Source: Chromatiales bacterium (GTDB lineage Bacteria > Pseudomonadota > Gammaproteobacteria > Steroidobacterales > BM003). From it: a DNA stretch of 61,591 nt. The position numbers and the translations under genes are program-made. Below the pieces are notes generated by a model. The model was given only the letters and a program-made list of their open reading frames with translations. It did no database searches and had not been told where the DNA came from. Numbering within the stretch: position 1 is the first letter of the stretch; every line of letters begins with the position of its first letter. Below, piece after piece: positions 1 to 61,591 of the stretch. Location of the stretch: contig PKUM01000054.1 of the NCBI GenBank assembly GCA_002868855.1, positions 1-61,591 on the forward strand, given 5' to 3'.

Positions 1-1483
1 ATTGCTGCGCCTGTTGGTGACGCACAGCGGCGCGGCGCTGCTCGAGTTCTTCGCCTGCGTGTTTTTCAGCGGCCTCGGCGGCGCCCAGCCGGACCTCCAG
101 ATCGGCCAGTCGCGCGCGTCCGGCCTCGAGTTCCTCCCATTGCCTGCGCAGATTCGCCGAGGCTTCGATACCCTCCTCCACCGGAGGGTAGCCCGACCAG
201 GTTGTGCGTAAAGTCTCGATCTCATTGAGCGTCTGCTGACGCCGGCTTTCGCGATTCGCGGTCTCCTGCACCAGCGCCGCCCAGTTCTGATCGGCCTCGG
301 TCATCGCTGCCTCAGCGGCTTCGAGCTGGAGACGCGCTTCTTCCAGCGGTTGCAACTGTGCCCGCAAAGCTTCGAGACGATTGACCTCTGCCATGTGGCG
401 CTCGCGTTCTGCGCGGCGTTTTCCGGCCTTTGCTACAGCCTCGCGGGTTCGCGCCGCCGCTTGTTGCGCCTGATCGAGCGCGGCACGGCATGCACCCAGT
501 TCGCTTTCGGCCGAGCGCAGTTGCGTCTGCGCCGTCTCGCGCTGAGAAGCGAGATCGTCGAGCGCAGCGGCCCGCTGTGCCCGCGCAAGCGTTTCGCGCG
601 CGTCCGCGATGTCCGGCAATTGCCGCTCCAGCTCGCCGAGCTTTATCCGCGCATCTTCCAGGGCACGGAATTTCGCGCTCAGCTGGCGCGCTTCCTCGAG
701 AACCTTGTCCGCGCCAGCGACACGTTTGCGCAGTACCGCGTTCTCCCTGCCACCCTCGCCAATCTCATGGTCGAGCCGCAACAGCGTTTCATCGAGTTCC
801 CCGGCGTCGCCGCACCCCGCAGCGTCGAGATAGGTCTTGCGTCTTTCACCGAGCTTCTCGACCCGAACCCGCAGCGCCTTCGCCCGCTGCCGCAACGCCT
901 GTTCAATATGGCGAAACCGCTCGGTATCGAACAATGTCTCGAGAATTTCCTCGCGCTGATCGGACCGCGCCGTCAGCAATTCGCGGAAACGACCCTGCGG
1001 CAGGATAATGACCTGGCGAAACTGGCCACTGCGAAAACCGAGTAACTCCTCTATTTTTGCCGTTACGCTGGTCCAGCGCGTTCCCAGCACCTTGCCCGTT
1101 GCGGATGCCTCTCCGTTGCCGCTGAGTTCCCACAGCGTGGCCTCTGCCTGTTGCGTCGTGGTGCCCTCGCCGCGTTTCTTCAGGCGCTCCTGCTCCGGCA
1201 CCCGGCGCACCCTGAAACAGCGATCGCCGAGTGAGAAACATAGCTCGACAAAGGTCGTCTGGTCGGGCGGGGCAAAATCGCTGCGCATGCTGCGCCCATC
1301 GCGTTCGGCGCCCGAGCTGTCGCCATACAACGCAAACGAAATCGCATCGAGGATGCTCGTTTTGCCGGCACCCGTCGCTCCATGAATCAGGAACAGCGGG
1401 TTTCCGCGCAGGACACGAAAATCCAGGCTCTCGATGCCTGAATACGGACCGAATGCCGACATGCGCAGGACCAGCGGCCTCAT
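1..1483 (-). CDS. sbcC: SbcC, ATPase subunit of the SbcCD nuclease (5' part only; the gene runs off the left edge)
   Basis: The minus-strand frame stays open from the ATG at 1481-1483 to position 1. It is absent from the ORF track because there is no stop in the window. The ATG overlaps the sbcD stop (ATGA). N-terminus is MRPLVLRMSAFGPYSG and Walker A GATGAGKTS is encoded near 1355-1381. The rest is Q/E/A/R-rich and coiled-coil-like. Confidence 0.85.
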   Translation of the reverse strand, partial: MRPLVLRMSAFGPYSGIESLDFRVLRGNPLFLIHGATGAGKTSILDAISFALYGDSSGAERDGRSMRSDFAPPDQTTFVELCFSLGDRCFRVRRVPEQERLKKRGEGTTTQQAEATLWELSGNGEASATGKVLGTRWTSVTAKIEELLGFRSGQFRQVIILPQGRFRELLTARSDQREEILETLFDTERFRHIEQALRQRAKALRVRVEKLGERRKTYLDAAGCGDAGELDETLLRLDHEIGEGGRENAVLRKRVAGADKVLEEARQLSAKFRALEDARIKLGELERQLPDIADARETLARAQRAAALDDLASQRETAQTQLRSAESELGACRAALDQAQQAAARTREAVAKAGKRRAERERHMAEVNRLEALRAQLQPLEEARLQLEAAEAAMTEADQNWAALVQETANRESRRQQTLNEIETLRTTWSGYPPVEEGIEASANLRRQWEELEAGRARLADLEVRLGAAEAAEKHAGEELEQRRAAVRHQQAQQ

Positions 1484-2628
1484 TGCTTCGCCTCGCGCGC
1501 CGCCTCGTCGAGATCTGCAAGCACGCTGTCGAGCGCCGCTTGCTGTGACGGCAGTAGCGCCTCACCGGTCATTTGCTCGAAAAAACTGGCGAACAGCTCG
1601 CGTTCGCTGCGCCGCAGTCGTTCGCGTCCTCCCTGGCGCAATGTCCCGCCGCGCTCGAGACCGGGCCGTTCCAGGTGCAGCAGATTCGGATAGATCTCGC
1701 GCAACCGGCCCATGGCGTCGAGAATTGCGCCGCTGTCCGACAAGCGCACAAGCAGGTAGTCGTCGCGACTGCCGGCCGGCTCCTGCATCAGGCTGGCCAT
1801 CGAGCCCTCGACGATGCGAACGTCGCGGCGCGGGCGTATTGCGATCTGCTCACAACGCGTGGCGCCGCTCCGGTCCAGCTCGACGACATTGAAGCCCTTG
1901 GTGTGATGGGCCTCGGAAAACGAATATTTCAGCAGCGAGCCCGAGTACCGGACCCGCTCGGAGCCTGCCCGTTGCGGGCCATGCAGGTGACCCAGCGCGA
2001 CGTAGTCAAAACCGGCAAACGCATCGGCGCCCACGCTGCCCGCGCCACCCACGCTGAGCGGGCGCTCGGACTCGCTTTCGCCGGACCCGGCAACGAAACA
2101 GTGCGCCATCAGCACCGCTCGGCGCCCTTCGGTGCGCTGCGCCGTCAGTGTCGCGATCAGTGCGCGCAGGGCGGCATCGTGACCCTGGAGCTCCGGAGCG
2201 TCCAGCACGAGTCTCGCAACCGCCGGCTCAACATAGGGCAATGAAAATATATCGACGGGTCCATAGCGGTCTTCAAGCGTGACCGGCGCAACAGGCAGAT
2301 CGATACGGCCGCTGACATGTAGCCCCTGCCCCGCCAGCATCGGCGCGCCGAAAGACAGCCGCGCCGGACTGTCGTGGTTTCCGGCAATCATGAAAACCGG
2401 CACGCCGGCGCCCAGCACAATACTTCCGAGCACGTCGTCCAGAAGATTCACTGCCTCCGGAGGCGGCACTGCCCGGTCGAAGACGTCGCCGGCAATCAAC
2501 ACCGCATCGATGCCGCCATCGTTGACCACCGCCACCAGCTGGTCGAGCGCATGGGCCTGGTCCTCGATCAGGCTGACATTGTGAAATTGCCTGCCGAGGT
2601 GCCAGTCCGCTGTATGCAGGAAACGCAT
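1480..2628 (-). CDS. sbcD: SbcD, Mre11-like nuclease subunit of SbcCD
   Basis: 382-aa ORF. N-terminus MRFLHTADWHLG, with GDVFD and GNHD calcineurin-like phosphoesterase motifs. Translationally coupled to sbcC. Confidence 0.92.
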   Translation of the reverse strand: MRFLHTADWHLGRQFHNVSLIEDQAHALDQLVAVVNDGGIDAVLIAGDVFDRAVPPPEAVNLLDDVLGSIVLGAGVPVFMIAGNHDSPARLSFGAPMLAGQGLHVSGRIDLPVAPVTLEDRYGPVDIFSLPYVEPAVARLVLDAPELQGHDAALRALIATLTAQRTEGRRAVLMAHCFVAGSGESESERPLSVGGAGSVGADAFAGFDYVALGHLHGPQRAGSERVRYSGSLLKYSFSEAHHTKGFNVVELDRSGATRCEQIAIRPRRDVRIVEGSMASLMQEPAGSRDDYLLVRLSDSGAILDAMGRLREIYPNLLHLERPGLERGGTLRQGGRERLRRSERELFASFFEQMTGEALLPSQQAALDSVLADLDEAAREAKQ

Positions 2629-2681
2629 GTCCGGGCCGCCGGCCGCTCAGCCGGCCTGCGGGCGTGGCTGTGACCCGACCG

Positions 2682-3668
2682 TCACGTTGGCTCCCCGGTC
2701 GGATAACGCGCCGCCGCCAGGCGGGCTTTTTCCGCAACCAGTTCGCGCAGTGGAGCCGGGCCCAGCACTTCGACATCCGGGCCGAACTTGAGAATATCCA
2801 TCACCAGCTCGCGCGGATCGCTATACGGCACTTTGAGCACATAGCTGCCATCGAGTTCGAACTCGCCTTCCTGTTCCTCGTGCCAGAATTCGCGCGACAC
2901 CCAGCGTGCACGCTGCGCCTCGAATCGCAGCACGGCCTTCTCCACCCGCCGCCCGGAGAAAATCCCAAAGCCCGGCGTCAACACCTCATCGAGATCGGCA
3001 TCGTCAATATCGCGAGCCGCCTGATCGCGAATATGGGCGGAATGAATAGCGTCGACAGAGAATGTCCTGAGCCCCTTGCGCAAGTGGCACCAGGCATCGA
3101 GATACCAGTTGTCGCGATAATGAACCAGACGCTGCGGCGATACGATTCTCTCGCTGGTGTCGCCGGTCGATCGTTTGAAATGGTCGATAGTTAGTCTGCG
3201 CCGCGACAACAGCGCGGTGGTGATCGTCTGGAAATGCGCCGGCTCGACCTCGCGCGCGCCCATCCGCAAAACCCGGATCCGCCGTTCGACCTCCTCCGCC
3301 GAATGATCGCCGGACTCCAGCAGCTTGCGGATCCTGGCCCGCAGCGGCGCGACATGTCCTCCCATCAGCCCGGGCTGCAGCCGCCGCAACAGGTACTCCA
3401 TCGTCATCAGTGCGTGCAGTTCGCTGGCCGAAAACCACAGTCCGGGCAACTCGTAATTGACATGGCCCGGATCGGATTGATCGAGGCGGTAACCATTGGC
3501 TTCCCTGTCATAGATGATCGGCATGGAGAAACGATCGCGCAGATATTCGAGATCGCGTTTGAAGGTTGCGAGCGATACTTCGAGTACCTCGAGGAACAGG
3601 TCTCGCGGCACCACACGGCGCTGGCGCAACAATTCCTGGATTTTGTAGAAGCGTTCGGTGCGATTCAT
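2682..3668 (-). CDS. YafY/WYL-family transcriptional regulator (HTH + WYL domain)
   Basis: Internal ATG at 3668 of track ORF 2682..4016. N-terminal HTH MNRTERFYKIQELLRQRR...SLATFKRDLEYLRD and WYL core HYRDNWYLDAWCH. Same strand as sbcD, 53 bp upstream of it. Confidence 0.8.
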   Translation of the reverse strand: MNRTERFYKIQELLRQRRVVPRDLFLEVLEVSLATFKRDLEYLRDRFSMPIIYDREANGYRLDQSDPGHVNYELPGLWFSASELHALMTMEYLLRRLQPGLMGGHVAPLRARIRKLLESGDHSAEEVERRIRVLRMGAREVEPAHFQTITTALLSRRRLTIDHFKRSTGDTSERIVSPQRLVHYRDNWYLDAWCHLRKGLRTFSVDAIHSAHIRDQAARDIDDADLDEVLTPGFGIFSGRRVEKAVLRFEAQRARWVSREFWHEEQEGEFELDGSYVLKVPYSDPRELVMDILKFGPDVEVLGPAPLRELVAEKARLAAARYPTGEPT

Positions 3669-3806
3669 GGCGTCCCCCGGTTGCCCCGTTATAAGGCAAA
3701 ACCGCGTCATCATCCAATGCCGGTGCGGCGGCGCAATGCGCGGCGTTGGCTGCGCGGCGGCAGGCTCGACTACAATCGCGACAGCAACCGAGGAAATCAG
3801 CGGCCG

Positions 3807-4283
3807 ATGTCCGACCCGACAATCCAGCGATTCGTGATCCAGTGGCGCGACCTCGATGCGAACGGCCACATGCGCAATACCGCTTATCTCGAGTATGCAA
3901 CTCAGGCCCGCTTCGCCTTCTTCGCGACGCACGGGTTTCCGCTCAGCGAATTCCGCCAGCTCTCGCTCGGGCCAATAACGCTGCGCGACGAGATCACCTA
4001 CGTGCGCGAGGTGCACATGCTGGAAACGATCGAGTCACGCCTGCATGCAGCGAACTGGAGCGATGACGGGTCGCGCTTCCGGCTGGTCAACGACATCGTC
4101 AATCGCGACGGCGACCGGGTCGCCCGGGTCGTCGCCGATCTCGCATGGATGAATATGGCTACACGCGCGATCACGGCGCCACCTGCAGAACTCTTTCAGC
4201 TGGTCCGGGATCTCGGTGATCCGTCGCTGCGCCGGCGCGGGCGCAGCGGCCCGCAGCAAACGGGAACCGGCGATGCCGACTAA
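3807..4283 (+). CDS. Acyl-CoA thioesterase, hotdog fold (YbgC/4HBT-like)
   Basis: ATG at 3807 inside track ORF 3234..4283; the upstream part of that ORF is antisense to the WYL gene. Sequence MSDPTIQRFVIQWRDLDANGHMRNTAYLEY is typical of 4HBT thioesterases. Confidence 0.7.
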   Translation: MSDPTIQRFVIQWRDLDANGHMRNTAYLEYATQARFAFFATHGFPLSEFRQLSLGPITLRDEITYVREVHMLETIESRLHAANWSDDGSRFRLVNDIVNRDGDRVARVVADLAWMNMATRAITAPPAELFQLVRDLGDPSLRRRGRSGPQQTGTGDAD

Positions 4284-5313
4284 CGTTACGGCGGACTACA
4301 AGAAAGCCGAGGCGGCGTTTCGCGAAGCCCGCGAACCCGCGGAAAAGCTCGCCAGCCTGAAAGAGATGCTGCGCACGATTCCCAAGCACAAGGGAACGGA
4401 ACATCTCCAGGCCGACATCAAAAGCCGGATCAAGATGCTGAGCGACGAACTGGCCGGACCGCGCAAGGGCGGGAAACGCAGCGGACCGGCCTATGTCGTG
4501 CGACCGGAAGGGGCTGCCCAGATTGCGCTGCTCGGCCCGCCAAATGCGGGAAAGTCGACATTGCACGACAAACTCTGCGGCTCCCACAGCGAACAGGGCC
4601 CCTACCCGTTCACAACGCATCACCCGATTCCCGGCATGATGCCGTTCGAGGACATCTACTTTCAGTTGATCGATCTGCCGCCCATCACCGCCGACTATTT
4701 CGAGAGCTGGATGCTCAACGCGCTGCAGCCGGCCGATGCGGCCATGCTGGTGGTCGACGTGACCGACCCGGACTGCGTCGACCAGGTGCAGACGATCCTG
4801 GCGCGGCTTGGCGACAGAAAGGTCGTGCTCAGCGAACGCTGGCCCGGACCGGTCCCGGAGGCATTCGCGGTGCACAGTGACGCCACGACAGCGGAACCCG
4901 ACGACGATCCGTTTACGCTGGAGCTGCCAACGCTGCTGGTCGGCAACAAGAGCGATCTCGATCCTGAACCTGCGGAAGTGCGGATTCTCGAGGAATTGCT
5001 CGGCCGCGAATTCCCGGCACTGGCGGTATCGGCGCTGACCGGAGACGGCCTCGAAGACATAGGCAAACTGCTTTATCCGGCGCTCGAAATCGTGAGGGTC
5101 TACACCAAGGTGCCCGGTCATGCCGCCGAGGACGACAGACCTTTTACGGTACGCCGCGGCCAGACAGTGGCCGACGTAGCCCGATTGGTTCACAAGGATA
5201 TCGCGGCAGGTCTTCGCTTCGCCCGGATGTTGGGCAGCGAGGTCTTCGATGGCCAACAGGTCGGGCCCGATCACACCGTTGCCGATGGCGACCGGGTCGA
5301 ACTTCATGTCTGA
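4273..5313 (+). CDS. DRG-like (Obg-superfamily) GTPase with C-terminal TGS domain
   Basis: ATG at 4273 (MPTNVTADYKK). N-terminal helical segment IPKHKGTEHLQADIKSRIKMLSDEL, G1 GPPNAGKS, G3 DLPP, G4 NKSD, and a C-terminal TGS-like segment VRVYTKVPG...GDRVELHV. Confidence 0.75.
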   Translation: MPTNVTADYKKAEAAFREAREPAEKLASLKEMLRTIPKHKGTEHLQADIKSRIKMLSDELAGPRKGGKRSGPAYVVRPEGAAQIALLGPPNAGKSTLHDKLCGSHSEQGPYPFTTHHPIPGMMPFEDIYFQLIDLPPITADYFESWMLNALQPADAAMLVVDVTDPDCVDQVQTILARLGDRKVVLSERWPGPVPEAFAVHSDATTAEPDDDPFTLELPTLLVGNKSDLDPEPAEVRILEELLGREFPALAVSALTGDGLEDIGKLLYPALEIVRVYTKVPGHAAEDDRPFTVRRGQTVADVARLVHKDIAAGLRFARMLGSEVFDGQQVGPDHTVADGDRVELHV

Positions 5314-5376
5314 TTCGAAAATCACATTCGCATGCAGGTGCGCAACGCCTCCCAATCGTCTGAAGGCAGCCATAAT

Positions 5377-7053
5377 ATGAGCCGTTTTCGTATTTTGTTC
5401 CTGGTCCCGGCATTTCTGTTTGCAGCGGCGCTCGGCGCCACCAATGCCGACCTCATTCTCGAGAACGGCACGATTCATACCGTCGACCCCGATGTGGCAT
5501 TGGTCGAGGCGGTGGCGATCGCCGATGGCAGGATCATCGCACTCGGCAGCAAGACCGCCGTCGACAAATTTCGCACCACGCAGACCCAGGTAATCGATCT
5601 CGACGGACGTTTCGCCATGCCCGGATTCAACGATGCCCATGTGCATCTGGGCAATGCCGCATTGAGGATGCTGAACGTCGACCTGTCCGAAACGACTTCG
5701 CTCGAAGAACTGAAAACGCGCCTCGCCGCAGAGGTGCCAAAGCGGAAACCCGGCCAGTGGATCTATGGCCGCGGCTGGGACGAGAGCAAGTGGGCAGGGG
5801 GGCGCGTTCCGACCCGCGACGATCTCGACGCCGTGACGACCATCCACGCACTGTTCCTGGAACGCGCCGACGGCCACTCCGCGGTGTTGAACTCACTGGC
5901 GCTGCAACGTGCCGCGATCGATCGCGACACTCCCGACCCGGCCGGTGGCGTGATCGATCGCGACGCGACCGGCCGCGCGACCGGCTGGCTCAAGGAGAAG
6001 GCTGCCGACCAGGCATTCGGACTGATTCCCGAACCCACGCGCGGCCAGTGGCGCGACGGGTTTCTGCGCGCGATGCATCACGCGCTTGAAAACGGAGTGA
6101 CGTCGGTACAGGACGACACACTGCGCAGTCCCGGCCAGGGCAAAACCGCGGTGTCCGTGCTGCAGGAGCTGCACGCCGAACAGGCGCTGCCGATCCGTAT
6201 CACCGTGTGGCTGCCGTTCGAGGCGCCGCTCGAAGAGCTGGAGAAATGGCGCAAGGAACTCGGCACCAGCGACCGTTGGCTCAAAGCGGGCTTGCTGAAG
6301 ACCAACATCGATGGCTCGGGCGGGTCGTTGTCAGCTGCAATGCTGGAACCTTACTCCAGCGCGCCGGACAACAAGGGACTGTTACTGCTCGATCCCGATA
6401 CCGTGACAGATATGGTCATCGCGCGCGATGCCGCCGGATTCCAAATCGGAATCCATGCTATCGGCGACCGCGCCAACCGCGTTGTACTCGATGCTTTCGA
6501 CAGCGCGATTCGCAGCAATGGCCGGCGTGATTCGCGGCACCGTATCGAACACGCGCAATTCGTCAATGGCGCCGACCTGGAACGGTTTCGTTCTCTCGGA
6601 GTCATTGCATCGGTGCAGCCGAGCCACTTGCTGACCGACCTGCGCTGGGCACCATCGCTGCTCGGCGCGCAACGCGAAGCCGACGCCTACCGCTGGAAGA
6701 GCTTTGTCGACTCCGGCGCTCACCTGTGTTTCGGCACCGACTATCCGGTCGAGCCGATCGGCCCGATGCGCGGGCTTTACGCGGCGATCACCCGCGAGTT
6801 CGAATCGGGCGGTCCCCCCGGCGGCTGGCACCCGGATGAATCGCTGGACATGCGCGCGGCGATTGCCGCCTACACGCTTGAACCTGCCTTCGCGGAATTC
6901 GAGGAAACGCGTAAAGGCACGCTTACCGTGGGCAAACTTGCAGACATCGTCGTGCTTGCCCGGGACGTTACCAGGCTGGCGCCGGAAGATGTGTTGCAGA
7001 CCCGCGTGGATATCACAATCGTCGAGGGTCGGGTCGCTTACCGGCGCCATTGA
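5377..7053 (+). CDS. Secreted amidohydrolase family protein (YtcJ-like, Amidohydro_3)
   Basis: ATG at 5377. Signal peptide MSRFRILFLVPAFLFAAALGA. Metal motif NDAHVHLG, with later HAIGD and IEHAQ motifs. Confidence 0.8.
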   Translation: MSRFRILFLVPAFLFAAALGATNADLILENGTIHTVDPDVALVEAVAIADGRIIALGSKTAVDKFRTTQTQVIDLDGRFAMPGFNDAHVHLGNAALRMLNVDLSETTSLEELKTRLAAEVPKRKPGQWIYGRGWDESKWAGGRVPTRDDLDAVTTIHALFLERADGHSAVLNSLALQRAAIDRDTPDPAGGVIDRDATGRATGWLKEKAADQAFGLIPEPTRGQWRDGFLRAMHHALENGVTSVQDDTLRSPGQGKTAVSVLQELHAEQALPIRITVWLPFEAPLEELEKWRKELGTSDRWLKAGLLKTNIDGSGGSLSAAMLEPYSSAPDNKGLLLLDPDTVTDMVIARDAAGFQIGIHAIGDRANRVVLDAFDSAIRSNGRRDSRHRIEHAQFVNGADLERFRSLGVIASVQPSHLLTDLRWAPSLLGAQREADAYRWKSFVDSGAHLCFGTDYPVEPIGPMRGLYAAITREFESGGPPGGWHPDESLDMRAAIAAYTLEPAFAEFEETRKGTLTVGKLADIVVLARDVTRLAPEDVLQTRVDITIVEGRVAYRRH

Positions 7054-7203
7054 CCGGAACCGCCGTGGAAAATTCAGGTCCGCCATCAGGGAAAATACGT
7101 ATGGTGCGGCGCATCAGAACTGTCACTATATTAGCGTGATCTAATTTATTGCCTCGCGATACATGGAAACCTGCCGCAACAGGCATTAGATGAGGTGCCA
7201 CTG

Positions 7204-7578
7204 ATGAAAGCCGTGAATATTGGATTACTTGCGCTGACTACATCGCTGATTCTCTCCGGAGGCGATGCGCTGGGCGCTCCCGGCGGCGGCAATCAGGGTC
7301 AGGGCCAGGGCCAAAGTGCACCGCGAGCGGACCAGCAACGCGGCAAGTCGCAACAGGCGGCCCAGCGCGAACAGCAACGCGAGCGCGAACAACAACGGGT
7401 ACACCAGTCCGACCAGGCCAACGCGAAACGAAAACAGGAGCAGGTCCGCGCCGAGCGCACGGATTCCGCGGCGCAACCCGGATCGACCGCAGAGGCAACG
7501 GCGAAACAAGGCAACGGTCGTGTCGAGGATGGCAGCAAGCCTGAAAATGGCGATGCCACGGGCAAAAAGGACGACTAA
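7204..7578 (+). CDS. Small secreted low-complexity Q/E/R/G-rich protein (hypothetical)
   Basis: ATG at 7204. Signal peptide MKAVNIGLLALTTSLILSGGDALG, followed by GGGNQGQGQGQ and QQREREQQR repeats. Confidence 0.5.
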   Translation: MKAVNIGLLALTTSLILSGGDALGAPGGGNQGQGQGQSAPRADQQRGKSQQAAQREQQREREQQRVHQSDQANAKRKQEQVRAERTDSAAQPGSTAEATAKQGNGRVEDGSKPENGDATGKKDD

Positions 7579-7637
7579 ATCTCTCTCACTCCCTCCCAGG
7601 GACGACCACCCCAAGGATGGGAGCCCAAGGAAGGGCG

Positions 7638-7667
7638 AAGAAGGGCCGGCGCAAGCCGGCTCTTCTT
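7638..7667 (+). terminator. GC-rich hairpin with GCAA tetraloop downstream of the 7204-7578 gene
   Basis: AAGAAGGGCCGGC-GCAA-GCCGGCTCTTCTT, a 13-bp stem with one G-U pair. There is no clear U-tract after it. Confidence 0.4.
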
Positions 7668-7791
7668 GCGTCCCGCCGTCATTTGTCTCACCGGCGGCTT
7701 GCAGACGCGATTGCCGGCCAACTCCGCTTTGCCTACACTGACCGCGCAGGCACTAACGGCTTGCGCGACTCACTCTTCAATGGAGATTCCA

Positions 7792-8355
7792 ATGAAAACT
7801 CGATTTGCCGGAATACGCACGTCCGGCCTGTGTTTGCTGGCTTTGGCGCTTTCCGCGCTGGCCGCCCCGGTGCACGCCAAATCGGCTGCCGAAATTGAAG
7901 CAGCGGTCAATGCATCGCTGCAGCAATTCAAGGAATCCGTCGGCTCTGCCGAAGAGTTAATGGCCAAATCCGAGGGTGTACTCGTGTTCCCAAGCGTCAT
8001 CAAGGCCGGCATCGGCATCGGCGGCGAGTACGGCGAGGGCGCGTTGCGAATCGGTGGCAAGACCGCCGATTACTACAGCACGGCAGCGGCTTCGATCGGA
8101 CTGCAACTCGGTGCGCAGGCGAAAACGGTCATTATCCTGTTCCTGCAGCAAGAGGCGCTGGATAATTTTCGCAACAGCAAGGGCTGGGAAGCCGGCGTTG
8201 ACGGCTCTGTTGCGCTGGTCAAAGTAGGTGCCGGCGGCTCGATCGATACCACCAACATCAAGGATCCGATAATCGGATTCGTTATTGGCCAGAAGGGCCT
8301 GATGTTCAATGTCACTCTCGAGGGATCGAAATTCACGAAGATCGTTCGCGAGTAA
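7792..8355 (+). CDS. SYLF (Ysc84/DUF500) lipid-binding domain protein, secreted
   Basis: ATG at 7792. Signal peptide MKTRFAGIRTSGLCLLALALSALAAPVHA, plus GIGIGGEYGEGAL and GLQLGAQ motifs typical of SYLF domains. Confidence 0.7.
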   Translation: MKTRFAGIRTSGLCLLALALSALAAPVHAKSAAEIEAAVNASLQQFKESVGSAEELMAKSEGVLVFPSVIKAGIGIGGEYGEGALRIGGKTADYYSTAAASIGLQLGAQAKTVIILFLQQEALDNFRNSKGWEAGVDGSVALVKVGAGGSIDTTNIKDPIIGFVIGQKGLMFNVTLEGSKFTKIVRE

Positions 8356-8431
8356 CCGGTTTGCTGTGGCGGCGGGTCGGCCTGCCGATGCGCCGCTCAG
8401 CCTTGTTCGCAAACCGGGAACCGAGTTGACG

Positions 8432-9091
8432 ATGCCAAAAATCCAGCGACAAATCGCACGATCCGGCACCGCCACACGGGGCTACGCAATCCTGTTGGCC
8501 ATGCTCGCTGCGACGGCCAACTGCCTTGCCGCTGCTCCGGCGCCGGCACCCGGGATGTTCCTCGTCGCGAGTCGCAGCCTCGTGGACGGGAATTTTGCCG
8601 GCACTGTCGTTCTACTCACGCGCTACAGCGCGGACGGCGCAATGGGACTGGTCGTAAACCGCCCGGTCGGTGTCGGCCCGGACGAGCTGATCACCGACAT
8701 TGACAACGTCAAAAACTATCAAGGCGAATTGCATGGCGGAGGGCCGGTAGCGATACACAACATCTTCATGTTGATTCGCAGCGACCAGGCGCTGCAGTCC
8801 GCCCAACACGTATTCGCCGACGTCTACGCGTCGCACAGCCGCGACCTGCTGGAGTCATTGCCTGCGGATCACTTTTCCCGCGAGGTAATGCGATTCTACG
8901 CCGGATACGCAGGCTGGGGCGCGGGCCAGCTGAATGCGGAAATCGCTCGCGGCGACTGGCATCTGGTGGCGGCAACCACGGAGGCAATATTCGGCAACGA
9001 TTCCGACCAGGTGTGGAAAAAACTGCTGCCTCCCCCTGCCGCGATCATCGCTGCACACGACTCACTGCACCGCGCTTCGATTGCGCGCTGA
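8432..9091 (+). CDS. algH: YqgE/AlgH family protein (UPF0301/DUF179)
   Basis: ATG at 8432. Motifs GMFLVASRSL.D.NF..TVVLL, GLVVNRP and YAGYAGWGAGQL are characteristic of the family. It carries an unusual N-terminal signal-like extension. Confidence 0.7.
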   Translation: MPKIQRQIARSGTATRGYAILLAMLAATANCLAAAPAPAPGMFLVASRSLVDGNFAGTVVLLTRYSADGAMGLVVNRPVGVGPDELITDIDNVKNYQGELHGGGPVAIHNIFMLIRSDQALQSAQHVFADVYASHSRDLLESLPADHFSREVMRFYAGYAGWGAGQLNAEIARGDWHLVAATTEAIFGNDSDQVWKKLLPPPAAIIAAHDSLHRASIAR

Positions 9092-9106
9092 CCATGCGAC
9101 TCTGCT

Positions 9107-9664
9107 CTAGATCGTAACCTCGGGCAACTCGCGCTGAGTCGCCAGTTCCAGCGAGAAGTAGGTAGTCTTTGCAAATCCGAACAGTTTCGCCATCAGGTTG
9201 CTCGGAAACGACTCGACCTGTGTGTTGTACTTGCGCACCGAGGAGTTGTAGCGGCGGCGCGCCTGCAGGATTTCCGCTTCAACCTCGTTCAGCGCATTCT
9301 GTAACGAAAGATAGTTCGCGCTGGCCTTGAGGTCCGGATACGACTCGGCAACCGCCAGCACCTGGTTCAGTGCACGCGAAACGCGGCTTTCCTCGGCCTC
9401 GCGATCGTTGAGATTGCCCGGACCGCCGGTGTCCGAACGCTGCCCGGTCACAGCCTCCATCGTTCCAATTTCGTGCTTCGCGTAGGACTGCACTGTACTG
9501 ACAAGATTCGGAATCAGGTTAAACCGGCGTTTGAGCGCGACATCGATGCCGCTCCACTCCTCCTCGATCTGGTTTCGGTACTTGATGAAACTGTTGTACA
9601 TCTGCACGGTGACAAAAAACAGGATCACCGACACGAACACTATGACCGGGGTGAAATCTGACAT
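9107..9664 (-). CDS. lemA: LemA family membrane protein
   Basis: 185 aa. N-terminal TM helix followed by YNSFIKYRNQIEEEWSGIDVALKRRFNLIPNLV, a LemA signature. Confidence 0.85.
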   Translation of the reverse strand: MSDFTPVIVFVSVILFFVTVQMYNSFIKYRNQIEEEWSGIDVALKRRFNLIPNLVSTVQSYAKHEIGTMEAVTGQRSDTGGPGNLNDREAEESRVSRALNQVLAVAESYPDLKASANYLSLQNALNEVEAEILQARRRYNSSVRKYNTQVESFPSNLMAKLFGFAKTTYFSLELATQRELPEVTI

Positions 9665-9842
9665 TTCCGCAAATACCGTTTATGGCCTGCCCGGAAAAAT
9701 AATAGCAGCGTCCGTCGCGAGCGGTTCCGGGCGTCGGCACCGCAGGCTTGATTCTTACGGTATTCCACGCTTGCTCCGTCCGCGACTCTCACCCACACTC
9801 TGCTACAAAGCCAACGACAAGCCAGAGCACAAGGAGCCGCAA

Positions 9843-10355
9843 ATGTCCGAAAACAAGGGCCCGCACTGCCTCACCCCCAACGTCGCCATGGAGTATCTCC
9901 GCGACTCCCCTCTCGGCAATGAGCTCGATTCCGCCGAGCTCGATGCATTGTCGAAAAATGTTTGCGCGCGCGAGCTGGCGGGCGGAGAGTTTCTGATTAA
10001 GGCCGGGACCAGCGACGATTCGGTACACGTGCTTGTCAGCGGGCGCCTCGAGGTGGTGACTCCCTCGCTCGCATCGGAGCCTGTCACGCTGCACGTACTG
10101 AGCCCGGGCGACCTGGCCGGGGAAATGAGCTTTGTCGACGGTACCGAGCACAGCGTTGGCCTGCGCGCGCTCAACGACTGCCGGGTCGTCAGCCTTCAGC
10201 GCCCGGATTTCGAATCGTTGATCGATTCGCATCCACGGCTGATCTACAAAGTCATGCGCGCAATCGTGCGTTCGGCGCACGAAATCGTCACCCGCATGAA
10301 CATGCAGTACGTCGAAATGACTCGCTACTTCTACAAGAGTTCCGGCAGGTACTAG
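9843..10355 (+). CDS. Cyclic-nucleotide-binding domain protein
   Basis: ATG at 9843 preceded by AAGGAG. cNMP-binding-like core FLIKAGTSDDSVHVLVSGRLEV...GDLAGEMSFVDG. Confidence 0.65.
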   Translation: MSENKGPHCLTPNVAMEYLRDSPLGNELDSAELDALSKNVCARELAGGEFLIKAGTSDDSVHVLVSGRLEVVTPSLASEPVTLHVLSPGDLAGEMSFVDGTEHSVGLRALNDCRVVSLQRPDFESLIDSHPRLIYKVMRAIVRSAHEIVTRMNMQYVEMTRYFYKSSGRY

Positions 10356-10364
10356 GCGCACGGA

Positions 10365-11174
10365 GTGACGGAACGGCTGCTCGCATCGGGCACCGCGGGA
10401 CGGGTTGCCGCCGGCGATGTCTGCCTCGCCTATCGCTACGTTGAAGGAGCGCGACGGCAGCCATTGCTGCTGTTCCTGCACGAGGGCCTTGGCTCGATCT
10501 CGCTGTGGCGTGACTTTCCCGATGAGATTTCCGAACGTACCGGTTTGCCCGCGCTGATTTACGACCGCGCCGGGCACGGCGGCTCCGGCCCGTTGCCGTG
10601 CAGTCGCGATCCCCGATACCTTCACGACTATGCATGGCGGGAACTACCCGCATTGTTAGAGGCATTCAATGAGGCACGCCCGCTGATACTCATCGGGCAC
10701 AGTGACGGTGGCACGATCGCTCTCCTGTTTGCCGCCCGGTATCCGAACCGGGTCATCGGCCTGGCCACTCTGGCGGCGCATGTTTGCGTTGAAAATGAGA
10801 CGCTCGAGGGTATTCGCCAGGCCACTGCCGAGTATCGGCGTGGCGCACTAAGGGACCGGCTCGAACGCCATCACGGCGACAAGACGGACAGGTTATTCCA
10901 TGCGTGGAGCGACACCTGGCTCGACACCGGTTTTCTCGGCTGGAACATCGAGAGCTACCTCACCCGGGTCGCGTGCCCGGTGCTGGCACTGCAGGGCGCG
11001 GACGACGAATACGGCACCCCGGACCAGCTGCACTCGATACAGACACATGTCAGCGGCCCATGCGAGACGACACTTATTCCCGACTGCGGACATTCGCCTC
11101 AGTTTCAGTCGCGCCCGACCACGGCAAACAAAATCGTCGGATTCGTCGCTGCGCTGGATCCAGCGGCAGCATGA
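10365..11174 (+). CDS. Alpha/beta hydrolase
   Basis: 269 aa with a GTG start. Motifs LLLFLHEGLGS, nucleophile elbow GHSDGG and C-terminal CGHSPQ. Confidence 0.8.
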   Translation: MTERLLASGTAGRVAAGDVCLAYRYVEGARRQPLLLFLHEGLGSISLWRDFPDEISERTGLPALIYDRAGHGGSGPLPCSRDPRYLHDYAWRELPALLEAFNEARPLILIGHSDGGTIALLFAARYPNRVIGLATLAAHVCVENETLEGIRQATAEYRRGALRDRLERHHGDKTDRLFHAWSDTWLDTGFLGWNIESYLTRVACPVLALQGADDEYGTPDQLHSIQTHVSGPCETTLIPDCGHSPQFQSRPTTANKIVGFVAALDPAAA

Positions 11175-11234
11175 CAACACCGGGCGCAGATGGACCCGGC
11201 TGGCGTTCGTTTGACACCGGTCTAGACTGAGGAG

Positions 11235-11939
11235 ATGGAATCTTCGCCCGTGTGTGCAATTGTCGGGGTCGGCGCCGGTAACGGCGCCGCATTTGCCCGT
11301 GCATTCACCGCCGCCGGCCACCGTTGCGCGCTCGTCGCGCGCAGCCCGGGTTTCAGTGGCGACCTGGCGGCGCAACTCCCGGGCGCACGCGCTTACGAGT
11401 GCGACGTCACAGCGCCGCCGCGGATCGAATCGACGTTCGCCGCCATCGCTGCGGATCTCGGTGCCGTGGACGTGCTGGTCTACAACGCCGGCTCCGGCAG
11501 GTTCGGCAACGTCAGCGACATTGACGCCGCGGCGCTGGAGCAGGCCTGGCAGATCAACACCCGCGGGTTGCTGGTCGCGGCACAACAGGTGCTACCGGCC
11601 ATGAAGCGGCGCGGCTGCGGCAACATCGTCGTGGTTGGCGCCACCGCTTCGTTGCGTGGCGGTGAAAATTTCGCCGCATTCGCCTCTGCCAAGGCGGCAC
11701 AACGCAGCCTCGCGCAATCGATGGCGCGGCATCTGGGGCCACAGGGAGTCCACGTATCGTTGCTTATTGTCGATGGCGTAATCGATATCCCCCGCACCCG
11801 CAAAATGTTTCCGGAGCGGCCGCATGAGCTGTTTCTGAATCCGGATGACATTGCCGCAACGGCGCTGTTTCTGACCCGGCAGCCGCGGAACGCATGGACA
11901 TTCGAAGTCGATTTGCGTCCGTCGGCGGAAAACTGGTAG
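11235..11939 (+). CDS. Short-chain dehydrogenase/reductase (SDR) family protein
   Basis: Rossmann motif VGVGAGNGAAF and NAG motif. The expected YxxxK reads FASAK, with Phe at the Tyr position. Confidence 0.75.
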   Translation: MESSPVCAIVGVGAGNGAAFARAFTAAGHRCALVARSPGFSGDLAAQLPGARAYECDVTAPPRIESTFAAIAADLGAVDVLVYNAGSGRFGNVSDIDAAALEQAWQINTRGLLVAAQQVLPAMKRRGCGNIVVVGATASLRGGENFAAFASAKAAQRSLAQSMARHLGPQGVHVSLLIVDGVIDIPRTRKMFPERPHELFLNPDDIAATALFLTRQPRNAWTFEVDLRPSAENW

Positions 11940-12283
11940 AACGTACTCCCGGCGGCAGACACGCGCACCGGAAGATAATAAGCAGGGAACAGGGATCTGG
12001 GAGAAGTTTCATGGAAAGAAACGCTATCTTCGGTGGCCGCTGTCAGGTCTACACCGACAAAACGCAACGACCAGCGGGACAACCACTTCCGCCGTGCAGT
12101 ATATTGCTGTCAGCAGTTGCGGCTGCCGACGGCGCGCGGGCAAAAGCCGATCGCCATACCCGGCAAAAGCCGCGGGTTCTTTCGCTCAGGCACGGGGAGT
12201 AGGCCCGCCTGCGCACGACGCCATCGCTCAGGGTTTCCAGGGTCTTTGACTGATACGATTTTCTCGGAGCAAAACCTCGACAG

Positions 12284-13162
12284 ATGATTAGCAAGTTTTT
12301 CAGGACTGGCGCAACGGCCATTGCCGCTGCTTTGATTGTCGCGGCCTGCGCAAGCGCCAGCATCAGCCTTCCACCGATCACCTCTAAGCCATCCGGGCTG
12401 GAACGGTTCGGGGTTTTCGTGTGGCACGATCTTTTAACGACCGATCCAGATGCGGCCAAGCGCTTCTACGGCGGGCTGTTCGGCTGGGCATTCACGGATT
12501 TCGACGTCGGGCGCGATGGCAGCTACACAGTGATCTATAACGGCGAAACGCCGATTGGCGGGATCGTCGACGCCCGTCAGTTCAATGCCGGCATCAACGT
12601 TTCGCAATGGATTCCGGTGTTGTCCGTAGCCGATGTCGATGCGGCAGTGGCAACGACGCTGGCCGCTGGCGGGCGGACGTTCGCCGACCCGGTAGATATC
12701 GAGGGACGCGGCCGGATGGCGGTCATCGGCGATCCGCAGGGCGCGGTGATGTCACTGTTGCGCTCCGCCTCCGGCGATCCACGTTACGACGATCTCTCGA
12801 TCGGCGGATTTGTCTGGAACGAAATCTGGACCGACAACATTCCAGGCGCGCTGGATTTCTACTCCCGGGTCGCCGGTTACAACCGCGCGCAGGCCAGTAT
12901 CCGCAACGGCGAAACGTATCATTATCTAAGCCAGGCAACCGTGCCGGTTGCCGGTGTGCTGCAGAACCCGATTCCCGACCTGAGAACCAGCTGGGTAAGC
13001 TATATTGGTGTGCGCGATGTCGATGACATTCTGACTCGCGTCGAAGGACTTGGCGGTAGAATTATCGTCGATACGATCGAGATGGCGGGCACCAGCGATG
13101 CCGCCGCAATCGTCGACCCGAGCGGCGCCGGCCTGATGCTGCAGACCTGGCCGCTGAAGTAG
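12284..13162 (+). CDS. Lipoprotein with tandem VOC (glyoxalase/bleomycin-resistance fold) domains
   Basis: Lipobox IVAACAS. Two VOC-like halves: FVWHDLLTTDPDAAKRFYGGLFGW... and FVWNEIWTDNIPGALDFYSRVAGY... Confidence 0.7.
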   Translation: MISKFFRTGATAIAAALIVAACASASISLPPITSKPSGLERFGVFVWHDLLTTDPDAAKRFYGGLFGWAFTDFDVGRDGSYTVIYNGETPIGGIVDARQFNAGINVSQWIPVLSVADVDAAVATTLAAGGRTFADPVDIEGRGRMAVIGDPQGAVMSLLRSASGDPRYDDLSIGGFVWNEIWTDNIPGALDFYSRVAGYNRAQASIRNGETYHYLSQATVPVAGVLQNPIPDLRTSWVSYIGVRDVDDILTRVEGLGGRIIVDTIEMAGTSDAAAIVDPSGAGLMLQTWPLK

Positions 13163-13177
13163 AAAAGGGAGAGAAGC

Positions 13178-13345
13178 ATGCAACGATTACGTCGTATTCT
13201 GGCCATGCTCGCGCTGGTCGGTACCTGTGCATTACTGAGCGGGTGCAATCCCAATGTGTATGCCGGTGTCGATATAGGGGGGCCGTGGGTCGATCTCGGA
13301 CCGGTCAGCATGGGAGGCAGCATTCACATTGGCGGGCGGTTATAG
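13178..13345 (+). CDS. Small lipoprotein, 55 aa (not in the ORF track)
   Basis: ATG at 13178, 6 nt after GGGAGAG. MQRLRRILAMLALVGTCALLSGC has a classic lipobox. Stop TAG at 13343-13345. Confidence 0.55.
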   Translation: MQRLRRILAMLALVGTCALLSGCNPNVYAGVDIGGPWVDLGPVSMGGSIHIGGRL

Positions 13346-13394
13346 CCGCCTGTCGCGTCAGGAAGTTGCAGGATAAAATTCCAAGGAGAAAAAG

Positions 13395-13802
13395 ATGAAG
13401 ATCAGGAGATTCATTGCAGTGTTGGCCACCGGTTTGTTGTTTGCGATGGGCGCTCAGGCCCAGGACAGCGTCGGCGCAATGGTTAAAGAAGCTTGCCAGG
13501 CCGATCTCGACAAATACTGCCCGAATGTAAAACCCGGTGAGCAGCGTCTGCTGGCGTGTATCTACGCTCACGAGGACAAGATCTCGAATCGTTGCACCTA
13601 CGCGTTGTACGACGCAGCCATTGCGCTCGAGCGCGCCGTCGCCGGTCTCACCTACGTCGCGCAACAATGCGAAGCCGATATCGAGAAGCTGTGCGGAACA
13701 GTGACCCCTGGCGAGGGTCGGATTCTGGCCTGCCTCGACAGCAAGAAATCCGATGTGTCGGACCTTTGTAAACAAGCCGTGAAAGACGTTATGGCCGACT
13801 AA
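13395..13802 (+). CDS. Secreted cysteine-rich repeat protein (two internal repeats)
   Basis: AAGGAGAAAAAG lies just upstream of the ATG, and there is a signal peptide. Two copies of C.aD..K.C..V.PGE.R.LAC.......S..C are present. Confidence 0.7.
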   Translation: MKIRRFIAVLATGLLFAMGAQAQDSVGAMVKEACQADLDKYCPNVKPGEQRLLACIYAHEDKISNRCTYALYDAAIALERAVAGLTYVAQQCEADIEKLCGTVTPGEGRILACLDSKKSDVSDLCKQAVKDVMAD

Positions 13803-13867
13803 AACGAACCTGTCGCCGCACCCGACTCATTCAATGACGGTGCGGCGGCCGTTCACCGGGATCAGAC

Positions 13868-14332
13868 ATGAAACAGTTTATTTTGTTCGCAATAGCCGCC
13901 GTATTGCTTTGCGCCTGTGGCGGCGGTGAGCGGGCGGCCAGCGAATCAGGCTCGGCCACAGAAAACAAGGACGCGACGATGTCTGGCAGCGAAACCGAAT
14001 CGGGCCTGGCACAACTGGCCGGCGACTGGACCCTGACCGAGATCATCGGCACCGAACTTCCGGAGGGCGTGCCTGCTCCGAACCTGACGGTTGCCGCGGA
14101 CGGCATGGTCAGTGGCAGGAGCGGCGTGAATCGCTTCACCGGCAAGCTGAGCGACGACTCGGATGTTCTGTTCGGCCCGATGGCAACCACGCGCATGGCC
14201 GGTCCCCCGGCAGCTATGCAACTGGAGGATGCATTCCTGAAAGCCATGACCGAGGCCAGTTCCTACACAGTGAACGGGGACGAACTCGTTATCAGCGCAG
14301 CAAGCGGCCCGCTGCTGCGGTTCGAACGCTGA
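13868..14332 (+). CDS. META (HslJ-like) domain lipoprotein
   Basis: Lipobox LLCACGG. Motifs GDWTLTEI, GRSGVNRFTG, GPMATTRMAG and AMQLEDAFLKAM are typical of META domains. Confidence 0.75.
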   Translation: MKQFILFAIAAVLLCACGGGERAASESGSATENKDATMSGSETESGLAQLAGDWTLTEIIGTELPEGVPAPNLTVAADGMVSGRSGVNRFTGKLSDDSDVLFGPMATTRMAGPPAAMQLEDAFLKAMTEASSYTVNGDELVISAASGPLLRFER

Positions 14333-14333
14333 T

Positions 14334-15308
14334 TCAGCGCGCGGACCTGGCAACGGCGCCGGGTTCGTAGCGTTGCAGTTCTCCGTCCGGTCCGGCTATC
14401 TGCCGCGGCAGGCGCCCTGAATCGATCTGCCGCTCGAAGTCCGGCGCTGCTCGCGCCGAAACACTGACAACGCCGTTGTCGATCTCGATCAGTACAAAAC
14501 TGAACTCCGACTTGATATCCGAGCCGCTGAACCGGCGGATATTGCCCCCTAGTACCCCGGCGCTGACATGCAGCACACCGTTGTCGTCGATACCGGGGTA
14601 AAAAACATGATGATGCCCGCTTACCAGCATGGCGACATCGTGCGCCGCTAGCTGCTGTGCCAACCGAGAGTCGCGTAGTATCTCGGTCTCCCTGCCCTGG
14701 GCAAATGGCCACAACGGAAGATGGCAGAACACAATTCGTGTATCGAAGCGCTCGCCGTGCGCTGCCAGGACTGCCTCCAGGAACTCGCGTTGCGCCATCG
14801 GCAATGGCGACACCGTAGTGACGTCCAGCCCGATGATTAGTACTTTGCCAACGGCGACCGCGTAGTTGAGCGGATACGAATCGGCGGCGACAAACTCGAC
14901 GGCCGGGCGGCGCGTGCTCCACTCGTCGACAAAAATCTCCCGCTCGGCAGCGAAAACCGGATAGGCCGAGCCGTCGTGATTGCCAGGCGTCACCGCCAGC
15001 GGAATGCCGGCAGCGGCCAGTGGATCAGTCACATGCTGATGAAACGATGCCCACATGGCACGCACCTGCTCGCGGCTCAACAACGGCTGGCGTTGGCCAG
15101 CGACCATATCGCCGGCGGACAAAACCACGTCCGGCTGCAATTCAACGATTGCCGCGACAGCCGCATCAACACGTGCATGGTAACGGGTCGAACCATAACT
15201 GCCGTTCAGATCCGTGATTACCGCAATCGTCTCGCCCCGGGCCTGGCCGGCCAGACCGCAGAGCAGGACCGCGGCGACGCCGAACCAGAGGCTAATGTCA
15301 GTTTTCAT
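14334..15308 (-). CDS. Secreted metallophosphoesterase (calcineurin-like)
   Basis: ATG at 15308 (MKTDISLWFGVAAVLLCGLAGQARG). Motifs AGDMV, GNHD and SGHHHVF. The start overlaps the upstream gene's stop by 11 nt. Confidence 0.8.
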   Translation of the reverse strand: MKTDISLWFGVAAVLLCGLAGQARGETIAVITDLNGSYGSTRYHARVDAAVAAIVELQPDVVLSAGDMVAGQRQPLLSREQVRAMWASFHQHVTDPLAAAGIPLAVTPGNHDGSAYPVFAAEREIFVDEWSTRRPAVEFVAADSYPLNYAVAVGKVLIIGLDVTTVSPLPMAQREFLEAVLAAHGERFDTRIVFCHLPLWPFAQGRETEILRDSRLAQQLAAHDVAMLVSGHHHVFYPGIDDNGVLHVSAGVLGGNIRRFSGSDIKSEFSFVLIEIDNGVVSVSARAAPDFERQIDSGRLPRQIAGPDGELQRYEPGAVARSAR

Positions 15309-16788
15309 TTTGCATAGTGTCCAGCTTCTTTCCGGATTCGCAGTCGACGCTGGTTGCGGCAACCTCCCCATCGCGGATCAACAACTCGGGATCGAGGTCA
15401 AACCTGAGTTCGCCCGAGGCGCATTCGTCGCTCAGGATCGCGAATGCTTTTTTGACCTGCCGCGACAAGTGAACGAGATATTTGTCAGACAAGCCAAAGT
15501 TCCGTGCGGTGAACTGGAAGAGTTCACCCTGTTCGGCAAAATCCCGGGACAGCCTTGCAATGCGGCCGTAGAGGTCCGCGTTGAAATGACGCAGCCCATC
15601 AAGCATACCGGTCTTTTCGGCATAATTGACGTAAGCGGAGCGGCCGCCGGCATCGTTGTCGTTGATACGCGAACGCTTTAGACGTAGCGGTGCGTAGGCC
15701 GCGATATCCGCCGGCACCGATGGCTCCGCCGCCAAGCGCGTCATGAACTGTCCGTCCTGCCACCAGTGCCAGAGGAACTGGTAGTCGACGTTGCCGATGC
15801 GATCCTGCTGGTTGAAAAGATAATCCAGCCATACGACCTCGGTCAGTTCCTGCATCCAGAAAGCAACCTGGGCCGGGGCGACAGCACCGTTCAGGGCCCT
15901 CGCCATCTCGGGTTCGGCTCGCGCCTCGGCAATACCGGCGGCGATCGCTTCCGCCAGCGTCCCCTCCGAGCGCAGGGCGATAAACGGTGCGGTCCGTTGA
16001 AAATCGCGCGACTGGCCAACGCCCCAGCCTGACGCTCGCGTGCCATTGATGGCGGCGCCGTAGCGGCTTCCAGCCTCGAGCAACAGCACCCCGTAGACCC
16101 GCGCTGCGTCCGGCGTAATCACTTCGGCGCGATGGCGGTAGGCACCGGGGTCGGAGTCAGCGTCACGCAAGTGACTCCATCCGGCATGGATCATCTTCAG
16201 TTCGCTTCGGTCTGCGGTGAGACGGATTCCGGGTTCAACGACCCGCTCCCGATGCACGACCCGGTCCATGCTGCGGTAAACGGCCACCGGAACCCCGACC
16301 CGGCTCTGCAGGTATCGCGAGAAATGGTAGTAAAGCAGCGAAGATTGCGAATAGGTGGCACTCGTGTCCACCGCATTCATCGATACCTTGTAAATCGCCA
16401 GTTCGCGCCGTGCCGATTTTCGCGCCGAGCCGCCACGGGGGCAGATGTCGCGTTCGAACCCCGACGCATTGTCCTCAAAAGGCGTTTGCGCGATATCGTA
16501 GACCAGCATCGCCGGACTGGTACTCCAGGTCTTGGGGCAAACCGCCGTGTTGGCGGCATAAAAATCGATTTCGCAAAAACGCTGCTCCCACTGCCGGTCG
16601 GACTCGCTGTAAACGGCATCCGGCATATGGGCAAGCGCGATACAACTCTCGGCCGTGTCGCGGGTCGAGACGAACACCGGGCCACTGCCGCCAACGGCTT
16701 CGCTGATCTCCGCCTGCGCCGTCACTGACAACGCCAGCATCACCCAACCTGCCGGTACCAACCGCCGGTGATTGTTTCGCGGTGCCAT
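15298..16788 (-). CDS. Secreted hypothetical protein with atypical (FAM20/four-jointed-like) kinase motifs
   Basis: ATG at 16788 inside track ORF 15298..17118. Signal peptide MAPRNNHRRLVPAGWVMLALSVTAQA and 6 Cys. Motifs AIYKV, YYHFSRYLQSRVGVPVAVYR, LDYLFNQQDRIGNVDY and RINDNDAGG. Confidence 0.6.
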   Translation of the reverse strand: MAPRNNHRRLVPAGWVMLALSVTAQAEISEAVGGSGPVFVSTRDTAESCIALAHMPDAVYSESDRQWEQRFCEIDFYAANTAVCPKTWSTSPAMLVYDIAQTPFEDNASGFERDICPRGGSARKSARRELAIYKVSMNAVDTSATYSQSSLLYYHFSRYLQSRVGVPVAVYRSMDRVVHRERVVEPGIRLTADRSELKMIHAGWSHLRDADSDPGAYRHRAEVITPDAARVYGVLLLEAGSRYGAAINGTRASGWGVGQSRDFQRTAPFIALRSEGTLAEAIAAGIAEARAEPEMARALNGAVAPAQVAFWMQELTEVVWLDYLFNQQDRIGNVDYQFLWHWWQDGQFMTRLAAEPSVPADIAAYAPLRLKRSRINDNDAGGRSAYVNYAEKTGMLDGLRHFNADLYGRIARLSRDFAEQGELFQFTARNFGLSDKYLVHLSRQVKKAFAILSDECASGELRFDLDPELLIRDGEVAATSVDCESGKKLDTMQNEN

Positions 16789-17041
16789 CCACAAGCCCTC
16801 TTTGCCGATCCGGAATCGTTTGCCGCAGAAACTGAATAATACAGCCAGATACGGCAACGTGTTTTCGCGGCGCGAGCCGTCCGCGACTACATTCCTGCGG
16901 CCACCGAAGCGGCGGATCATCAAAACTGCCAACCGCGTCACGGATATCGGAATCGGGATGGCCCAGCATCGAAGCTGGGGTTTTTGCGGGATACAACAAA
17001 TGCTCAATGCGACGTCGATGTTCGGTAACGCCGCGGACATT

Positions 17042-17470
17042 ATGAGTGGCAAGCGGTGCGAGCCACTGCATGAGTTTCTGGATGCATTCGAAGCACGCCC
17101 AAGCAGGGCCCTGGACAACCCGTCAGATCCTGAACTGCCCGCACTGGCCAGTCACGAAAAGCACGAATTCGACTGGAGCGGTTCACGCGTAGGCTCGGTC
17201 GAGGTGATCCACAGTGGCGGCGAACCACTACAGCTCGCGGTCAGCCTGCCCTACCCGAAGCGGCGCTGGTTCTCGCCACGCCGCAAAGACTGGAAGAAGC
17301 TGGCCGATATCGCCGAGGACCGGTTCGGTCCGGGGCAAAAAATCGAGGTCGCCGGCAAAACCGGGCTGCACTTTCGCGAACGCAACCTCCTCGCCCTGAT
17401 CTGCCGCTACGACAACGGCAGCGAGTCGTTTATCGAGGTGAAACTCGCAAGCGGACGATTCTGGCGTTGA
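17042..17470 (+). CDS. Hypothetical protein (start uncertain; alternative ATG at 17000)
   Basis: Only the 3' part of track ORF 16772..17470 lies outside the neighbouring gene. The codon pattern looks coding, but I recognise no motif. Confidence 0.4.
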   Translation: MSGKRCEPLHEFLDAFEARPSRALDNPSDPELPALASHEKHEFDWSGSRVGSVEVIHSGGEPLQLAVSLPYPKRRWFSPRRKDWKKLADIAEDRFGPGQKIEVAGKTGLHFRERNLLALICRYDNGSESFIEVKLASGRFWR

Positions 17471-17644
17471 CCGCGTCGCAAAACCCGGATTAATAGTCTC
17501 CAAATCCCGGTTTTCTTGAGCTATTTCACATATTCCCGCGTGGGACATTCGTACCATCGATGTGCGCAGATGGGCTATATCCGTTTGCCGGGCGGAGATT
17601 GAAGTTTGGTCATCTCCGTTTCGGGCCAGGGAGGCATCCCGGGC

Positions 17645-17725
17645 TGCGACAAAGGCAACCCCGTCGCAAGACGGGGACGCAAAGCCACAGATCTCTGCGA
17701 GGAGATGGCTGGGCTGCCGACAACC
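17645..17725 (+). promoter_or_regulatory. c-di-GMP-I (GEMM-I) riboswitch-like aptamer
   Basis: AAAGGCAACC, then 7-bp hairpin CCCCGTC-GCAA-GACGGGG (17659-17676), then ACGCAAAGCC (17677-17686). A bulged hairpin CAGATCTC...GAGAT(GG)CTG follows at 17688-17711, then GGGCTGCCGA. GGCA (17654-57) can pair with TGCC (17715-18). The element ends 8-10 nt before the GAGG SD of the pilin gene. Confidence 0.7.
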
Positions 17726-17736
17726 TGAGGAAAACA

Positions 17737-18261
17737 ATGAGGATATTTGTCATGACATTTCGTAATCTGTACCGCAAGACTGCCATTGCCCTGGCAGTAA
17801 CGGGTGCCCTGGCCGGTGGACAGGTGATCGCTAACGACACCGATACACTGACGGTCACGGCCGTGGTAGATGCCACCTGCGACATCACCAACGTGGAAGT
17901 GCTCAATTTCGGAACGCTCGACCTGGTCAACGACGCGACTTCGAGTGCTGACATCACCTGGGTGTGCACCAATGGCTTTGACACCACTATCGCTCTGAAC
18001 GGCGGTGGCACCAGCAATATCAACAATCGTAATATGGTGGGCGCGTCGAATGGTGACAGTCTCGTGTACCAGCTCTACACCGATGCCGGCCTCGGTACGG
18101 TGTTCGGCGACGGCGCCAACGGCAGCACCGTTCCCGCGAACGGCGCCGGCTTCGGCAACGCGCAGACCACTACCGTACATGGCCAGGTTCTGGCCAGCGA
18201 TGCCGAGAACGTGTCGGCTGACACTTATAACGACAATGTCACCGTTACGATCACATTCTGA
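17737..18261 (+). CDS. Spore-coat-U (SCPU) domain fimbrial subunit, Csu-type major pilin
   Basis: ATG at 17737 (alternative at 17752). Signal peptide, then TLTVTAVVDATCDITN...DFGT-like start and the C-terminal YNDNVTVTITF typical of SCPU/CsuA-B pilins. Confidence 0.8.
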   Translation: MRIFVMTFRNLYRKTAIALAVTGALAGGQVIANDTDTLTVTAVVDATCDITNVEVLNFGTLDLVNDATSSADITWVCTNGFDTTIALNGGGTSNINNRNMVGASNGDSLVYQLYTDAGLGTVFGDGANGSTVPANGAGFGNAQTTTVHGQVLASDAENVSADTYNDNVTVTITF

Positions 18262-19003
18262 GTACGCGGGCTATTTCGGCCTGAGGAGGGCGGCACACGC
18301 CGCCCTCCTGTTCCTGCTTTGCGTCGGGGCGGCACATAGTGCCTCGGTGCAGGTGGTGCCGGTGCGCGTGGAAATTTCAGCCCAGCGCACAGCCGGCGAG
18401 CTGCGGATTATCAATTCAGGCGACAAACCGGTTTCGATGCAAGTCGATCCGCGTGAGTGGAGTCAGAACGTGGACGGCGTGGATCAGCTTGCGCCGACAG
18501 AGGAATTGCTGGCGGTACCACCGCTTTTTACCATTCCTCCGGGGCGCGATCAGATCGTCCGGCTCGGTCTGCTGGGCCAGCCAAGTCCCACCCACGAGAA
18601 GACCTTTCGCCTGCTGGTCACCGAGCTGGCGCCCGCCTCCGGCGAGCGCGAAGCGTCGGCGGTACGCATTAGATTGCAGCTCAGTATTCCCGTGTTCGTC
18701 GCGCCCAGCGAATCCGAGGCGATCCCCGAACTCGTCGTCGAGGACACCCGGATCGGCGCGGATGGCGTCATCGTTACGCTACGCAACACAGGCAATACCC
18801 ACGTCAAGCTCAAGCAGCTTTCCGTCGCAGCCAGCGGCGGCGACATGCCCGATGACGGGCGCAGCGGCAAGGGCCGCTACCTGCTCCCTGGAACGAGCGC
18901 CGAGATCTTCGTCCCCGGTCAACTGACCGGAGCCTTGCGGAGTGTCCGCATAGAAACCGAAGACGGGTGGAGCCGGGAGCATGCCGTGGCGCCTGACAAA
19001 TAG
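18236..19003 (+). CDS. Fimbrial periplasmic chaperone (PapD/CsuC-like)
   Basis: In-frame ATG at 18236 within track ORF 18005..19003. Signal peptide ...RRAAHAALLFLLCVGAAHSA. Motifs VQVVPVRVEI, RIINSGDKPV, LFTIPPGRDQIVRL and FRLLVTEL. The start is uncertain. Confidence 0.75.
   Translation: MSPLRSHSEYAGYFGLRRAAHAALLFLLCVGAAHSASVQVVPVRVEISAQRTAGELRIINSGDKPVSMQVDPREWSQNVDGVDQLAPTEELLAVPPLFTIPPGRDQIVRLGLLGQPSPTHEKTFRLLVTELAPASGEREASAVRIRLQLSIPVFVAPSESEAIPELVVEDTRIGADGVIVTLRNTGNTHVKLKQLSVAASGGDMPDDGRSGKGRYLLPGTSAEIFVPGQLTGALRSVRIETEDGWSREHAVAPDK
18284..18309 (+). promoter_or_regulatory. Intercistronic 11-bp GC hairpin between the pilin and chaperone genes
   Basis: AGGAGGGCGGC-ACAC-GCCGCCCTCCT is a perfect stem. 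It lies 23 nt after the pilin stop and within the predicted chaperone signal-peptide codons. Confidence 0.6.
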
Positions 19004-21737
19004 CCTGGGCCTGGCGGTCATTCTGTTGCTGCTGCTCACACACCGATGCGCGGGTAGCACGGACACCCCGGCGACTTCGCACACGCCGGTACCGGCGGTC
19101 GGAGAGAACGCAATAATGCTCACCCCGCATGGCGCCGCGCAGCCGGAACAGGCAGCTCAACCATCGCCGGCTGGTGAATCGGCCGCGGTGTATCCGGGCG
19201 CCAACGCAGAGCAGACCCGCGATTCAGAATTACCGGCATCTGCCGAAGCGAGCGAGCCCGCGCCCACGCATGGCGAAGGTCCCGCTAGCGAAAACGCGCC
19301 GGCTACAGAATTCGTTACATCCGTTCAGGCAGGCACCGACGTGCCCGTACAGGCGCCAGCCGCCGATTCACTTGATACCGAAACGTTCACCGCGTCGCTT
19401 TCGCCTGCCACGGTTGGGTCCCGGTTGACGTTTACCCAGTCTCCTGCCGAGCTGGTCAGCGAGCAGGAACAGCTGCTGTTCCTCGATGTAGAAGTCAACG
19501 GGGTCGGCCAGGGGACCACTCTGCTGCTGGCGGACGCGGCCGGCCAGGTGTTTGCCACGGCCGAGACCCTCAACGACTGGGGCGTCAAACCACCGTACCC
19601 GGCCGCGGTGGAACATGCTGGCCGGCGATTCCATGAATTCAGCGCTATTCCCGGCGTGCTGGTGGCGATGGAATCCTCGAGCATGAGTGCCGAGGTCAGC
19701 ATTCCGCCGCAATACATGTCGAATACGACGCTCTCATTGAGCCGCGACGATGCCCCTGCACCGGTTTCGGATTCCGGTGCGTTCGTCGATTACCAGGCCG
19801 CGTACACCGATGACGGCGGCGCCAATGCCAGACTGTTCTCGAGCGTTTTCGAGCCGACGATGTTCACCCCGCAGGGGACGCTGACCAGCGGGTCGCTGTA
19901 CCGCTGGTCGGACTACGATTATCGGGATTTCGAGGATGAAGACTACTTCGACGAGCGCGACGATCCGATCGAAGACGGCTGGATCCGCCTCGATTCGACC
20001 TGGACCCGCGACGATCCCGACAAAATACGCACATTCAAAATAGGTGATACGATCACACCGCAGAGCAGCTGGGCGCGCTCGGTCCGGTTTGGCGGGATCC
20101 AGCTGGCCACCAATTTCGCGACCCGCCCGAGCATGGTGACGTTCCCGCGACCGTCGTTCAGCAGTTCCTCGGCCGTACCGACCGCGCTCGATCTGTATGT
20201 CAACGGAAACCTCAGGTCCCGGCAGAATTTCCCGGACGGCACGTTCCGCATTGACGACATACCAGTGGTGAATGGCGCCGGCCAGATAGAGGTTGTCACC
20301 CGCGACCTGCTCGGCCGCGAAACGACAGTGACCCAGGACTTTTACGCCAGCGACCAGTTGTTGCTGCCCGGATTGAACGACTATGCACTGAGCGCGGGAT
20401 TTCTGCGCAAGAACTACGCGGTCAAAAGCAATGATTACGGCGATCCGTACGCCAGCGCGATATTGCGCCGCGGTATTCGCGAGAATCTGACTGTCGACGG
20501 CCGTCTCGAAACGACGGATGAAACCGTCGTCGCTGGCGCCGGTGCGGTTTTTTCACTAAACCGCTATGGGACATTCTCGGCCAGCGCGGCTTTCAGCGGC
20601 GGCGACGACAGCGGCGCACTGTGGCGCATCGGCCAGGATTATCGCGGTCGCAAATACCGCTTCAGCAGCCAGCTGCAGGGCACCAGCAGCGGCTTCACCC
20701 AGCCCGGTCTCGATATCGACTCGGGACTGCCAAAACTCCGGACACTACTGGGAAGTGGTGTCAGTCTCGGCGGGTTGGGCTCGATCGGCCTGACACTCGT
20801 CAATGAGACTTTTCACCGCGACGAAGACTCGCGCACGGTAATGAGTGCAAGCTACAGCCGCACGTTGCCGAGCCGAATCGCTTTTTCATTCTCGGCAAGT
20901 TACGTCGAGCAGGACGGCAGCGATCTCCAGGCAAGCCTGCTGTTCAGCAAATCGCTGGGGCCGCGCCGCAGCACCTCGGCAGCGCTCAACCTCAGCGACG
21001 ACGACAGCAACCTGCGTCTCGACTTTCGTCATGACCTGCCGTCCGGACCGGGTTACGGATACCGCCTGACCAGCTACAGCGGCGACTCGGAAGGCGTCGA
21101 GTCGGAGGCCTCGCTGAATACGGCTGGCGCACGCTATCGCGGCCAGGTCCGGCACCGCGACGGCGAGTACGGCTGGCGTGCGGAAATGACCGGCTCGCTG
21201 GCCTGGCTCGACGGTGAAACCTACGCCAATCGCGAGATTCGCGACGGCTTTGCCGTCATCGATACAGGTGGATACTCCGGTGTCACCGTCTTCCAGGAGA
21301 ACCGGGAAATCGGCGTCACCGACAAACGCGGTCGCCTGCTCGTGCCAAACCTGCGCCCCTACCAGGCCAACCGGCTGCATATCGCGGCCGAGGACTTGCC
21401 GCTCAATGCACGCACCTCGAGCTACAGCGCGGTTGTCGCCCCATACTATCGTTCCGGTGTGCTGATCGATCTCGGTGTGCGTCCGGCCCAGGCCGCCATC
21501 CTGCGGGTCGTCGACGCGGCCGGCGAGCCGGTCCCGGAGGGCGCCCAGGCGGGCATAGCCGACACGCCGGAACGCTACCCGGTCGGTCTCGATGGCCGTC
21601 TCTACATTGAAGGTCTGGGCGAGAACAGCCGCGTAGTCATTCGCCACGCCGGGGCTGAGTGCGAAATCGAGCTGCCACGGCCGGATCCGAACAAAGCGTT
21701 ACCCGACCTTGGCGAGTTCGTTTGCAACGGACTCTGA
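18981..21737 (+). CDS. Fimbrial outer-membrane usher (CsuD-like) with a long N-terminal low-complexity extension
   Basis: 918 aa. Signal peptide MPWRLTNSLGLAVILLLLLTHRCAG. Size and position (after the chaperone, overlapping it by 23 nt) fit an usher, and the beta-rich body has Y/G/S/D-rich segments. Confidence 0.75.
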   Translation: MPWRLTNSLGLAVILLLLLTHRCAGSTDTPATSHTPVPAVGENAIMLTPHGAAQPEQAAQPSPAGESAAVYPGANAEQTRDSELPASAEASEPAPTHGEGPASENAPATEFVTSVQAGTDVPVQAPAADSLDTETFTASLSPATVGSRLTFTQSPAELVSEQEQLLFLDVEVNGVGQGTTLLLADAAGQVFATAETLNDWGVKPPYPAAVEHAGRRFHEFSAIPGVLVAMESSSMSAEVSIPPQYMSNTTLSLSRDDAPAPVSDSGAFVDYQAAYTDDGGANARLFSSVFEPTMFTPQGTLTSGSLYRWSDYDYRDFEDEDYFDERDDPIEDGWIRLDSTWTRDDPDKIRTFKIGDTITPQSSWARSVRFGGIQLATNFATRPSMVTFPRPSFSSSSAVPTALDLYVNGNLRSRQNFPDGTFRIDDIPVVNGAGQIEVVTRDLLGRETTVTQDFYASDQLLLPGLNDYALSAGFLRKNYAVKSNDYGDPYASAILRRGIRENLTVDGRLETTDETVVAGAGAVFSLNRYGTFSASAAFSGGDDSGALWRIGQDYRGRKYRFSSQLQGTSSGFTQPGLDIDSGLPKLRTLLGSGVSLGGLGSIGLTLVNETFHRDEDSRTVMSASYSRTLPSRIAFSFSASYVEQDGSDLQASLLFSKSLGPRRSTSAALNLSDDDSNLRLDFRHDLPSGPGYGYRLTSYSGDSEGVESEASLNTAGARYRGQVRHRDGEYGWRAEMTGSLAWLDGETYANREIRDGFAVIDTGGYSGVTVFQENREIGVTDKRGRLLVPNLRPYQANRLHIAAEDLPLNARTSSYSAVVAPYYRSGVLIDLGVRPAQAAILRVVDAAGEPVPEGAQAGIADTPERYPVGLDGRLYIEGLGENSRVVIRHAGAECEIELPRPDPNKALPDLGEFVCNGL

Positions 21738-21739
21738 CG

Positions 21740-22288
21740 ATGCAGGTGCGCCCGCCCCAGCTTTGCACCGATGCCGCGCCGCAATGGTACGCTTTGCGCT
21801 CAATGGACCTGCCAACAGAACGAAAAAGCCGCATCCGGGCAAGAACGCTGGCCGTACTGCTGCTGATGCTCGGCGCGACGATGACGAATATCGCGAGCGC
21901 CCAGAACTGCACCATTACCGCCGTTCCGCTTAATTTTGGCTCATATCTTCCGAACGACCTCGCCCCGCTGGACAATGCCGGTGCGGTCGACATCGACTGC
22001 AAGGGCCGCGGCGGAATATTCCAGGTTACGATCGCTGCGGGAAACAGCAACGCCTACTTGCAACGCCTGATGCTGAGTGCGACCGACGCACTTGCCTATA
22101 ACGTCTACCTCGATGCCGCACGCACGCAAATCTGGGGCGACTGGAGTAGCGGAACGTCGGCGCTGTCGCGGTTCCGCCGAAACGGCCGCTACCGCGAATC
22201 GATCCCGGTTTACGGGCGGATCTTCGCCGGTCAGGACGTGGATCCGGGTATCTACTCGGACAGCCTGCTGGTAACGATTATCTTCTAG
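21740..22288 (+). CDS. Second SCPU-domain fimbrial subunit (possible tip or minor subunit)
   Basis: ATG at 21740 (alternative at 21803, MDLPTERKSR...). Signal peptide, then NCTITAVPLNFGSY and C-terminal YSDSLLVTIIF. Confidence 0.75.
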   Translation: MQVRPPQLCTDAAPQWYALRSMDLPTERKSRIRARTLAVLLLMLGATMTNIASAQNCTITAVPLNFGSYLPNDLAPLDNAGAVDIDCKGRGGIFQVTIAAGNSNAYLQRLMLSATDALAYNVYLDAARTQIWGDWSSGTSALSRFRRNGRYRESIPVYGRIFAGQDVDPGIYSDSLLVTIIF

Positions 22289-22292
22289 CGCT

Positions 22293-22317
22293 ACGGGGCG
22301 GCAAAGCGCCGCCCCGT
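22293..22317. terminator. Hairpin between convergent genes (pilus operon / M3 peptidase)
   Basis: ACGGGGCGGC-AAAGC-GCCGCCCCGT is a 10-bp perfect stem. There is no strong U-tract on either side. Confidence 0.5.
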
Positions 22318-22323
22318 ACACAC

Positions 22324-24444
22324 TCATTCAAGCGGTCCGGCGCCCTCGCCGTCCACCGCAAGACTCTCGGCAAACGCCTCGAAATTGTAGGGCCGCCCAA
22401 GGAAGTCCTTGACCGAGACAGCGGCAGGCCGCGCGCCACCTACGGCGAGTACCTTGTCGCGGTACTCGCGCGCGGTTGCTGTATTGCGAATCCCGTCTTC
22501 CGCGAAACGGCTGAACATATCGAGTGCGATCACCTTCGACCACGCATAGGTGTAGTAAATCGCCGAGTAGCCGTCGAGGTGGCCGAAACTGGTATAGAAA
22601 TGGGTGTCCGCAAGATAATCGTAAGGCGAATACTCGGCCTGCAATTGCTTCATCAATGGCAACAGCTCGAAAGAGGCCGGATCGCGGTTGTAGTAGTTCA
22701 GCGAGATCGCAGCATAGAACATCTGCTGGCGGTTCCCCATGCCGAGACCGAATTTGCGCGCCGCGTTCATTTTATCGATCAACTCGTCCGGGATTGGCTC
22801 GCCCTTGTCGTTGAGTCCGAAGCTCTGCAATGTCTGCTTGTCGTAAATCCACTCTTCGAGCATTTGCGACGGCGCCTCGGCGAAGTCCCACTCGGCGGCA
22901 ATGCCAGAATTGCCGACCCAGCGATGATCCCCGGCGAAAAGAAAATGAATCAGGTGACCGAACTCGTGCAGGAACGTATTGACCTGACTGTGTTCCATCA
23001 GGCCCTCGGTACCGTCACCGCCGGGAAAATTGCACATCAGCGCAGCCACAGGAGTCTGTTTTCCGGTGATTCCCGCGACTATCGGAAATGCGGCGGCATG
23101 TTTGAACTTGCCGTCGCGCGGGTGCATGTCGAGATAGAAACGGCCGATCAACCGGTCGCCGTCTTTTAGCTCGTAGCTCTCCACGCTGTCGTCCCAGACC
23201 TCGGTCTGCCACGGCGTAATCTGGACGTCGAACAGGTCACTGATCAGCTCAAAGATTCCGTCGCGGACGCGATCATAAGCAAAATACTGGCGGATCAGCT
23301 TGCTATCGACCTCGAACTGCTCCTCGCGCACCAGGTTGTCGACGAAATTGCGCTGCCAGATGCCAACACTGTCGACATTCGGATAATCCTGACGAAGCCG
23401 GGCCACCAGTACATTTTCATCGAGTTTCGCCCGCGGTCTGGCGAGATCGGCGACCTTCTCAATGAAGTCCGCGGCGTTCTCGGCCGACGCGACCATCTTG
23501 TCCTCGGTGACGTATTCGGCCCAGTTTGGATAGCCCAGCAAATTCGCCAACTCATGGCGTTTCTCTATCATCTGCTCGAGCACCGGCTCGTTAGCGGGAT
23601 AGCCACGACTCATGTACTGGGTGGTCAGGGCCTTGCGTGCAGCATCGTTTTTGGCGTACCGCGAGAACGGAAAGTAATCGGGGTAATTTGTCGTGATAAC
23701 GATTTTGCCCTCTTCGTTGGGCGGATGGGCATCGATGAAATCCTGCGGCAGGCCTTCCAGGTCATCGACCGAATCAAGCTCGATACTGCGAACGTCCTCG
23801 GCGATGTTCTTGGAGAACTGCTGTCCGATTACCAGCAACTCTTCGCGTATCGCAGAGATTCTCGCGCGTGTCTCCTCATCCTTGTCAACGCCGGCGCGGC
23901 GGAAATCACGCAGCTGCTTCTCATAGAAAAACCGGGTCGCCTCGTCCTCGGCACTGACATCGATTGTGCTGATGGCGGAAAAGAGCGGCCGCGACAAGCT
24001 GAGGCGGGTGTTTAGTTCGTCGAAGCGCTGCTCGCACTCGCGACCGGCTTCGCGCACGCTCTCGTCCGGGTGCGCATTCGCATACAACGACGACTTGGCG
24101 TAACCGTTATAAAGAGCGATGCCAAGGTCGTTATAGCTTTCCAGCGTCGTATCGACTGTATGCGGCCCCTCGGACGCTTCAAGCGCATTAAACAACTCGT
24201 CAGCAGCGTCGATCCGTTGATCGCACTCGGCGGCAAACGCAACTGCCGCGGCACTCGCCGCCGGCGCTTCTCCTTCGACTTCCATGACCGCGGTCTCGAC
24301 CATTGTCGTGTCGGCGATCTTCTCGTCCGCCGCGTTGGATGCGTCGTCCCGCGAGACTGGGGCGTTTGCGTCCTGACCACCGGAACACGCTGCGAACGCC
24401 AAAGTCAGCAGCGCAAGCGCCGCGTAGTTTTTTCTCGATTGCAC
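22324..24444 (-). CDS. M3-family zinc metallopeptidase lipoprotein (thimet oligopeptidase-like)
   Basis: 706 aa with a GTG start. Lipobox LAFAACSGG and zinc motif HEFGHLIH. Confidence 0.85.
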   Translation of the reverse strand: MQSRKNYAALALLTLAFAACSGGQDANAPVSRDDASNAADEKIADTTMVETAVMEVEGEAPAASAAAVAFAAECDQRIDAADELFNALEASEGPHTVDTTLESYNDLGIALYNGYAKSSLYANAHPDESVREAGRECEQRFDELNTRLSLSRPLFSAISTIDVSAEDEATRFFYEKQLRDFRRAGVDKDEETRARISAIREELLVIGQQFSKNIAEDVRSIELDSVDDLEGLPQDFIDAHPPNEEGKIVITTNYPDYFPFSRYAKNDAARKALTTQYMSRGYPANEPVLEQMIEKRHELANLLGYPNWAEYVTEDKMVASAENAADFIEKVADLARPRAKLDENVLVARLRQDYPNVDSVGIWQRNFVDNLVREEQFEVDSKLIRQYFAYDRVRDGIFELISDLFDVQITPWQTEVWDDSVESYELKDGDRLIGRFYLDMHPRDGKFKHAAAFPIVAGITGKQTPVAALMCNFPGGDGTEGLMEHSQVNTFLHEFGHLIHFLFAGDHRWVGNSGIAAEWDFAEAPSQMLEEWIYDKQTLQSFGLNDKGEPIPDELIDKMNAARKFGLGMGNRQQMFYAAISLNYYNRDPASFELLPLMKQLQAEYSPYDYLADTHFYTSFGHLDGYSAIYYTYAWSKVIALDMFSRFAEDGIRNTATAREYRDKVLAVGGARPAAVSVKDFLGRPYNFEAFAESLAVDGEGAGPLE

Positions 24445-24814
24445 GGTTAACCTCGACTGGGGAATGTGGCTGCTACCCGGAGCGTAAGCAGCTCAAGCTA
24501 GACGCCGATTCCGGGAAAATCAAGCATCAGCCCAGCCACACCAAAGCGTTTGCAGGTCCGCCCGGACCGGTATGCAATAGCCGGGAGGCCGGTCCGGCGG
24601 CAACCCCGGGCAAGTTGCCGGGCCAGCGGGTTTGCAGCATGCGCGAGCGCTGCGTTGTGACCGGACAACCGTACCCGGCCATCGGCGCAAGGCTTTACAA
24701 CGGCGCGCCGAGAATCTATCGACCGGCAACGCCAAATCCATTCAGGTAATGAATTTTCCTCATTTTTCTCTATCCTTCAAAACGAATGAAAACACAAATC
24801 CGTGAGTCTTCTCA

Positions 24815-24848
24815 TTGACAAAATTATCAAAATGATATTATTTTGATA
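24815..24848 (+). promoter_or_regulatory. Candidate sigma70 promoter (TTGACA at 24815-24820) overlapped by a perfect 9-bp inverted repeat
   Basis: TTGACA is followed by several TA-rich -10 candidates (TATTAT, TATTTT). The inverted repeat is TATCAAAAT (24825-33) / ATTTTGATA (24840-48) with a 6-nt spacer. It lies in an AT-rich island about 30 nt upstream of the SPFH start. Confidence 0.5.
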
Positions 24849-24875
24849 TCATATGGAAGAAATCAAGGAGAACAG

Positions 24876-25748
24876 ATGATGTTCCGGGAGAAAGTAAAGA
24901 AGGTGGCCTCGGGCTACCCGATGCTGGTAATTCTGCTGCTCCTGCAACTCGCAACGATCTACTGGATCGTGACGGCCTTGCGGAATTACGCGATCGCCGC
25001 CGTGATTGGCGCAATCATCGCCGCGATTGTCGTGCTGGTGCTGTGGATCGGGTTCTTCATGGTCAATCCCAACGAAGCAAAAGTACTGCAGCTTTTCGGC
25101 AAATATATCGGCACGGCAAAGGATCCGGGCCTGCGCTGGGCCAATCCGTTCCTTGCAAAACGCGCTGTATCGTTGCGGGTTCGCAATTTTGAGAGCGGCA
25201 AGCTAAAGGTCAATGATTCCACCGGAAATCCTATCGAGATCGCTGCGGTAGTCGTCTGGAAGGTCGTCGACAGTGCGGAGGCCGTATTCGAGGTCGACGA
25301 TTACGAGGAGTTCGTCACGATCCAGAGCGAGGCCGCGTTGCGCAACCTCGCGACCACATACCCATACGAGGCACACAATGACGGCGACGTCGCGTTGCGC
25401 AGCGACCCGCAGCAAATCGCCGGTGCATTGCGCTCTGAAATCCAGGCCCGTCTCGAGAAGGCCGGGGTCGAAGTCATCGAGGCCCGAATCAGCCACCTCG
25501 CTTATGCCCCCGAAATCGCCAATGCGATGCTGCGGCGACAGCAGGCGTCGGCGATCATTGCCGCGCGCACCCAGATCGTCGACGGTGCGGTGGGCATGGT
25601 GGAAATGGCGCTGGACAAGCTCGCCGAAAAACACGTGCTGGAGCTCGACGAGGAGCGCAAGGCGACGATGGTCAGCAATCTGCTGGTGGTTTTGTGCAGC
25701 GAACACGATGCAACGCCGGTACTGAACACGGGCTCCCTCTATGCTTGA
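24876..25748 (+). CDS. SPFH/Band 7 domain membrane protein
   Basis: ATG at 24876, 6 nt after AAGGAG. Two N-terminal TM segments, then the SPFH core [15 protein letters not shown]...[18 protein letters not shown]. Confidence 0.8.
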
Positions 25749-25798
25749 TCCCGTTGCGGCTTTAACGCGACGCACCGCGGGATAAAGCGAAACCACCA

Positions 25799-25981
25799 AT
25801 GGCCAAACGCAAGGCTTTCGCCCTACGACTAAGCGCGGACATTCTCGGCGCAATGCAACGCTGGGCCGACGATGAGCTGCGCAGCGCCAACGCCCAGATC
25901 GAGTGGGCTCTGCGCGAAGCACTTCGCAATGCAGGCCGTCTGCCGCGCGCCGCCGACCCCGAGGACCGCGATAAGTCCTGA
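25799..25981 (+). CDS. Arc/MetJ-type ribbon-helix-helix DNA-binding protein
   Basis: 60 aa. MAKRKAFALRLSADILGAMQRWADDELRSANAQIEWALREAL matches the Arc-like pattern F.LR.p..l...l...A....RS.NA.Ie..L. Confidence 0.7.
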   Translation: MAKRKAFALRLSADILGAMQRWADDELRSANAQIEWALREALRNAGRLPRAADPEDRDKS

Positions 25982-26003
25982 GTTCGCTGCGGGTGAGGCG
26001 AAA

Positions 26004-26028
26004 CGTGGTGGCGGTCAAAACCACCACG
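26004..26028 (+). terminator. Hairpin downstream of the Arc-like gene
   Basis: CGTGGTGG-cggtcaaaa-CCACCACG is an 8-bp perfect stem. The U-tract is weak. Confidence 0.4.
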
Positions 26029-26128
26029 CGCCACCCTTCTCGCAACTTTGGCGCTCGAGCGGAGTCGATAACACGGTGCGCAGCAGTCTCAACCGCGCGT
26101 TTTACAACAATCGAGGACAACCGCAGCG

Positions 26129-26815
26129 ATGATCGATCTCTATTACTGGACCACGCCAAACGGTCACAAGATCACGATATTTCTCGAAGAGTCCGGCCTC
26201 GAGTATCGGATCCTTCCAATCAACATCGGCAAGGGCGATCAATTCGCGCCCGAGTTTCTGCGAATCTCACCGAACAATCGTATCCCGGCAATCGTCGATC
26301 AGGCCCCGGCCGACGGGGGCGAACCGGTCGCGCTGTTCGAGTCCGGCGCGATACTGCATTATCTTGCACAGAAGACCGGGCGGTTTCTTTCCGCGGAACT
26401 GCGCGGTCAGGCTGAGACGCTGCAGTGGCTGTTCTGGCAAATGGGCGGTCTGGGCCCGATGGCCGGTCAGAACCATCATTTCCGGCTCTACGCCAAAGAC
26501 AAGATCCCGTATGCGATTGACCGCTATGTGAACGAAACACACCGCCTCTACGGGGTACTCGACAAACGCCTCGGCGATCGCGAATTTGTCGCCGGCGACT
26601 ACAGCATTGCGGACATGGCGATCTATCCCTGGATCCGGCCTTACGAGAATCAGGGTCAGGACATCGACGAGTTTGCCAGCCTGAAACGCTGGTTCATTGC
26701 CATCAGTGAGCGTCCGGCGGTTGAACGCGCCTACGCCTTGGCCGACGAAATCAGGCAGCAGTCGCAACCCGTGGATGAGCAAGAATCGCATCGCATTCTT
26801 TTCGGCCAGCGCTGA
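26129..26815 (+). CDS. yfcG: Nu-class glutathione S-transferase (YfcG-like)
   Basis: MIDLYYWTTPNGHKITIFLEE...FLRISPNNRIPAIVD...GGEP..LFESGAIL.YLA closely follows the E. coli YfcG pattern as I remember it. Confidence 0.85.
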   Translation: MIDLYYWTTPNGHKITIFLEESGLEYRILPINIGKGDQFAPEFLRISPNNRIPAIVDQAPADGGEPVALFESGAILHYLAQKTGRFLSAELRGQAETLQWLFWQMGGLGPMAGQNHHFRLYAKDKIPYAIDRYVNETHRLYGVLDKRLGDREFVAGDYSIADMAIYPWIRPYENQGQDIDEFASLKRWFIAISERPAVERAYALADEIRQQSQPVDEQESHRILFGQR

Positions 26816-27000
26816 TTCGGGCGCAACCCCGACCAGCGGGAAAGGCTTTCTGTCAGGCGAAATGCACCGCGAATCACTGGCAAACGCCGTGTTTTCACGT
26901 TACCTTCGCGTTCTTCCCGTTAACACGATTGCGCCCGCAGCGTCAGCCCGCTCCTGACCATGAGCCGGAACCAGCCTGGCGGGCGCCTGGAAAGGTGATA

Positions 27001-29202
27001 ATGAATACCAGAATCCTGCTACCCGCCGCATCGGCCATACTGCTCGTCGCCTGTGGTAAACCGCCCGAGCCTCCGGCCGCAGAGCCAGCGGCAACGGCGC
27101 CTGCAATCGAGGAGCCGGCAGCGCCGATGGAACAACCCAGCGAACAAACAGCAGCCGAGCCAACCAATCCGTTACTGGAACAGTGGGATACGCCTTACGG
27201 CGTGCCCCCCTTCGACCAGATCGAGGACGAGCATTACATGCCGGCGCTTCGCACCGGAATGGCGGAACAGCAGGCCGAGATTGCGGCCATCGTCGAAAAC
27301 CCGGATCCACCGACCTTCGCCAACACCATCGAGGAACTGGAACGCTCGGGCGCGACGCTGAACCGGGTCAGCAATGTGTTCTTCGCCGTCAATGGCGCCC
27401 ACTCGAATGAGACAACGCGCGCCGTGGCCAAAGAGATTGCGCCGGAGCTGTCAGCTCACGGGGACGACATTGCGTTGAACAAGCCATTGTTCGATCGGGT
27501 CGAGGCCGTGTATCAGCAGCGCGATGATCTCGACCTTACTCCCGAGCAGCAGCGCCTGCTGGAAGAGACCTACAAGCAATTCGTTCGCGCGGGCGCCAAC
27601 CTCGACCAGGATGCGCAGGCCCGGCTGCGTGAAATCAATGGGGAACTGGCGAGCCTGTCCCAGGATTTCCGCAATAATCTGCTCGAGGAAACCAACGCGT
27701 TCGAAATGCTCGTCACCGATCGCGCCGATCTCGGCAACCTGCCCGAAAGCCTGGTGGCTTCGGCCGCGGCCGAGGCCCAGCGCCGCGGTCATGAATGCGG
27801 CGAGTGCTGGGTGTTTACGCTACAGCGCCCGAGCATCAACCCGTTTCTCGAGTATTCGCCCAATCGCGAACTGCGCAAGAAAATCTTTCTCGGCTATGCG
27901 ATGCGCGGCAACAATGACAACGAACACGACAACAAGAACATACTTTCCCGCATGGCTGCGCTACGCGCCGAACGCGCGGAGTTGATGGGCTACGAGACGC
28001 ATGCCCATTACGTTCTTTCCGACAACATGGCGGAAAATCCCGAGAACGTTTACCAGCTGCTAGGCAAGGTCTGGGAGCCGGCACTCGAGGTGGCCAAGCA
28101 GGAAGTTGCGGCGATGCAGGCATTGATGACCGCAGATGGCATCGAGGGCGATATCGAGGGCTGGGACTGGCGCTACTACACCGAGAGAGTTCGCAAGGAA
28201 CGCTACGATTTCGACCAGGAAGCGCTGCGTCCGTATTTCGAGGTTGGCGCCGTTCGCGACGGCGTCTTTAAAGTCGCGAACGAACTGTTCGGCCTGACTT
28301 TCGAACAGCGTGACGACCTGCCCAAATGGCATCCTGATCAAGAGGTGTTCGAAGTTCGCGACAGCGACGGCAGCCACCTGACGATTCTGTACATGGATTT
28401 CTTTATCCGTGAGAGCAAGCGCGGCGGTGCATGGATGAATGCGCTGCGGGTGCAGTCCAAACTCGATGGCGAAGTCATGCCCATCGTAACGAACAATTTC
28501 AATTACCCGCCCCCGACTGGCGACAACCCGTCCTTGCTGAGCTACAGCGAGGCATCGACACTGTTCCATGAGTTCGGTCATGCGCTGCACGGGATGCTGT
28601 CGGACGTCACGTACGGGTCGCTGGCCGGCACCGCAACCCCGCGCGACTTCGTCGAGTTTCCGTCCCAGGTAATGGAAAACTGGATGAGCGAGCCGGAGGT
28701 GCTGCGAATGTTCGCCCGCCATTACAAGACTGGCGAACCGATTCCGCAGGAATACATCGACAAGATCACGGCAATGCAGAAATTCAACCAGGGCTTTGCC
28801 ACGGTCGAGTACATGGCGGCCGCGTATCTCGACATGGACTACCACACGCTATCCGAGCCGGTCGAGGTTGCCGCAAACAAGTTCGAGACCGATTCGATGA
28901 ACGAGATCGGCCTCATCGAGCAGATCATCCCGCGCTATCGCAGCACCTATTTCGCGCATATTTTCGCTGGCGGTTACTCGGCCGGGTACTACAGTTACCT
29001 ATGGTCAGAGGTGCTCGATGCCGACGCATTCCAGGCTTTCAAGGAAACCACTCTGTTCGATCCCGATACGGCAGCGCGCTTCAGGAAGTTCATTCTCAGC
29101 CAGGGCGGCACCCGCCCGGGCATGGAGCTCTATGAGGACTTCCGCGGGCGCCCGCCGTCGATCGAACCGCTGCTCGAGCGGCGTGGCCTGACCGATATGT
29201 AA
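27001..29202 (+). CDS. dcp: Peptidyl-dipeptidase Dcp (M3 family), lipoprotein
   Basis: ATG at 27001. Lipobox LLVACGK and zinc motif HEFGHALH. Length and layout are Dcp-like. Confidence 0.85.
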   Translation: MNTRILLPAASAILLVACGKPPEPPAAEPAATAPAIEEPAAPMEQPSEQTAAEPTNPLLEQWDTPYGVPPFDQIEDEHYMPALRTGMAEQQAEIAAIVENPDPPTFANTIEELERSGATLNRVSNVFFAVNGAHSNETTRAVAKEIAPELSAHGDDIALNKPLFDRVEAVYQQRDDLDLTPEQQRLLEETYKQFVRAGANLDQDAQARLREINGELASLSQDFRNNLLEETNAFEMLVTDRADLGNLPESLVASAAAEAQRRGHECGECWVFTLQRPSINPFLEYSPNRELRKKIFLGYAMRGNNDNEHDNKNILSRMAALRAERAELMGYETHAHYVLSDNMAENPENVYQLLGKVWEPALEVAKQEVAAMQALMTADGIEGDIEGWDWRYYTERVRKERYDFDQEALRPYFEVGAVRDGVFKVANELFGLTFEQRDDLPKWHPDQEVFEVRDSDGSHLTILYMDFFIRESKRGGAWMNALRVQSKLDGEVMPIVTNNFNYPPPTGDNPSLLSYSEASTLFHEFGHALHGMLSDVTYGSLAGTATPRDFVEFPSQVMENWMSEPEVLRMFARHYKTGEPIPQEYIDKITAMQKFNQGFATVEYMAAAYLDMDYHTLSEPVEVAANKFETDSMNEIGLIEQIIPRYRSTYFAHIFAGGYSAGYYSYLWSEVLDADAFQAFKETTLFDPDTAARFRKFILSQGGTRPGMELYEDFRGRPPSIEPLLERRGLTDM

Positions 29203-29230
29203 GATCGGGCAGGGGTGCCGTTACAATGCA

Positions 29231-29275
29231 CGGGCTGGCTTCATCGGCGTATGAAGCCAGCCCGTAATTTATTTG
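29231..29275 (+). terminator. Rho-independent terminator of dcp
   Basis: CGGGCTGGCTTCAT-cggcgt-ATGAAGCCAGCCCG is a 14-bp perfect stem, followed by TAATTTATTTG. Confidence 0.85.
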
Positions 29276-29302
29276 CCGCGACAGCGTGCCCGGCGGAACA
29301 TA

Positions 29303-31240
29303 ATGCTGCAGGAACTCAAAGAACGGCTGCGATACATGATCGACCGTGCGTTTGCGCGGGAGTTTGCGGGCCAGTTCATTCTGTTCCTGGTACTTGTGGT
29401 AGTTGTTACGCTGGTCGGCATGACTGCGTACTTCTTCGGCCTGTTCGGCCCGGAGAACGAAGATGTGCCGGGAATTCCCCGCGGCATCGACCGCGGCTTC
29501 CTCGATTCGCTGTGGTGGTCGATGCAGCGGGTGCTGCGTCTGCCGGGCTTCGAGCGGATGTATGGCGCCACTCCTCCCATCCTCGCCTATGCGCTGTTTC
29601 TCTCGATCATGGGCCTCGCGGTATTCGGTATCCTGGTTTCAATGATCAATACCGCGATGCAACGCCGCATCGAAACGCTGCGCAAGGGCGACAGCCCGGT
29701 CAAGGAACGCGGCCACGTGCTGGTACTGGGCTGGAGCGACAAGATTTACTCGGTACTGCGGCAGCTCGCGCGATTGCAGCCGGGCAGCAAGGTGGTCATT
29801 CTCGCTCCCGAAGAGATCGAGGAGATGCAGGAAGCCCTGCGCGTAAACGGCAGTATGCGCGAAGACCTCACGATCATTTTGCGCAGTGGCATTCCCAGCA
29901 ACGTGGAGGAACTCAATCGCGTCGCGGTTGACCGTGCTTCCAGCGTCATCGTGGTTTCGCCGCGCGCCGACCGCGACCGCCTCGGTGGCGACAGCGAAGT
30001 CATCAAGACAATGATGCTGCTTGCGGCGTGGCGGGAGTGGCGCGGCCAGGGCCCCACGCTGACCGCGGAAATTGCGCTGGAACAAAACCAGGAACTGGCG
30101 GAAATTGCGGCACGCGGTCGCATGCACCTGATTTCCTCCAGCACGGTCATCAGCAAGGTCCTGGTGCAGTGCATCCGCAACCCAGGGCTTGCGGATGTAT
30201 ATAGCGAATTATTCGCTCCGTATGGCAACGGCCTTCATGTGCAGAGCATCGGTGCCTGCTCCGAACAGACCATGCGCGATATTTCCTACGGGTTTCCGGA
30301 TGCAATTCCGATTGGAATTGCATGGAAGGAGCAGCAGGGGGAGGAGCTGAAACACGCCTCGGGGCTCAACCCGGAACCCGACTACGACATCGCAGAGGAC
30401 GAACAACTCATCCTGCTCGCGCATGGCGTGCCGGTAAAATTTTCGCAACCCGGCAGTGCGTACACCTCGCGAATTTACCGTGAAGGCAGCGTTTCGGCGA
30501 GGGTGCCGCGCCGGGTCCTTTTGATCGGTTGGAACGGCAACGTTTTTGACATCCTGGTCGAGCTCGACGCACACGCCTTGCGCGGGACCGAAATCGTGTT
30601 GCTGTCAGACATGGATCCGGAGGCCGCACGCAAACATGTCGAACAGCTCCTGGATCACGAACTCGAAAACGTCAGTGTCGAGTACCTGGCCGGCGACCCC
30701 GTCGAACGCGGCAGTTACAGCGAAATTGATCTCACCAGCTTCCAGACCATCGTTCTGCTGGCCGACACGTCATCGGGGGAATCGGATATCGATGCGCGCA
30801 CGCTGCGCACACTTCTGCGCCTTTCGGACTTGCGCCGCCGGACCGCTGCCAGCCCACATACCGTGGTAGAACTGCTGGACATAGCCAACAAGGACCTGCT
30901 GGCCGGATTGCACGTCGACGACGTAGTCTTCAGCGACCAGGTCATAAGCGCCCAGCTCGCGCAAATAGCGAAGCAGCCGGTCCTGGGACCGATATACCGT
31001 GAATTATTGAGCGCCGGCGGCGTCGAAATCAGCCTGCGCCCGGTCGGCGACTACGTTGAAATCGGCTCGAGCTGCAGCTTTTTCGATCTTGCATTCGCGG
31101 CGCAGCAGAAAATGGAAATTGCGCTTGGGGTCAGGCTCGCGCGCGAGGGGGAGCTGTTTCTGAATCCCGAACGCGAACTGGCATGGTGCCTGGACGAGGA
31201 CGATCGAGTAGTCGTGCTGGCCCAGCAGTTGTACCGCTAG
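29303..31240 (+). CDS. CASTOR/POLLUX (DMI1)-like ion channel with tandem RCK-like domains
   Basis: ATG at 29303. TM region with pore-helix-like FLDSLWWSMQRV but no GYG filter. HVLVLGWSDKIYSVLRQLA and RVLLIGWNGNVFDILVELD resemble the GWSDK/GW RCK starts of plant CASTOR/POLLUX. Confidence 0.75.
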   Translation: MLQELKERLRYMIDRAFAREFAGQFILFLVLVVVVTLVGMTAYFFGLFGPENEDVPGIPRGIDRGFLDSLWWSMQRVLRLPGFERMYGATPPILAYALFLSIMGLAVFGILVSMINTAMQRRIETLRKGDSPVKERGHVLVLGWSDKIYSVLRQLARLQPGSKVVILAPEEIEEMQEALRVNGSMREDLTIILRSGIPSNVEELNRVAVDRASSVIVVSPRADRDRLGGDSEVIKTMMLLAAWREWRGQGPTLTAEIALEQNQELAEIAARGRMHLISSSTVISKVLVQCIRNPGLADVYSELFAPYGNGLHVQSIGACSEQTMRDISYGFPDAIPIGIAWKEQQGEELKHASGLNPEPDYDIAEDEQLILLAHGVPVKFSQPGSAYTSRIYREGSVSARVPRRVLLIGWNGNVFDILVELDAHALRGTEIVLLSDMDPEAARKHVEQLLDHELENVSVEYLAGDPVERGSYSEIDLTSFQTIVLLADTSSGESDIDARTLRTLLRLSDLRRRTAASPHTVVELLDIANKDLLAGLHVDDVVFSDQVISAQLAQIAKQPVLGPIYRELLSAGGVEISLRPVGDYVEIGSSCSFFDLAFAAQQKMEIALGVRLAREGELFLNPERELAWCLDEDDRVVVLAQQLYR

Positions 31241-31245
31241 CGCGG

Positions 31246-31614
31246 CTACTCGCCAAGAAACGTCTGGATTTTGCCCAGCAGACGGCTGAAATTCACCGGC
31301 TTGGTGTCGTAATCGTTACACCCCGCCTCAAGCGCTTTTTGCTCATCGCCCTGCATCGCATGCGCCGTCAATGCAATAACCGGAATTGCCTGGGTGGCAG
31401 CGTCTGCCTTCAGCCGTCGGGTCGCCTCCCATCCGTCGATAATCGGCAGACTCAGGTCCATGAGTATCAAGTCCGGCGTTTCGGAGCTGGCCATCTCCAC
31501 GCCCGCCTGGCCGTCCACCGCTATCACTACCTCGAAATTCTTGCGGCGCAGGCGGCGCGACAACATATCCCGGTTCATTTCATTGTCTTCTACAAGCAGA
31601 ATCTTTTTCATCAC
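31246..31614 (-). CDS. Single-domain response regulator (CheY-like receiver)
   Basis: KILLVEDNEMNR...LILMDLSLPIIDGWE...ALTAHAM...YDTKP. Confidence 0.9.
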   Translation of the reverse strand: MMKKILLVEDNEMNRDMLSRRLRRKNFEVVIAVDGQAGVEMASSETPDLILMDLSLPIIDGWEATRRLKADAATQAIPVIALTAHAMQGDEQKALEAGCNDYDTKPVNFSRLLGKIQTFLGE

Positions 31615-31644
31615 TATTTGTCTTTTTCCGATTAGGGATTTGAA

Positions 31645-34560
31645 TCAGGATTTCGAATTTGCCGCGGTACCCTCAGCAACCAGGTTGCGTACCAGCCGAA
31701 TCAACTCGTCCCGAGTGTAAGCGCCTTTCTCCAGAACCTGAGCGACTTTGCCGCTCAGAAGATTGCGGTCAGCGTCGCTGAGGTTCTTGGCGGTAACCAC
31801 GATGACCGGTATTGTCTCCCACTCGGGCCGCGCGCGCATCTCCATTAGAAAATCGAACCCGTCCATGACCGGCATCATCAGGTCGAGCAGGATCAGCCGC
31901 GGCACATCGTGTTCGAGCACATCCAGCGCTTCGCGGCCATTAGCCGCCTGCGTGACCGTCCAGCCGAATTTCTCCAGTGTCCGGGCCATCATCTCCCGGG
32001 TGTCGGTGTCGTCCTCGACCAGCAGCACCGGGCATGGCCCGGTTTCGCAGCGATACCGCTCCAATGCCGACAACAGGCGCCCGCGTTCTACCGGTTTGGT
32101 CAGGAACTCGGTTGCTCCCAGCGAGTAGCCTTTGCTCTTGTCATCGACCATCGTGATCATGACCACCGGAGTATCGCGCAGGTGCGGGTCTGCCTTGAGC
32201 AGACGCAGCACGGCCCAGCCATCGATATCCGGCATCATTACATCCAGCGTGATAGCCGCAGGCGCAATCGTATGGGCGAGTCTCAGCCCCTCCTCCCCGG
32301 AGTTTGCGATTACGACCTCGAAGCCGTCGCGTACCAGGAAGCGCTCGATAATCTCGCAGGCCTCGGGATCGTCATCGATTACCAGCACGGTACGCCCCGC
32401 TCCGCGAAGCCGAATCTCGTTCAGCGTTTCTTCATCGGGCGTCGCAACGGTCATTGCGGCGGCCGAAGTATCGGCCGCCTCGGCCATGCCAGGCAAAACG
32501 GTCGGCAACGATATCGAAAACCTCGAGCCCTTGCCGGGCTCGCTTTTCACAACGACGTCACCCCCCAGCATGCGGCAGAAGCGGCGGGAAATAGCCAACC
32601 CCAGACCGGTACCGCCATATTTTCGAGTCGTCGAAACGTCGGCCTGAGTAAACTCTTCGAACAGTGTCTCGATCTTGTCCGCGGGGATTCCGATCCCGGT
32701 ATCGATCACCTCGAGCCGCAGCCAGTCGCCGGTGCGCCTGGCATCGCGGCCGGCGCGCAGGGTAATCGTGCCGTTTTCAGTGAACTTGGCTGCATTGGAA
32801 AGGAGATTCAGCAACGCCTGCCTGATTTTTGTCAGGTCCTGATGCGCAAGGCCGAGTTTGTTGACGCGCTCCACGACGAGCTGATTGGAATTTTTCAGCA
32901 CCAGTGGCTGCGCGGTGGCCGCGACTTCATTTAACAGCGTTTCGACATCGATATCCTCGGCGAAAATCTCGGTGCGCCCGGCCTCGATTTTGGACAAATC
33001 GAGCACATCGTTGATCAGGCCGAGCAAATGGCTGCCCGCGGAATTAATTTTCTTCAGGTCAGGAAGCAAGGCCCGCTGCTCGAGATCCGCTGCCTCCTCC
33101 ATCAACATCTCGCTGTAGCCCAGAATCGCATTCAGCGGGGTGCGCAGTTCGTGGCTCATGTTGGCAAGAAAAGCGCTCTTGGCAATGTTGGCCTGCTCGG
33201 CGGATTCGCGTGCCCGCTCCAGTTCCGCCTCCGCCTCCTTGCGCTCATTAATATCGAAAATCACGCCGTCTACCAGCGGAATGCAGGTGACGTTGTCATG
33301 TGTCACCGTCCCTTTGACATTCATCCAGCGTGCATCGCCGTTCTTGCACAGAATCCGGTATTCCGCCTGGAAGCGGCCACCTTGAATAATCGCGCCGCGG
33401 ACCGCGGCATCGAGACCTTTGCGGTCCTCGGGATGGACGATACGGCCAAATGCAGCGGCGGGCTTGCCGATAAAGTCGCTCGCCTTGTAACCGGAGATTG
33501 GCTCGATCGCGTCGCTGATGTAATCGAAGGTCCAGCCCTGGTCAGGACGATCCGAGCAGCGAAAGATCGCGCCCGGCACGTTCTGCACCAGGGTACGAAA
33601 CTGACGCTCCCCTTCGGCTATCGATCTTTCGGCCCGGCGGCGTTCGAAAACACGGCCAACCTGGCGCCCCACGTTCTCCAATAGTTGCATCAGATCCTGG
33701 TCCGCCGGAACCGGCCGTTCCGCAAAGAACTCGAGAATGGCAACTATTTCCTCTCCGACAAAAACCGGGAACGCAATCGCGGCGCCCAGTCCGGCGGCAA
33801 TAGCACACTCCGCGCGCGGGAAATTGCCGCCCCGGGCCTGGAGATCATCCAGCCATACCGCGGTTCCGGACTCCAGCACCTGTCCGGGCAGCCCGACCCC
33901 GACAGTAAAAACCCGACTTTCGGTTTCCCTGCGGAACGTCTCGAATCGCTGCGAATCGGTCATGTGCCAGAGTTTTGTCGCCAGCAGCTTTCCGGGTTCG
34001 TCCTGTGCCGCCTCATAGGCATGCCCGACCGGCCACCCGATCACCTCGCAGACACGGTCGATGACACCCTGCAACGCCTCGTTCACGGAACCGGAATTGA
34101 CCGCAATCTCCGACGCACACAGCAGCAGTTGGGCCGACAAAGCACGCCGGTCGCGTTTGTGGTCGTCGGCGACGCGAATGCTGACGTCGCGCGCGATTGT
34201 CACGGTGAGCCTTCCTGACGGCGAGTCCAGTGTGCCGAGGCTGATCGCAACCGGAATTTCCCGCCCTTCCCGCGTCAGCGCCGCCACCTCGCGCCCACGC
34301 TTCAGACTCAATGATTCTGACTGGTTCCGGAACTGATGGCGCTGTGCCGGATGTGGAGCACGCGAGGAGGCCGGAACAAGGTCATCGACCGACATTCCGA
34401 TCAGTTCAGCGCGCGAATACCCGAACAGGCTGATCGATTGCTCGTTGCCGTAGACAATGATCCCTTCGCCATCCACAAGCAGTATCGCATCGGGCGCGGC
34501 TTCCACCATTGCGTGAAAGTCGGGTCCGCCCGATGCAGGGGATTTGTCGGCTTTTACCAT
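31645..34560 (-). CDS. Hybrid sensor histidine kinase (PAS-GAF-PAS-HisKA-HATPase-REC-REC)
   Basis: ATG at 34560; the track ORF begins at a TTG at 34587. H-box [12 protein letters not shown] and G-box [12 protein letters not shown]. Two receivers: VIDDDPE...[11 protein letters not shown] and LLVEDDTD...[11 protein letters not shown]. Confidence 0.9.
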
Positions 34561-34666
34561 AGAGCAGCAGCATTTCAGGCGAGACAAGAGTGGTCAATAA
34601 TACACGCCGGACCGGCGCGTCAGATACCGCGGCGCGACTGCCCCGCAATTGCCTCGACCCGGGTGG

Positions 34667-35329
34667 CTAATCCTCGCCAAGACTCTTGCGCAGGCGCCCG
34701 AGTTGCTCGGCCAGATCCGCCACCTGTTGTTCGAGCCGATACACACGCGCTCCGAGCGACGGCGAATGATCGGGATCCGCAGCCGCCGAAGTTGCGGCCG
34801 CTCCAGATTGAACTTCACCCGAAAACAGATGCGCATAGCGCGACTCGCGCTTGCCGGGCTCACGCGCCAGGCGGACGACAAACGGACCATCGTCGCGGTC
34901 GGCCAGCGCCTCGAGACAGGCCTCCACCTCGCCGACATCACTGAATCGGCACAGCCGCTGGGTACGCGAACGCAGCTCGCCCGGAGTCTGCGGGCCGCGC
35001 AGAAGCAACACACAAACGAGGCCAAACTCCTGTTCGCTGAACTGCAGCGTGCCGAACTGAGTGTTGCAGAACCGGTGCTGGTATTTCGGTACGCGGCTGC
35101 CGAATCCGGATTTCTCGAGTATCAGGTGCTTGCCACGGAGGCTGTCCAGCGCGGCGAGTACTTGTGCTTCGTCGAGACGCATCACCGGATCGCGGTTGCT
35201 TTTTTGATTGCAGGCGTTGGTCAACGCGTTCAGCGACAGCGGGTACTGATCCGGCGTCGTGATCTCTTTTTCCAGCAGACTGCCAACGACCCGCGCCTCA
35301 TGCTCGTCCAGCACCAGATCCATCTTCAC
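34667..35329 (-). CDS. yceH: YceH family protein (DUF480)
   Basis: [43 protein letters not shown] is the family signature. Confidence 0.85.
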
Positions 35330-35353
35330 TCTCCCGTAAACATTTACTGGCCG

Positions 35354-35695
35354 CTAGACCGGCGGCGCCGACCGCCACTGCCGCAGCCACCCGCCGGACA
35401 AAACAAACCATGGAAAAATAACGAACTGTTCGACCAGCCAGCGGCGAACAGAAGCGAGCGCACCTTCAGGCTCGGGTGGGGATTCGGGCTCGCGCCGATG
35501 TCCATGCCGCTGTAACAAGACTGCGATTGTTGCCGTCGCGGTCCATGCGATTACCCCCGGGATCGCACCCTCCAGCAAAGACAGAATCCACAGAACTGAC
35601 GAAAGCACGAACAGCGGCACGGCCACGAGGTGGATCAGTAAATTCGACTTTGTCGAATGAACACGCTGGTAGTCTTTCAAGTTGTCGAAAGCCAT
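35354..35695 (-). CDS. Small membrane protein, possibly Mpo1/DUF962-like
   Basis: ATG at 35695 (MAFDNLKDYQRVHSTKSNLLIHLVAVPLF...). The pattern Y...H....N..IH...P is followed by TM helices. The assignment is tentative. Confidence 0.45.
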   Translation of the reverse strand: MAFDNLKDYQRVHSTKSNLLIHLVAVPLFVLSSVLWILSLLEGAIPGVIAWTATATIAVLLQRHGHRREPESPPEPEGALASVRRWLVEQFVIFPWFVLSGGWLRQWRSAPPV

Positions 35696-35945
35696 GCCGT
35701 TGTCGATAGTGGTTCCGCGCCGTGCCCGGTGCACGCCCATACTCCCGGCGCCGTAACGCGTAGTGTCTCACAAGCCGCGACCGCTGCAACCACGATGCCA
35801 CCGATACAAACTTGCCCCGGCCGGATCAGCGAGGAACAATACTGAAAGCCGCGGTTCCGGTTATTTGCCTGGCGACGAGTTCGATGGTCCGGCACTTTCC
35901 GCAGGCACATTGAGAGCCCCGTGTGTCGCCGCGGTGGAACCTGGC

Positions 35946-37301
35946 ATGGCGACGGCTCAGCGAGCGCCAAGGAATCAGCAGGTGTCAACCGTGACTACTC
36001 AAGACCCCGACTTACTGGAACCAATCGAGACCGCCACAGCGGACGAACTCAGGGACCTGCAACTCAAACGGCTGAAGTGGTCGCTTGGGCACGCCTACGA
36101 CAACGTGGCGGCGTATCGCAGGAAATTCGATTCCGCAGGCATCCGGCCCGCCGACCTGAAAACGCTCGAAGATCTTGCGCACTTCCCATTCACGACCAAG
36201 CAGGACCTGCGGGAACACTACCCTTTCGGTATGTTTGCCGTGCCGCGCAAACAGGTTGCCCGCATCCATGCCTCGAGCGGAACGACCGGCAAGCCTACTG
36301 TGGCGGGGTACACGCGCGAGGACATCGACACCTGGGCGCGGCTGGTGGCGCGGTCAATCCGGGCTGCTGGCGGACGTGCCGGCGACCTCGTACATATCGC
36401 TTACGGCTACGGTCTGTTCACCGGTGGGCTGGGAGCTCATTACGGAGCCGAAAAACTCGGGTGCACGGTGATACCCATGTCCGGTGGCCAGACCGAGAAG
36501 CAAGTGCAGCTGATCGGTGATTTCGGTCCCGATATCATCATGGTGACACCCTCGTACCTGCTGAATATCGCTGACGAATTCGAACGCCAGGGTATCGACC
36601 CGGCCGATAGCTCGCTGCGGATCGCGATCTGCGGAGCCGAGCCGTGGACCGACGCAATGCGAACGGAAATCGAGACCCGGCTCGGGCTCGATGCCGTCGA
36701 CATTTACGGTCTATCGGAAGTGATGGGACCCGGCGTCGCCAACGAGTGTATCGAGACCAAGGACGGCCCCGTCATATGGGAGGATCATTTCTACCCCGAG
36801 ATCATCGATCCGCAAAGCGGCCAGACCCTCACCGACGGCGCCGAGGGCGAGCTCGTTCTTACGTCACTGACAAAACAGGCCATGCCGGTAATCCGATACC
36901 GCACCCGCGATCTCACCCGATTATTGCCGCCGAGCGCACGATCGATGCGGCGCATGGCACGAATCGCCGGACGCTCCGACGACATGCTTATCATTCGTGG
37001 CGTCAACGTGTTCCCGTCGCAGATCGAGGAGCTGGTTCTGCGTCAGAACGAGCTGAGTCCGCATTATGTAATCGAACTCGAACGCAACGGACAGCTCGAC
37101 GCGATCAGCGTGCGCTGCGAGCTGCGTCCGGATGCGTCTTCAGCCGCGAGATCCCGAGACGCCAGTGCGCTCATGCTGCAACAACAAATCAAGGCTTACA
37201 TCGGGATAAGCGCCAGGGTCGAGGTCGGCCAGCCAGGTTGCATCGAAAGGTCCGTGGGCAAAGCCAAACGGATCGTCGACAAACGGACGCTGCTCGCCTG
37301 A
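35946..37301 (+). CDS. paaK: Phenylacetate-CoA ligase
   Basis: LEPIETATADELRDLQLKRLKWSLGHAYDNVAAYRRKF, SSGTTGKPT, and the C-terminal GRSDDMLIIRGVNVFPSQIEE. The start is either the ATG at 35946 or the GTG at 35991. Confidence 0.85.
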   Translation: MATAQRAPRNQQVSTVTTQDPDLLEPIETATADELRDLQLKRLKWSLGHAYDNVAAYRRKFDSAGIRPADLKTLEDLAHFPFTTKQDLREHYPFGMFAVPRKQVARIHASSGTTGKPTVAGYTREDIDTWARLVARSIRAAGGRAGDLVHIAYGYGLFTGGLGAHYGAEKLGCTVIPMSGGQTEKQVQLIGDFGPDIIMVTPSYLLNIADEFERQGIDPADSSLRIAICGAEPWTDAMRTEIETRLGLDAVDIYGLSEVMGPGVANECIETKDGPVIWEDHFYPEIIDPQSGQTLTDGAEGELVLTSLTKQAMPVIRYRTRDLTRLLPPSARSMRRMARIAGRSDDMLIIRGVNVFPSQIEELVLRQNELSPHYVIELERNGQLDAISVRCELRPDASSAARSRDASALMLQQQIKAYIGISARVEVGQPGCIERSVGKAKRIVDKRTLLA

Positions 37302-37481
37302 AACGCCCAAATGGTTGCATACTGACATGGAGCGGAGTCGAATAACCGGTCACGGCGGGACGCTAATCGGACATTGCCTGAGCCAGTTTTCCGGTGTCGA
37401 GGGTGTGTCTGCCACATCGAGACGGCTGTCACTGGAGCATGACGATCGTGCTTGCCGGGTGAGTTGTTGCAGGAGTCGGGC

Positions 37482-39101
37482 ATGCTCGCAATAACCTCGT
37501 TTTTCTCACGATTCCTCGGCGAATTGCATCGCCGCAAGGTGCTTCGAGTAGCGGCAAGCTATGCAATAGTGGCGTGGCTTCTGCTGCAGGTGGCCGAGGT
37601 CACTTTCGAACCGCTGCATGTCCCGGACTGGGTCATGACCATGGTCGTTTTACTCGCAATCATCGGTTTTCCGATAGCACTGGTTCTGGCATGGGCGTTC
37701 GATCTTACGCCCGATGGCATCGAGAAGGATGGGGAAGATGCCGCGGCCGACCCGGAGGCCGTATCCGCACCGCATCCGTCGATTGCGGTGCTGTCATTCG
37801 ACGACATGAGCCCGGAGCAGGACCAGGAATATTTCTGCGACGGTATCGCCGAGGAGATCCTGAACCGGCTGGCCCATATCGACAAACTGGGCGTCGCGGC
37901 TCGTACGTCGTCTTTCCGGTTCAAGGGCCAGAACGTCGACATAGGCGCCATCGCGCGTGAACTCAACGTCTCGACGATTCTGGAGGGAAGCGTGCGCAAG
38001 ACCGGCAACCGGCTGCGGGTGACGACCCAGCTGATAAACGCCAGCGACGGCTATCACCTGTGGTCGGAGAGCTATGACCGCGAACTCGAGGACGTTTTTG
38101 AAATTCAGGAAGAAATTGCGGCCAGCGTTGCCGCTGCACTGAAGCTGACACTGGTCGCCTCTTCTTCGCAAGACTACGGGACGGATAACGTGGAGGCCTA
38201 TGAGTACTACCTCAAGGGCCTTTATTTCTTTCATCGCTGGGGCCCGACCAACGTTCGCTACGGCGTCGAGATGTTTGCAAAGGCGGTCGCCGCCGATCCC
38301 GGCTATGCGCTCGCCTGGGCCGCGCTGGCAGACAGCTACGCGATGATTTGCATGTACTGGGATGCCAGCCGCGCCAACCTGGACGGGGCGGACAGCGCCA
38401 GCCGCAAGGCCCTGTCGCTCGCTCCCGATCTTGCCGATGCCCATGTCTCACGCGGGCTCTCCTTCACGGTTCGGCGCGAACACGAGGCGGCCGCGGCGGA
38501 ATTCGACACCGCTCTGAAACTCAACCCGGACCTGTTCGAGGCTTCCTATTTCTACGGCCGTATCTGTTTTCAGCAAGGCAAACTGGAGCGCGCGGCCGCG
38601 CTGTTCGAGCAAGCAGAACGGGCGCGTGCCGAGGACTTCCAGGCGCCGATCCTGCTGCGCCAGGTCTACAGCAGTCTCGGTCGCGATAAAGATGCCCTGG
38701 CCGCCGCGCAACGCGGTGTCATCCGCGCCGAGAAACATCTGCAACTGAATCCGGACGACACGCGCGCTCTGAATCTCGGTCTCGGCGGCTTCGTCACGCT
38801 GGGCAACAAGGAGCGCGCCATCGAATGGGCCGAGCGCTCGCTGGCTATCGACGGCAACAATCCCGACACGCTTTACAACGTGGCCTGCGGCCTGGCCCAG
38901 ATCGGCGAACCCGAGCGGGCCATGGATAACCTCGAGCTTGCCGGTCTGCGCGGGGTGATGATTGCCGAGTGGGCGGAAAACGACTCGGATCTGGCGTCGC
39001 TTCACGAGCTGCCGCGTTTCCGAGCGATCATTGACAAGATCCGGGCGCATGAGCTCGAGCGCCGCAAGGACTCTGCCGATCATCCCGACCGGGACGGCTG
39101 A
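37482..39101 (+). CDS. Membrane-anchored TolB_N/FlgO-like + TPR repeat protein (paralog 1)
   Basis: ATG at 37482. LHRRKVLRVAASYAIVAWLLLQVAEV anchor, SIAVLSFDDMS...YFCDGIAEEILNRL...GSVRKTGNRLRVTTQLI, and a C-terminal TPR region. Confidence 0.7.
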   Translation: MLAITSFFSRFLGELHRRKVLRVAASYAIVAWLLLQVAEVTFEPLHVPDWVMTMVVLLAIIGFPIALVLAWAFDLTPDGIEKDGEDAAADPEAVSAPHPSIAVLSFDDMSPEQDQEYFCDGIAEEILNRLAHIDKLGVAARTSSFRFKGQNVDIGAIARELNVSTILEGSVRKTGNRLRVTTQLINASDGYHLWSESYDRELEDVFEIQEEIAASVAAALKLTLVASSSQDYGTDNVEAYEYYLKGLYFFHRWGPTNVRYGVEMFAKAVAADPGYALAWAALADSYAMICMYWDASRANLDGADSASRKALSLAPDLADAHVSRGLSFTVRREHEAAAAEFDTALKLNPDLFEASYFYGRICFQQGKLERAAALFEQAERARAEDFQAPILLRQVYSSLGRDKDALAAAQRGVIRAEKHLQLNPDDTRALNLGLGGFVTLGNKERAIEWAERSLAIDGNNPDTLYNVACGLAQIGEPERAMDNLELAGLRGVMIAEWAENDSDLASLHELPRFRAIIDKIRAHELERRKDSADHPDRDG

Positions 39102-39223
39102 GCGGGCTGCCTAGTACCGCCCGGACACCTCTGCAGCACACTCAGAAGTGGTTCACAGAGACAATTTCAAAAAAAATAAATTATGTTATTCTTCATAGCC
39201 TTGGGGAGCGTAGTTAATCTTTA

Positions 39224-40003
39224 ATGAGCCATAGTTCGCAGCAACCACATCGGCAACGCATTCTCGTTCTCAACCCGAAAGGGGGGTCGGGCAAAACGAC
39301 GGTGTCGACAAATCTCGCGGCCTACCTGGCAAATCAGGGCCACGCGACCGCCCTGATGGACTACGACCCGCAAGCCTCTTCAATGCGCTGGCTCAGCAAA
39401 CGCCCCGACGATCGGCCGAAAATTTTCGGCGTCGAGGCGCACAAGCCCAATGTCAACGTAACCCGCAGCTGGCAACTGCGCGTGCCGCCCGAGACGCGCT
39501 ACCTCGTCATCGATTCGCCGGCCGCAATTGCTCCGCACCAGCTCTACGATTTCACCCGTGACGCGGACGCCATACTGGTCCCCGTAGGCACATCCGACAT
39601 CGATATCCATGCAGCTTCGCGCTTTATTGCCGACCTCCTGCTAAAAGCCAAGGTCAATCGGCGCACCGGCAACATCGGCGTGATCGCCAATCGCGTCAAA
39701 ACCCAGACCGTCGCCTACCGCAACCTGATGCGGTTCGTCTATCGCCTGGCAATTCCGGTTATTGGCGTGCTCCGCGACAGCCAGAGTTATCTGCACGCCG
39801 CGGACGAGGGCCTCGGCATTCACGAATGCAAACGGCACCGCGTAACCAAGGATATTGCGCAATGGCAGCCGCTGACGGCGTGGCTCGAGGCGCGGCTGAG
39901 CATGCTGGAAGCGCGCGAATCGGCGATGACGGCGGCAACAATGGAAGAACCCGAAGTTGCCGTGGACTCCAAAATTATTGCATTCGCCCGTCCCGCCGGC
40001 TAA
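39224..40003 (+). CDS. ParA/MinD-superfamily ATPase (orphan)
   Basis: Deviant Walker A LNPKGGSGKTT, plus DYDPQ and VIDSP motifs. No parB or plasmid/phage genes are nearby. Confidence 0.8.
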   Translation: MSHSSQQPHRQRILVLNPKGGSGKTTVSTNLAAYLANQGHATALMDYDPQASSMRWLSKRPDDRPKIFGVEAHKPNVNVTRSWQLRVPPETRYLVIDSPAAIAPHQLYDFTRDADAILVPVGTSDIDIHAASRFIADLLLKAKVNRRTGNIGVIANRVKTQTVAYRNLMRFVYRLAIPVIGVLRDSQSYLHAADEGLGIHECKRHRVTKDIAQWQPLTAWLEARLSMLEARESAMTAATMEEPEVAVDSKIIAFARPAG

Positions 40004-40093
40004 CCCGCTTTCCCCGGCGCGGGCCGGGACCCATCTTCTCTTATACTGGCGGCCCGCCACGCCATCCGACCCGTCCCAAGCGAGTTGCCGTCA

Positions 40094-42016
40094 ATGTCCC
40101 TTCTCCGGTTCGATAAAGTATCCCTCGCATTCGGTCATCACGACTTGTTGACCGCGGTCGATTTCACCATCGACGCGGGAGAGAAAGTGTGCCTGCTTGG
40201 CCGCAACGGCGAGGGAAAATCGACGTTGCTGAAGCTCATCAGCGGCGAACTCGCGCCCGATGACGGAACCATCCGGTTGCGTTCTGGAGCCCGGGTTGCC
40301 TGCCTCGCCCAAACCGCGGACGCGGTCAGCGGAAGCCGCGTATTCGACGTCGTGGCCAGCGGACTGCCGGAAACCGGAGCGTTGATCGGCGAATACCAGG
40401 AGGCCGCGGCGACACTCGGCGACGGCTCCGACACCAGGGCCGCCGCCGAGCTGGAACGGTTGCAACATGAGCTCGAAGCCGGAGACGGCTGGCGCCTCAA
40501 CCAGCGCGTCGGGACAGTTCTCTCGCGGCTTGCGCTGGACGGGGCCGCGCAGTTTGCAGCGCTGTCAGGCGGGCAACAGCGCCGGGTGCTTCTTGCCCGC
40601 GCACTGGTCTGCGAGCCCGACCTGCTGTTGCTGGACGAACCCACTAATCATCTCGATATTGAAGCGATCGCGTGGCTCGAGGAATTCGCGAGAGAATTTG
40701 CCGGCGCACTGCTTTTCGTCAGCCATGACCGCGCCTTCGTACGCCGTGTTGCTACCCGCATTTGCGAACTCGACCGCGGCAAGCTGAGTTCCTGGGAAAC
40801 CGACTACGACACGTACAAGAAACGCAAACTCGCGCAACTCGAAGTCGAAGCCCGCGAAGCTCACCAGGCAGACAAGCTTCTGGCACAGGAAGAAGCCTGG
40901 GTTCGCCAGGGGATCAAAGCGCGCCGAACCCGCAACGAAGGCCGGGTCCGGGCACTGGAGGCTTTACGCGAGAAGCGCCGCCAGCGGCGCGAGCAACGCG
41001 CCAATGTCTCGCTCAGCGTGGCAGATGGCGAGGTCTCGGGGCGCGTCGTTTTCGAAACGGAACATGCGACGGTCGGTTTCGATGGCAAGCCGGTAATTGC
41101 CGATCTGTCGCTGCGCATCCTGCGTGGGGACAGGGTCGGAATTATCGGACCGAACGGCGCCGGGAAATCAACGCTGATCCGGCTTCTCCTCGGCGAACTG
41201 CCCCCGGATTCGGGCCGGGTACATCGGGGCACAAAACTGCAGATCGCCTATTTCGATCAGCGGCGCGAGCAACTCGACCCCGAGAGGACCGTGATGGACA
41301 GCGTCGCGGACGGGAACCAGCGCGTCAGGATCAACGGCAGCGATCGTCACGTCGCCGGATACCTGCGCGACTTCCTTTTCCCGCCCCAGCGTTTGCAGTC
41401 GCCGGTTAGCAGCCTCAGCGGCGGAGAACGCAACCGGCTATTGCTGGCGCGGCTCTTCACCCGCCCGGCAAATCTGCTCGTTCTCGACGAGCCGACCAAC
41501 GATCTCGATGTCGAAACGCTGGAGTTGCTTGAGGAACTGGTGGCGGACTTCGATGGCACCATCCTGCTGGTCAGTCACGACCGCGCATTCCTCGACAATG
41601 TCGTAACCAGTACGCTGGTGTTCGAGGGCAACGCCACTGTCACGGAGTATGTCGGCGGCTATAGCGACTGGCTGCGACAACGCGGACCCGCACCGGCAGC
41701 GCGCGGGCGAACCAAACCCGCGGCCGAACCCCGGGGCGCCGCACCTCGGGCCGGTGGCACGGCAAAGCCACCCAAACTCAGTTACAAGGAAAACCGGGAA
41801 CTGGAAATGCTGCCGGCCCGAATCGAAGCCCTGGAGACCGAACAGGCGAATCTGCAACGGGCGACGAGCGACGCGGATTTTTACCAACAGGACAGGGACG
41901 CCATCAAGATCGCGCTCGGCCGGCTCGAAGAACTGGCTGCGGAACTCGAACTGGCCTATGCGCGCTGGGAATACCTCGATGCAGCCCACCACGCCTCCGC
42001 CAAGAGCCCGCGCTGA
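40094..42016 (+). CDS. uup: ABC-F family ATPase Uup
   Basis: ATG at 40094. Two ABC cassettes (GRNGEGKST, GPNGAGKST; LSGGQQRR, LSGGERNR) and a C-terminal coiled-coil tail. Confidence 0.85.
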   Translation: MSLLRFDKVSLAFGHHDLLTAVDFTIDAGEKVCLLGRNGEGKSTLLKLISGELAPDDGTIRLRSGARVACLAQTADAVSGSRVFDVVASGLPETGALIGEYQEAAATLGDGSDTRAAAELERLQHELEAGDGWRLNQRVGTVLSRLALDGAAQFAALSGGQQRRVLLARALVCEPDLLLLDEPTNHLDIEAIAWLEEFAREFAGALLFVSHDRAFVRRVATRICELDRGKLSSWETDYDTYKKRKLAQLEVEAREAHQADKLLAQEEAWVRQGIKARRTRNEGRVRALEALREKRRQRREQRANVSLSVADGEVSGRVVFETEHATVGFDGKPVIADLSLRILRGDRVGIIGPNGAGKSTLIRLLLGELPPDSGRVHRGTKLQIAYFDQRREQLDPERTVMDSVADGNQRVRINGSDRHVAGYLRDFLFPPQRLQSPVSSLSGGERNRLLLARLFTRPANLLVLDEPTNDLDVETLELLEELVADFDGTILLVSHDRAFLDNVVTSTLVFEGNATVTEYVGGYSDWLRQRGPAPAARGRTKPAAEPRGAAPRAGGTAKPPKLSYKENRELEMLPARIEALETEQANLQRATSDADFYQQDRDAIKIALGRLEELAAELELAYARWEYLDAAHHASAKSPR

Positions 42017-42022
42017 TCGTGT

Positions 42023-42340
42023 TTACGGCTTCGTTCGATTTTTTTCGGCTTCATACAGCTCCAGGCATTCCGGCAGGTCGTTGAACATTCTCTGCTTCGC
42101 GGCGCCCGCCGCGGTGCGACCGCCATTCCCGTAGTCGCGATAGAAGCGCTCGCAACTGGCGCGGTCCTTTTTCTGTTTGGTCACGCACTCGTCTATCGCC
42201 GCGGCACGCAGCGGCGCGATCTTCGCCTCGCGGGCAGCCTCGCAACGTTGTTTCAGCGCGCTCAGCGAGGCGTCCTCAGCGGCGGCGATGGACCCAAACA
42301 ACAGCGATGCCGCAAAAATCGCGTGGATGCTACCTTTCAA
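42023..42340 (-). CDS. Small secreted Cys-containing protein (hypothetical)
   Basis: TTG at 42340, 8 nt after AAGGAG, inside track ORF 42023..42454. Signal peptide (M)KGSIHAIFAASLLFGSIAAAED. Confidence 0.5.
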   Translation of the reverse strand: MKGSIHAIFAASLLFGSIAAAEDASLSALKQRCEAAREAKIAPLRAAAIDECVTKQKKDRASCERFYRDYGNGGRTAAGAAKQRMFNDLPECLELYEAEKNRTKP

Positions 42341-42450
42341 AATGGCGTCTCCTTGAAAAAGTCCGGCAGTGACCGGGTCGGCACAGGTCAAGAGGTTACT
42401 ACAATTCGGGCAGCGGGCCTGTGCAGTCGTTGGCAGATCGGCAATGCGGA

Positions 42451-43488
42451 TCAAAAAGAGGTGAGGAACGAGGCGGCGTTGCCGCCCGGAACCGCGCCAC
42501 GCCGCGCCCGTTGCAGAAAACCGCCCTCATCCCGCGGCGGCGCGGCCTCGGCGCCGTTATCCCATTTGACGATTCGCTCGACCCGGCCGCGATGATAAAT
42601 ACGAAGCTGGGACGTAAACGGAATTACATTCTCCGCGCCGTTGCCATACAGCTCCCGATGCAACGCCGGCAGGCGGTACCACGGCGTGGTCGGGCGCGCG
42701 TGGTGGGCGTTGTGAAAACCGAAATTCAGGACCAGCCAATTCACCCATTCGTGGCGTAGCGAAAGCGGGTTACTGAATGTGTGCTGCTGCTCCCACTGTT
42801 TGTCGCCGCGCCGCGGCGAGGGCGACGAGTCGTAAAGGGTCAGGTTGTAACCGTAGTCGTGCTGGACACTGTCCATGAACCGGAGCACGATCATCATCAG
42901 CATGTACGCGACCGCGTACAACGCGGCAGCACGCGGCGCTGCAAATACCAAAACACCGAACACACCAAGGCGAACCAGCAACACCAGCAGGTTACGAATC
43001 CGCTGCGGGCGCCGTTGCGGAATCACGAAAGCGTTGCACATCAGCAACCCGTGCATGACGAGCTCCTGCGCCGGCACGTAGCACCATTCGAGAGCACGGG
43101 TCAGGCGCAGCACCACGGGATGATCGAGAAAGAACTTCTCATAGTCGAACCACACCACATCGTCGTTATCGACATGATGGCGAAAATGCTTGTAGCGAAT
43201 GTCCTCATAGGTGCCATAAGATGCGCCGCACAGCCAGGTGAGCGCGCGGCCAAGGCGCGCGTTGTCGGCATTGCGCCTGAAAATCGTGTTGTGCGCGCAC
43301 TCGTGGACCAGGTAGGCGGCGATTACCATCGCGTGCGCCAGCAACAGCGTTGCCACAAGATTCACCGTCCACGCCGGACTGAACAGCCCGGCGAACCCCA
43401 CGCCGAACCCAAGCAATGCATAGAGCAATGCAGAGCCATGCCAGATCACGCCAGCGGGGTCCCAGAATTTCTCGATCAGCTTCGACAT
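42451..43488 (-). CDS. Membrane fatty-acid desaturase
   Basis: ATG at 43488 (MSKLIEKFW). Histidine boxes HECAH, HFRHH and HNAHH. Confidence 0.85.
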   Translation of the reverse strand: MSKLIEKFWDPAGVIWHGSALLYALLGFGVGFAGLFSPAWTVNLVATLLLAHAMVIAAYLVHECAHNTIFRRNADNARLGRALTWLCGASYGTYEDIRYKHFRHHVDNDDVVWFDYEKFFLDHPVVLRLTRALEWCYVPAQELVMHGLLMCNAFVIPQRRPQRIRNLLVLLVRLGVFGVLVFAAPRAAALYAVAYMLMMIVLRFMDSVQHDYGYNLTLYDSSPSPRRGDKQWEQQHTFSNPLSLRHEWVNWLVLNFGFHNAHHARPTTPWYRLPALHRELYGNGAENVIPFTSQLRIYHRGRVERIVKWDNGAEAAPPRDEGGFLQRARRGAVPGGNAASFLTSF

Positions 43489-43690
43489 GTCTCCTCGCCC
43501 GGCCCTGCTCGTTCGCAAACCGGCGGTGGCCGGAACTGAATTTTACGCCAGATAACCGGGCGGCGGCGCGTGCCTTTTTGAAAAATGCGATGCGGCGACC
43601 CGGCGCGCCGGGTCGCGCCCGTGGGCGGCGCATCTGCTATCGTTGCCGTGCGCCGCTACTTGCAGCCGCGGCAGGGGCCGATCGCGGCCC

Positions 43691-45166
43691 ATGTATTGGT
43701 CAACCGGGAGTGCGCCCAGAGTGACAGAAGCAGGCTCGACTTTCGCGCTCGGGTTTGTTGCCGAATACCTGATCCAGCTGGCGATCGGAATCGTCGTCGT
43801 CATACGCTCCAAAGGAAGCCCGCAGGCGCGAATGGCGTGGCTGCTGCTGGTGCTGCTCCTGCCATTGATCGGGCTCATTCTTTTTCTCGCCATCGGCCGG
43901 ATTCGCCTCAATCAGTCACGCATCGACCGTTTTAACGACGCCCAGGCGGAGATTCGCCTGCTAACGTCCGGCGAGAAATCGGTTGCCACCACAACCGATC
44001 TACTCTCGCCCGGGCGGCGCAAAATCGTCCATCTCGCCGGGGCTGTCAGCGGCACGGACCTGCGCACGGGCAATCTCTGCGCCCTTTTCTCCGAAACGGA
44101 TCATCTTTTTGACGTAATGATCCGCGACATCGATGCCGCGCAGTCGAGCTGCAATTTCCTGTTCTATATTTACCTGCCCGACAACACGGGCACCCGCGTC
44201 GGTGAGGCGCTGAAGCGCGCGGCAGCGCGTGGCGTCGAGTGCCGCCTTCTGGTGGATTCGCTCGGCGCCAAGCCGTTTTTGCGATCACGGCTTAGAAGGG
44301 ACATGGAGAAAGCGGGCATCCGTATCGGTGAGGCGCTGCCGGTCGCCCCGTGGCGTGCCGGTTTCAAAAGAATCGACCATCGCAATCATCGCAAGATTGC
44401 TGTAATCGACGGCCATATCGGCTGGACCGGCAGCCAGAATGTCGCCGACGCGGCGTTCGCACCAAAACGCCGTTATGCGCCGTGGATCGATCTGATGATG
44501 CGAATCGACGGACCCGCAGTTCACGACCTCCAGGCACTGTTCATCGAGGACTGGCTGCAGGACTGTAACGACACCGTCGAAGCGTTGCTGACTCCGGTAC
44601 CGCCAGGACACGATCAGGGCATCCCGGTGCAGGTTCTCGGAACCGGGCCCCTGTGTTTCAACCAGGCGCTGGAGGCACTGGTCCAGGTCGGATTGTCACA
44701 AGCCGAGCACGAACTAATCCTGACAACGCCGTACCTGGTTCCCGACCAGACCACATTCTCATCGTTGCAAACGAGCGCGCGTTCCGGCGTTTCGACTTCG
44801 CTTATCGTCCCGGCGCGCAACGACTCACCGCTGGTTGCCGCCGCGAGCCGCAGCTTCTACGAGGGACTGCTCGAGGCGGGCGTGGAAATTTACGAGTATC
44901 AGCCCGGGCTGTTACACGCGAAGACCATCAGCATTGACGGCCACACGAGCGTCGTTGCCACCGCAAACCTCGACCGGCGCAGTTTCGAGCTGAATGCCGA
45001 AGTCAGCGTGATCGTATTCGACCGGCTTTTCACGCAGCGACTGCGCGCGGTACAGGAGGTCTATATCGACGATTCGCAAAAAGTGCATCTGGACACATGG
45101 CGCCAGCGCGGCCTCCATCGCCAATTGCTGCAAAACGGCGCGGGCGTCCTCGCGCCGTTGCTCTGA
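43691..45166 (+). CDS. clsA: Cardiolipin synthase
   Basis: ATG at 43691. Two N-terminal TM helices and two HKD motifs (HRKIAVIDG, HAKTISIDG). Confidence 0.85.
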   Translation: MYWSTGSAPRVTEAGSTFALGFVAEYLIQLAIGIVVVIRSKGSPQARMAWLLLVLLLPLIGLILFLAIGRIRLNQSRIDRFNDAQAEIRLLTSGEKSVATTTDLLSPGRRKIVHLAGAVSGTDLRTGNLCALFSETDHLFDVMIRDIDAAQSSCNFLFYIYLPDNTGTRVGEALKRAAARGVECRLLVDSLGAKPFLRSRLRRDMEKAGIRIGEALPVAPWRAGFKRIDHRNHRKIAVIDGHIGWTGSQNVADAAFAPKRRYAPWIDLMMRIDGPAVHDLQALFIEDWLQDCNDTVEALLTPVPPGHDQGIPVQVLGTGPLCFNQALEALVQVGLSQAEHELILTTPYLVPDQTTFSSLQTSARSGVSTSLIVPARNDSPLVAAASRSFYEGLLEAGVEIYEYQPGLLHAKTISIDGHTSVVATANLDRRSFELNAEVSVIVFDRLFTQRLRAVQEVYIDDSQKVHLDTWRQRGLHRQLLQNGAGVLAPLL

Positions 45167-45210
45167 CCCGGCTGAGTTTACTCCCGCCGCACAGGTTCGC
45201 CACGTCGGGC

Positions 45211-45723
45211 TCAGCGGGCGTTCTTCAGCTTTTCGAAGGCGGCAATAAAGGCGAGCGCGTCCTCCTCACGGAATGTCTCGAGCGCCATGTCGCCGTCCAC
45301 TGACACCTCGCTGAACGAGATAAAACCCTCGCCCTCGACGTCGATAACGATCTCGCCGTCCTGCCAGTTCATCGCATTTATCGCATCGAGCGGGTAAATC
45401 AGCTGCTGATTCAACATTTTCTCGACACTGTCGAGGACGAAAGTCTTGAAGTCGGCGGCCAGGCCAGTTTCGTCTCCGGATTCACGTTCGTCCTCGAACT
45501 CCGACTCGATTTCCTCGAGCTTCTGATCCGACAGTTTCATCGCCAGACTTTCCTCGCTCAGCACGAGGTCAATCTCGCCGGTTCGATTGGTAATGACCAT
45601 CACCGTCTCGGCGTCGGACCAGTCGGTCTTCGCCTCTTCCTTCTTCTTGCTGCATGCAGCCGTCGAAAAACCGGCCACGGCCACGGCCACTATCAGCGAA
45701 TTCACCAAAGCAGTTCGTTTCAC
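45211..45723 (-). CDS. Acidic lipoprotein (hypothetical)
   Basis: GTG at 45723 inside track ORF 45211..45969. (M)KRTALVNSLIVAVAVAGFSTAACS lipobox, and an E/D-rich mature part. Confidence 0.55.
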   Translation of the reverse strand: MKRTALVNSLIVAVAVAGFSTAACSKKKEEAKTDWSDAETVMVITNRTGEIDLVLSEESLAMKLSDQKLEEIESEFEDERESGDETGLAADFKTFVLDSVEKMLNQQLIYPLDAINAMNWQDGEIVIDVEGEGFISFSEVSVDGDMALETFREEDALAFIAAFEKLKNAR

Positions 45724-45787
45724 GGCATTCCCCAGGCATTTTTGACTCCGGCGAAGCCCAAGCACGCGATACCGCGCCGGACAGGTG

Positions 45788-45817
45788 CTGTTTCCCTGCA
45801 CGCATGCAGGGAAACAG
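45788..45817. repeat. Perfect 13-bp inverted repeat (hairpin) with a 4-nt loop
   Basis: CTGTTTCCCTGCA-cgca-TGCAGGGAAACAG, 65-95 nt upstream of the lipoprotein start. No U-tract on either strand. Confidence 0.7.
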
Positions 45818-46084
45818 GGCTGCATGTATACCATGCAACCGGCGCCGCTCGCAGCCCCCTTGCGACCCGACCGTGATTGGAGCAGCCGGGCGATTGAGCG
45901 CGACCGTGGCTCTTCCGTGTGCCGATGGCCTGCGATCTCGAAACAGGGATTCAGAGCGAACCAAAGCATTCGGGCCGGAACAATCTCCCACTTTCGACCC
46001 GCCAGTGGTTCAACTGGCAGCGGACAACCAGTGACCGGGGAGCCCGCCTACGTAAACCTCGACGGCACGGCGAGACGCGTGAGA

Positions 46085-46273
46085 GACATTCCGGGAAAAT
46101 ACGGATTGACCCGGATGGCCGTTGCACGGATGGTATGCATAGTCTTTGGGGGATCATGCCCGCGATGCGGGGTGGGGTATTCCAGATGTGACACTCACCA
46201 CGGAGAAGTGAAGACACGAACCAAAAGCAAAAACGTACTTGCCTAATGCCCCCGCCACGGCGGGGTTTCTTTT
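46085..46273 (+). ncRNA. Candidate Csr/Rsm-type (CsrA-sequestering) small RNA; the 5' end is undefined
   Basis: Six GGA motifs lie within about 110 nt (46094, 46103, 46113, 46128, 46151, 46202), mostly as ACGGA/CGGAT. Three can sit in 8-9-nt loops closed by 4-bp stems. An A-rich stretch at 46216-46240 is followed by an intrinsic terminator. No convincing ORF is present. Confidence 0.4.
46249..46273 (+). terminator. Rho-independent terminator (plus strand)
   Basis: CCCCGC-cacg-GCGGGG is followed by TTTCTTTT. The U-tract is only on the plus strand, although the nearest protein genes on both sides are on the minus strand. Confidence 0.7.
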
Positions 46274-46296
46274 GCCCCAAATTTATTTCGCCTTTT

Positions 46297-47808
46297 TCAT
46301 TCTCCCGCGGGCCGGCCGCCACTTTCGAAGAACCGCAACAGGCTTACCATCGCAAGCGTATCGAACCGGCAATAGTCCCTCAGTTGCTGTTCGAGACGGG
46401 CGCGTTCTTCGTTTGTCGTCTCCGCCGAAATAGCGCAGAGATAGGCATCCGCCGCCGCCGCGCCATCCCGAATTCCCTCGAGCTCCGCGTAATCGAGGTC
46501 CGGTGCGATTGCCGGCAGCACCGACTTTATCGACCAGGATCCGAGCATGTCCGGGTGATAGTAGTGATTCCGCGTTACCGGCAGCAGATCCTGAAGCCTG
46601 GCGGCGATGGCCGCGAGCGCTTCAGCCAGGTCCGGGAAGCGGTTCTGGAGTATGCCGATCACACGCCGCTCATAGCTCGAATAGGTCAGAATCGGACCCG
46701 TCTGCCGCAACGTCCGTATCAGCGCCTCCGCCAGCGCGCGAAGCGGCGGATGTAGCGAGAGCTCGAGAAACTCCTCGTGCGTGAACTCGCCCGGGGCCTG
46801 CTCGATATGGCAGGAATACTGCACCGGCAATGTTTCGTAGGGCCTGGTACCCGGCCAGACCGGCACCGCTGGCGAAATGGTCTCGAAGTCGAGAAAAAAT
46901 CGAGGGTATGCAAGGCCACGGGCAAACGTCACCGCAGCCTCGTCGAGCCGCGCGGCGCCGCGACAGGTTGCCGCCCGGATTCGTTGCTGTGCGGCACCCG
47001 CAAGCCGTGCGGCCGGAACATCGCGGATATCGCGATAGCCGTCGTTGACCAGCGCCGCAATCTTCGCCTTGCTGCCACCGAGACCGGTAACCGGGTAGCG
47101 GGCCCCGGCCGACCAGCAGGACTGCTTGAACGGGCACGCATGAGGCTTGTCGCATTGGGCGCCGACGGCGACCTCCGGCTCGCCACCGTCAAGCGTGGCC
47201 AGCGCGTCGCGGATCCACCCCGGCACCTGGTGATCCAGCGCCGCGACGCTGTCCCCGACATCGCACTCCACCAGCAAGCCGTTGTAATCGTCGTTACCGC
47301 GGTATTCAAACCGGTGATCGACATGCGCCAGCGACACGCTGACTGGTGCGAGCCCTGCGCCCGACATCACCCAGTTCTGTATCGCGCAATCGATCGCATG
47401 TTCGTCCTTGAGCGCGGTCGACGCCTTGACTTCCACCAGGCGATAGCTGCCGCGCAGCGGCACCAGCACATCGGCACGTATCAGCACCCCGCCGTACTCG
47501 AACGCCGCTTCGAACAGCGGCCCGCAAGCGCCGCCCTCGAGGATCTCAGTGGTTGCCGCCAGTGCCGCCGCGGTATCCGTTCCGGTATCGATCAGAACTC
47601 CATCCGATCCACCATAGATACGACGCGCAACCGCCCCCACCGAGTTACCAGCGGAGAAAGCCGCCGCGGTAGCGGCACTCGTTGCGGCCAGTTCCGGGCG
47701 AAAGGTCTCGAGCCACAACCGGCGCGGGCACTGCAAATGGGACAGCAATCGTGTTTTCGATAGCCGGCGTACCGGATTACCCGCACCGGTCAATCGGTTT
47801 TCGCCCAT
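46297..47808 (-). CDS. DUF2779-like protein: Cas4-like PD-(D/E)XK nuclease fused to a DEDD-type exonuclease-like domain
   Basis: LSKTRLLSHLQCPRRLWLE, RLVEVKAS (ExK) and the Cys cluster CDKPHACPFKQSC. The C-terminal half has FFLDFETI and later H/D motifs. Confidence 0.7.
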   Translation of the reverse strand: MGENRLTGAGNPVRRLSKTRLLSHLQCPRRLWLETFRPELAATSAATAAAFSAGNSVGAVARRIYGGSDGVLIDTGTDTAAALAATTEILEGGACGPLFEAAFEYGGVLIRADVLVPLRGSYRLVEVKASTALKDEHAIDCAIQNWVMSGAGLAPVSVSLAHVDHRFEYRGNDDYNGLLVECDVGDSVAALDHQVPGWIRDALATLDGGEPEVAVGAQCDKPHACPFKQSCWSAGARYPVTGLGGSKAKIAALVNDGYRDIRDVPAARLAGAAQQRIRAATCRGAARLDEAAVTFARGLAYPRFFLDFETISPAVPVWPGTRPYETLPVQYSCHIEQAPGEFTHEEFLELSLHPPLRALAEALIRTLRQTGPILTYSSYERRVIGILQNRFPDLAEALAAIAARLQDLLPVTRNHYYHPDMLGSWSIKSVLPAIAPDLDYAELEGIRDGAAAADAYLCAISAETTNEERARLEQQLRDYCRFDTLAMVSLLRFFESGGRPAGE

Positions 47809-48319
47809 CCTCGCTGAATCCCCGCTTAGTTCTCAGACGAATAATAGGGCATCGCAAGCTCAGCGCCTGAGCCCGGGCCGCCGCGATGCAACCATTTGCC
47901 GAGCGCCGGCATCATACACGGTAACAAACGCTGCCACGCGGTCCGGAAAACAACCCGACGCCGTGTCGCTGCAACGTATGAAAAGGGTCTAAAAAGCGCG
48001 CTCAGTCGCGTCAAGGGAACGAAAGTCGTTATGTTATGTACAAAAATTCGCTATCCGCTCGGGGTTCGGCTTATGCGGGTCCGCCAGCGCGCAATCGAGC
48101 AATCGGTCGATGACAACGGGCTGCGCCCGGTCGTTCCGTTAAAACTCCATCGCAGCGGCTGGCTGCGGCGGCTGGCCCGCCGCGGCTAGCGCTCCCGTCG
48201 GCCCGCCTGCCGTCACTTCTCAATTCACGTCGAAACCTTCGTTCGTCTGGCCGGTCATAACGAAAACGGCCGCGATTCCCGTGGCTATAATGACCGCAAC
48301 ACAAGCGGGGAAGACACCG

Positions 48320-48736
48320 ATGCGAAACACTCTGGCCATCATCATTTTTCTGACCTTGCTCCCGGGCGCCCAGATCGTGGCCCAGGAGAGCAAGACCGGA
48401 CCCAGTTCCCTGAAGATGCGTGGCGGGATGAGCAACCCCGCAACCAAGGGCGCCTCGCAGGACATGCAAAAACTCGTTGCGCTTTGCGCCCGCGATCCCG
48501 AATCCCAATTATTCGATCGGGAGTGGGCGAAGTATCTTCAGGAGTATTACCGTGACGGGATGAATGTGGACGGTCTGATAGAGGACGTTATCCAGCGCGC
48601 GGACGACTACCGCATGAACAGTCACCAGGCCAGCGGCAATCTCACGATGAGCGCGGCGGAAAAACGATCGATACGCCGTAACATGAAATCGACAGCGCAG
48701 ACGGTGGTCGGTAAAAAGAAAGATCCGGCCGGCTAG
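48320..48736 (+). CDS. Secreted hypothetical protein
   Basis: ATG at 48320 (MRNTLAIIIFLTLLPGAQIVAQE). TATAAT at 48284-48289 lies upstream. Confidence 0.55.
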   Translation: MRNTLAIIIFLTLLPGAQIVAQESKTGPSSLKMRGGMSNPATKGASQDMQKLVALCARDPESQLFDREWAKYLQEYYRDGMNVDGLIEDVIQRADDYRMNSHQASGNLTMSAAEKRSIRRNMKSTAQTVVGKKKDPAG

Positions 48737-48766
48737 GGCCGACCCTGGGCACAGACGCGGTCCGAG

Positions 48767-49219
48767 TCAATCGCCGTTTTGTTCAACGGCGGGACGATTC
48801 GCGAACGCATTGCCGGGAATCAGCACGAGAACCAGCCATATCAGTGTATTCATTGTGCCGGCATATTCTTCTCCAATCACCGCGCTCAGTGCCGCGATGC
48901 CGACAAAAATTACCAGCACGCCAGGCCAGCCAGGAAAACCGATATCGCGAAGGCGTTTCGCCATCAGGTTGAAGTGAGCGAATAACAGCGCCAGCATGAA
49001 CAGCATGAACGCGATCACGAAGGGGCCTCCGGTTCTCTCGGCGAAGCGTTTTTCGATCGCGGTGATGTTGCCCTGACTGATGTTTTCGAGGCCGGCAATA
49101 CTCGCCACTATTGCGAACACTACGACAACAAGAACAGCGGTTAGCAGAACCGTGTAGCCGAAATACGGCATCCGGGACAACCGCGCGCCGGTAATCTCGC
49201 CAAAAATCCTTCTGAACAT
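48767..49219 (-). CDS. DUF805 (YhaH/YhaI-like) inner-membrane protein
   Basis: RLSRMPYFGYTVLL...AKRLRDIGFPGW is the DUF805 signature, and there are multiple TM helices. Confidence 0.75.
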   Translation of the reverse strand: MFRRIFGEITGARLSRMPYFGYTVLLTAVLVVVVFAIVASIAGLENISQGNITAIEKRFAERTGGPFVIAFMLFMLALLFAHFNLMAKRLRDIGFPGWPGVLVIFVGIAALSAVIGEEYAGTMNTLIWLVLVLIPGNAFANRPAVEQNGD

Positions 49220-49359
49220 CGTTCCCGCTCCTGGCCGAGAACCCGGCGCATATCCATTTGTTGTCGATCATACGCAATTTACGCGAGACCCGGGGGCTGC
49301 GAGAGCGGCGCGGAAATCGTGGACTATACTTGCTGCATCAAATGGGCGAGGAGCCAGCA

Positions 49360-49995
49360 ATGACCGAATTCGACTGGAAAATTCGTGGTCCCGAAGTATC
49401 GACCTGCAACTGCAACTGGGGTTGCCCGTGTCAATTCAACTCGCTGCCGACCCACGGCAATTGCCGCGCCGGCGTCGCGATGCGCATCGATGAAGGTCAT
49501 TTCGGCGACGTCAAGCTGGACGGGTTGCTGTGGGCCGCGATGTTCGCGTGGCCCGAGGCAATTCACCTGGGTAACGGCGAAGGGTTGATGATCATTGACG
49601 AACGCGCCGATGGCGCACAACGCGAAGCGCTGCTCGGCATTCTGTCGGGGCAGACCTCGCAGCCGGGCGCGACGATGTTCAACGTATTCGCCTCCACGCT
49701 GGTCACCGTTCACGAACCCGTTTTTGCGCCAATCAACTTCGAGGTGGATTACGACAAGTGGACGGGCCACTTCTCGATACCCGGGTATATCGACGCCCAC
49801 GCCACGCCGATAGCCAATCCGATCACCGGCGAGAGCCATCGTGCCAAGGTCATGCTGCCGCAAGGTTTCGAATACCGCGAGGCCGAGTTCGTGAGCAGTC
49901 ACACGACGGGCACCGGCCCGGTGCCGCTCGACTGGACCGACGGCCATGGCCATATCTGTGAAATCCACATGACGCCAAACGGCCCGGTCGGTTGA
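49360..49995 (+). CDS. DUF1326 family protein
   Basis: ATG at 49360 after GGCGAGGAG. The N-terminal Cys cluster CNCNWGCPCQF....HGNC is typical of DUF1326. Confidence 0.75.
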   Translation: MTEFDWKIRGPEVSTCNCNWGCPCQFNSLPTHGNCRAGVAMRIDEGHFGDVKLDGLLWAAMFAWPEAIHLGNGEGLMIIDERADGAQREALLGILSGQTSQPGATMFNVFASTLVTVHEPVFAPINFEVDYDKWTGHFSIPGYIDAHATPIANPITGESHRAKVMLPQGFEYREAEFVSSHTTGTGPVPLDWTDGHGHICEIHMTPNGPVG

Positions 49996-50023
49996 TTCCC
50001 CGGCGTAACTCAATGTCAGGAGA

Positions 50024-50833
50024 TTGCATCGTTTGAGCGCATCGCTGGTCGAAGCCGTCGCCCGTCGCGACCGCCTCGTAATCGTCGTAGCACTGATCCT
50101 GATCACCGCGCTCGCCTGGCTCTACCTGTTATCCGGTGCCGGCATGGACATGTCCTCGATGGATATGGACATGAACATGGTCATGCCGATGGCATGGACC
50201 GCCTCCTATGCGCTGGTCATGTTCCTGATGTGGTGGATCATGATGATCGCGATGATGCTGCCGAGCGCGGCGCCGATGATTCTTTTGTTCGCGCTCGTTA
50301 ATCGCAAAAGCCGGGAACGCGATGCACCGTATGTTCCTACTTTCGTTTTTGCTTCGGGTTATCTGGTCGCCTGGGGCGGCTTTAGCCTGGTCGCGACCCT
50401 GCTGCAGTGGGGGCTCGAACAATCGGGCTGGCTGACCATGGCGATGGCAAGCGCCAACCGCTGGCTCGGCGGCCTTCTTCTCGTCGCGGCCGGAATCTAT
50501 CAGCTGACCCCGCTCAAGCACGCCTGCCTCCGGCATTGCCGTGGACCGATCGAGTTCATCACCGCGCACTGGCGCCCAGGCCGCACGGGCGCGTTCAGGA
50601 TGGGACTCGAGCACGGCGCGTTTTGCGTCGGATGCTGCTGGGTGGTGATGGGCCTGCTGTTTTACGGCGGTGTCATGAACATGTTGTGGATAGTCGGTCT
50701 GGCAATACTCGTGCTGCTCGAGAAAGTACTGCCACAGGGACACGGCCTCGGCTCGCTGAGCGGGGTCGGATTCCTGGTATGGGGCGCCTTTGTGCTGGCG
50801 GAGCCGGTCCGGCAGCTGCTTGGCGCGGCCTGA
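50024..50833 (+). CDS. DUF2182 family integral membrane protein (predicted metal-binding)
   Basis: TTG start, about 6 TM segments, a Met-rich loop MDMSSMDMDMNMVMPM, and LKHACLRHCRGP. It follows DUF1326 after 28 nt. Confidence 0.75.
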   Translation: MHRLSASLVEAVARRDRLVIVVALILITALAWLYLLSGAGMDMSSMDMDMNMVMPMAWTASYALVMFLMWWIMMIAMMLPSAAPMILLFALVNRKSRERDAPYVPTFVFASGYLVAWGGFSLVATLLQWGLEQSGWLTMAMASANRWLGGLLLVAAGIYQLTPLKHACLRHCRGPIEFITAHWRPGRTGAFRMGLEHGAFCVGCCWVVMGLLFYGGVMNMLWIVGLAILVLLEKVLPQGHGLGSLSGVGFLVWGAFVLAEPVRQLLGAA

Positions 50834-50854
50834 GTGCGACCGGCGTCGCGGACC

Positions 50855-53443
50855 CTACCCCGGCGGCAGGGCCTTGCCCGGGGTTTCGCACAGGAACGGT
50901 TCGCCGCCTTCGCGCGCATGATAATGATAGGCGGCACCCGCAACGCTGAGAACAACCCGGGTACCAGGCACCAGCGCCTGGGTGTAGACCATCTCCGGCT
51001 CCGGGCAACCGATACTGCCGTCGGGCCAGGTAACGGTCTCGAGTTCGTCGAGGCGAATCGACGCCGCCGGCACGGACAGTCTTTGCGCGAGCTGCGCCCG
51101 CGCCCGTGCCACGACTGCCGGCTCCGCAACCGCACTTTCAGAACCCTCGGCCATCGCGCGTTCGATCTCGGTGCGGGCAACCGCGAGGCGCTGCCGGTAG
51201 CGTTCCACCGCCTCAGCCACGCCCGGGTCACTCAGAATATCGGCGCGCATCGGGTCGCGCTCGAACATCCACCACCAGTAGTCCTGCAGCGGCGCCATGT
51301 CGACCATGTCGGCGTATCTCGCCACCGCCGCGGCGTGGTTGCCGCGATAGTACTCGACCAGCGCATCGTCATGACGTTTCTCCCACTCCAGCCGCGGGTC
51401 CGAGCAGGTGCCGGTCGTACAGCGCGTGACCGCATCCAGCACCTTTCCGACTCTTTCTTCGTTGCCCTTCGCGCTCAATGACGGTATGACGAACTGTAGC
51501 GCTACATAGGCTGAGTACTCGTTGCTGAATTCAGGGTTGTCAAGGTCGATTGAACCGCTAATGCGCTGCGCGGCCTCGAGCGCGTCATCGTATTCACCGT
51601 TTTTATAAGCTTCCATTATCACGATCGCATTGAAGGTGAACTCCGAATCGTGGCGGCCCGGCAAGCGATCGGCGATCGCACGCTCGGCGATCTCGAGCGC
51701 AGCATCTAAATTGCCCACATAAAACTCGTAACTCGCCCGGGTCATCAGCGTCAGCGGCTCACCGGGACCGATCGCCTCGGCCTGTTCCAACGCGACTCGC
51801 GCCTCGTCGACCAAGCCCACACCGAGGTAGAGGGCCGAAAGCCACCCGCGCAGTTCGTGATCATCGGGATCCAGCTCGATCGACTTCACGCGTGCCCGGT
51901 AGGCCGCTGGCAGATCGCCGAACCGCATGTGGACCGCCGCCTCACGGCTGAAGCCATCCGGGTTATCCGGCTCGATCCGCTGGATCCGCCGGGCCTCCTC
52001 GAGCGCCAGGTCCGGACGATTCAATGAGAAGTTATAGAGCGCGGACAGGCGGCCCGCGATACGGACCGAATACGGGTCGATGACGCGTGCCTGATTCAAT
52101 ACTTCCAGCGCCGCTTCCGATTGCCCGGCATTGTGATAAGCCTGCGCCAGGGACTGGTAAATGCTACTGTCGTTGGGGCTTAGCCGGCGCGCTTCCTCCA
52201 GCCGACCGATCGCCTCCTGCGCGACATTTTGCCAGTCATCGATCGACATCTCTCCGCCCGAGCGCTCGACGATCCGGGTCTCGGCTTGCAGCGCAACCAG
52301 ATCACCGCGTCTGACGCCGGCCGCGGCGTCGATCGCCGCTACCTCGTCCGCGGCCCGCTTCATCTCGCGAGCGGCGTCAGCGGGCGAGATCGAGCCGGTA
52401 TTCCACTGGCTGAATACGACCCTTCCGTATTCGATCCAGGCGTCGCGGTACCCGGGGTCGAGCGCAATCGCCTCGAGGTAATACTCTCGCGCGATGGCAA
52501 GCGACTCGAAACTGCCGCGATTGTGGTACTGGCGCGCCAGCAGCAGACGGTCATACGCGGCGAAATTATCGGTACCAGCCGTCGCGACGGAAAGGCTCTC
52601 GCCGGCGCGCTTCGCCGCCGCGTCGTCGTCACCGAGCAACGCGGCCGTCAGCGCCCCGACCACATGGCTCGCTATGTCGTCCTGGATTGCAAAAATATCG
52701 TCCAGCTTGCGGTCATAGGTATCCGACCAGAGATGAAACCCGTCTTCGACCTTTATCAGCTGCACAGTCACCCGGACCGTTTCGCCACTTTTGCGAACGC
52801 TGCCCTCCAGTACATTGGCAACGCCGAGCTCGCGCCCGATCTCGGCGACATCGCCGGTCTTGTTCTTGAAATGGAACGAGGACGTTCGCGCCGCCACCCT
52901 CAAGTCGGGTACGCGCGCCAGCACATTCAGCAATTCCTCGGACAGCCCGTCGGAGAAATACTCGTTTTCCGCATCGCCACTCATGTTGATGAACGGCAGC
53001 ACCGCGATCGACGGCGACTCATCGGACACGCTGACACCTGGCGCATCGACAGCAACCGGAGCAACCGCCTGTTCGGGCCCCGATGGGTTCGCGTCACGGC
53101 CGGAAAATCGCTGCAAGGCGAGCAATGTAACTGCCATCGCAAGCAACACGACGATGACAATGTTGAGCCGTTGCCCGGTGTGCGAAGTAATCGAAGCGCT
53201 GCGATCGACATCGCGCTCGCGCTTGATCCCCTCGGGGGTCAACTCGTAGACCCACGCGAATATCAACGCCAGCGGAAAACCCAGCAGCAGCAGCATACCA
53301 ACCAGGCGCAGCGCCCAGTCGGGCAGACCCAGAAGACCCACCAGCACGTCGGCCACCTGGAGCAGGACCCAGCCGCTCACCGCATAAAGCAACCCGATCC
53401 TGACAACGTTACGGCGTTTTAACTCACTGAGAAAATCGCCCAT
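50855..53443 (-). CDS. Membrane-anchored TolB_N/FlgO-like + long TPR repeat protein (paralog 2)
   Basis: ATG at 53443 (MGDFLSELKRRNVVRIGLLYAVSGWVLLQVADV). SIAVLPFINMS...YFSDGLSEELLNVL...GSVRKSGETVRVTVQLI, then an extended TPR region. Confidence 0.75.
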   Translation of the reverse strand: MGDFLSELKRRNVVRIGLLYAVSGWVLLQVADVLVGLLGLPDWALRLVGMLLLLGFPLALIFAWVYELTPEGIKRERDVDRSASITSHTGQRLNIVIVVLLAMAVTLLALQRFSGRDANPSGPEQAVAPVAVDAPGVSVSDESPSIAVLPFINMSGDAENEYFSDGLSEELLNVLARVPDLRVAARTSSFHFKNKTGDVAEIGRELGVANVLEGSVRKSGETVRVTVQLIKVEDGFHLWSDTYDRKLDDIFAIQDDIASHVVGALTAALLGDDDAAAKRAGESLSVATAGTDNFAAYDRLLLARQYHNRGSFESLAIAREYYLEAIALDPGYRDAWIEYGRVVFSQWNTGSISPADAAREMKRAADEVAAIDAAAGVRRGDLVALQAETRIVERSGGEMSIDDWQNVAQEAIGRLEEARRLSPNDSSIYQSLAQAYHNAGQSEAALEVLNQARVIDPYSVRIAGRLSALYNFSLNRPDLALEEARRIQRIEPDNPDGFSREAAVHMRFGDLPAAYRARVKSIELDPDDHELRGWLSALYLGVGLVDEARVALEQAEAIGPGEPLTLMTRASYEFYVGNLDAALEIAERAIADRLPGRHDSEFTFNAIVIMEAYKNGEYDDALEAAQRISGSIDLDNPEFSNEYSAYVALQFVIPSLSAKGNEERVGKVLDAVTRCTTGTCSDPRLEWEKRHDDALVEYYRGNHAAAVARYADMVDMAPLQDYWWWMFERDPMRADILSDPGVAEAVERYRQRLAVARTEIERAMAEGSESAVAEPAVVARARAQLAQRLSVPAASIRLDELETVTWPDGSIGCPEPEMVYTQALVPGTRVVLSVAGAAYHYHAREGGEPFLCETPGKALPPG

Positions 53444-53545
53444 GCACACTCGTCGGCGGCCAACCCAAAGCCGAGCTTAGCAGACATCCAACCGCTCTGA
53501 TCGCAGCTCGCGGTGCTATCGCAGCGCATTTTTCACGGCGCGCGC

Positions 53546-54403
53546 TCAACCGGCCGGCTTGCGGAATCTCAGTGTCATGCGATCCGATTCACCGATGTCG
53601 GTATAGACGTTGACGCAGGAGTCCTTCGCCGCGCCGTCATCCATGCCGCGGCAATGGCGCAGGCTCGGTGGCAATGTCCACACCCCGGCCGGATGATCCG
53701 CGGTGTCGCCGGGATTGGCATTGATATCGGATCTCGCCTCCAGCACGAATCCGGCCGCCTCGGCCAGCGCGATCACATGCTCCTCGGTCACGTAGCCGCT
53801 CTGTTTCATCGCGTCGATCGAAGTACCGGGCTTTGCGCGATGTTCGACGATACCAAGCACCCCACCGGGTTTGATCATGCGGTCGAACACCGCGAACATC
53901 TCCTCCGCGTACTCGCCTTTCATCCAGTTATGAACGTTGCGAAAGGTCAGCACCATATCGACGCTGCCCGGCGGCGCAATCGTCGTGCGCTCGGGCACCG
54001 ACAGTTCTGTCACGACGACATGATCGAACGCATCCGGACTGGCCTCGAGCTTTTTCATATAGCGCTTGTGCGCGTCTATTCGCCACTGCTGCGATTTGTC
54101 GGCGGAAGATGCGAAGGACGCGGCGTAGTAAATGCCGTTCGGCTTCAAAACCGGAGCCAGGATATCGCTGTACCAGCCTCCGCCCGGCCAGATCTCGACC
54201 ACGGTCAGATCGGGTTCAAGCCCCATGAACAAAAGCGTCTCTTTCGGATGGCGGTAGACATCGCGCGCGCGATCTTTTGCGCTGCGATGTTCGCCGGCGA
54301 TCGCGGCGTCGAGGCGCGCGCCGATATCCTGGGCGGACGCTACCGGTCCCGCAAACGCGGTCAGCAGTCCGGCAAGGGCAATAACGGCGGATTTGGTTTT
54401 CAT
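53546..54403 (-). CDS. Secreted class I SAM-dependent methyltransferase-like protein
   Basis: ATG at 54403. Signal peptide MKTKSAVIALAGLLTAFAGPVASA, plus VVEIWPGGGWYS and GGVLGIVEH motifs. Confidence 0.7.
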   Translation of the reverse strand: MKTKSAVIALAGLLTAFAGPVASAQDIGARLDAAIAGEHRSAKDRARDVYRHPKETLLFMGLEPDLTVVEIWPGGGWYSDILAPVLKPNGIYYAASFASSADKSQQWRIDAHKRYMKKLEASPDAFDHVVVTELSVPERTTIAPPGSVDMVLTFRNVHNWMKGEYAEEMFAVFDRMIKPGGVLGIVEHRAKPGTSIDAMKQSGYVTEEHVIALAEAAGFVLEARSDINANPGDTADHPAGVWTLPPSLRHCRGMDDGAAKDSCVNVYTDIGESDRMTLRFRKPAG

Positions 54404-54438
54404 ATTTGAGAACTCCGCGTGGCGTTGTTTTCGGTGTG

Positions 54439-56073
54439 TTAGTCCCTGGCTTGTGCGGGGTTTTCGTCGACCGGCATCGTTCGGATGATATCCAGCTGTT
54501 GCGGCGTCACCGCTCCGTAACCGTGCATCGACCGTATCTGATCGGGAACCAGAGCCGAGGCATCGAGCCAGTCCACAAACCAGCGCATCACCGGAATCCG
54601 GGCCCGATCCGGAAATCGCTCGAGCGGCGCAGGTGTAAAAAGGTCCGACTGGAACAGCAACTTCTGCCGCGGCAGCCACACCACCAGCATCCCCTCGACA
54701 TGCGGATTGGCACCGACGTTAATCACGCGCATCTCGTTCCCGGGGTCGGCGATTCGTTTTTCGCCACCAACCGGCTCGCTTTTGACCAGTTCCTCGCGGC
54801 CGGACAGCGCATCGGGATTGAGGCTGACCCGCGCCGTTACCGTGCGCTCTATTACCGGCAGTGTCTGCGGCGCGGCGATAAAGGTCGCCCCGGCGGCGAC
54901 GAAAGGCCGGACTCCCCCGGCATGATCGCTGTGATGATGCGTCAACACTACGAAACGAGGCGGCTTTCCTGGAAAATCCCGCTGCAACACATCGAGCAGT
55001 CGTTGTCCGATAGAACTCGAGGTTTCACCGGCGACCCAGTTCCTTGCCGGGAGTTGCTGCAACTCGTTCCAGCCAGACGGGGCGTCGACGACGGCCACAA
55101 AATCGGCGAATTCGACTATCAGCGGATGAAAACCGGGCCGAATATTCGGAACGACGTACACGCCATCCGCCAGCTCCCGAATCTGCGGCAGCGCAGGCGC
55201 CACCGGCGTCGCCGCGCGATCGTCACCGCCATCGGGCACCGCGGGCAACACGAATTCATCAGGTAGTAGCAGCAGATCGCGATCGACGCCTGCCCGGATA
55301 AAGGTGTAACGAACCTTTTTCAGCATTCGTCCGCCGAGGGTGATCTCATAACCCTGCGGATATGCACCGATCGCAGCAACGTCACGCCAGGCATCATATT
55401 TCCAGCGCACGGTCGTATCTCCGAGCGTAGGCATGTCCAGCAAGTATTCGACTGCCACCGGCCGCCGCGTACCCGGATCGATGAAAATGCTAAGGCCCGA
55501 ACCGTCCGGCAGCGAGTAGGCGACGGTATCGTGATCGAGACCATCGATGCTGCGGCGCCCCAGATAACGAATCGTTTGACGGTGGTCCAGCGCATCCAGC
55601 AGCAGCAACTGCGGCACCATCCGCGCATAGCGCTGCCGTTCATCGGCCTGGTCCACCCCGGTAAGCCAGTAGGCGGCCGTGTTGACGAAGTCTGCCAGCA
55701 ACAACGGCCTGTCCGGTTCGAACAGATAGCGCAATCGCTCTACCGCGTCGGCATTTGCATGAGTATCCGACTCATAAGCCGCCTGCCCGGAAACGGAATC
55801 CAGGGTCAGGCTCTCGCGTAAACTGTATTGCCCGGGGTCAGCCGCACTCATCCCCTGCTTGCGGGTCGCAAGATCGACGAACCCTTCGCCACGCAGAGTA
55901 ATTCCGGCGGCCAACGCCGCCTCGCCGCCGATGGCCGACAGACTTTGTTCGACCAGCTCAATACCGCGTCGGTAGGAATCCAGCGTGGGTTCGGCCGCAA
56001 GCACCGGAAGTGCCTGCAGGAACAACGTCACCGCGACTATCAACCGAGCGCCCGGACTGCCCTGCAAATTCAA
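54439..56073 (-). CDS. Secreted MBL-fold metallo-hydrolase
   Basis: Signal peptide ...LFLQALPVLAAE and the HxHxDH motif LTHHHSDHAGG. Confidence 0.8.
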   Translation of the reverse strand: MNLQGSPGARLIVAVTLFLQALPVLAAEPTLDSYRRGIELVEQSLSAIGGEAALAAGITLRGEGFVDLATRKQGMSAADPGQYSLRESLTLDSVSGQAAYESDTHANADAVERLRYLFEPDRPLLLADFVNTAAYWLTGVDQADERQRYARMVPQLLLLDALDHRQTIRYLGRRSIDGLDHDTVAYSLPDGSGLSIFIDPGTRRPVAVEYLLDMPTLGDTTVRWKYDAWRDVAAIGAYPQGYEITLGGRMLKKVRYTFIRAGVDRDLLLLPDEFVLPAVPDGGDDRAATPVAPALPQIRELADGVYVVPNIRPGFHPLIVEFADFVAVVDAPSGWNELQQLPARNWVAGETSSSIGQRLLDVLQRDFPGKPPRFVVLTHHHSDHAGGVRPFVAAGATFIAAPQTLPVIERTVTARVSLNPDALSGREELVKSEPVGGEKRIADPGNEMRVINVGANPHVEGMLVVWLPRQKLLFQSDLFTPAPLERFPDRARIPVMRWFVDWLDASALVPDQIRSMHGYGAVTPQQLDIIRTMPVDENPAQARD

Positions 56074-56214
56074 AATCGACCCTCCTTAAGTCGTTCCGCC
56101 GCAGACCGACCATGTTGCAACTGTACTGGTTGCAGCCGCCCCGCTCGACTACCTTTTTAGCATGTGGACAATCTGCGCGGGCCATACCGGCCCGCTTCTG
56201 CACGGAGCAGCGGC

Positions 56215-58215
56215 ATGGCAAAAAGGCGCTCAGGCACGACAAACAAGGCTCCGCGGCGAAGATTCGACGCGCGTCCCGATGGCATCGACTTTCGTGACCA
56301 GATGTTTCAGCCGACCCTTGTCGAGGTTCCTCCGCGCATTCCGCTGGAGGACTATCTGAAATGCGATCCGCCGCTGCTCGATCAGGGCGTCGAAGGCGCT
56401 TGCACCGGTTTCGGGCTTGCCGCGGTTTGTCACTACCTGCTGAGAAACCGCCGGATCGAACCGGACAACACCCCGGTAAGCGCGCGGATGCTGTATGAGA
56501 TGGCGCGCCGATACGACGAATGGCCGGGAGAGGAATACGAGGGCTCGAGCGCGCGCGGCGCCATGAAAGGCTGGCACAAGCACGGCGTATGTTCCGAAGC
56601 GCTGTGGCCGCACGTCGCAGGCCAGCGCGATATGCGGCTCGGCACCAGGCGCAGCCGAAATGCCGCGCAGCGCCCTCTGGGCGCCTATTTCCGAGTCAAC
56701 CACAAGGACCTGGTGGCGATGCATGCAGCACTGGCCGAGGTCGGGATCCTGTTTGCCACCGCGCTCGTCCACAGCGGGTGGAACAGGGTCGATGGCGACG
56801 GCAATATTCCGCGGCACCGGCGAATGCTCGGCGGCCATGCGTTCGCGATCGTTGCCTATGACGAAGACGGCTTCTGGATTCAGAACTCCTGGGGCTCGGC
56901 CTGGGGCAAAGGCGGATTTGCGCGAATAACCTATTCCGACTGGCTGGACAACGGGATGGACGCCTGGGTTGCCCGGCTCGGCGCACCCATTCGCATGTTT
57001 GACAGCGACATCGTGCCCGGCCGCGGTACCGGCATTGCGACGACCAGTCTGGCGTTCGAGGATATACGGCCGCATCTGATCAGCATTGGCAACGAGGGAA
57101 CATTGCGGAAGAGCGGTACATTCGGCAATGACCGGCGCGTCGTGGAGGACATTTTCCGCGGGCATTTTCCGCGAATCACCAGGAACTGGCGACGCAAGCG
57201 ACTTTTGCTCTACGCACACGGCGGCCTGGTCCCCGAAAAGAACGCCATCCAGCGAGTGGAGAATTATCTTGAGGCGCTTCGCGGCTCGCAGGTCTATCCG
57301 GTCGCGTTCATCTGGAACACCGATTTCTGGAGCACTATCCGGAATATCCTCGAAGACGCGCTACGGCGCCGGCGCAGCGAAGGCCTCCTCGGCGATGCCA
57401 AGGACTTCATGCTCGACCGGGTCGACGATGCGCTCGAGCCGCTCGCCCGGGTCTTATCCGGAAAGCTGCAATGGGGTGAAATGAAAGAGAACGCGCTGCG
57501 CGCGAGCACGCGCGAGGATGGCGGTGCACGACTGGTCGCCGCAGAGATCGCGGCACTCGCGGCGCGCGAACCCGGCCTCGAAATCCATATCGCCGGGCAC
57601 AGCGCGGGCAGCATCTTCTGCGCGCCGCTCATCCAGCTTCTTTGCAGCGATGGCAAAATCGAAGCCGGACCTATGCGCGGCGAGCAGGGTCATGGCCTGA
57701 ATGTCGGCCACTGCAGTCTGTGGGCGCCTGCATGCACGGTGTCATTGTTCAAGCAGACCTATCTCCCCGCGATCGATTCGCGCAGGCTATCGACGTTCGC
57801 ATTGTTCAACCTCAACGACGATACTGAGCGCGACGACCATTGCGCCCGGATTTACAACAAATCGCTTCTGTACCTCGTCTCGAACGCGTTCGAGGAACGG
57901 CAACGTATCCCGGTCATGCGCGAGCACGGCGAACCTCTGCTCGGCCTCGACAAATTTGTCACGCGCGACCGCGGCCTGCAAAAGTTGTTGCGGCACCGAT
58001 TCGCGGAGTATGTGATCGCACCCAACACCAACGCAATCGGACACAAGGATGCATCGCATGCACGTAAACACGGCGACTTCGACGACGATGTCGCAACGGT
58101 CAAAGCGACGCTGGCGCGAATAACCGGGGTAAAGGAATTCCGGCGCGCACTGCACTTTCCGCGCTCGAAATCATCGACCCGCGACCGCCGCAGGACCCTC
58201 GCGCGAAAGCTCTAG
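56215..58215 (+). CDS. Fusion protein: N-terminal papain-like (C1) cysteine peptidase + C-terminal alpha/beta-hydrolase (GxSxG) domain; no signal peptide
   Basis: ATG at 56215 (MAKRRSGTTNK...). C1 motifs: DQGVEGACTGFGLAAV (Cys), GGHAFAIVAYD (His) and WIQNSWGSAWGKGGF. The second half has LLLYAHGGL, IAGHSAGS, LWAPA and KHGDFDDD. Confidence 0.8.
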   Translation: MAKRRSGTTNKAPRRRFDARPDGIDFRDQMFQPTLVEVPPRIPLEDYLKCDPPLLDQGVEGACTGFGLAAVCHYLLRNRRIEPDNTPVSARMLYEMARRYDEWPGEEYEGSSARGAMKGWHKHGVCSEALWPHVAGQRDMRLGTRRSRNAAQRPLGAYFRVNHKDLVAMHAALAEVGILFATALVHSGWNRVDGDGNIPRHRRMLGGHAFAIVAYDEDGFWIQNSWGSAWGKGGFARITYSDWLDNGMDAWVARLGAPIRMFDSDIVPGRGTGIATTSLAFEDIRPHLISIGNEGTLRKSGTFGNDRRVVEDIFRGHFPRITRNWRRKRLLLYAHGGLVPEKNAIQRVENYLEALRGSQVYPVAFIWNTDFWSTIRNILEDALRRRRSEGLLGDAKDFMLDRVDDALEPLARVLSGKLQWGEMKENALRASTREDGGARLVAAEIAALAAREPGLEIHIAGHSAGSIFCAPLIQLLCSDGKIEAGPMRGEQGHGLNVGHCSLWAPACTVSLFKQTYLPAIDSRRLSTFALFNLNDDTERDDHCARIYNKSLLYLVSNAFEERQRIPVMREHGEPLLGLDKFVTRDRGLQKLLRHRFAEYVIAPNTNAIGHKDASHARKHGDFDDDVATVKATLARITGVKEFRRALHFPRSKSSTRDRRRTLARKL

Positions 58216-58299
58216 CGAGGACCAGTACACTGCTGCCCGATTCACGCGATAGAATCGGATCTTCGTATTTGCATGCCGGGCCGGGAAGAGACAAGCACC

Positions 58300-58740
58300 A
58301 TGAATTCAAAACTCGCTTGCCTACTCATTGCCGTCGTCACCGCTGCGCTCGGTGCCTGCGGATCGGCTGACGACAGCGCGGAATCCGCGACCAACAAAGA
58401 GGCTGCGCCGATGGCTGCAGTAACAGGCAACGTTTTCTACCTGCAGCGAATCGCGCTGCCGGACGATGCTCAGGTACGGGTGACGCTGGCCGACGTCTCG
58501 AAGATGGACGTCGCAGCCGAGGTAATCGCCGAGCAGACTCTGTACGGGCCGCTACAGGTGCCGGTTCCGTTCCGCCTCGAGTACGATCCTGCGCGGATCG
58601 ACGAACGCATGAGCTATTCCATCCAGGCGCGGATCGAAAGCGGCGGAAAATTGTTGTTTATCACGACCGAGAGCCACCCGGTGATAACCCGGGGGAACCC
58701 CATCGAGCTTGAGGTCCGCGTCGATCCCGTCAAACGCTGA
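58300..58740 (+). CDS. YbaY-family lipoprotein
   Basis: ATG at 58300. Lipobox AALGACGS. VTGNVFYLQRIALPDDAQVRVTLADVS...PFRLEYDP..ID....YSIQARI matches YbaY-type lipoproteins. Confidence 0.75.
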   Translation: MNSKLACLLIAVVTAALGACGSADDSAESATNKEAAPMAAVTGNVFYLQRIALPDDAQVRVTLADVSKMDVAAEVIAEQTLYGPLQVPVPFRLEYDPARIDERMSYSIQARIESGGKLLFITTESHPVITRGNPIELEVRVDPVKR

Positions 58741-58758
58741 GTCGCGCCGCGCTCGGGA

Positions 58759-59511
58759 TTACTCTGCCCGGGCTGCGGGCGGGCGGCGCACCCATATCCA
58801 GCCCTCCCGGCGCGCCAGTTCGAGATTTTCCGGAGGCATCGAGCGTCCGGACAGAAAATCCTGCCCGGCGAGGACGCACAACATCGCATCGAATGCGTCT
58901 GCACTCTCGGTTGCCGCCGCCACACCCGGAGCGATCTCGAGTTCATCTCCCAGGGCGTCGAGCAGCCCATCGCGGATATGGCGCTGATGCCTTCCCTTGT
59001 AACCCGTGCATTGCAAACCGCGCACCGACAATGTCGCCGCCGGATAGACCTCGATGACACCGATTTCGAGCAGATGCCCCCAACCCCACAACAGCGGTAC
59101 CGGCTGGTCGCATAACTCGCGTACCCGATCCAGCAGTCGCAGCGCGGCATGGGCCGCCCGGGCAATTCGATCGGCGGCTACATCGAGCGGCTGCTTGCCA
59201 ACCTTGTCCCTGACGAAGCGGTCGGTAGAGCGACGAAAAACAACGTTGGGCTCGACGGTGATCGGCTCACCGGCGCGGTGTCCGGCCAGCGACTGCGCAA
59301 ACGGCAGCGGCCATCCGAGCGGGGCATCCAGCGCCAGCAATCCGCTGTGCCGACCCTTCAGCCAACCGGCGATGATCGTGGCCGGATCCTCGCTGCGGCC
59401 CGTGGTCGCCTCGACGATCCTCGCCCCCGAGGTGCCCAGCTCAGCGAGGGCAATACCGACATTGGCCGGTTGCGCCGCACAATCGACGCCAATTATGCGA
59501 ATAGCCGTCAT
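58759..59511 (-). CDS. DUF429 family protein (predicted RNase H-like nuclease)
   Basis: IIGVDCAA..., LALDAPLGWP, EVYPAAT, DAFDAMLCVLAG and EGWIWV are the usual DUF429 landmarks. Confidence 0.7.
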   Translation of the reverse strand: MTAIRIIGVDCAAQPANVGIALAELGTSGARIVEATTGRSEDPATIIAGWLKGRHSGLLALDAPLGWPLPFAQSLAGHRAGEPITVEPNVVFRRSTDRFVRDKVGKQPLDVAADRIARAAHAALRLLDRVRELCDQPVPLLWGWGHLLEIGVIEVYPAATLSVRGLQCTGYKGRHQRHIRDGLLDALGDELEIAPGVAAATESADAFDAMLCVLAGQDFLSGRSMPPENLELARREGWIWVRRPPAARAE

Positions 59512-59563
59512 CGCGTAAACCCGTGCCGGCGCAGTCGGCCCGTAAATGCCGTGGCCAGTTTTT

Positions 59564-61288
59564 TCATTGCGGACGCTCCAGCCACGCCTCTACATGGCGG
59601 CGCAGCAGCCTGAGTGGCACGGTGCCGTTTTCCAGCACCCGGTCATGAAATTCGCGAATGTCGAAATCCTCGCCAAGCGCCTTCTCGGCTTCGCGGCGCA
59701 GCGCAACAATCTCCAGCGCGCCCGAATCGTACGAAGTCAGTTGCCCCGGCAGAATGGCAATACGGTCGACCATCTGGTCGAGCTGCTCCGGCGAGAAACG
59801 TCCCGACTCACCCATGAATCTGCGCGCTTTGTCACGCGACCAGCCCATCAGATGCAGGCCGGGATCGACGACCATGCCCCGTGCCGGCCAAGCGCGCCGC
59901 GAAATCAATGCAGTCGTGGTCTGGTACAAGCCCATCTCCTCGGCCAGTGCTTCGGAATAACGTGCCCAGCCTTCGCCAAACCCGGAGTAGAAAACGATTC
60001 CTGTGATGCGATGGAGATCATCGCGATCCTGGGCAATCGCTATCTGCGTGTGATGCCCGGGATAGGCCTCGTGAAAGGCAACGATCTCGGCGCCGCCCCT
60101 GCTACTTTTCTGCGGCTGGTCGCGGTTGATGCGGTAGACCCCCGGCCGATCTTTGCTGCCCGGCTCGTATCGCGAGGAAACACCCGTGCCTTCCTGATAG
60201 TCGGGATAAGGCTCGACAACGACCGTCCGGGTCGGCTTGATCCCGAACCACTGGTCGAGCCGGCCCTCGGCCCCTGCCACGGCAGCGCGCGCAAAGTCCA
60301 GCATCTCGTCCTTGCTGGAAAACCGGTCTGCCTTGTCGTCCTTCACGTGGGCGATGATCTCGGTAAAGTCATCGAGGCCGTACTCAATCCGGCCGAGCTC
60401 GATGACCCGCGCGCGATTGGCCTCCACCGTGCTGCGGCCGAGCGCATAGACTTCCTCACCGCTGCGCCCCAGCGTCGTATAGCTGCGCAAGGAGGCTTCG
60501 TAGCACTCCCTGCCACCCGGATTGGCGGTCACCGACAGCGCCTCGCGAGCTGCCGCGAGGTAGGTATCAGCGAGAAAGTCATGGTAGCGCCTGACCGCCG
60601 GGAGTATTTGCTCGGCCGTCAGCTTTTCCAGCGCTGCGGCGAACTCGGGCGAGCCGTCTCGTCGGGCCGGGGATAAAAACGGCGACTCATCCGGCGCCAT
60701 CCGCCACAACGCGTCAACCTGGGCGATGACTCTGCGCACCACGGACTGCGGCGCCGAGTAACCAGCCTCCAGCCCGCGCCGAAGATTCTCAATCTCCTGG
60801 TCGATGTATCCGGCAAGCCCGGAGAATCGGTCGAGCGCCTGGGCGCGAAGTTCGTCAGTACCCACGGGCTGCAGGTCCGCCACCAGCGGGTAATTGAGCT
60901 GCCAGCCGTCCATCTGGTTGACGTTCCACAACGGCCACTTACATACCCTTAGATCGCGAGCGGACTCGAGCGCCTGCTCCAGGATCCCGTAGGTGATCCA
61001 TTCAACCCGGCCCCTGAGCAAATCCGGATCGATCGCGTTGAGCTCGGCCAGTATCTCGTCATCCTCGCGTTGCGCACGCGCCAGCGCGGCCGGCGAGTTA
61101 TCGCTGATAGCATCGTGGCGTGCTATTTCAACACCGGCAAAATAGGCCGTCTCCGGTGCGCGCCGAAGCACCAGGTCGTAATAGCGATCAGCTAGCCGAT
61201 TTACGCTTGCGGCGGCCGCATCCGCTTCGATCGCCACGCCAGGAGACGCCGCGAACACCATGCCCAACACCAACAAGAACCGATGCAT
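59564..61288 (-). CDS. DUF885 family secreted protein (gluzincin-like)
   Basis: Signal peptide [19 protein letters not shown] and the HEAYPGHH motif. Confidence 0.8.
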
Positions 61289-61591
61289 CCAATGCCCTCT
61301 GTAGCGTGCGGCGGAAACTTCCCGGCGCCACCATGATTAGAACCCGCTCCCGGCGCAGCATAGAGATGCGCCGTTCTTTTGCAAGCGCCAATACATAATC
61401 CCGGCCGTCGGTATGGTCCAGCCCGAGCCGGCGAATGCGCGGATTGCGGCTTTCGTTTTCGATTCCGCCCTCGTTGTAAAACCGAACGACCGCTTCAAGC
61501 GCGGGAAGTGAGCCGTCGTGCATGTACGGCGCGGTCAATGCAACATTTCTGAGCGACGGCGTTCGATATTTCCAGCGATCCGTCGGGCGGC
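61188..61591 (-). CDS. Di-haem cytochrome c peroxidase/MauG family, C-terminal part (5' end beyond the window)
   Basis: The frame is open to the right edge. [37 protein letters not shown] is the conserved CCP C-terminal block. The C-terminal tail overlaps the DUF885 start by about 100 nt. Confidence 0.75.

What the first reader, a model, noticed from the sequence alone, without database searches (positions are those of the whole stretch)
14334..16788. Translationally coupled operon: secreted FAM20/four-jointed-like kinase-fold candidate plus secreted metallophosphoesterase
The 496-aa product of 15298-16788 has a signal peptide and six cysteines, and I recognise no standard bacterial domain in it. 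It does carry a motif series that resembles secretory-pathway kinases as I recall them from Fam20C.
- AIYKV is a possible beta3 Lys (Fam20C AVFKPM).
- YYHFSRYLQSRVGVPVAVYR resembles [20 protein letters not shown].
- LDYLFNQQDRIGNVDY resembles FDFLIGNMDRHHYE.
- RINDNDAGG resembles IHLDNARGFG.
Its stop overlaps the start of a signal-peptide-bearing calcineurin-like phosphoesterase by 11 nt. A kinase-like and phosphatase-like pair that are both exported would imply an extracytoplasmic phospho-transfer or phosphate-ester cycle, which is not a described bacterial module.
Basis: partly seen in the sequence, partly recalled or inferred. Interest (0 to 1): 0.7.

Follow-up and report, generated by a model that had tools for sequence, protein, structure and literature searches.

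The report
Exported bacterial Fam20-like kinase–phosphatase operon
A Chromatiales bacterium encodes an exported protein, so far labelled only "hypothetical", whose predicted fold and catalytic residues most resemble the animal secretory-pathway Fam20 kinases. It is almost always co-encoded with an exported purple-acid-phosphatase-like enzyme, which points to an undescribed phosphorylation system outside the bacterial cytoplasm.

Summary
Gene A (15298-16788, minus strand, 496 aa) and gene B (14334-15308, minus strand, 324 aa) overlap by 11 nt (ATGAAAACTGA). Both start with Sec-type leaders.

Gene A matches nothing in Pfam, NCBIfam or PDB sequences. It belongs to a family of about 590 clusters at 50% identity, found in 241 species genomes, and every named member is "hypothetical".

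Evidence that gene A is Fam20-like:
- A high-confidence AlphaFold model (pLDDT 92) finds only Fam20 kinases as credible PDB matches (top 9 hits, probability 0.97-1.0).
- A profile-profile alignment to Fam20 is colinear and about 11 sd above shuffled controls.
- It places K134, D329 and D377 on FAM20C K285, D458 and D478.
- No counterpart of the αC Glu was found, and the disulfide pattern differs.

Gene B is a dinuclear metallophosphoesterase closest to purple acid phosphatases. The pair is conserved in 79 of 88 loci across four phyla.

Some relatives add a secreted PTP-like protein (34 loci) or a TLC-type NTP/NDP exchanger (14 loci). The exchanger is a plausible ATP supply for the periplasm.

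Best reading: a new bacterial Fam20/CotH-clade exported kinase with a dedicated phosphoesterase. The substrate and the activity itself are untested.

The parts
15298..16788 (-). Gene A: 496-aa exported Fam20-like atypical kinase-fold protein from a new, unannotated family
   Evidence: ORF. No Pfam, NCBIfam or PDB sequence hit. AF2 pLDDT 91.9. Foldseek top 9 hits are all Fam20. hhalign to Fam20 profile E 2.9e-4, score 39.2 against shuffles 15.4±2.1.
16711..16788 (-). Predicted Sec signal peptide of gene A (residues 1-26, cleavage after AQA)
   Evidence: Read from the sequence plus a hydrophobicity heuristic. Homologues share an N-terminal hydrophobic leader. No dedicated predictor was run.
16796..16800 (-). 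Shine-Dalgarno GAGGG, 7 nt upstream of the gene A ATG
   Evidence: Sequence read.
16384..16398 (-). AIYKV: β-strand carrying K134, aligned to FAM20C K285 (the ATP-binding β3 Lys)
   Evidence: K134 is conserved in at least 90% of the wide family. It lies in strand 128-135 of the model. hhalign pairs AIYK with ALFK.
16273..16332 (-). YYHFSRYLQSRVGVPVAVYR: αC-to-β4 segment aligned to FAM20C [20 protein letters not shown]
   Evidence: hhalign local hit P 6.9e-4 and global alignments. Y153 is invariant; Y154, R158, P167 and R172 are at least 90% conserved.
15781..15828 (-). LDYLFNQQDRIGNVDY: catalytic-loop motif; D329 aligns to the FAM20C catalytic D458
   Evidence: D322 and R330 are invariant; Q327, D329, G332 and N333 are at least 90% conserved. 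Alignment to FDFLMGNMDRH.
15643..15669 (-). RINDNDAGG: DFG-equivalent metal-binding motif; D377-N378 align to FAM20C D478-N479
   Evidence: D377, N378 and D379 are at least 90% conserved. It is preceded by strand 368-374, as in kinases. hhalign alignments.
15298..15308 (-). 11-nt overlap ATGAAAACTGA (gene B start inside the gene A stop region), suggesting translational coupling
   Evidence: Sequence read. Short overlaps, most often about 11 nt by the upstream-most start, recur in relatives.
14334..15308 (-). Gene B: 324-aa exported dinuclear metallophosphoesterase, structurally closest to purple acid phosphatases and phytases, GpdQ and SMPDL3
   Evidence: Pfam PF00149 E 2e-12. Metal ligands D33, N35, D67, N110, H111, H196, H232 and H234 are invariant. 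AF2 pLDDT 93. Foldseek 1war E 2.5e-12. Identical to an NCBI 'metallophosphoesterase [Chromatiales bacterium]'.
15234..15308 (-). Predicted Sec signal peptide of gene B (residues 1-25)
   Evidence: Sequence read plus heuristic; 36 of 39 relatives have a hydrophobic leader.

Best explanation
Genes A and B form a two-gene operon for extracytoplasmic phospho-ester chemistry.

Gene A is a Sec-exported protein with six invariant cysteines. It is the founding example here of an unannotated bacterial family with a protein-kinase-like fold, and its nearest solved relatives are the eukaryotic secretory-pathway Fam20 kinases. It keeps the ATP-binding Lys (K134), the catalytic-loop Asp/Asn (D329/N333) and the metal-binding Asp (D377/D379). 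It is therefore most likely an active, divalent-cation-dependent phosphotransferase. I infer that it phosphorylates a hydroxyl group on a periplasmic or cell-surface protein or glycan.

Gene B is translationally coupled to gene A and is an exported dinuclear metallophosphoesterase of the purple-acid-phosphatase type. I infer that it either removes the phosphate gene A installs (an eraser) or hydrolyses the nucleotide by-product.

In some relatives the operon also carries a TLC-type NTP/NDP exchanger. I infer that this delivers ATP to the periplasm, as ATP/ADP exchangers do for the ER/Golgi lumen.

Shown: fold similarity, residue conservation, gene coupling and module conservation. Inferred: export, catalytic activity, donor, substrate and the role of gene B.
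For: Fold:
- AF2 model pLDDT 91.9, pTM 0.89.
- The top 9 Foldseek PDB hits are all Fam20 (C. elegans Fam20 4kqb/4kqa, DrFam20C1 5yh0, Fam20A 5wrs/5wrr), probability 0.97-1.0, E 4e-3 to 2e-2. Everything after them has E>0.6.
- The order of secondary-structure elements matches a kinase core: strand with Lys, helix, strand, a long αE-like helix, catalytic loop, β-hairpin, strand, then DND.

Sequence profile:
- hhalign of the wide family against a 22-sequence Fam20 profile gives E 2.9e-4 over 304 colinear columns, score 39.2.
- Controls: reversed profile 13.1, unrelated profile 17.2, 40 column shuffles 15.4±2.1 with a maximum of 21.8.
- K134, D329 and D377 fall on FAM20C K285, D458 and D478. The FAM20C reference sequence was verified as 100% identical to PDB 5yh3.
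- These residues and the six Cys are conserved down to 24% identity.

Module conservation:
- The metallophosphoesterase is present in 79 of 88 loci. In 69 it lies immediately downstream on the same strand. Of the 9 loci without it, 6 have contigs that end within about 1 kb downstream of the kinase gene, and a seventh (L010) runs off the contig inside a TLC gene.
- A member of the distant subfamily also has an adjacent metallophosphoesterase.
- Gene B keeps all its metal ligands and resembles purple acid phosphatases and phytases, GpdQ and SMPDL3A.

Extensions in relatives:
- The TLC/NTT-like transporter (PF03219, E down to 2e-13) is contiguous with the pair in 14 loci, in three different gene orders and several phyla.
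- A secreted PTP-like protein lies immediately upstream in 34 loci and next to a distant subfamily member.
Against: - No sequence model of Fam20, CotH or any kinase family matches.
- Foldseek TM-scores are modest (0.34-0.48) and E-values are only about 4e-3. The hhalign probability is only 40%.
- No counterpart of the αC Glu (FAM20C E306) appears in the alignment. The Lys-Glu pair may be absent or supplied from elsewhere. I could not inspect model coordinates.
- The catalytic-loop Asn is at D+4 (DRIGN), not D+5.
- The periplasm is generally held to lack ATP, and the window itself encodes no TLC-like transporter.
- No activity, substrate or localisation data exist. Signal peptides were judged only heuristically.
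Confidence: 0.6

Rival explanations
1. Gene A has a kinase-like fold but does different chemistry. It could be a pseudokinase or scaffold. It could be a nucleotidyl or other transferase, such as an AMPylase like SelO or a glutamylase like SidJ. It could also use a non-ATP donor such as polyphosphate or pyrophosphate. In the last case gene B would process that donor or its product.
For: - No αC Glu counterpart is present and the catalytic-loop spacing is unusual (DRIGN).
- Kinase-fold proteins with alternative chemistries are documented (KINtaro paper PMC10870513, read).
- A distant subfamily member sits next to a VTC polyphosphate-polymerase-type domain (E 3e-45).
- Rhodobacteraceae loci carry a weak DUF4956-like membrane protein (E 0.003, below the Pfam cut-off).
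- This echoes the known CotH-VTC-DUF4956 gene set (bioRxiv 10.1101/768473).
Against: - The Lys, Asp/Asn and Asp set typical of active phosphotransferases is retained across the family, so a dead scaffold is unlikely.
- The TLC-type NTP/NDP exchanger in 14 operons points to a nucleotide donor.
- No VTC domain is found in the 88 loci of the main family.
Confidence: 0.2
2. The module is an organophosphate or inositol-phosphate scavenging system. Gene B and its frequent neighbours are the working enzymes. Gene A is an accessory binding or remodelling protein, not a regulatory kinase.
For: - The best structural matches of gene B include wheat purple acid phytase and the glycerophosphodiesterase GpdQ.
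- PTP-like proteins (34 loci) and SdiA-regulated/Phytase-like β-propellers (27 loci) recur nearby. All three enzyme classes have phytase members, which I state from general knowledge.
- An SDF transporter fused to a solute-binding domain recurs in 23 loci.
Against: - A scavenging system has no obvious use for a protein with a conserved kinase catalytic set.
- The tightest and most widespread link is kinase plus metallophosphoesterase, with translational coupling.
- The PTP-like protein lacks the signature Arg; its motif is HCxWGxHxSG.
- The Pfam 'Phytase-like' match is weaker than the match to the functionally uncharacterised SdiA-regulated family.
Confidence: 0.12
3. The Fam20 resemblance is a modelling or alignment artefact, or chance. 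Gene A would then be an unrelated secreted protein of unknown fold class.
For: TM-scores are below 0.5 and Foldseek E is about 4e-3. The hhalign probability is 40%. No Pfam hit exists.
Against: - Two independent methods, 3Di structure search and sequence profiles, pick the same family and the same residue equivalences.
- All nine top structural hits are Fam20, followed by a sharp drop to noise.
- The profile score is about 11 sd above shuffles.
- The aligned positions are exactly the family's most conserved residues.
Confidence: 0.05
4. The real kinase-like element is the C-terminal segment (about residues 360-470). It weakly resembles the β3-to-catalytic-loop part of CAMK-type Hanks kinases: GELFQF...LS...LRFDLDPE against GELFDYL...LSE...HRDLKPEN. 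On this reading D464 would be the catalytic Asp.
For: Profile searches of PDB sequences hit phosphorylase kinase γ (E 0.0087) and DAPK3 (E 0.43) over this same region. D464 is invariant across the wide family.
Against: - The E-values are marginal.
- Only about 30 residues follow the supposed catalytic loop, so no DFG or activation segment can exist.
- The model shows this region as C-terminal helices.
- hhalign aligns it with the C-terminal helices of Fam20, including a shared Cys.
Confidence: 0.03

Closest known systems
Fam20 secretory-pathway kinases (Fam20C Golgi casein kinase, Fam20B xylosylkinase, Fam20A pseudokinase; Pfam PF06702)
   Same: - Best and only credible structural match.
- Colinear profile alignment in which the β3 Lys, the H..R of the αC-β4 motif, the catalytic Asp in a (D/N)xDR loop after an LDYL/FDFL helix, and the metal-binding DN motif all coincide.
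- Exported or luminal, cysteine-rich protein.
- In some relatives it operates beside a nucleotide exchanger, as luminal kinases depend on ATP import (the eukaryotic part is general knowledge).
   Different: - No match to PF06702; about 10% identity in structural alignments.
- No counterpart of αC E306/E311.
- Catalytic loop is QQDRIGNxD rather than NMDRHHYE.
- Six invariant Cys, of which only one aligns with a Fam20 Cys.
- Bacterial, operon-encoded with a phosphoesterase. In the one survey read (Legionella, human and amoeba kinomes), the FAM20 cluster was listed among the eukaryote- or Metazoa-specific ones (PMC9758233).
CotH atypical kinases (Pfam PF08757), the known bacterial relatives of Fam20
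   Same: - Bacterial kinase-fold proteins grouped with Fam20 (FAM20/CotH group, PMC9758233).
- They act outside the normal cytoplasmic signalling context.
- A distant member of the present family neighbours a VTC domain protein, and a weak DUF4956-like protein recurs. This recalls the CotH-VTC-DUF4956 gene set.
   Different: - No PF08757 match.
- No CotH structure among the top 50 Foldseek hits.
- The conserved partner here is a metallophosphoesterase, not VTC/DUF4956.
- Found so far in Gram-negative lineages (Pseudomonadota, Desulfobulbaceae, Acidobacteriota, Gemmatimonadota), with Sec leaders.
Purple acid phosphatases and phytases, and related dinuclear metallophosphoesterases (GpdQ, SMPDL3A/B), compared with gene B
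   Same: Metallophos fold with a full ligand set. Top Foldseek hits are 1war, 6gj9, 1ute, 3d03 and 5fc1, with E 1e-12 to 1e-10. Secreted enzymes acting on phospho-mono- or diesters and nucleotides.
   Different: Motif 2 is GDMVAGQ, without the Tyr ligand (GDxxY) that defines purple acid phosphatases. Motif 1 is D-x-N. Identity is only 15-20%. Substrate unknown.
TLC/NTT NTP/NDP exchangers (PF03219, TIGR00769; TC 2.A.12), present in related loci only
   Same: The operon-encoded membrane protein matches PF03219 above the gathering score in 3 of the 5 examples scanned, and at or just below it in 2.
   Different: A distant member: TIGR00769 scores 30 bits against a cut-off of 387. It is absent from this window. 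Transport direction and substrate are unknown. Known members import host ATP into obligate intracellular bacteria and plastids (general knowledge).

Membership tests
Fam20 (Pfam PF06702 Fam20C) | Sequence match to the family model above the curated threshold | tested here: not met
   No Pfam hit for gene A at E≤1. None of the 48 members hits PF06702 at E≤10. No phmmer or hmmsearch hit to Fam20 PDB chains.
Fam20 (Pfam PF06702 Fam20C) | Fam20-type protein-kinase-like fold | tested here: met
   The top 9 Foldseek PDB hits are all Fam20C or Fam20A, probability 0.97-1.0, TM 0.34-0.48 over 420-460 columns. The next hits have E>0.6.
Fam20 (Pfam PF06702 Fam20C) | Profile-level sequence similarity, colinear across the kinase core | tested here: met
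   hhalign A3 against A5: E 2.9e-4, score 39.2, 304 columns, probability 40%. Controls: reversed 13.1, unrelated 17.2, shuffles 15.4±2.1 with maximum 21.8. Significant against controls but below the usual confidence for homology.
Fam20 (Pfam PF06702 Fam20C) | ATP-binding β3 Lys (human K285) | tested here: met
   K134 aligns with the K of ALFKPM. It is at least 90% conserved and lies in strand 128-135.
Fam20 (Pfam PF06702 Fam20C) | αC Glu pairing with the Lys (human E306, with E311) | tested here: inconclusive
   The Fam20 segment FYFSDYERHN falls in an alignment gap, and no acidic residue occupies helix 148-159. Model coordinates could not be inspected, so a Glu supplied from elsewhere (invariant E47, E68 or E112 in the close family) is not excluded.
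Fam20 (Pfam PF06702 Fam20C) | Catalytic Asp (D458) and metal-binding Asp (D478) | tested here: met
   D329 aligns with D458 and D377 with D478. Both are at least 90% conserved across the wide family. Numbering was derived from a FAM20C sequence 100% identical to PDB 5yh3.
Fam20 (Pfam PF06702 Fam20C) | Conserved Fam20 disulfide pattern (four disulfides; PMC5865150) | tested here: not met
   Six invariant Cys. Only C456 aligns with a Fam20 Cys in hhalign.
Fam20 (Pfam PF06702 Fam20C) | Kinase activity on secreted proteins or glycans | not testable with these tools
   Needs biochemistry.
CotH (Pfam PF08757) | Sequence match to the model, or a CotH-like fold as best hit | tested here: not met
   No PF08757 hit. 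No CotH chain in the top 50 Foldseek matches.
Hanks-type protein kinases (Pfam PF00069) | Complete catalytic core (VAIK Lys, HRD loop, DFG) in canonical order | tested here: not met
   No Pfam match. Only marginal local similarity of residues 360-470 to CAMK kinases (E 0.009 and 0.43), with no room for a DFG segment afterwards.
Calcineurin-like metallophosphoesterases (Pfam PF00149), gene B | Model match above threshold and a complete dinuclear metal-ligand set | tested here: met
   PF00149 48.3 bits against a cut-off of 21.5. D33, N35, D67, N110, H111, H196, H232 and H234 are invariant. Foldseek hits to many metallophosphoesterase structures.
Purple acid phosphatases sensu stricto, gene B | Tyr ligand in the GDxxY motif (source of the Fe(III)-tyrosinate chromophore) | tested here: not met
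   Motif 2 reads G66-D67-M68-V69-A70-G71, and A70 is invariant. The fold is still closest to purple acid phosphatases.

The most novel reading that the evidence does not exclude
Gram-negative bacteria possess a dedicated periplasmic or cell-surface phosphorylation system. It would consist of a writer (the Fam20-like kinase), erasers (the PAP-like metallophosphoesterase and, in many lineages, a secreted PTP-like protein) and, in some lineages, its own ATP supply through a TLC-type NTP/NDP exchanger running in the export direction. This would be a prokaryotic counterpart, and possibly the evolutionary source, of the eukaryotic Fam20 secretory-pathway kinases. It would overturn the working assumption that no ATP-dependent phosphorylation occurs in the periplasm.
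Probability: 0.35. Interest if true: 0.9.

Novelty: new variant of a known kind. Interest (0 to 1): 0.76.

Why it matters
Extracellular and luminal phosphorylation by Fam20 kinases is treated as a eukaryotic, largely metazoan, invention. The bacterial periplasm is treated as free of ATP and of kinases.

Here a widespread bacterial family, with no Pfam or NCBIfam model, has three notable properties:
- It is found in 241 species genomes across four phyla.
- It shares the Fam20 fold and catalytic residues, and it is exported.
- It is locked in an operon with an exported phosphatase, and sometimes with a nucleotide exchanger.

This gives a concrete, testable entry point to two questions: whether bacteria run regulated phosphorylation outside the cytoplasm, and where the secretory-pathway kinases came from. 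Cultivable carriers (Ruegeria, Rhodovulum, Shimia, Haliea) make the experiments feasible. If gene A proves inactive or does other chemistry, it still defines a new kinase-fold family with a strongly conserved partner.

Tried and rejected
- Sequence-only assignment failed. Pfam, NCBIfam, and PDB phmmer and hmmsearch gave nothing for gene A.
- hhalign of the close-family profile against a single FAM20C sequence recovered only the LDYLFNQQDR/FDFLMGNMDR stretch, at negligible probability. The wide-family profile and a deeper Fam20 profile were needed.
- The sigma-70 promoter and intrinsic terminator scans gave only chance-level matches.
- Longer family members were scanned for informative domain fusions. 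Only one carried a domain, a C-terminal bacterial SH3.
- "Cluster 3" of neighbouring ORFs (54 loci, including the window's META lipoprotein at 13868-14332) turned out to be a mixed bag of small secreted proteins plus antisense ORFs. I do not count it as part of the system.
- The CAMK-like similarity of the C-terminal region was considered as an alternative kinase register and rejected (see rivals).
- tblastn found no TLC-like, PTP-like, DUF4956-like, SdiA-regulated-like or SDF-SBP gene anywhere in the 61.6-kb window.
- Literature searches found no description of a bacterial Fam20-like family or of a periplasmic kinase of this kind in the held library. The 2020 review of bacterial kinase-like families was not available.


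Full report
**Observation**

The minus strand carries two overlapping ORFs.
- Gene A runs from the ATG at 16788 to the stop at 15298 and encodes 496 aa.
- Gene B runs from the ATG at 15308 to the stop at 14334 and encodes 324 aa.
- The junction reads CAAAATGAAAACTGACATT. The gene B start and the gene A stop share the 11 nt ATGAAAACTGA.

The gene A frame is open up to a TTG at 17118, and some public gene calls give 540 aa. Three things favour ATG 16788:
- A GAGGG Shine-Dalgarno lies 7 nt upstream.
- Homologues start at the same place with a hydrophobic leader.
- Public 496-aa calls exist.

The 324-aa gene B product is identical to an NCBI entry named "metallophosphoesterase [Chromatiales bacterium]". 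The source is therefore a Chromatiales metagenome-assembled genome.

Both proteins begin with a positively charged stretch, a hydrophobic stretch and a small-residue cleavage site. Most relatives do too. This was a heuristic, not a trained predictor.

Gene A has exactly six cysteines.

**What gene A is not, by sequence**

Gene A has no match in Pfam, NCBIfam or PDB chain sequences. None of 48 relatives touches the Fam20C, CotH, HipA, PI3/4K or Pkinase models even at E≤10.

The family is nevertheless large and coherent:
- More than 860 clusters at 90% identity were found by word-seeded search. The few that carry a source name are all "hypothetical", and none of the listed full-length hits has a Pfam domain.
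- An exhaustive HMM search of 1.84 billion representatives found 592 clusters at 50% identity with E≤1e-3, and 466 with E≤1e-10.
- 241 of about 186,000 species genomes encode a member.

Carriers include:
- Gammaproteobacteria: Chromatiaceae, Steroidobacteraceae, Halieaceae, Competibacteraceae.
- Rhodobacteraceae: Ruegeria, Shimia, Rhodovulum, Sulfitobacter and others.
- Betaproteobacteria, Desulfobulbaceae, Acidobacteriota and Gemmatimonadota.

**Conservation**

In an alignment reaching 24% identity, the invariant positions are the six cysteines, Y153, W204, G233, D322, R330 and D464. At least 90% conserved are K134, Y154, R158, Q327, D329, G332, N333, D377, N378, D379, N388 and H401.

Six invariant cysteines in a protein with a leader peptide fit an oxidising compartment.

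**Fold**

AlphaFold2 on the 48-sequence alignment gives pLDDT 91.9 and pTM 0.89. The order of elements is that of a protein-kinase-like core:
- strand 128-135 carrying K134;
- helix 148-159;
- strand 169-175;
- a helical insertion;
- strand 230-236;
- the long helix 305-325;
- the QQDRIGN loop;
- a β-hairpin;
- strand 368-374;
- the NDND motif;
- C-terminal helices.

Foldseek against the PDB returns nine hits with probability 0.97-1.0, and all are Fam20: C. elegans Fam20 4kqb and 4kqa, zebrafish Fam20C1 5yh0, and human Fam20A 5wrs and 5wrr. Their E-values are 4e-3 to 2e-2 and TM-scores 0.34-0.48 over 420-460 columns. The list then drops to E>0.6. That tail is mostly unrelated proteins, with scattered aminoglycoside, steroid and PI3 kinases. 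No CotH or HipA structure appears among the 50 hits shown.

**Profile test of the Fam20 link**

I took the Fam20A, zebrafish and C. elegans sequences from the PDB alignments. I then added 19 invertebrate Fam20 proteins, all annotated PF06702.

hhalign of the wide bacterial profile against this Fam20 profile gives one colinear alignment of 304 columns with E 2.9e-4, score 39.2 and probability 40%.

Controls:

| Target profile | Score |
|---|---|
| Fam20 profile, real order | 39.2 |
| Same profile, reversed | 13.1 |
| Unrelated profile (gene B family) | 17.2 |
| 40 column-shuffled Fam20 profiles | 15.4±2.1, maximum 21.8 |

The real score is about 11 sd above background.

| Gene A | FAM20C | Role in FAM20C |
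|---|---|---|
| K134 | K285 | ATP-binding β3 Lys |
| H155, R158 | H316, R319 | FHLDR motif |
| D329 | D458 | Catalytic Asp |
| D377-N378 | D478-N479 | Metal-binding motif |

Differences from Fam20:
- The Fam20 stretch holding the αC glutamates E306 and E311 falls in a gap.
- The loop is DRIGN rather than DRHHYE.
- Only one cysteine (C456) aligns with a Fam20 cysteine.

So the protein works like, and is probably distantly related to, Fam20. It is not a member of the Fam20 family as defined by its sequence model and disulfide pattern.

**Gene B**

Gene B matches Pfam Metallophos at 48 bits against a cut-off of 21.5. Its family keeps every dinuclear-site ligand: D33, N35, D67, N110, H111, H196, H232 and H234.

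Its model (pLDDT 93.1) is closest to the following, with E 2.5e-12 to 5e-10:
- mammalian purple acid phosphatase;
- wheat purple acid phytase;
- glycerophosphodiesterase GpdQ;
- plant purple acid phosphatases;
- SMPDL3A/B.

It lacks the tyrosine ligand that defines true purple acid phosphatases, since motif 2 reads GDMVAG. It is most likely an active exported phospho-mono- or diesterase of unknown specificity.

**Is the pairing conserved?**

I pooled 87 related loci plus the window. I called ORFs of 80 aa or more and clustered them by all-against-all BLASTP.
- The metallophosphoesterase cluster is present in 79 of 88 loci.
- In 69 loci it lies immediately downstream on the same strand, overlapping or less than 300 nt away.
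- The most frequent spacing, by the upstream-most possible start, equals the 11-nt overlap seen here.
- The other arrangements are divergent or up to about 5 kb away.
- Of the nine loci without it, six have contigs that end within about 1 kb after the kinase gene. A seventh (L010) continues into a TLC gene and then ends.
- A member of the 24-27% identity subfamily also has an adjacent metallophosphoesterase.

The gene B family is about as large and as divergent as the gene A family, which is consistent with co-inheritance.

**Extensions of the module in relatives (none is in this window)**

1. Secreted PTP-like protein, about 215 aa.
   - It lies immediately upstream on the same strand in 34 loci.
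   - It gives weak hits to DSPc, Y_phosphatase and PTP-SAK (E 0.02-0.08).
   - Its conserved motif is HCxWGxHxSG, without the signature Arg, and it has several conserved cysteines.
   - A homologue (BLASTP about 1e-22) sits next to a distant kinase subfamily member.
2. TLC/NTT-type transporter.
   - It matches PF03219 with E down to 2e-13, above the gathering score, and weakly matches TIGR00769 "NTP/NDP exchange transporter".
   - It is contiguous with the pair in 14 loci, in three gene orders: kinase-MPE-TLC, kinase-TLC-MPE, and TLC upstream.
   - These loci come from Gammaproteobacteria, Betaproteobacteria, Acidobacteriota and Gemmatimonadota.
3. VTC domain protein (E 3e-45) beside a distant member, and a weak DUF4956-like membrane protein in 27 Rhodobacteraceae loci. 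This recalls the published CotH plus polyphosphate polymerase plus DUF4956 gene set (bioRxiv 10.1101/768473).
4. Other recurrent neighbours:
   - SDF transporter fused to a solute-binding domain, 23 loci;
   - class A β-lactamase-like proteins;
   - a PLD-like protein;
   - SdiA-regulated/Phytase-like β-propellers, 27 loci.

**Mechanism**

Shown: an exported-looking, cysteine-rich protein with a Fam20-like kinase fold and a conserved Lys/Asp/Asn/Asp set. It is translationally coupled to an exported-looking dinuclear phosphoesterase with an intact metal site. The pair forms a conserved two-gene unit.

Inferred: gene A is an active Mn2+/Mg2+-dependent phosphotransferase acting on a hydroxyl of a periplasmic or surface protein or glycan. 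Fam20 members do both kinds of reaction. Gene B either reverses that modification or clears the nucleotide product; SMPDL3A-type and PAP-type enzymes hydrolyse nucleotides. In lineages with the TLC gene, ATP would reach the periplasm by NTP/NDP exchange, as luminal kinases of the ER and Golgi depend on ATP/ADP exchange (general knowledge). For this window the ATP source is unexplained.

Confidence:
- Fold assignment and conserved module: about 0.85.
- The best explanation as a whole (exported active phosphotransferase with a functionally coupled phosphoesterase): about 0.6.
- A true writer/eraser cycle: about 0.35.

**Rivals**

- A kinase-fold protein with other chemistry or another donor (0.2).
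- An organophosphate or phytate-type scavenging system with gene A as an accessory (0.12).
- A spurious fold match (0.05).
- An alternative kinase register in the C-terminal region suggested by marginal CAMK hits (0.03).

**Novelty**

In the held literature I found no description of a bacterial Fam20-like family or of an exported kinase-phosphatase operon. A survey of Legionella, human and amoeba kinase-like families lists the FAM20 cluster among the eukaryote- or Metazoa-specific ones and names CotH as the bacterial relative (PMC9758233). No Pfam or NCBIfam model exists, and every public copy that carries a name is "hypothetical protein".

I rate it a new variant of a known kind. It is a new bacterial family in the Fam20/CotH branch of the kinase-like superfamily, in a new and strongly conserved operon context.

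Noticed in passing
Related loci, e.g. L078 6313-6957 (+), L001 5305-5988 (+), L088 2119-2922 (-): A secreted protein of about 215 aa lies immediately upstream of the kinase-like gene in 34 of 88 loci and beside a distant subfamily member. It gives weak DSPc, Y_phosphatase and PTP-SAK hits. Its conserved motif is HCxWGxHxSG, in which the PTP signature Arg is replaced. It also has several conserved cysteines. It is absent from this window.
   Followed up: partly
Related loci, e.g. L037 9431-10795 (+), L066 9468-10805 (+), L011 8353-10071 (+), L086 6199-7563 (+): A TLC/NTT-type (NTP/NDP exchanger-like) membrane transporter is encoded contiguously with the kinase-like gene and the phosphoesterase in 14 loci. 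It occurs in three gene orders and several phyla. It could supply nucleotide to the periplasm. It is absent from this window.
   Followed up: partly
L088 4447-5232 (-); Rhodobacteraceae loci, e.g. L064 4891-5676 (-): A VTC (polyphosphate-polymerase-type) domain protein (E 3e-45) lies convergent to a distant family member. A weak DUF4956-like membrane protein (E 0.003, below cut-off) recurs in 27 Rhodobacteraceae loci. This parallels the published CotH-VTC-DUF4956 gene set.
   Followed up: partly
window 15379-15708 (-), gene A residues about 360-470: The C-terminal region (GELFQF...LS...LRFDLDPE) gives marginal profile hits to the β3-to-catalytic-loop part of CAMK kinases: phosphorylase kinase γ at E 0.009 and DAPK3 at E 0.43. 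D464 is invariant in the family. This is probably chance, but it is unexplained.
   Followed up: partly
window 16789-17118 (-): The gene A reading frame stays open upstream to a TTG at 17118 (606 aa), and some public gene calls use a 540-aa version. The Shine-Dalgarno site and the homologue N-termini favour the 496-aa start.
   Followed up: yes
window 13868-14332 (+): A convergent 154-aa protein starts with a lipobox-like leader (LLCAC). Its orthologue in L007 carries a META domain (PF03724). Small secreted proteins of several unrelated types (META, PliI-like) are common near the module. They did not form a clean conserved family.
   Followed up: partly
window 17560-21737 (+) and beyond: A chaperone-usher type cluster lies upstream of gene A: an SCPU (spore coat U) secreted subunit, a PapD-like chaperone and a 918-aa usher. 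The closely related MAG locus L007 has the same arrangement.
   Followed up: no
window 13395-13802 (+) and 12284-13162 (+): There is a 135-aa secreted cysteine-rich protein (weak Cys_rich_FGFR match in the L007 orthologue). There is also a 292-aa secreted protein with faint glyoxalase-fold matches. Both are conserved only in the closest relatives.
   Followed up: no
Related loci, e.g. L005 1410-3602 (+), L004 1931-4138 (-), L019 and L039: A fusion of an SDF (dicarboxylate/amino-acid:cation symporter) domain with a family-3 solute-binding domain (about 730 aa) recurs in 23 loci. Class A β-lactamase-like genes and a PLD-like gene recur in subsets of gammaproteobacterial loci.
   Followed up: no
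P0213 (653 aa family member): One family member carries a C-terminal bacterial SH3 domain (SH3_3, E 9e-8). Locus L004 has SH3_3 and YkuD (L,D-transpeptidase) genes just upstream. This is a faint hint of a cell-wall context.
   Followed up: no

Follow-up and report, generated by a model that had tools for sequence, protein, structure and literature searches.

A putative c-di-GMP class I riboswitch of the canonical type ahead of a Csu-type pilus operon in an uncultured gammaproteobacterium

In the window (the whole stretch of DNA that was analysed, 61,591 nt), a Csu-type pilus operon is preceded by a conserved leader. The best joint explanation of our observations, to which we give a probability of about 0.7, is that this leader holds a canonical c-di-GMP class I aptamer, which would control translation of the operon and would most likely turn it ON. 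Judged from the sequence, there is little doubt that positions 17645-17722 are a canonical c-di-GMP class I (GEMM-I) aptamer with a cis-regulatory role. This would be a conserved example, from uncultured Gammaproteobacteria, of c-di-GMP predicted to act directly on the transcript of a Csu-like (archaic chaperone-usher) pilus. Previously, the link between GEMM and pili was just a gene association. Both papC and papD are named in the 2007 GEMM paper (Table 2) as families that recur downstream of GEMM (PMC1950547). Full-text literature searches turned up no work on a chaperone-usher or SCPU operon under a c-di-GMP riboswitch. The riboswitch itself belongs to a well-known RNA family and is unsurprising to a riboswitch specialist.

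When the 61.6-kb window was scanned against Rfam 15 with cmscan, there was a single match at the gathering threshold, at 17645-17722 (+). It covered model positions 1-80 of 80 of RF03167 and scored 73.5 bits (gathering score 59, E = 1.6e-15). A second family of the same clan (CL00126) was also above its own gathering score at this site. A permissive Rfam scan of 17450-17850 gave nothing credible besides the aptamer. The original prediction, made from the sequence letters, had proposed a GEMM-I element; the covariance-model match above threshold and the passing of the second clan family both bear it out. The parts of the aptamer, and the sequence blocks quoted earlier, are as follows.

17640-17643, + strand: 5′ flank CGGG, which may extend P1 through CCUG 17724-17727 (read from the sequence).
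17645-17648, + strand: 5′ strand of P1, UGCG, which pairs with CGACA 17718-17722 with A17720 bulged (cmscan structure line); invariant in the orthologs.
17651-60, + strand: block AAAGGCAACC, present as quoted.
17654, + strand: G17654, the equivalent of Vc2 G20, at unpaired model position 10; G in 9/9 leaders.
17659-17676, + strand: first hairpin, CCCCGUC/GACGGGG, with a GCAA (GYRA) tetraloop at 17666-17669 (sequence and cmscan).
17659-76, + strand: block CCCCGTC-GCAA-GACGGGG, present as quoted.
17677-86, + strand: block ACGCAAAGCC, present as quoted.
17678, + strand: C17678, the equivalent of Vc2 C44 by model alignment; its putative inter-helix Watson-Crick partner, by position, is the bulged G17708.
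17681-17683, + strand: AAA linker, in which A17681 is the equivalent of Vc2 A47; A17681 is A in 9/9 leaders.
17683-17715, + strand: second hairpin of 12 pairs, with bulged A17687, bulged G17707-G17708 and loop UGCGAG at 17696-17701 (cmscan structure line).
17688-17711, + strand: block CAGATCTC-tgcgag-GAGAT-GG-CTG, present as quoted.
17711-20, + strand: block GGGCTGCCGA, present as quoted.
17717, + strand: C17717, the equivalent of Vc2 C92, at unpaired junction position 75 before P1; invariant in the orthologs.

All of the quoted blocks were thus found where the original prediction had placed them, although some of the roles given to them need to be revised. It had paired TGCC at the 3′ end with GGCA at the 5′ end. 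This pairing is absent from the family consensus, where C17717 is an unpaired ligand contact. A plain RNAfold prediction does draw the TGCC/GGCA pairing. The GG bulge of the second hairpin had been called a candidate tetraloop receptor, and this idea has to be dropped, since GEMM members with a GYRA loop almost never have a receptor (PMC1950547). The second G of the bulge (17708) aligns as the partner of C17678 in a conserved inter-helix pair, and the corresponding pair C44-G83 is universally conserved in GEMM (PMC4744006). The AAA linker and the GNRA loop agree with the GEMM family description, in which the linker between the hairpins is "virtually always AAA" (PMC1950547). The CGGG/CCUG extension of P1 arose unprompted whenever the folding calculation enforced the aptamer; it is invariant in the orthologs and hence gives no covariation evidence.

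In Vc2, the ligand is contacted by G20, A47 and C92 (PMC4744006, PMC5888326). In the family consensus structure, G17655-C17656 pair with G17679-C17680. G17654 precedes these pairs and therefore corresponds to G20. All three contacts (G17654, A17681 and C17717) are invariant in the nine leaders. The C92 position is where the ligand's second guanine is contacted in Watson-Crick fashion. The base that sets specificity had been assigned directly 5′ of CAACC; its identity as G was right, but the true site is G17654, two bases 5′. The preference for c-di-GMP over cGAMP that had been read from it was also upheld, as the equivalent of Vc2 G20 is G and A47 and C92 are present as well. As far as sequence can tell, the aptamer bears the canonical c-di-GMP binding-site signature and not the cGAMP signature.

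The top-scoring Rfam model for the aptamer, RF03167, is that of c-di-GMP-I-GGC, an orphan variant. Weinberg et al. (PNAS, 2017) are reportedly the source of this class, and we take "GGC" to stand for the residues at positions 20, 47 and 92, which agrees with the printed RF03167 consensus. The best score thus speaks for a specificity variant that senses another ligand, either as a member of the orphan GGC class or as a 3′3′-cGAMP sensor (GEMM-Ib). However, the defining residue does not fit. At model position 37, the RF03167 consensus has an upper-case G; this position is A17681 in the window and is A, not G, in 8/8 orthologs as well. The consensus accordingly reads ACGCGAAG, compared with ACGCAAAG in the window and the eight orthologs. 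In addition, the RF03167 label does not discriminate. Among 19 metagenome loci with ordinary ACGCAAAG aptamers, which we used as a control, 17 were also labelled RF03167 (60.9-79.4 bits). Under clan competition, the cmscan output retains the best clan member alone, and RF03167 was displayed, not RF01051. Because 17/19 canonical aptamers received the same label, we regard the GGC label as a product of clan competition. Passing the RF03167 gathering score is therefore not specific, and the G at the position of A47 is absent; with the defining residue being A, and in view of the 19 control aptamers, we reject membership in the GGC variant. As for the other possible ligand, Kellenberger and Nelson (both 2015) are said to have found A at position 20 of 3′3′-cGAMP sensors, whereas G17654 was present in all leaders. 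We thus consider a specificity variant of either kind very improbable. For annotators, these results are a warning: clan competition puts canonical c-di-GMP-I aptamers in the GGC family, and the defining nucleotide should be checked. Relatives with G47 were also sought in metagenomes by a pattern scan that allowed R; 132 of 133 matches had A, and the lone G match looks spurious.

We fetched eight orthologous loci (L001, L031, L034, L035, L038, L039, L041 and L170), the pilins of which are 64-99% identical to that of the window. Close pilin homologs were confined to metagenomes and MAGs, and of the named records the nearest is a MAG of uncultured Gammaproteobacteria. Gene order on both flanks is the same in the orthologs as far as the contigs reach, and the 281-nt intergenic region can be aligned over its entire length. 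All four orthologs scanned (L001, L034, L038 and L039) had Rfam matches of 68.5-70.8 bits, and these matches extend down to 64-67% pilin identity.

In the 29-pair structure, 99.5% of cells were standard pairs. Comparatively, slid-partner controls gave 30-52%. Two-sided compensatory changes were found at three pairs, all in the second hairpin: C17686-G17712 became U-A in L039, and in L034 A17691-U17706 became G-C and C17695-G17702 became U-A. The first hairpin had one-sided wobble changes only (C-G to U-G and U-A to U-G), and P1 did not vary across the orthologs. Of the two helices for which the original prediction called for compensatory changes, it is the second that has them. The loop of the first hairpin stays GNRA (GCAA, GAAA or GUGA), and the loop sequence of the second hairpin is unconstrained. 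Helices were thus kept by compensatory change and loops drifted while the pilins diverged to 64-67% identity. Together with the E value across the full model length, this makes it scarcely credible that the element is a chance resemblance or a decayed relic without function. The score, the ligand contacts, the two hairpins with their AAA linker and GNRA loop, the compensatory change and the regulatory position 5′ of the operon all agree with c-di-GMP-I.

The aptamer lies on the pilin strand, 30 nt ahead of the pilin start codon. The operon consists of the following genes.

17752-18261, + strand: major pilin with an SCPU domain (CsuA/B-like), 169 aa from the conserved ATG (PF05229, E = 8e-25).
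18200-19003, + strand: PapD-like periplasmic chaperone, start codon uncertain (PF00345, E = 6e-17).
18981-21737, + strand: outer-membrane usher (PF00577 and PF13953, Usher and PapC_C).
21740-22288, + strand: second SCPU-domain subunit, the last gene of the operon (PF05229, E = 2e-26).

A convergent M3 peptidase gene lies 3′ of the operon. The chaperone start was placed to match the orthologs, in which 267-aa genes are called, and a 182-aa counterpart of the second SCPU subunit is called in L035. SCPU subunits, a PapD-like chaperone and an usher occur here in one cluster, as in Csu-type (archaic) chaperone-usher systems, and the SCPU domain found by Pfam confirms that the downstream gene is a Csu-type pilin, as first proposed. 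A terminator scan found no intrinsic terminator between the aptamer and the pilin, again as had been expected; its only terminator-like prediction corresponds to the first hairpin in reverse complement.

Three elements around the start of the pilin gene are relevant to how the switch may work.

17727-17733, + strand: first GAGGAAA copy, the "SD" of the original prediction; kept in 8/9 leaders (GAUGAAA in L001).
17737-17739, + strand: ATG unique to the window; AAG or ACG in 8/8 orthologs.
17739-17743, + strand: conserved Shine-Dalgarno GAGGA, 8 nt before the start codon; invariant in the nine leaders.

ATG 17737 had been taken as the pilin start, but it depends on a single base found only in the window. 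The leader of L170 is identical at 215/216 positions, and the sole difference is C for T17738. The conserved pilin start is ATG 17752, and seven full-length homologs (67-99% identity) are all called from Met at this position. The Shine-Dalgarno was likewise misplaced: it had been put 8-10 nt past the aptamer, and the conserved one begins 17 nt after it.

As this is the leader of a Csu-type operon without a terminator, control at translation initiation is the most economical reading, and we regard it as rather likely. In the proposed mechanism, one further element would compete with P1.

17719-17751, + strand: proposed ligand-free hairpin, in which GACAACCU (17719-26) pairs with AGG 17740-42 and UUGUC 17747-51.

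The P1 3′ strand, together with the linker and the CCUG flank up to its third base, makes up GACAACCU. The partner AGG is inside the Shine-Dalgarno, and UUGUC is the five bases before AUG. Without ligand, GACAACCU would pair with these two segments. With c-di-GMP bound, P1 (UGCG/CGACA) would form and be extended by CGGG 17640-43/CCUG 17724-27. The extended P1 would sequester the anti-Shine-Dalgarno strand and so free the ribosome-binding site of ATG 17752, and high c-di-GMP would then lead to more pilin synthesis.

The Shine-Dalgarno hairpin appeared in the minimum-free-energy fold of 8/8 leaders tested, and by itself it is worth about -4 kcal/mol. Both of its arms are invariant, with no covariation, and loop positions 17729 and 17734-17738 vary. 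When the aptamer was enforced in the folding calculation, P1 was extended and the Shine-Dalgarno hairpin could not form. The predicted accessibility of the ribosome-binding site then rose from 0.45-0.55 to 0.56-0.64 in 7/8 leaders. For the window's own sequence, it fell from 0.49 to 0.39. A weak hairpin, GGAAAU/AUUUC, could cover the Shine-Dalgarno in the bound state. In addition, the first GAGGAAA copy precedes no conserved start codon, and the ON model leaves its conservation unexplained. Five unrelated metagenome aptamers (L043, L059, L088, L105 and L154) seemed by eye to have the same three-way arrangement, with a 5′ flank rich in G, CCUC as the 3′ flank and GGAGG as the Shine-Dalgarno.

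The fall in the window's own accessibility would suit a switch of the opposite sign. In a translational OFF switch, the leader would be open without ligand, and P1, extended to G17727 and stabilised by the ligand in a stack with the aptamer, would impede the loading of ribosomes onto the GA-rich region 17727-17745. The extended P1 does reach the conserved first copy of GAGGAAA, ending on its initial base. However, the conserved Shine-Dalgarno (17739-43) and the AUG are 12-25 nt past the helix, and accessibility rises in the other seven leaders. Ligand binding would remove the P1 3′ strand, the only conserved segment that is complementary to the ribosome-binding site. c-di-GMP is usually linked with adhesion, so that activation of an adhesin fits general physiology and repression at high c-di-GMP would run contrary to it. 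An OFF switch is thus distinctly improbable. The ON direction is favoured by the arrangement of the leader, by the known activating Vc1 and by adhesion physiology; nevertheless, the folding calculations leave it tentative, and we rate it somewhat below even odds.

A functional aptamer might instead act on mRNA decay or on Rho-dependent termination within the long leader. No intrinsic terminator is present, the Shine-Dalgarno hairpin is weak, and the leader 5′ of the aptamer is long, conserved and structured, all of which would be consistent with such an output. On the other hand, 30 nt separate the aptamer from the start codon and the ribosome-binding site has a complement in the P1 3′ strand, an arrangement that is usual for translational control in Proteobacteria. 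We consider Rho-dependent termination or decay improbable, and control of translation initiation is kept as the preferred reading. For work on translational control by a c-di-GMP-I element in a Gram-negative context, 17640-17760 would be a compact construct.

Between the terminator-like hairpin of the upstream gene and the aptamer, conservation is almost as high as in the aptamer itself. This upstream hairpin, with a U-rich tail, lies at 17485-17517, 3′ of the upstream gene, and probably terminates that gene. In L039 and L034, a different sequence at 17485-17517 seemed by eye to form a like structure. An invariant block follows at 17515-17557, 5′ of the aptamer. It contains cTTGA-N6-TCACA, a CRP/FNR-like half-site pair (17515-30), and an invariant TACCAT (17552-57). 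Because a CRP-type pattern with two mismatches was not enriched in the window (9 found compared with 15 expected), it is conservation by itself that points to the CRP-like motif. A sigma-70 promoter scan of 17300-18400 found no promoter. A G-U-rich hairpin is present at 17566-88, and next to it is a better supported one.

17589-17623, + strand: conserved hairpin; RNAalifold gave three two-sided compensatory pairs across 7 leaders.

This hairpin is probably within the same 5′ UTR as the aptamer. Two long-range pairings with the aptamer region were considered and rejected. The minimum-free-energy fold of 17600-17770 paired 17603-17620 with the 3′ strand of the second hairpin. This alternative helix was ruled out because 17603-17620 belongs, as the 3′ arm, to a covarying hairpin of its own, and because the changes in L031, L039 and L034 are unmatched in the aptamer. 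A helix around the aptamer between UUUC (17620-23) and GAAA (17730-33) was also rejected, as UUUC varies (UACC, AGCC, UUCC) and GAAA is constant. The whole might form a composite leader of about 190 nt, in which a CRP/FNR-like regulator would signal at transcription and c-di-GMP at translation (ON, with the P1 extension set against the anti-Shine-Dalgarno strand). Such a composite is unlikely. If it were true, it would be the first worked example of a riboswitch-controlled chaperone-usher (Csu-type) pilus.

We also surveyed how widely the aptamer and the pilus genes occur together. The riboswitch is not a general feature of SCPU pilins: no GEMM match was found in 29 more distant genome loci, which came from Roseateles, Steroidobacteraceae and others and had pilins of 30-43% identity. 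Similarly, Rfam gave no GEMM match in five loci of four mid-distance metagenome pilins (41-47% identity). In the reverse direction, tblastn found relatives of the SCPU, PapD or usher proteins at 0/120 metagenome GEMM-I loci, with a positive control that worked. By HMM there was one match, which was not significant. Because the pairing of aptamer and pilus was absent both from the distant pilin loci and from the other GEMM-I loci, it is confined to one lineage.

Among known systems, the closest are the class I riboswitches of RF01051, including Vc2 (V. cholerae tfoY leader) and Vc1 (gbpA leader). They have in common with the pilus leader a two-hairpin fold, an AAA joint and a GNRA first loop. 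The G20, A47 and C92 contacts and the C44-G83 pair of RF01051 members are present here too, and the position in the 5′ leader of a surface or adhesion gene is a further likeness. At Vc1, upstream of gbpA, c-di-GMP activates expression (PMC4744006). This is the same direction as the one proposed for the pilus leader. Compared with Vc1 and Vc2, the element described here has a short second hairpin; its first loop is of the GYRA type, and the 11-nt tetraloop receptor is absent. Its host is an uncultured gammaproteobacterium, and the operon that it would control is of the SCPU/Csu type. The c-di-GMP-I-GGC class (RF03167) is alike in helix lengths and in most conserved blocks, but its defining G is A here. 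The 3′3′-cGAMP (GEMM-Ib) riboswitches of Geobacter have the same fold and belong to the same clan; the residue that separates them from the pilus leader is G17654.

Two other systems resemble this one in function rather than in aptamer sequence. In Clostridioides difficile, a c-di-GMP-II riboswitch upstream of pilA1 reportedly switches on a type IV pilus gene, and it is said to have a class II fold and to work by transcription anti-termination. The likeness is a c-di-GMP riboswitch tied to a pilus and to adhesion. The differences are an unrelated aptamer fold, the anti-termination mechanism and a type IV instead of a chaperone-usher pilus. The Csu pili of Acinetobacter baumannii share with the operon described here an SCPU pilin, a PapD-type chaperone, an usher and a further SCPU subunit. 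The csuA/BABCDE operon of A. baumannii has six genes, whereas the riboswitch-associated operon of the window has four.

The leader of the pilus operon and its surroundings contain the following features, given in window coordinates.

Within 15298-17118, minus strand: long ORF of 480-540 aa, syntenically conserved
About 17000-17470, plus strand: gene of 156 aa, syntenically conserved
17485-17517: hairpin CCGGAUU / AAUCCCGG, then UUUUCUU, directly 3′ of the upstream gene
17515-17557: invariant block holding cTTGA-N6-TCACA and TACCAT
17566-17588: second conserved hairpin 5′ of the aptamer, preserved through G-U and one-sided changes only
17589-17623: conserved hairpin 5′ of the aptamer, three pairs with two-sided compensatory changes among 7 leaders
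17560-18261, plus strand: mechanical ORF crossing the riboswitch
17228-17737, minus strand: mechanical ORF crossing the riboswitch
17575-18180, minus strand: mechanical ORF crossing the riboswitch

The two conserved hairpins upstream of the aptamer imply a 5′ UTR that is long and structured. The riboswitch-crossing ORFs, one of which (17560-18261) begins at the ATG at 17560 and shares the frame of the pilin, were rejected as genes on both strands because the leader is conserved in a helix-like pattern and not in a codon-like one.

In the invariant block, cTTGA-N6-TCACA resembles CRP/FNR half-sites and is followed about 22 nt to its 3′ side by TACCAT. It is possible that TACCAT serves as a -10 element, which would place the transcription start near 17564. 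We looked for a sigma-70 consensus promoter and found none. Across the window, the CRP/FNR-like motif showed no statistical enrichment (9 matches at ≤2 mismatches vs 15 expected). The hairpin at 17485-17517 probably terminates transcription of the upstream gene; it was overlooked by a simple terminator scan because its loop comprises 11 nt. In two orthologous loci, L039 and L034, differing sequences fold into an equivalent hairpin, likewise followed by a U-rich tail.

In all orthologs whose flank is long enough, both syntenic genes, neither of which has a Pfam match, are found beside the pilus operon. Within the operon, the usher (18981-21737) has 918 aa, and its Pfam domains begin only at about residue 595; Ala, Pro, Glu and Ser are abundant in its N-terminal ~250 residues. 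The equivalent region of the ortholog L031 was called as three separate ORFs (143, 174 and 614 aa), a split that suggests frameshifts or a faulty assembly in that ortholog.

An additional ATG (17737-17739), in frame with the pilin, is owed to the single base T17738. It was missing in all eight orthologs, among them a strain whose leader matches that of the window at 215 of 216 positions. As it lies 6 nt past the first GAGGAAA copy, the pilin precursor of the window strain might be five residues longer.

Some metagenomes carried two or three c-di-GMP-I aptamers on a single contig (L120, 9528-11689; L052; L071; L043, 5285-5554). The copies were spaced by 0.2-1 kb in the first three. In L043, an RF01051-labelled aptamer was immediately followed by an RF03167-labelled one, with ~90 nt from the end of the first to the start of the second.

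Rfam labels were compared for 17645-17722, the aptamer of the window, and for the metagenome loci L044-L159. The narrow model RF03167 (c-di-GMP-I-GGC) outscored RF01051 on 17 of 19 controls, which were ordinary aptamers with A at the variant-defining position. Therefore, canonical c-di-GMP-I riboswitches are wrongly named as the orphan variant through Rfam clan competition.

Follow-up and report, generated by a model that had tools for sequence, protein, structure and literature searches.

The minus-strand lipoprotein gene that starts at 45723 and the minus-strand DUF2779 gene that stops at 46297 enclose a gap in which the first-pass annotation had placed a candidate plus-strand small RNA (sRNA), tentatively assigned to the Csr/Rsm family of CsrA sponges on account of a cluster of GGA triplets in front of an intrinsic terminator. 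The locus raises two questions, namely, whether the gap carries an RNA gene of its own and to which kind of regulator such an RNA would belong. The window, i.e., the whole 61,591-nt stretch of DNA that was analyzed, is contig C127 of a metagenome-assembled genome (MAG) of 3.6 Mb in 337 contigs. The DNA runs that contain the window sequence are soil and sediment metagenomes, and the genome collection contains just two close relatives, MAGs of uncultured Gammaproteobacteria from the same genus, named G001 and G002. Almost all characterized bacterial sRNAs come from cultured model organisms.

Genomic Context and Coding Potential

The sRNA element sits between the lipoprotein gene, which has no Pfam family, and the DUF2779 gene, which was assigned to Pfam PF11074 with E = 2e-36. 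None of the open reading frames in the gap matched Pfam, including a 153-aa frame on the plus strand (45785–46246), a 126-aa frame on the plus strand, and a 123-aa frame on the minus strand. Compared with the window, the relatives contain 1-nt indels at four places within 46085–46273, and hence no reading frame is preserved in the gap. The long open reading frames of G002 and the window look alike; their ends are common and their middle parts lie in different frames. A 12-aa peptide running from GTG 46207 to a TAA codon was considered and rejected, as a 1-nt indel shifts its frame in G001 and in the metagenome locus L022. The earlier view that the gap holds no protein gene is thus borne out, also for the 153-aa frame.

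Conservation and Distribution of the Element

We compared 3.6 kb around the site with G001 and G002 by BLAST and obtained one collinear block, which extends from a cardiolipin-synthase-like gene, takes in the lipoprotein gene and all of the gap, and reaches 46284 in G002 and 46277 in G001. The similarity stops a few bases past the U-tract of the terminator, beyond which the sequences are unrelated. Conservation against the relatives is uneven along the gap, being poor at 45860–45975, ~80% at ~45980–46280, and ~91% at 46085–46273, and the element of the window as a whole is 76–80% identical to those of G001 and G002. Together with the 1-nt indels and the metatranscriptome contigs described below, this conservation delineates a predicted plus-strand sRNA of ~240 nt at 46030–46273.

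Pattern scans of genome contigs returned only G001 and G002, and scans of JGI metagenome contigs with the conserved block 46186–46218 as the search pattern returned four loci (L021–L024), in which the element is also conserved. L021 and L024 are almost identical to the window and L023 resembles G002; L022 is clearly more divergent, with the element still ~80% conserved, and scores 119 bits with the covariance model of the element (R1). The order lipoprotein gene, element, and DUF2779 gene is common to the window, its near-identical counterpart L021, and the divergent L022, and a DUF2779 gene next to the element is absent in G001, G002, and L023. When the covariance model was run on 301 genomes of the same order, it recovered the three genomes of the same genus only, and the 298 others stayed at the noise level; in the sister genus g2, a GNAT gene occupies the syntenic site and the element is absent there. 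Since the 298 other genomes gave no credible match and the sister genus has a GNAT gene in its place, the element family is, by these sequence searches, limited to one genus of sediment and soil Gammaproteobacteria plus the L022 lineage.

Rfam returned nothing relevant, either at the gathering threshold for the whole window or at E ≤ 10 for 45650–46400 (4227 families). The best match at E ≤ 10 was Hrs1 (E = 0.94), which lies on the minus strand and was driven by the terminator. A non-coding RNA without Rfam relatives, the element is a new, narrowly distributed orphan sRNA family of a well-known kind.

Terminator, Strand, and Transcript Ends

The plus-strand scan placed an intrinsic terminator at 46250–46273, with exactly the sequence that the first-pass annotation had claimed: the hairpin CCCCGC-CACG-GCGGGG at 46250–46265 is followed by TTTCTTTT at 46266–46273, and the homologue alignment shows the same hairpin followed by UUUCUUUU. 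The stem consists of six GC base pairs, and the U-run is broken by one C. Both the stem and the U-tract are invariant in all homologues, and the loop changes to UCCG in L022.

The plus strand is strongly favored as the strand of the RNA. In every lineage, the hairpin and the T-tract are the same except for variation in the loop, and no hairpin on the minus strand of the element is followed by a U-tract. With the terminator left aside, the structure conservation index is 0.48 for the forward strand versus 0.38 for the reverse strand. In run X24, the read-2 adapter follows the plus-strand sequence of a contig with a divergent homologue of the sRNA, and it is likewise located on the sense side of the minus-strand tmRNA; with one observation each, this adapter orientation is suggestive of the plus strand.

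The predicted 3′ end lies at the U-tract of the terminator, and the 5′ end would lie between ~46022 and 46037. A sigma-70 scan of the region gave no promoter. The alignment alone offers a weak candidate −10 element on the plus strand at 46010–46015 (TCAACT in the window; TAAACT, TAGACT, and TAAACA in the relatives), which would put the start near 46022. Readings of the conserved upstream blocks as sigma-54, sigma-E, or sigma-70 promoters were also tried, and none of them fits all homologues.

Transcription in Environmental Samples

Of the metatranscriptome runs, 11 have a contig at the locus; the samples behind them are of sediment, estuary, river, and marine origin. Seven of these contigs are confined to the element (46037–46244, 46039–46221, 46052–46241, 46058–46249, 46058–46255, 46077–46244, and 46100–46241), ending at 46221–46255, i.e., at the terminator stem or at most ~30 nt before it. 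In the other four runs, the contig starts at 46118–46143, passes through the terminator, and ends at 46300–46417, inside the DUF2779 gene and 30–145 nt past the terminator. These ends are only approximate, since polymorphisms between strains interrupt Logan contigs and the contigs are undirected; the 5′-most ends (46037 and 46039) and the clustering of the 3′ ends at 46241–46255 correspond to a unit of ~220–250 nt that stops at the terminator.

Ten runs were compared over 1.2–4 kb of flank on each side, and X29, X31, and X32 over 45960–46300. Throughout the ten runs compared beyond the gap, the contig of the element is the deepest within the surrounding 1–4 kb, and in four of them it is the sole contig in the compared region. 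Nine of the ten have no contig on the lipoprotein gene and none on the DUF2779 gene upstream of its last 50–120 nt, which are covered only where the contig crosses the terminator. Coverage in run X25 is thin throughout, which makes this run uninformative. In two further runs, the only other contig is located in a second intergenic region, 47962–48332. The depth of the sRNA is ~0.2–1% of that of the tmRNA of the same organism, for which exact-match contigs in the same runs are 100–500 times deeper; the sRNA is therefore moderately abundant and not dominant.

We consider it very probable that the element is a genuine, independent plus-strand RNA gene. The stand-alone plus-strand sRNA ending at the 46273 terminator, as proposed in the first pass, is upheld by the frame-breaking indels, by conservation that ends just past the terminator, and by contigs in 11 runs. 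An sRNA from an uncultured environmental gammaproteobacterium has thereby gained three independent supports, i.e., the indels, a conserved terminator, and the RNA contigs.

ARN Tract and Hfq

The homologue alignment shows an (ARN)4 tract, AAA-AGC-AAA-AAC, at 46223–46234 of the plus strand, ~15 nt upstream of the terminator stem, which we regard as a putative site for the distal face of Hfq. A-R-N repeats are the recognition unit of this face (PMC9037510, PMC8121710), and class II sRNAs bind Hfq via a U-rich 3′ end and (ARN)n motifs (PMC9037510). The tract is selectively conserved; it is kept in each of the four lineages and is an (ARN)5 in the relatives, reading AAA-AAT-AGC-AAA-AAA in G002 and L023, AAC-AAC-AGC-AAT-AAC in G001, and AAC-AAC-AGC-AAC-AAC in L022. 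Of the nine substitutions, eight affect the N position, among them the variant 46234 C>T seen in strains (binomial P ~0.001, post hoc). Codon wobble does not account for this pattern, because the changes would be non-synonymous, replacing Asn with Lys, and because the frame is displaced by an upstream 1-nt indel. Tracts of this type at most 45 nt upstream were found for four of the 299 terminator-like sites in the genome, versus ~2 expected by chance. The co-occurrence of tract and terminator is therefore not significant, and the argument is carried by the substitution pattern (post hoc, four lineages), which fits a distal-face site for Hfq such as class II sRNAs have. Some other factor that binds A-rich RNA might use a single ARN tract equally well.

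The genome encodes hfq; residues 1–68 of the product are 87% identical to E. coli Hfq in a tblastn comparison. Within residues 21–44, the alignment reads only one difference from E. coli (I44 to V), and Y25, I30, and K31, which belong to the distal face, are the same in both proteins. Position-specific substitution patterns, such as the ARN periodicity seen here, can indicate the likely protein partner of an RNA.

Secondary Structure and Conserved Blocks

The locally supported structures are hairpin H1, the hairpin at 46159–46171, and the terminator. H1 (46090–46115, plus strand) pairs UCCGGG with CCCGGA around AAU-ACGG-AUU and was predicted for each homologue; the invariant ACGGAUUGAC / AAUACGGAUUGAC lies within it, and 88.9% of its alignment cells are paired. 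The hairpin CCCGC-GAU-GCGGG (46159–46171, plus strand) keeps its stem in all homologues, with the loop enlarged to 8 nt in L022. A further conserved element on the plus strand, CYGG-GGAGY-CCRS at 46035–46047, can be drawn in two ways, either as a small hairpin with a GGAG loop or as the 5′ strand of a long-range helix. The helix joins 46035–46046 with 46102–46114 through 11 pairs, has 94.5% of its cells paired, and includes one compensatory change in G001, from G-C to C-G; for the local hairpin, the paired share is 90%, and with four lineages the two are not separable. H1 competes with the long-range helix; in G001, each shows a single compensatory change and a single mismatch. The helix, in which the two segments with an invariant GGA pair together, is better kept than the local alternative. 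Overall, the fold of the whole RNA is no more stable than those of shuffled sequences (z = −0.19), and covariation is not significant, four lineages being too few for covariation statistics.

The most conserved block of the element, GGUGACACUCACCA-NN-GAGAAGUGA-N-GACAC, occupies 46186–46218 of the plus strand and is invariant in five sequences except for four positions. It holds two small, mutually exclusive hairpins. As the longest nearly invariant stretch, it is the first choice as a candidate for a region that functions in single-stranded form or as a switch, and it may act as a seed or a protein contact. In a search for target complementarity, short-word BLAST against the genome gave only 12–15-nt matches at chance E-values.

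GGA Motifs

The six GGA triplets on which the earlier family assignment was based are present within ~110 nt of the plus strand (46094, 46103, 46113, 46128, 46151, and 46202; 46094–46204 in all), and so are all four of their contexts, tACGGAtt, cCCGGAtgg, cACGGAtgg, and cACGGAga. Two further GGA triplets lie upstream at 46022 and 46039. The three short stems proposed around these sites, TCCG/CGGA at 46090–46105, TGCA/TGCA at 46123–46139, and TCAC/GTGA at 46195–46211, exist in the window, but TGCA/TGCA is not kept in G001 or G002, and TCCG/CGGA is more aptly regarded as a section of a longer hairpin.

Against the genome background, 3.7% of 164-nt windows have at least six GGA triplets, and the genome mean is 3.2 per 219 nt; the share falls to 0.6% for 113-nt windows, a size chosen post hoc. 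In dinucleotide-preserving shuffles of the region, the six observed triplets compare with 5.55 ± 1.5 (P = 0.5), and the three ANGGA motifs compare with 1.5 expected (P = 0.18). The cluster is real but shows no excess, because the local G/A-rich composition explains the count. Where a stretch is rich in G and A, clustered GGA triplets by themselves predict a Csr sponge poorly.

Conservation gives a similar picture, with two of the eight GGA triplets (46103 and 46039) invariant over the four lineages versus 18.7% of all triplets. Only 46103 belongs to the six of the original finding. Of the seven triplets within the transcript, five are missing from one lineage or more. For example, CACGGAUG at 46125–46132, which looks the most canonical of the sites and which we take to resemble closely a preferred site among published RsmE/CsrA binding sites, is AGAGAAG in G002 and L023, and its GGA is lost through 46128 G>C in strains that are 95–99% identical. 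Each homologue contains 6–8 GGA triplets in ~265 nt (5–6 in G002 and L023 without those in or beyond the terminator). The GGA density is ~1 per 27–36 nt, which is probably at or below the low end for known Csr/Rsm sponges. In partition-function folding, only the GGA sites at 46039 and 46103 are exposed in loops in most homologues, and the others vary; both sites are paired in the alternative long-range helix.

Proposed Function and Alternative Explanations

The 3′ module of the element consists of the (ARN)4–5 tract, a spacer of ~15 nt, a GC hairpin, and a U-tail, which together would form the grip of class II sRNAs on Hfq, with the ARN repeats contacting the distal face and the U-tail contacting the proximal face. 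Target mRNAs would be paired through one of the invariant, partly single-stranded blocks, either 46094–46110 or 46186–46218. Because the arrangement of the 3′ module is like that of class II sRNAs, an Hfq-associated, trans-acting mode of action is the most likely one. The analysis establishes that the element is conserved, non-coding, and transcribed, that it has a terminator and the ARN substitution pattern, and that hfq is encoded; Hfq binding, a base-pairing function, and targets are inferred, and so, strongly, is the strand. As a full description, a class-II-like, trans-acting riboregulator that associates with Hfq and is made from an independent plus-strand gene of ~240 nt is our tentative preference, held at slightly less than even chances.

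A Csr/Rsm-type sponge, whose several GGA sites would titrate CsrA off mRNAs, perhaps with Hfq binding in addition as in McaS, seems unlikely to us. The genome does encode csrA (PF02599, 89 bits, C88:2273–2428), with a product 80% identical to E. coli CsrA, the number of GGA triplets per homologue lies above the genome mean, and the invariant GGGGAG at 46039 and ACGGAUU at 46103 could lie in small hairpin loops in most homologues. The resemblance of CACGGAUG to a preferred site also speaks for it. However, the GGA count is that of the shuffles, the invariant fraction is 25% versus 19% for other triplets, most sites are lost in one lineage or another (46128 even among close strains), the density seems low for a sponge, and the long-range helix, which is the better conserved structure, keeps the invariant ACGGA in base pairs. 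The Rfam families CsrB, CsrC, RsmX, RsmY, and PrrB_RsmZ, which had been suggested as a check, gave no match in 45650–46400 even at E ≤ 10, and RF00166 gave only sub-threshold matches elsewhere in the genome. No GacA/UvrY box (TGTAAG-N6-CTTACA) occurs within 400 bp, the best site in 45700–46100 having five mismatches in 12 positions. A 6-N6-6 palindrome of 18 bp at 46001–46018 was considered as an upstream activating sequence (UAS) and discarded, since its half-sites are not those of the GacA/UvrY box and it is not kept in G001 or L022. These comparisons do not support the assignment to the Csr/Rsm family, nor the expectation of conserved GGA loops in relatives. With csrA in the genome, CsrA binding may occur, and nothing specific points to it; the reading is weakened and not dismissed, because RsmW is an RsmA-binding RNA with only three of seven GGA triplets in loops and no nearby GacA box (PMC4950607). 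Crude scans of the genome gave no better sponge candidate, a point in favor of the sponge reading. Almost all GGA-dense windows of the genome are coding, and the only clearly intergenic one (on contig C192) looks like a small open reading frame; the best GacA-box-like site (C152:34132, one mismatch) belongs to a lipoprotein gene leader and is no clear sponge. More doubtful still is that the element founds a new sRNA family with two partners, Hfq bound at the ARN tract and U-tail and CsrA bound at the two hairpins with an invariant GGA. If true, such dual binding would connect the networks of Hfq and Csr, a role that McaS has in E. coli, with an unrelated and larger architecture.

Equally doubtful is an origin in cis or on the other strand, in which the RNA would be a stable 3′-UTR fragment of the minus-strand DUF2779 mRNA, a long 5′ leader of the lipoprotein gene, or an sRNA with read-through that is antisense to the 3′ end of DUF2779. 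Four RNA contigs do span the terminator and reach 46300–46417, the contigs carry no direction, and DUF2779 adjoins the element in the window, L021, and even the divergent L022. Yet G001, G002, and L023 keep the element and its terminator without an adjoining DUF2779 gene, a lipoprotein leader would need >300–550 nt, and seven RNA contigs stop at the terminator stem or shortly before it. The missing minus-strand U-tract, the lower reverse structure conservation index, and the adapter orientation also argue against this origin. The least probable explanation, which we rate as very unlikely, is an Hfq decoy similar to CrcZ, whose A-rich repeats would sequester Hfq without pairing to mRNAs. The element has one tract only, and CrcZ has several ARN-rich tracts; moreover, its depth of at most ~1% of that of tmRNA is modest and therefore a poor fit with stoichiometric titration of Hfq. 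The AACAACAGCAAYAAC tract in G001 and L022 does resemble the ARN-rich repeats of CrcZ (PMC9037510, PMC8121710).

The preferred reading thus remains the Hfq-associated, class-II-like riboregulator. The practical value of the element is modest; it enlarges the set of orphan sRNA families by one and is a candidate for tests of binding to Hfq and CsrA in a heterologous setting.

Comparison with Known Systems

Csr/Rsm sponges, such as CsrB, CsrC, RsmX, RsmY, RsmZ, and RsmW, are similar to the element in being intergenic and in having a terminator and several GGA triplets, a few of them in possible loops, in genomes with CsrA; RsmW also lacks a nearby GacA box (PMC4950607). In contrast to these sponges, the element has no covariance-model match to them, its GGA triplets are at the background level in number and conservation, and the loops proposed for it are not consistently conserved.

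The McaS type is, to our knowledge, the only known kind of sRNA that reconciles the Hfq and Csr readings. McaS of E. coli, an sRNA of ~95 nt that binds both Hfq and CsrA, shares Hfq-type features and a few GGA sites with the element, but there is no homology between the two.

With its ~240 nt, the element is two to three times as long as ChiX, MgrR, and CyaR, and it has no sequence or Rfam relationship to class II sRNAs. It nevertheless has the same general arrangement as these three class II sRNAs of Enterobacteria, including a stand-alone gene, a terminator with a U-tail, and an upstream (ARN)n motif (PMC9037510), and by analogy it may bind Hfq in the same manner, in a host whose Hfq has a core with 87% identity to E. 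coli Hfq.

Gene content and conserved elements flanking the sRNA

Directly beyond the terminator of the predicted plus-strand sRNA in the window lies the minus-strand DUF2779 gene (46297–47808), and the same gene adjoins the sRNA terminator in two metagenome loci, L021, which is near-identical to the window, and the divergent L022. The two same-genus genomes, G001 and G002, and the metagenome locus L023 have no DUF2779 gene at the position beyond the terminator, and their similarity to the window stops 4–11 bp past the U-tract of the sRNA. The presence or absence of DUF2779 marks the place, at the edge of the sRNA, where a gene has been lost or gained.

A second long intergenic stretch in the window (47962–48332) is situated between DUF2779 and a secreted-protein gene (start 48320). 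In two metatranscriptome runs (X24 and X28), it is the sole site within 8 kb, apart from the sRNA locus, that has contigs, and a comparison with Rfam returned no match at E ≤ 1. This stretch could be a further sRNA or a long 5′ leader. It is kept in both G001 and G002, where it shows as a spurious "KIRYPLG..." ORF.

On the other side of the sRNA, a perfect palindrome, TGCATG-TATAC-CATGCA (45821–45837), is located ~100 nt before the start codon side of the lipoprotein gene, on its upstream flank. The 25-nt block holding it differs by 0–1 bases among the window, G001, G002, and L023, whereas the flanking sequence is far less conserved; L022 lacks the palindrome. The palindrome appears to serve the lipoprotein gene as an operator or promoter element. 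The neighboring perfect 13-bp hairpin of the window (45788–45817) is species-specific; no such hairpin forms in the matching sequence of G001 and G002.

Related motifs elsewhere in the genome

On the minus strand of contig C242 of the window genome (reverse-complement coordinates 5626–5695), a further terminator was observed with an ARN-rich tract ahead of it: AAGAAAAACAACAAC ... CCCCGC-TAGC-GCGGGG-TTTTTTTT. It may belong to another sRNA of the Hfq type or to the 3′ end of an mRNA. Contig C152 of the same genome carries a GacA-box-like palindrome, AGTAAGGAAGACCTTACA (within 34083–34230), which sits in a leader that is rich in GGA and precedes a lipoprotein gene. Compared with the GacA box, TGTAAG-N6-CTTACA, this palindrome has one mismatch.

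Follow-up and report, generated by a model that had tools for sequence, protein, structure and literature searches.

The gene at 56215-58215 of the window (the whole 61,591-nucleotide stretch of DNA analysed here) appears to join a papain-like (C1) cysteine protease to an alpha/beta-hydrolase (ABH), which raises the question of whether this C1-ABH fusion is real and what two hydrolytic activities might do in one polypeptide. A sequence-only reading had proposed the fusion from its motifs, had judged the product to be non-exported and had likened it to modular effectors.

The fusion gene and its family

The ORF list gave a 666-amino-acid protein as the product of 56215-58215 (+). A longer ORF beginning at a GTG at 56164 was possible; the ATG at 56215 was supported as the start because a GGAG lies 7 nt upstream and the homologues all begin with 'MA..K/R'. 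A sigma-70 promoter scan for the gene returned no sites, and an exact-sequence look-up of the protein returned no record. All of the motifs that the sequence-only reading had quoted were found in the protein, namely the C1 blocks around Cys63, His208, and Asn224, and the ABH blocks around HGG, Ser463, Asp541, and His619 (Table 1). A hydropathy scan in 19-residue windows detected neither a signal peptide nor a transmembrane segment; the highest-scoring window, aa 167-185, lay inside the core of the C1 domain, and the N-terminus was basic and hydrophilic. This profile agreed with the earlier judgement and supported a non-exported, cytoplasmic protein.

More than 6,000 database proteins matched the C1-ABH protein, and the best 120 of these were 616-693 aa long and covered at least 92% of the query. 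The fusion was present at uniform length in at least 570 species genomes from about 15 phyla, including chromosomes, large or complete, from Gimesia alba, Nitrospira, Brocadia pituitae, and Nitrospira moscoviensis, and the closest relative encoded a 90% identical protein at a syntenic locus. Among the carriers with cultured strains were Variovorax sp. J22G73, Flavobacterium akiainvivens, and Larkinella. An assembly or frameshift artefact joining two genes was refuted by these observations, and we give it almost no credence. The catalytic residues of both halves, which had been proposed from motifs, aligned and were invariant in 20 full-length homologues; the alignments showed both catalytic sets to be intact and under strong selection. 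Between-phylum identity of the fusion averaged 57.9 ± 3.2%, near-identical pairs (up to 90.7%) occurred across phyla, and sequence comparison pointed to clear cross-phylum transfers of the gene. Divergent relatives included pseudo-enzyme variants in which one or other active site had been lost independently. Because its distribution across bacteria is patchy, its neighbours are not conserved and near-identical copies occur in different phyla, the gene behaves as an accessory gene. The only database label for the family was 'C1 family peptidase'; neither NCBIfam nor PADLOC matched the protein, and literature searches found no description of the fusion. The C1-ABH fusion is an uncharacterised family, and the earlier impression that it was not a described system held.

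Table 1. Positions of the C1-ABH gene and its predicted features in the window.
Feature	Position	Strand	Residues, motif or basis
C1-ABH fusion gene	56215..58215	+	666 aa, ~75 kDa, pI 9.5; stop codon included; ORF list, full-length homologues
Shine-Dalgarno-like GGAG	56204..56207	+	7 nt upstream of ATG; read directly from sequence
Basic N-terminal tail MAKRRSGTTNKAPR	56215..56256	+	aa 1-14; disordered, pLDDT below 50; mean column identity 0.35
Papain-family (C1A, xylellain-type) cysteine protease domain	56257..56982	+	aa 15-256; Pfam, PDB sequence, Foldseek, PHROG
Gln57, oxyanion-hole Gln	56383..56385	+	6 residues before catalytic Cys, as in papain
Cys63, predicted catalytic nucleophile of C1 domain	56401..56403	+	motif EGACTGF
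His208, predicted catalytic His	56836..56838	+	motif GGHAFAIVAY (GGHAF)
Asn224, predicted catalytic Asn	56884..56886	+	QNSWG block, WIQNSWGSAWGKGGF
Inter-domain linker	56983..57054	+	aa 257-280; variable, column identity 0.44; disordered, pLDDT below 50
Divergent alpha/beta-hydrolase (lipase/esterase-like) domain	57055..58149	+	aa 281-645; AF2 domain model, PDB fold matches
HGG oxyanion-hole motif	57217..57225	+	aa 335-337, in LLLYAHGGL
Helical insertion (lid) of ABH domain	57325..57570	+	aa 371-452; secondary structure of models
Lid loop RRRRSEGLLGDAKDFML	57364..57414	+	aa 384-400; conserved, basic, flexible
Nucleophile elbow GHSAG	57595..57609	+	aa 461-465, in IAGHSAGS; Ser463 at 57601-57603
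Asp541, putative triad acid	57835..57837	+	motif LNDDTERDD; 37/39 across ABH family
Y547-x-K-S550 motif	57853..57864	+	Tyr 39/39, Ser 39/39 across whole ABH family
His619, putative triad His	58069..58071	+	KHGDFDDD (HGDFDDD); 39/39 across ABH family
Basic C-terminal tail LHFPRSKSSTRDRRRTLARKL	58150..58212	+	aa 646-666; low-confidence helix; clade consensus RSASSLRDRR

The protease and hydrolase halves

Judged by its sequence and predicted fold, the N-terminal half is a bona fide papain-family domain with predicted peptidase activity. The Pfam model PF00112 (Peptidase_C1) matched aa 56-240 with 30.6 bits (gathering cutoff 20.7), a PDB sequence search retrieved 3ois with an E of 1.7e-12, and PHROG 16701 'peptidase' matched the C1 domain with an E of 1.6e-15. 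Foldseek also returned 3ois as the best match (E 1.5e-13, TM on target 0.72, identity ~25%), and its top 50 matches in the PDB were all papain-family structures, so that Pfam, sequence search, and fold search agreed on the family first proposed from motifs. The catalytic set Gln-Cys-His-Asn was in canonical order and spacing. Gln57 was found in 20/20 homologues and in 41/41 sequences of the divergent set (the window protein counted in), Cys63 was invariant in the 20 full-length homologues and kept in 37 of 40 divergent fused relatives, and His208 and Asn224 were invariant in both the 20 homologues and the divergent fused set. The structure 3ois is that of xylellain from Xylella fastidiosa, the closest protein to the N-terminal half by both sequence and fold, with the Q-C-H-N set in common and an alignment that starts at a shared P-D-x-x-D-x-R-D entry motif. 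The solved chain of xylellain comprises 291 residues in a single domain, whereas the protease studied here is joined to a hydrolase of ~365 aa. C1A peptidases of prokaryotes that lack a signal peptide have been described as intracellular (PMC10380794).

Pfam gave no matches on the C-terminal half of the window protein, and the best result of PDB sequence and profile searches with this half was only E ~0.5, at the nucleophile elbow. The AF2 model of the ABH domain alone reached a pLDDT of 92.5 and a pTM of 0.91. The C-terminal half models as an alpha/beta-hydrolase with a predicted Ser-Asp-His triad and an HGG oxyanion motif, as the sequence-only reading had proposed, and GHSAG was located after strand 181-187 and before helix 190-202 (model numbering). 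In a PDB fold search the best matches were minimal ABH esterases and lipases with E values of 1.4e-3 to 1e-2, probabilities up to 0.97, and TM scores of 0.27-0.46, none of them at E ≤ 0.001. The weak structural neighbours comprised esterases, cutinases, lipases, and PGAP1-like proteins; viral lipase-like proteins also matched, lysin B being among the weak ones with an E above 0.1.

HGG, Ser463, Asp541, and His619 were invariant in the 20 full-length homologues. Across the ABH family, which comprises about 2,065 representative clusters, the three HGG positions were kept in 33/39, 36/39, and 38/39 members, Ser463 in 34/39, and Gly465 in 39/39; among the divergent fused relatives, Ser463 was kept in 35/40. 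In five ABH members, HGG was degraded and Ser463 was lost in the same proteins, a joint loss that marks the two as one catalytic unit. The earlier guess of a DUF900, PGAP1 or lipase-like identity found matches in family members: DUF900 (PF05990) was touched by 10 of 39 ABH members (best E 1.3e-4), and PGAP1 and Lipase_3 by 2 of 39 each. The DUF900 matches of relatives had E values of 1e-4 to 0.05, one relative (P0268) scored 19.2 bits where the cutoff is 20.5, and two relatives carried a precomputed PF05990 label. The Pfam matches of the 39 members lay below threshold, and the guess was borne out at that level; the window protein itself gave no DUF900 match. DUF900, PGAP1, and class-3 lipase ABHs are the nearest Pfam families to the module through these sub-threshold matches of its relatives. 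The ABH half is, as far as alignments and searches indicate, intact but very divergent, and its links to the DUF900, PGAP1, and lipase families are remote.

Lid loop, fusion partners and genomic surroundings

In the model of the ABH domain, only the lid loop and the C-terminal tail were poorly modelled, with pLDDT values of 55-83 over model residues ~91-130, the region of the lid loop. This loop was at the same time the most conserved region of the C1-linked clade (0.84). A stretch that is flexible in the model yet most conserved is what one would expect of a motif that is recognised or cleaved, and we infer that aa 384-400 are a candidate site for recognition or cleavage by a protease. The loop contains RRRR-S/P-E-G at aa 384-390, at the start of the lid, and literal R-G pairs are absent; an R-x-x-G signature was still present at this position in divergent clades, and an invariant glycine, G436, follows the long lid helix. 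The N-terminal tail, aa 1-14, had no hydrophobic stretch and may be a short pro-segment. The full-length AF2 model had a pTM of 0.53, and inter-domain contacts and geometry are therefore unreadable from it.

The ABH module was found fused to three unrelated cysteine-protease families: C1, which lies on its N-terminal side, and caspase C14 or clostripain C11, which lie on its C-terminal side. This recurrent, convergent pairing with proteases argues for functional dependence. One relative carried a trypsin domain in addition to C1, and further relatives had acquired Amidase_2, GH19, Tlde1 or a second ABH (DUF7379), of which Amidase_2, GH19, and Tlde1 all act on peptidoglycan. The likeness to modular effectors drawn in the earlier reading was strengthened by this range of fusions. 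In one caspase-fused relative, the gene lay directly downstream of a CHAT-protease gene on the same strand, in an apparent operon; the gene downstream of an ABH-caspase fusion (641 aa, locus L090) had no Pfam domain. Stand-alone ABH relatives, from Arthrobacter and two other genomes, had a protease neighbour at none of three loci, and a protease is thus not obligatory family-wide. These stand-alone genes occupied ordinary contexts beside TetR regulators, and the gene after the Sinorhizobium homologue is of TetR type as well.

For the neighbourhood survey, ORFs were called in 80 loci and all genes within 6 kb were clustered. No neighbour of the C1-ABH gene was conserved in these loci beyond the local synteny of close relatives, and they contained no recurrent small neighbour or adjacent immunity gene. 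When the 139 nearest-neighbour genes were run through Pfam and PADLOC, no sensor family recurred among them, no secretion-system family was among the 25 Pfam families that they matched most often, and defence-gene matches, taken as raw matches listed by family, were only scattered. The T6SS or immunity-gene association raised earlier was thus not found among the neighbours surveyed (80 loci, 139 nearest genes). One homologue was located near RHS/YD-repeat and Fic genes. In the window, an MBL-fold gene (54439-56073, -) lies on the upstream side and a YscW/YbaY-type lipoprotein gene (58273-58740, +) on the downstream side; gene positions and Pfam confirmed both neighbours as they had first been described. 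The locus of the closest relative is without most of the MBL gene, and on the basis of this locus and the 80-locus comparison, which gave no conserved neighbours, a functional link of the C1-ABH gene with either gene was rejected.

Xylellain-type genes have been found in phages (PMC10380794), and many xylellain-type C1 proteins are encoded by phages. Two viral contigs encoded the protease half alone, with catalytic residues intact; these ORFs, one at 1139-1912 of contig L091 and one ending at 8741 on contig L093, stop with ...WACRLGVPVII* near aa 261, just inside the linker. A full-length viral relative was found on one contig only (L092), with 33% identity. The protease-only homologues would be compatible with phage-host interplay around the protease. 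No holin, prophage or integrase context was detected in 35 loci.

Proposed protease gating and the alternatives

Among known systems, the C1-ABH fusion by analogy most resembles the protease-gated 'death effector' modules of bacterial immunity. Caspase domains in conflict systems are always accompanied by an alpha/beta-hydrolase gene according to Kaur et al. 2020 (PMC7159879), and in the LcHydrolase/LcCaspase pair of Evans et al. 2025 the hydrolase is a zymogen that becomes toxic after two protease cuts around its lid (PMC12642450). Compared by description, that pair and the C1-ABH protein would each match a cysteine protease with a lid-bearing, uncharacterised ABH; relatives of our hydrolase are themselves fused to caspase domains, one of them beside a CHAT protease, and the C1-ABH protein has a conserved, flexible, basic loop in its lid, the published hydrolase being activated by cuts around the lid. 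The two systems differ in that the published protease has a caspase fold, whereas the C1-ABH protease has the papain fold and both parts are in one polypeptide. The ABH-caspase systems have a linked sensor (STAND, vWA-MoxR, WD40), whereas none was found within 6 kb of the gene in 80 loci, and the C1-ABH protein has RRRR-S/P-E-G but no literal R|G, the published cleavage motif. The hydrolase-protease pairing is achieved here by fusion and in many relatives with C14 or C11, but it is not universal. Another precedent is cinquedea, a bactericidal phospholipase A that hydrolyses phosphatidylglycerol and whose homologues mostly carry DUF900 (bioRxiv 10.64898/2026.06.10.730825); it is a secreted, single-domain protein, whereas the C1-ABH protein is non-exported and has two domains. 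A lipase-type activity of the ABH half is supported, by analogy, by its structural neighbours, its nearness to DUF900, and the cinquedea phospholipase.

With somewhat more doubt than confidence, we propose that the C1-ABH protein is a self-contained, protease-coupled, lipase-like effector for conflict or programmed death. The xylellain-type protease and the lid-bearing lipase/esterase-like serine hydrolase would form a functionally coupled pair in one cytoplasmic chain, in which limited proteolysis by the protease domain, within one chain or from one copy to another, would gate the hydrolase. The most plausible places for the cut would be the linker (aa 257-280), the lid loop (aa 384-400) or the two together, and the freed hydrolase may then attack an ester-linked envelope component, most likely a membrane phospholipid. 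Such a protein would lie latent until activated and would then damage its own cell, as effectors of bacterial conflict systems do in abortive infection or programmed death, here without a separate sensor gene. In favour of the proposal are the two intact and conserved active sites, the recurrent pairing of the hydrolase module with proteases, the published precedents, the conserved yet flexible lid loop, the lipase-type structural neighbours, the accessory character of the gene, the CHAT-protease gene beside a caspase-fused relative, and the viral protease-only homologues. The stand-alone ABH relatives without a protease neighbour, the absence of an associated sensor gene or domain in 80 loci, the blank PADLOC result for the protein with only scattered defence matches of its neighbours, and the lack of a literal R|G motif all speak against this proposal; so do the stable synteny of the gene with its closest relative and its very high, flat conservation, which is unusual for immune genes and would be in keeping with a housekeeping-type enzyme under constraint. 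A more specific form of the effector proposal, which we consider distinctly unlikely, dispenses with any sensor: a single chain would act as an immune or suicide device, its papain-family protease serving as both trigger and activator, and phage C1-only homologues would be decoys or antagonists. An infection cue, for example a change in redox state, a phage protein or protease inhibitor, or removal of the basic pro-segment at the N-terminus, would unleash the protease, which would cleave its own lipase domain at the conserved lid loop and so yield a membrane-destroying phospholipase. If this were true, the protease-gated effectors would gain a fourth protease class, one with the papain fold, and a new alpha/beta-hydrolase effector family without a solved structure would be defined.

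The conservation that sits uneasily with an immune gene would be natural for a constitutive bifunctional catabolic or turnover enzyme, with no gating or conflict role, whose protease and then esterase would act on one cytoplasmic substrate containing both peptide and ester, for example muropeptides or peptidoglycan-recycling intermediates, lipopeptides or lipoprotein remnants. Extreme, uniform conservation across phyla and stable synteny in the closest relative are consistent with this explanation, as are the stand-alone ABH genes and the Sinorhizobium homologue with their TetR regulators, and the failure to find a clear defence-island signal among raw matches of the 139 nearest neighbours; the peptidoglycan-acting Amidase_2, GH19, and Tlde1 domains of relatives could mean a shared substrate class. 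We nevertheless regard it as rather unlikely: the gene occurs patchily and has clearly been transferred horizontally, none of the neighbours that a pathway would bring (transporters, regulators, further recycling enzymes) is conserved, caspase and CHAT genes cluster in one relative, and pseudo-enzyme variants have lost one or other active site independently. The swapping of the protease partner among the unrelated folds of C1, C14, and C11 is also typical of regulatory or effector modules and not of a substrate-specific pathway step.

MARTX toxins likewise carry a cysteine protease and an ABH module in one polypeptide, and their protease autoprocesses the chain. The C1-ABH architecture recalls such multi-effector toxins by analogy only, and an antibacterial or anti-eukaryotic toxin of polymorphic-toxin, T6SS or MARTX type, secreted or injected, with a protease that would free the hydrolase after delivery, is very unlikely. 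Homology with MARTX was not detected, and the C1-ABH protein is small (666 aa) and lacks repeats, a secretion signal, and a T1SS context. One relative with Tlde1_dom, a Pfam domain presumably named after the T6SS effector Tlde1, and the homologue near RHS/YD-repeat and Fic genes would fit a toxin; the protein is, however, without a signal peptide, transmembrane segment or known trafficking domain, the loci surveyed hold neither a conserved adjacent immunity gene nor secretion-system genes, and the family is uniform in both length and sequence, whereas hypervariable termini are typical of polymorphic toxins. We regard as highly improbable a lysin or autolysin domesticated from a phage, whose peptidase and esterase would together degrade the cell envelope as an endolysin and lysin B do. 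The appeal of this reading lies in the close C1-only homologues and the many xylellain-type C1 proteins of phages, in the Amidase_2 and GH19 domains of relatives, which also occur in phage endolysins, and in lysin B as a weak structural neighbour, but that similarity is insignificant, no phage context was seen in the 35 loci, and the full-length relative is confined to a single viral contig.

With thousands of sequences from at least 570 species and ~15 phyla, the C1-ABH family is large, unusually conserved, and functionally blank, and its hydrolase half has neither a Pfam model of its own nor a solved structural relative. If gating is wrong, the protein would still be an unexplored cytoplasmic bifunctional hydrolase whose extreme conservation needs explaining. 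If gating is true, the 'protease-effector' logic of immunity would extend to papain-type proteases and to a fused, sensor-less format, and the family would offer a compact single-gene system for dissecting zymogen activation with two point mutants.

Predicted domains of the fusion protein

ATG 56215 was preferred as the start codon over GTG 56164 further upstream, because GGAG lies 7 nt before the ATG and all homologues start at the equivalent Met. The sequence-only reading had proposed a papain-like C1 peptidase joined to an alpha/beta-hydrolase (ABH); each motif it quoted was found where it had been placed, and both domain calls were supported by Pfam, the fold search, and the ABH model. The Pfam match to Peptidase_C1 scored 30.6 bits against a curated cutoff of 20.7. 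The closest solved relative of the N-terminal half was Xylella xylellain (3ois), with E 1.7e-12 by sequence and E 1.5e-13 by Foldseek (TM 0.72 on the target). Gln57, Cys63, His208, and Asn224 were invariant in 20 full-length homologues. This half is predicted to be a papain-family protease.

Coordinates of the features discussed (window positions unless a locus or aa is named)
Feature	Position	Strand	Details
C1-ABH fusion gene	56215-58215	+	666 aa, ~75 kDa, pI 9.5
Peptidase_C1 match	aa 56-240		
Lid	aa 371-452		long helical insertion in the model
Lid loop	aa 385-400		RRRRSEGLLGDAKDFML
MBL-fold gene	54439-56073	-	
Segment absent from closest genome	54758-56126		most of the MBL-fold gene
DUF429 gene	58759-59511	-	PF04250, E 4.7e-14; PDC-S44, E 6.8e-13
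Viral protease-only gene	L091:1139-1912	+	
Viral protease-only gene	L093, ending 8741	+	taken from Met of MNRTLDARPD
P. aminovorans plasmid IV gene	L171:5071-7602	+	843 aa; Trypsin_2, aa 87-237
A. marinus DUF7363-CHAT gene	L175:7393-8958	+	AP027734.1
A. marinus ABH-caspase gene	L175:9001-10878	+	AP027734.1

The C-terminal half had no Pfam, NCBIfam, or PADLOC match and no PDB sequence match. Its model, built from an alignment of 39 sequences (pLDDT 92.5, pTM 0.91), showed strands alternating with helices, GHSAG as a nucleophile elbow around Ser463, and a lid. Among 39 diverse members of the ABH family, His619 was kept in all, Asp541 in 37, and Ser463 in 34, while 33 to 38 had the individual positions of the HGG oxyanion motif. 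HGG was also degraded in the five members that lacked Ser463, which indicates that the two form one catalytic unit. No solved structure matched the model at E <= 0.001; the best matches, falling short of this threshold, were an acetyl-xylan esterase/cutinase, an archaeal lipase, and a yeast serine hydrolase, and lipase-type neighbours were present among viral predicted structures. DUF900 was touched by 10 of the 39 members, and PGAP1 or Lipase_3 by a few; one bactericidal phospholipase A, cinquedea, has homologues that for the most part carry DUF900 (bioRxiv 10.64898/2026.06.10.730825). The C-terminal half is thus probably a divergent alpha/beta-hydrolase, and the model, triad conservation, structural neighbours, and family contacts point to a lipase/esterase-like serine hydrolase at the far edge of known families.

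Distribution and genomic neighbourhood

More than 6,000 database proteins matched the window protein, the best 120 of them full-length (616-693 aa) and 57-64% identical. When one genome was scanned for each species, at least 570 species carried the fusion, in phyla including Pseudomonadota, Nitrospirota, Planctomycetota (anammox bacteria among them), Bacteroidota, Acidobacteriota, Chloroflexota, Verrucomicrobiota, Gemmatimonadota, Myxococcota, Desulfobacterota, Cyanobacteria, and Spirochaetes. An assembly or frameshift artefact joining two genes is refuted by this distribution and by the full-length matches. Mean identity between phyla (57.9 +/- 3.2%) equalled that inside Gammaproteobacteria (58.7%), and some cross-phylum pairs were far closer: a Sulfuricella and a gammaproteobacterial protein (90.7%), and a Lentisphaeria and a gammaproteobacterial protein (82%). 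The wide carriage, flat identity, and near-identical pairs suggest an old, horizontally exchanged accessory gene under unusually strong purifying selection over its full length. Such uniformity (loci L008-L087) is striking for a patchily distributed accessory protein of this size; about half of the positions appear fixed family-wide. On the MAG contig JASGLA010000008.1 ('Paludibacter sp.', L004/L021), the flanking genes were common to proteobacterial and Steroidobacteraceae MAG loci, and the fusion protein shared ~81% identity with its counterpart in L026, a proteobacterial MAG; assignment of this contig to Bacteroidota looks doubtful.

The closest genome, an uncultured gammaproteobacterium (L008), encoded a 90% identical protein with synteny on both sides. 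The segment covering most of the MBL-fold gene was missing there, its flanks lying ~97 bp apart, so this gene is an indel difference between close relatives. No conserved neighbour gene was found within 6 kb across 80 loci, and the MBL and YbaY neighbours noted in the sequence-only reading are incidental. Of the links proposed for checking, a T6SS association was not found and no clear defence-island signal was seen: the 139 nearest neighbours included no secretion-system genes, recurrent small 'immunity' gene, or dominant family, and defence-model matches were scattered (MADS components at a few loci; Mokosh, SoFic, caspase, and subtilase once each). The DUF429 protein in the window matched the PADLOC candidate defence family PDC-S44, which recurred once among the scanned neighbours, most likely from L008, and not elsewhere.

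Fusion partners of the hydrolase module

The key clue to the window protein is the set of partners of its hydrolase module. An exhaustive search with the C-terminal half gave ~2,065 representative clusters, comprising ABH alone (~340-440 aa); C1-ABH, the commonest multidomain form; C1-ABH preceded by an Amidase_2, GH19, Tlde1, second ABH (DUF7379), or trypsin domain; ABH-caspase (C14), alone or preceded by Amidase_2 or DUF7379; and ABH-clostripain (C11). Three unrelated cysteine-protease families are therefore joined to the same hydrolase, on either side. An ABH-caspase gene of Agromyces marinus directly followed a DUF7363-CHAT protease gene on the same strand after 42 nt, a cluster that may be a multi-protease cascade; another DUF7363-like gene lay further downstream. 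The Paracoccus aminovorans protein combined its trypsin domain with a C1-ABH-like region, to which the window protein aligned at ~aa 311-695; its gene diverges from a hypothetical gene of ~7 kb.

Of 40 divergent C1-ABH proteins, 37 retained the catalytic Cys of the protease and 35 the Ser of the hydrolase, with independent losses. Pseudo-enzymes were P0132, P0163, P0181, P0188, and P0202 (also P0243 and P0248): five had Ser replaced by Gly and a degraded HGG, three lacked the protease Cys, and P0132 lacked both. His619, Tyr547, and Ser550 were invariant even in these.

Candidate functions

Inspection of sequence and hydropathy revealed no signal peptide or lipobox, as the sequence-only reading had held, and no transmembrane segment. 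According to a published survey (PMC10380794), C1A peptidases of prokaryotes are intracellular if they lack a signal peptide. A secreted toxin is very improbable. Phages have acquired xylellain-type genes (PMC10380794), and we found such proteins encoded on ~200 viral contigs. On two of these contigs (L091, L093), protease-only homologues of ~250 aa with intact catalytic residues ran from the conserved DARPDxxDFRD motif to the first linker residues of the window protein (~aa 261). They were 53-57% identical to its N-terminal half (aa 15-260), and their median identity to bacterial fusion C1 domains (52-57%) lay inside the family's own range (43-100%). An adjoining head-closure-like gene indicated that L091 is a genuine phage fragment; a third viral locus (L092) encoded a full-length relative with 33% identity. 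The fusion may have gained its protease half from the phage gene, or this gene may be a shortened derivative of that half, or an antagonist; that the window protein is itself a phage-derived lysin is very improbable. A constitutive bifunctional catabolic enzyme is unlikely, and functions not yet thought of are a little less likely again.

The best explanation, held tentatively, is that a protease and a lipase-like hydrolase coupled in cis within one chain would act as a latent effector damaging the envelope. An alpha/beta-hydrolase gene is reported to accompany the caspase domains of bacterial conflict systems in every case (Kaur et al. 2020, PMC7159879). The Lysobacter capsici hydrolase is a zymogen that its caspase partner cuts twice around the lid, at R|G sites; the cut hydrolase kills cells, and its substrate is still unknown (Evans et al. 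2025, PMC12642450). On paper, the window protein would be a fused version of this module, with papain replacing the caspase. In favour of the likeness, its lid loop was the least confidently modelled stretch inside the hydrolase domain, suggesting flexibility, yet no other segment of the protein was as well conserved within its clade (0.84), and the loop's R-x-x-G signature was kept in divergent clades. However, its protease is of the papain rather than the caspase type, it has no linked sensor, R|G does not occur in it literally, and stand-alone ABH relatives (in Arthrobacter and other genomes) had no protease neighbour. No description of the C1-ABH fusion was found in the literature searched.
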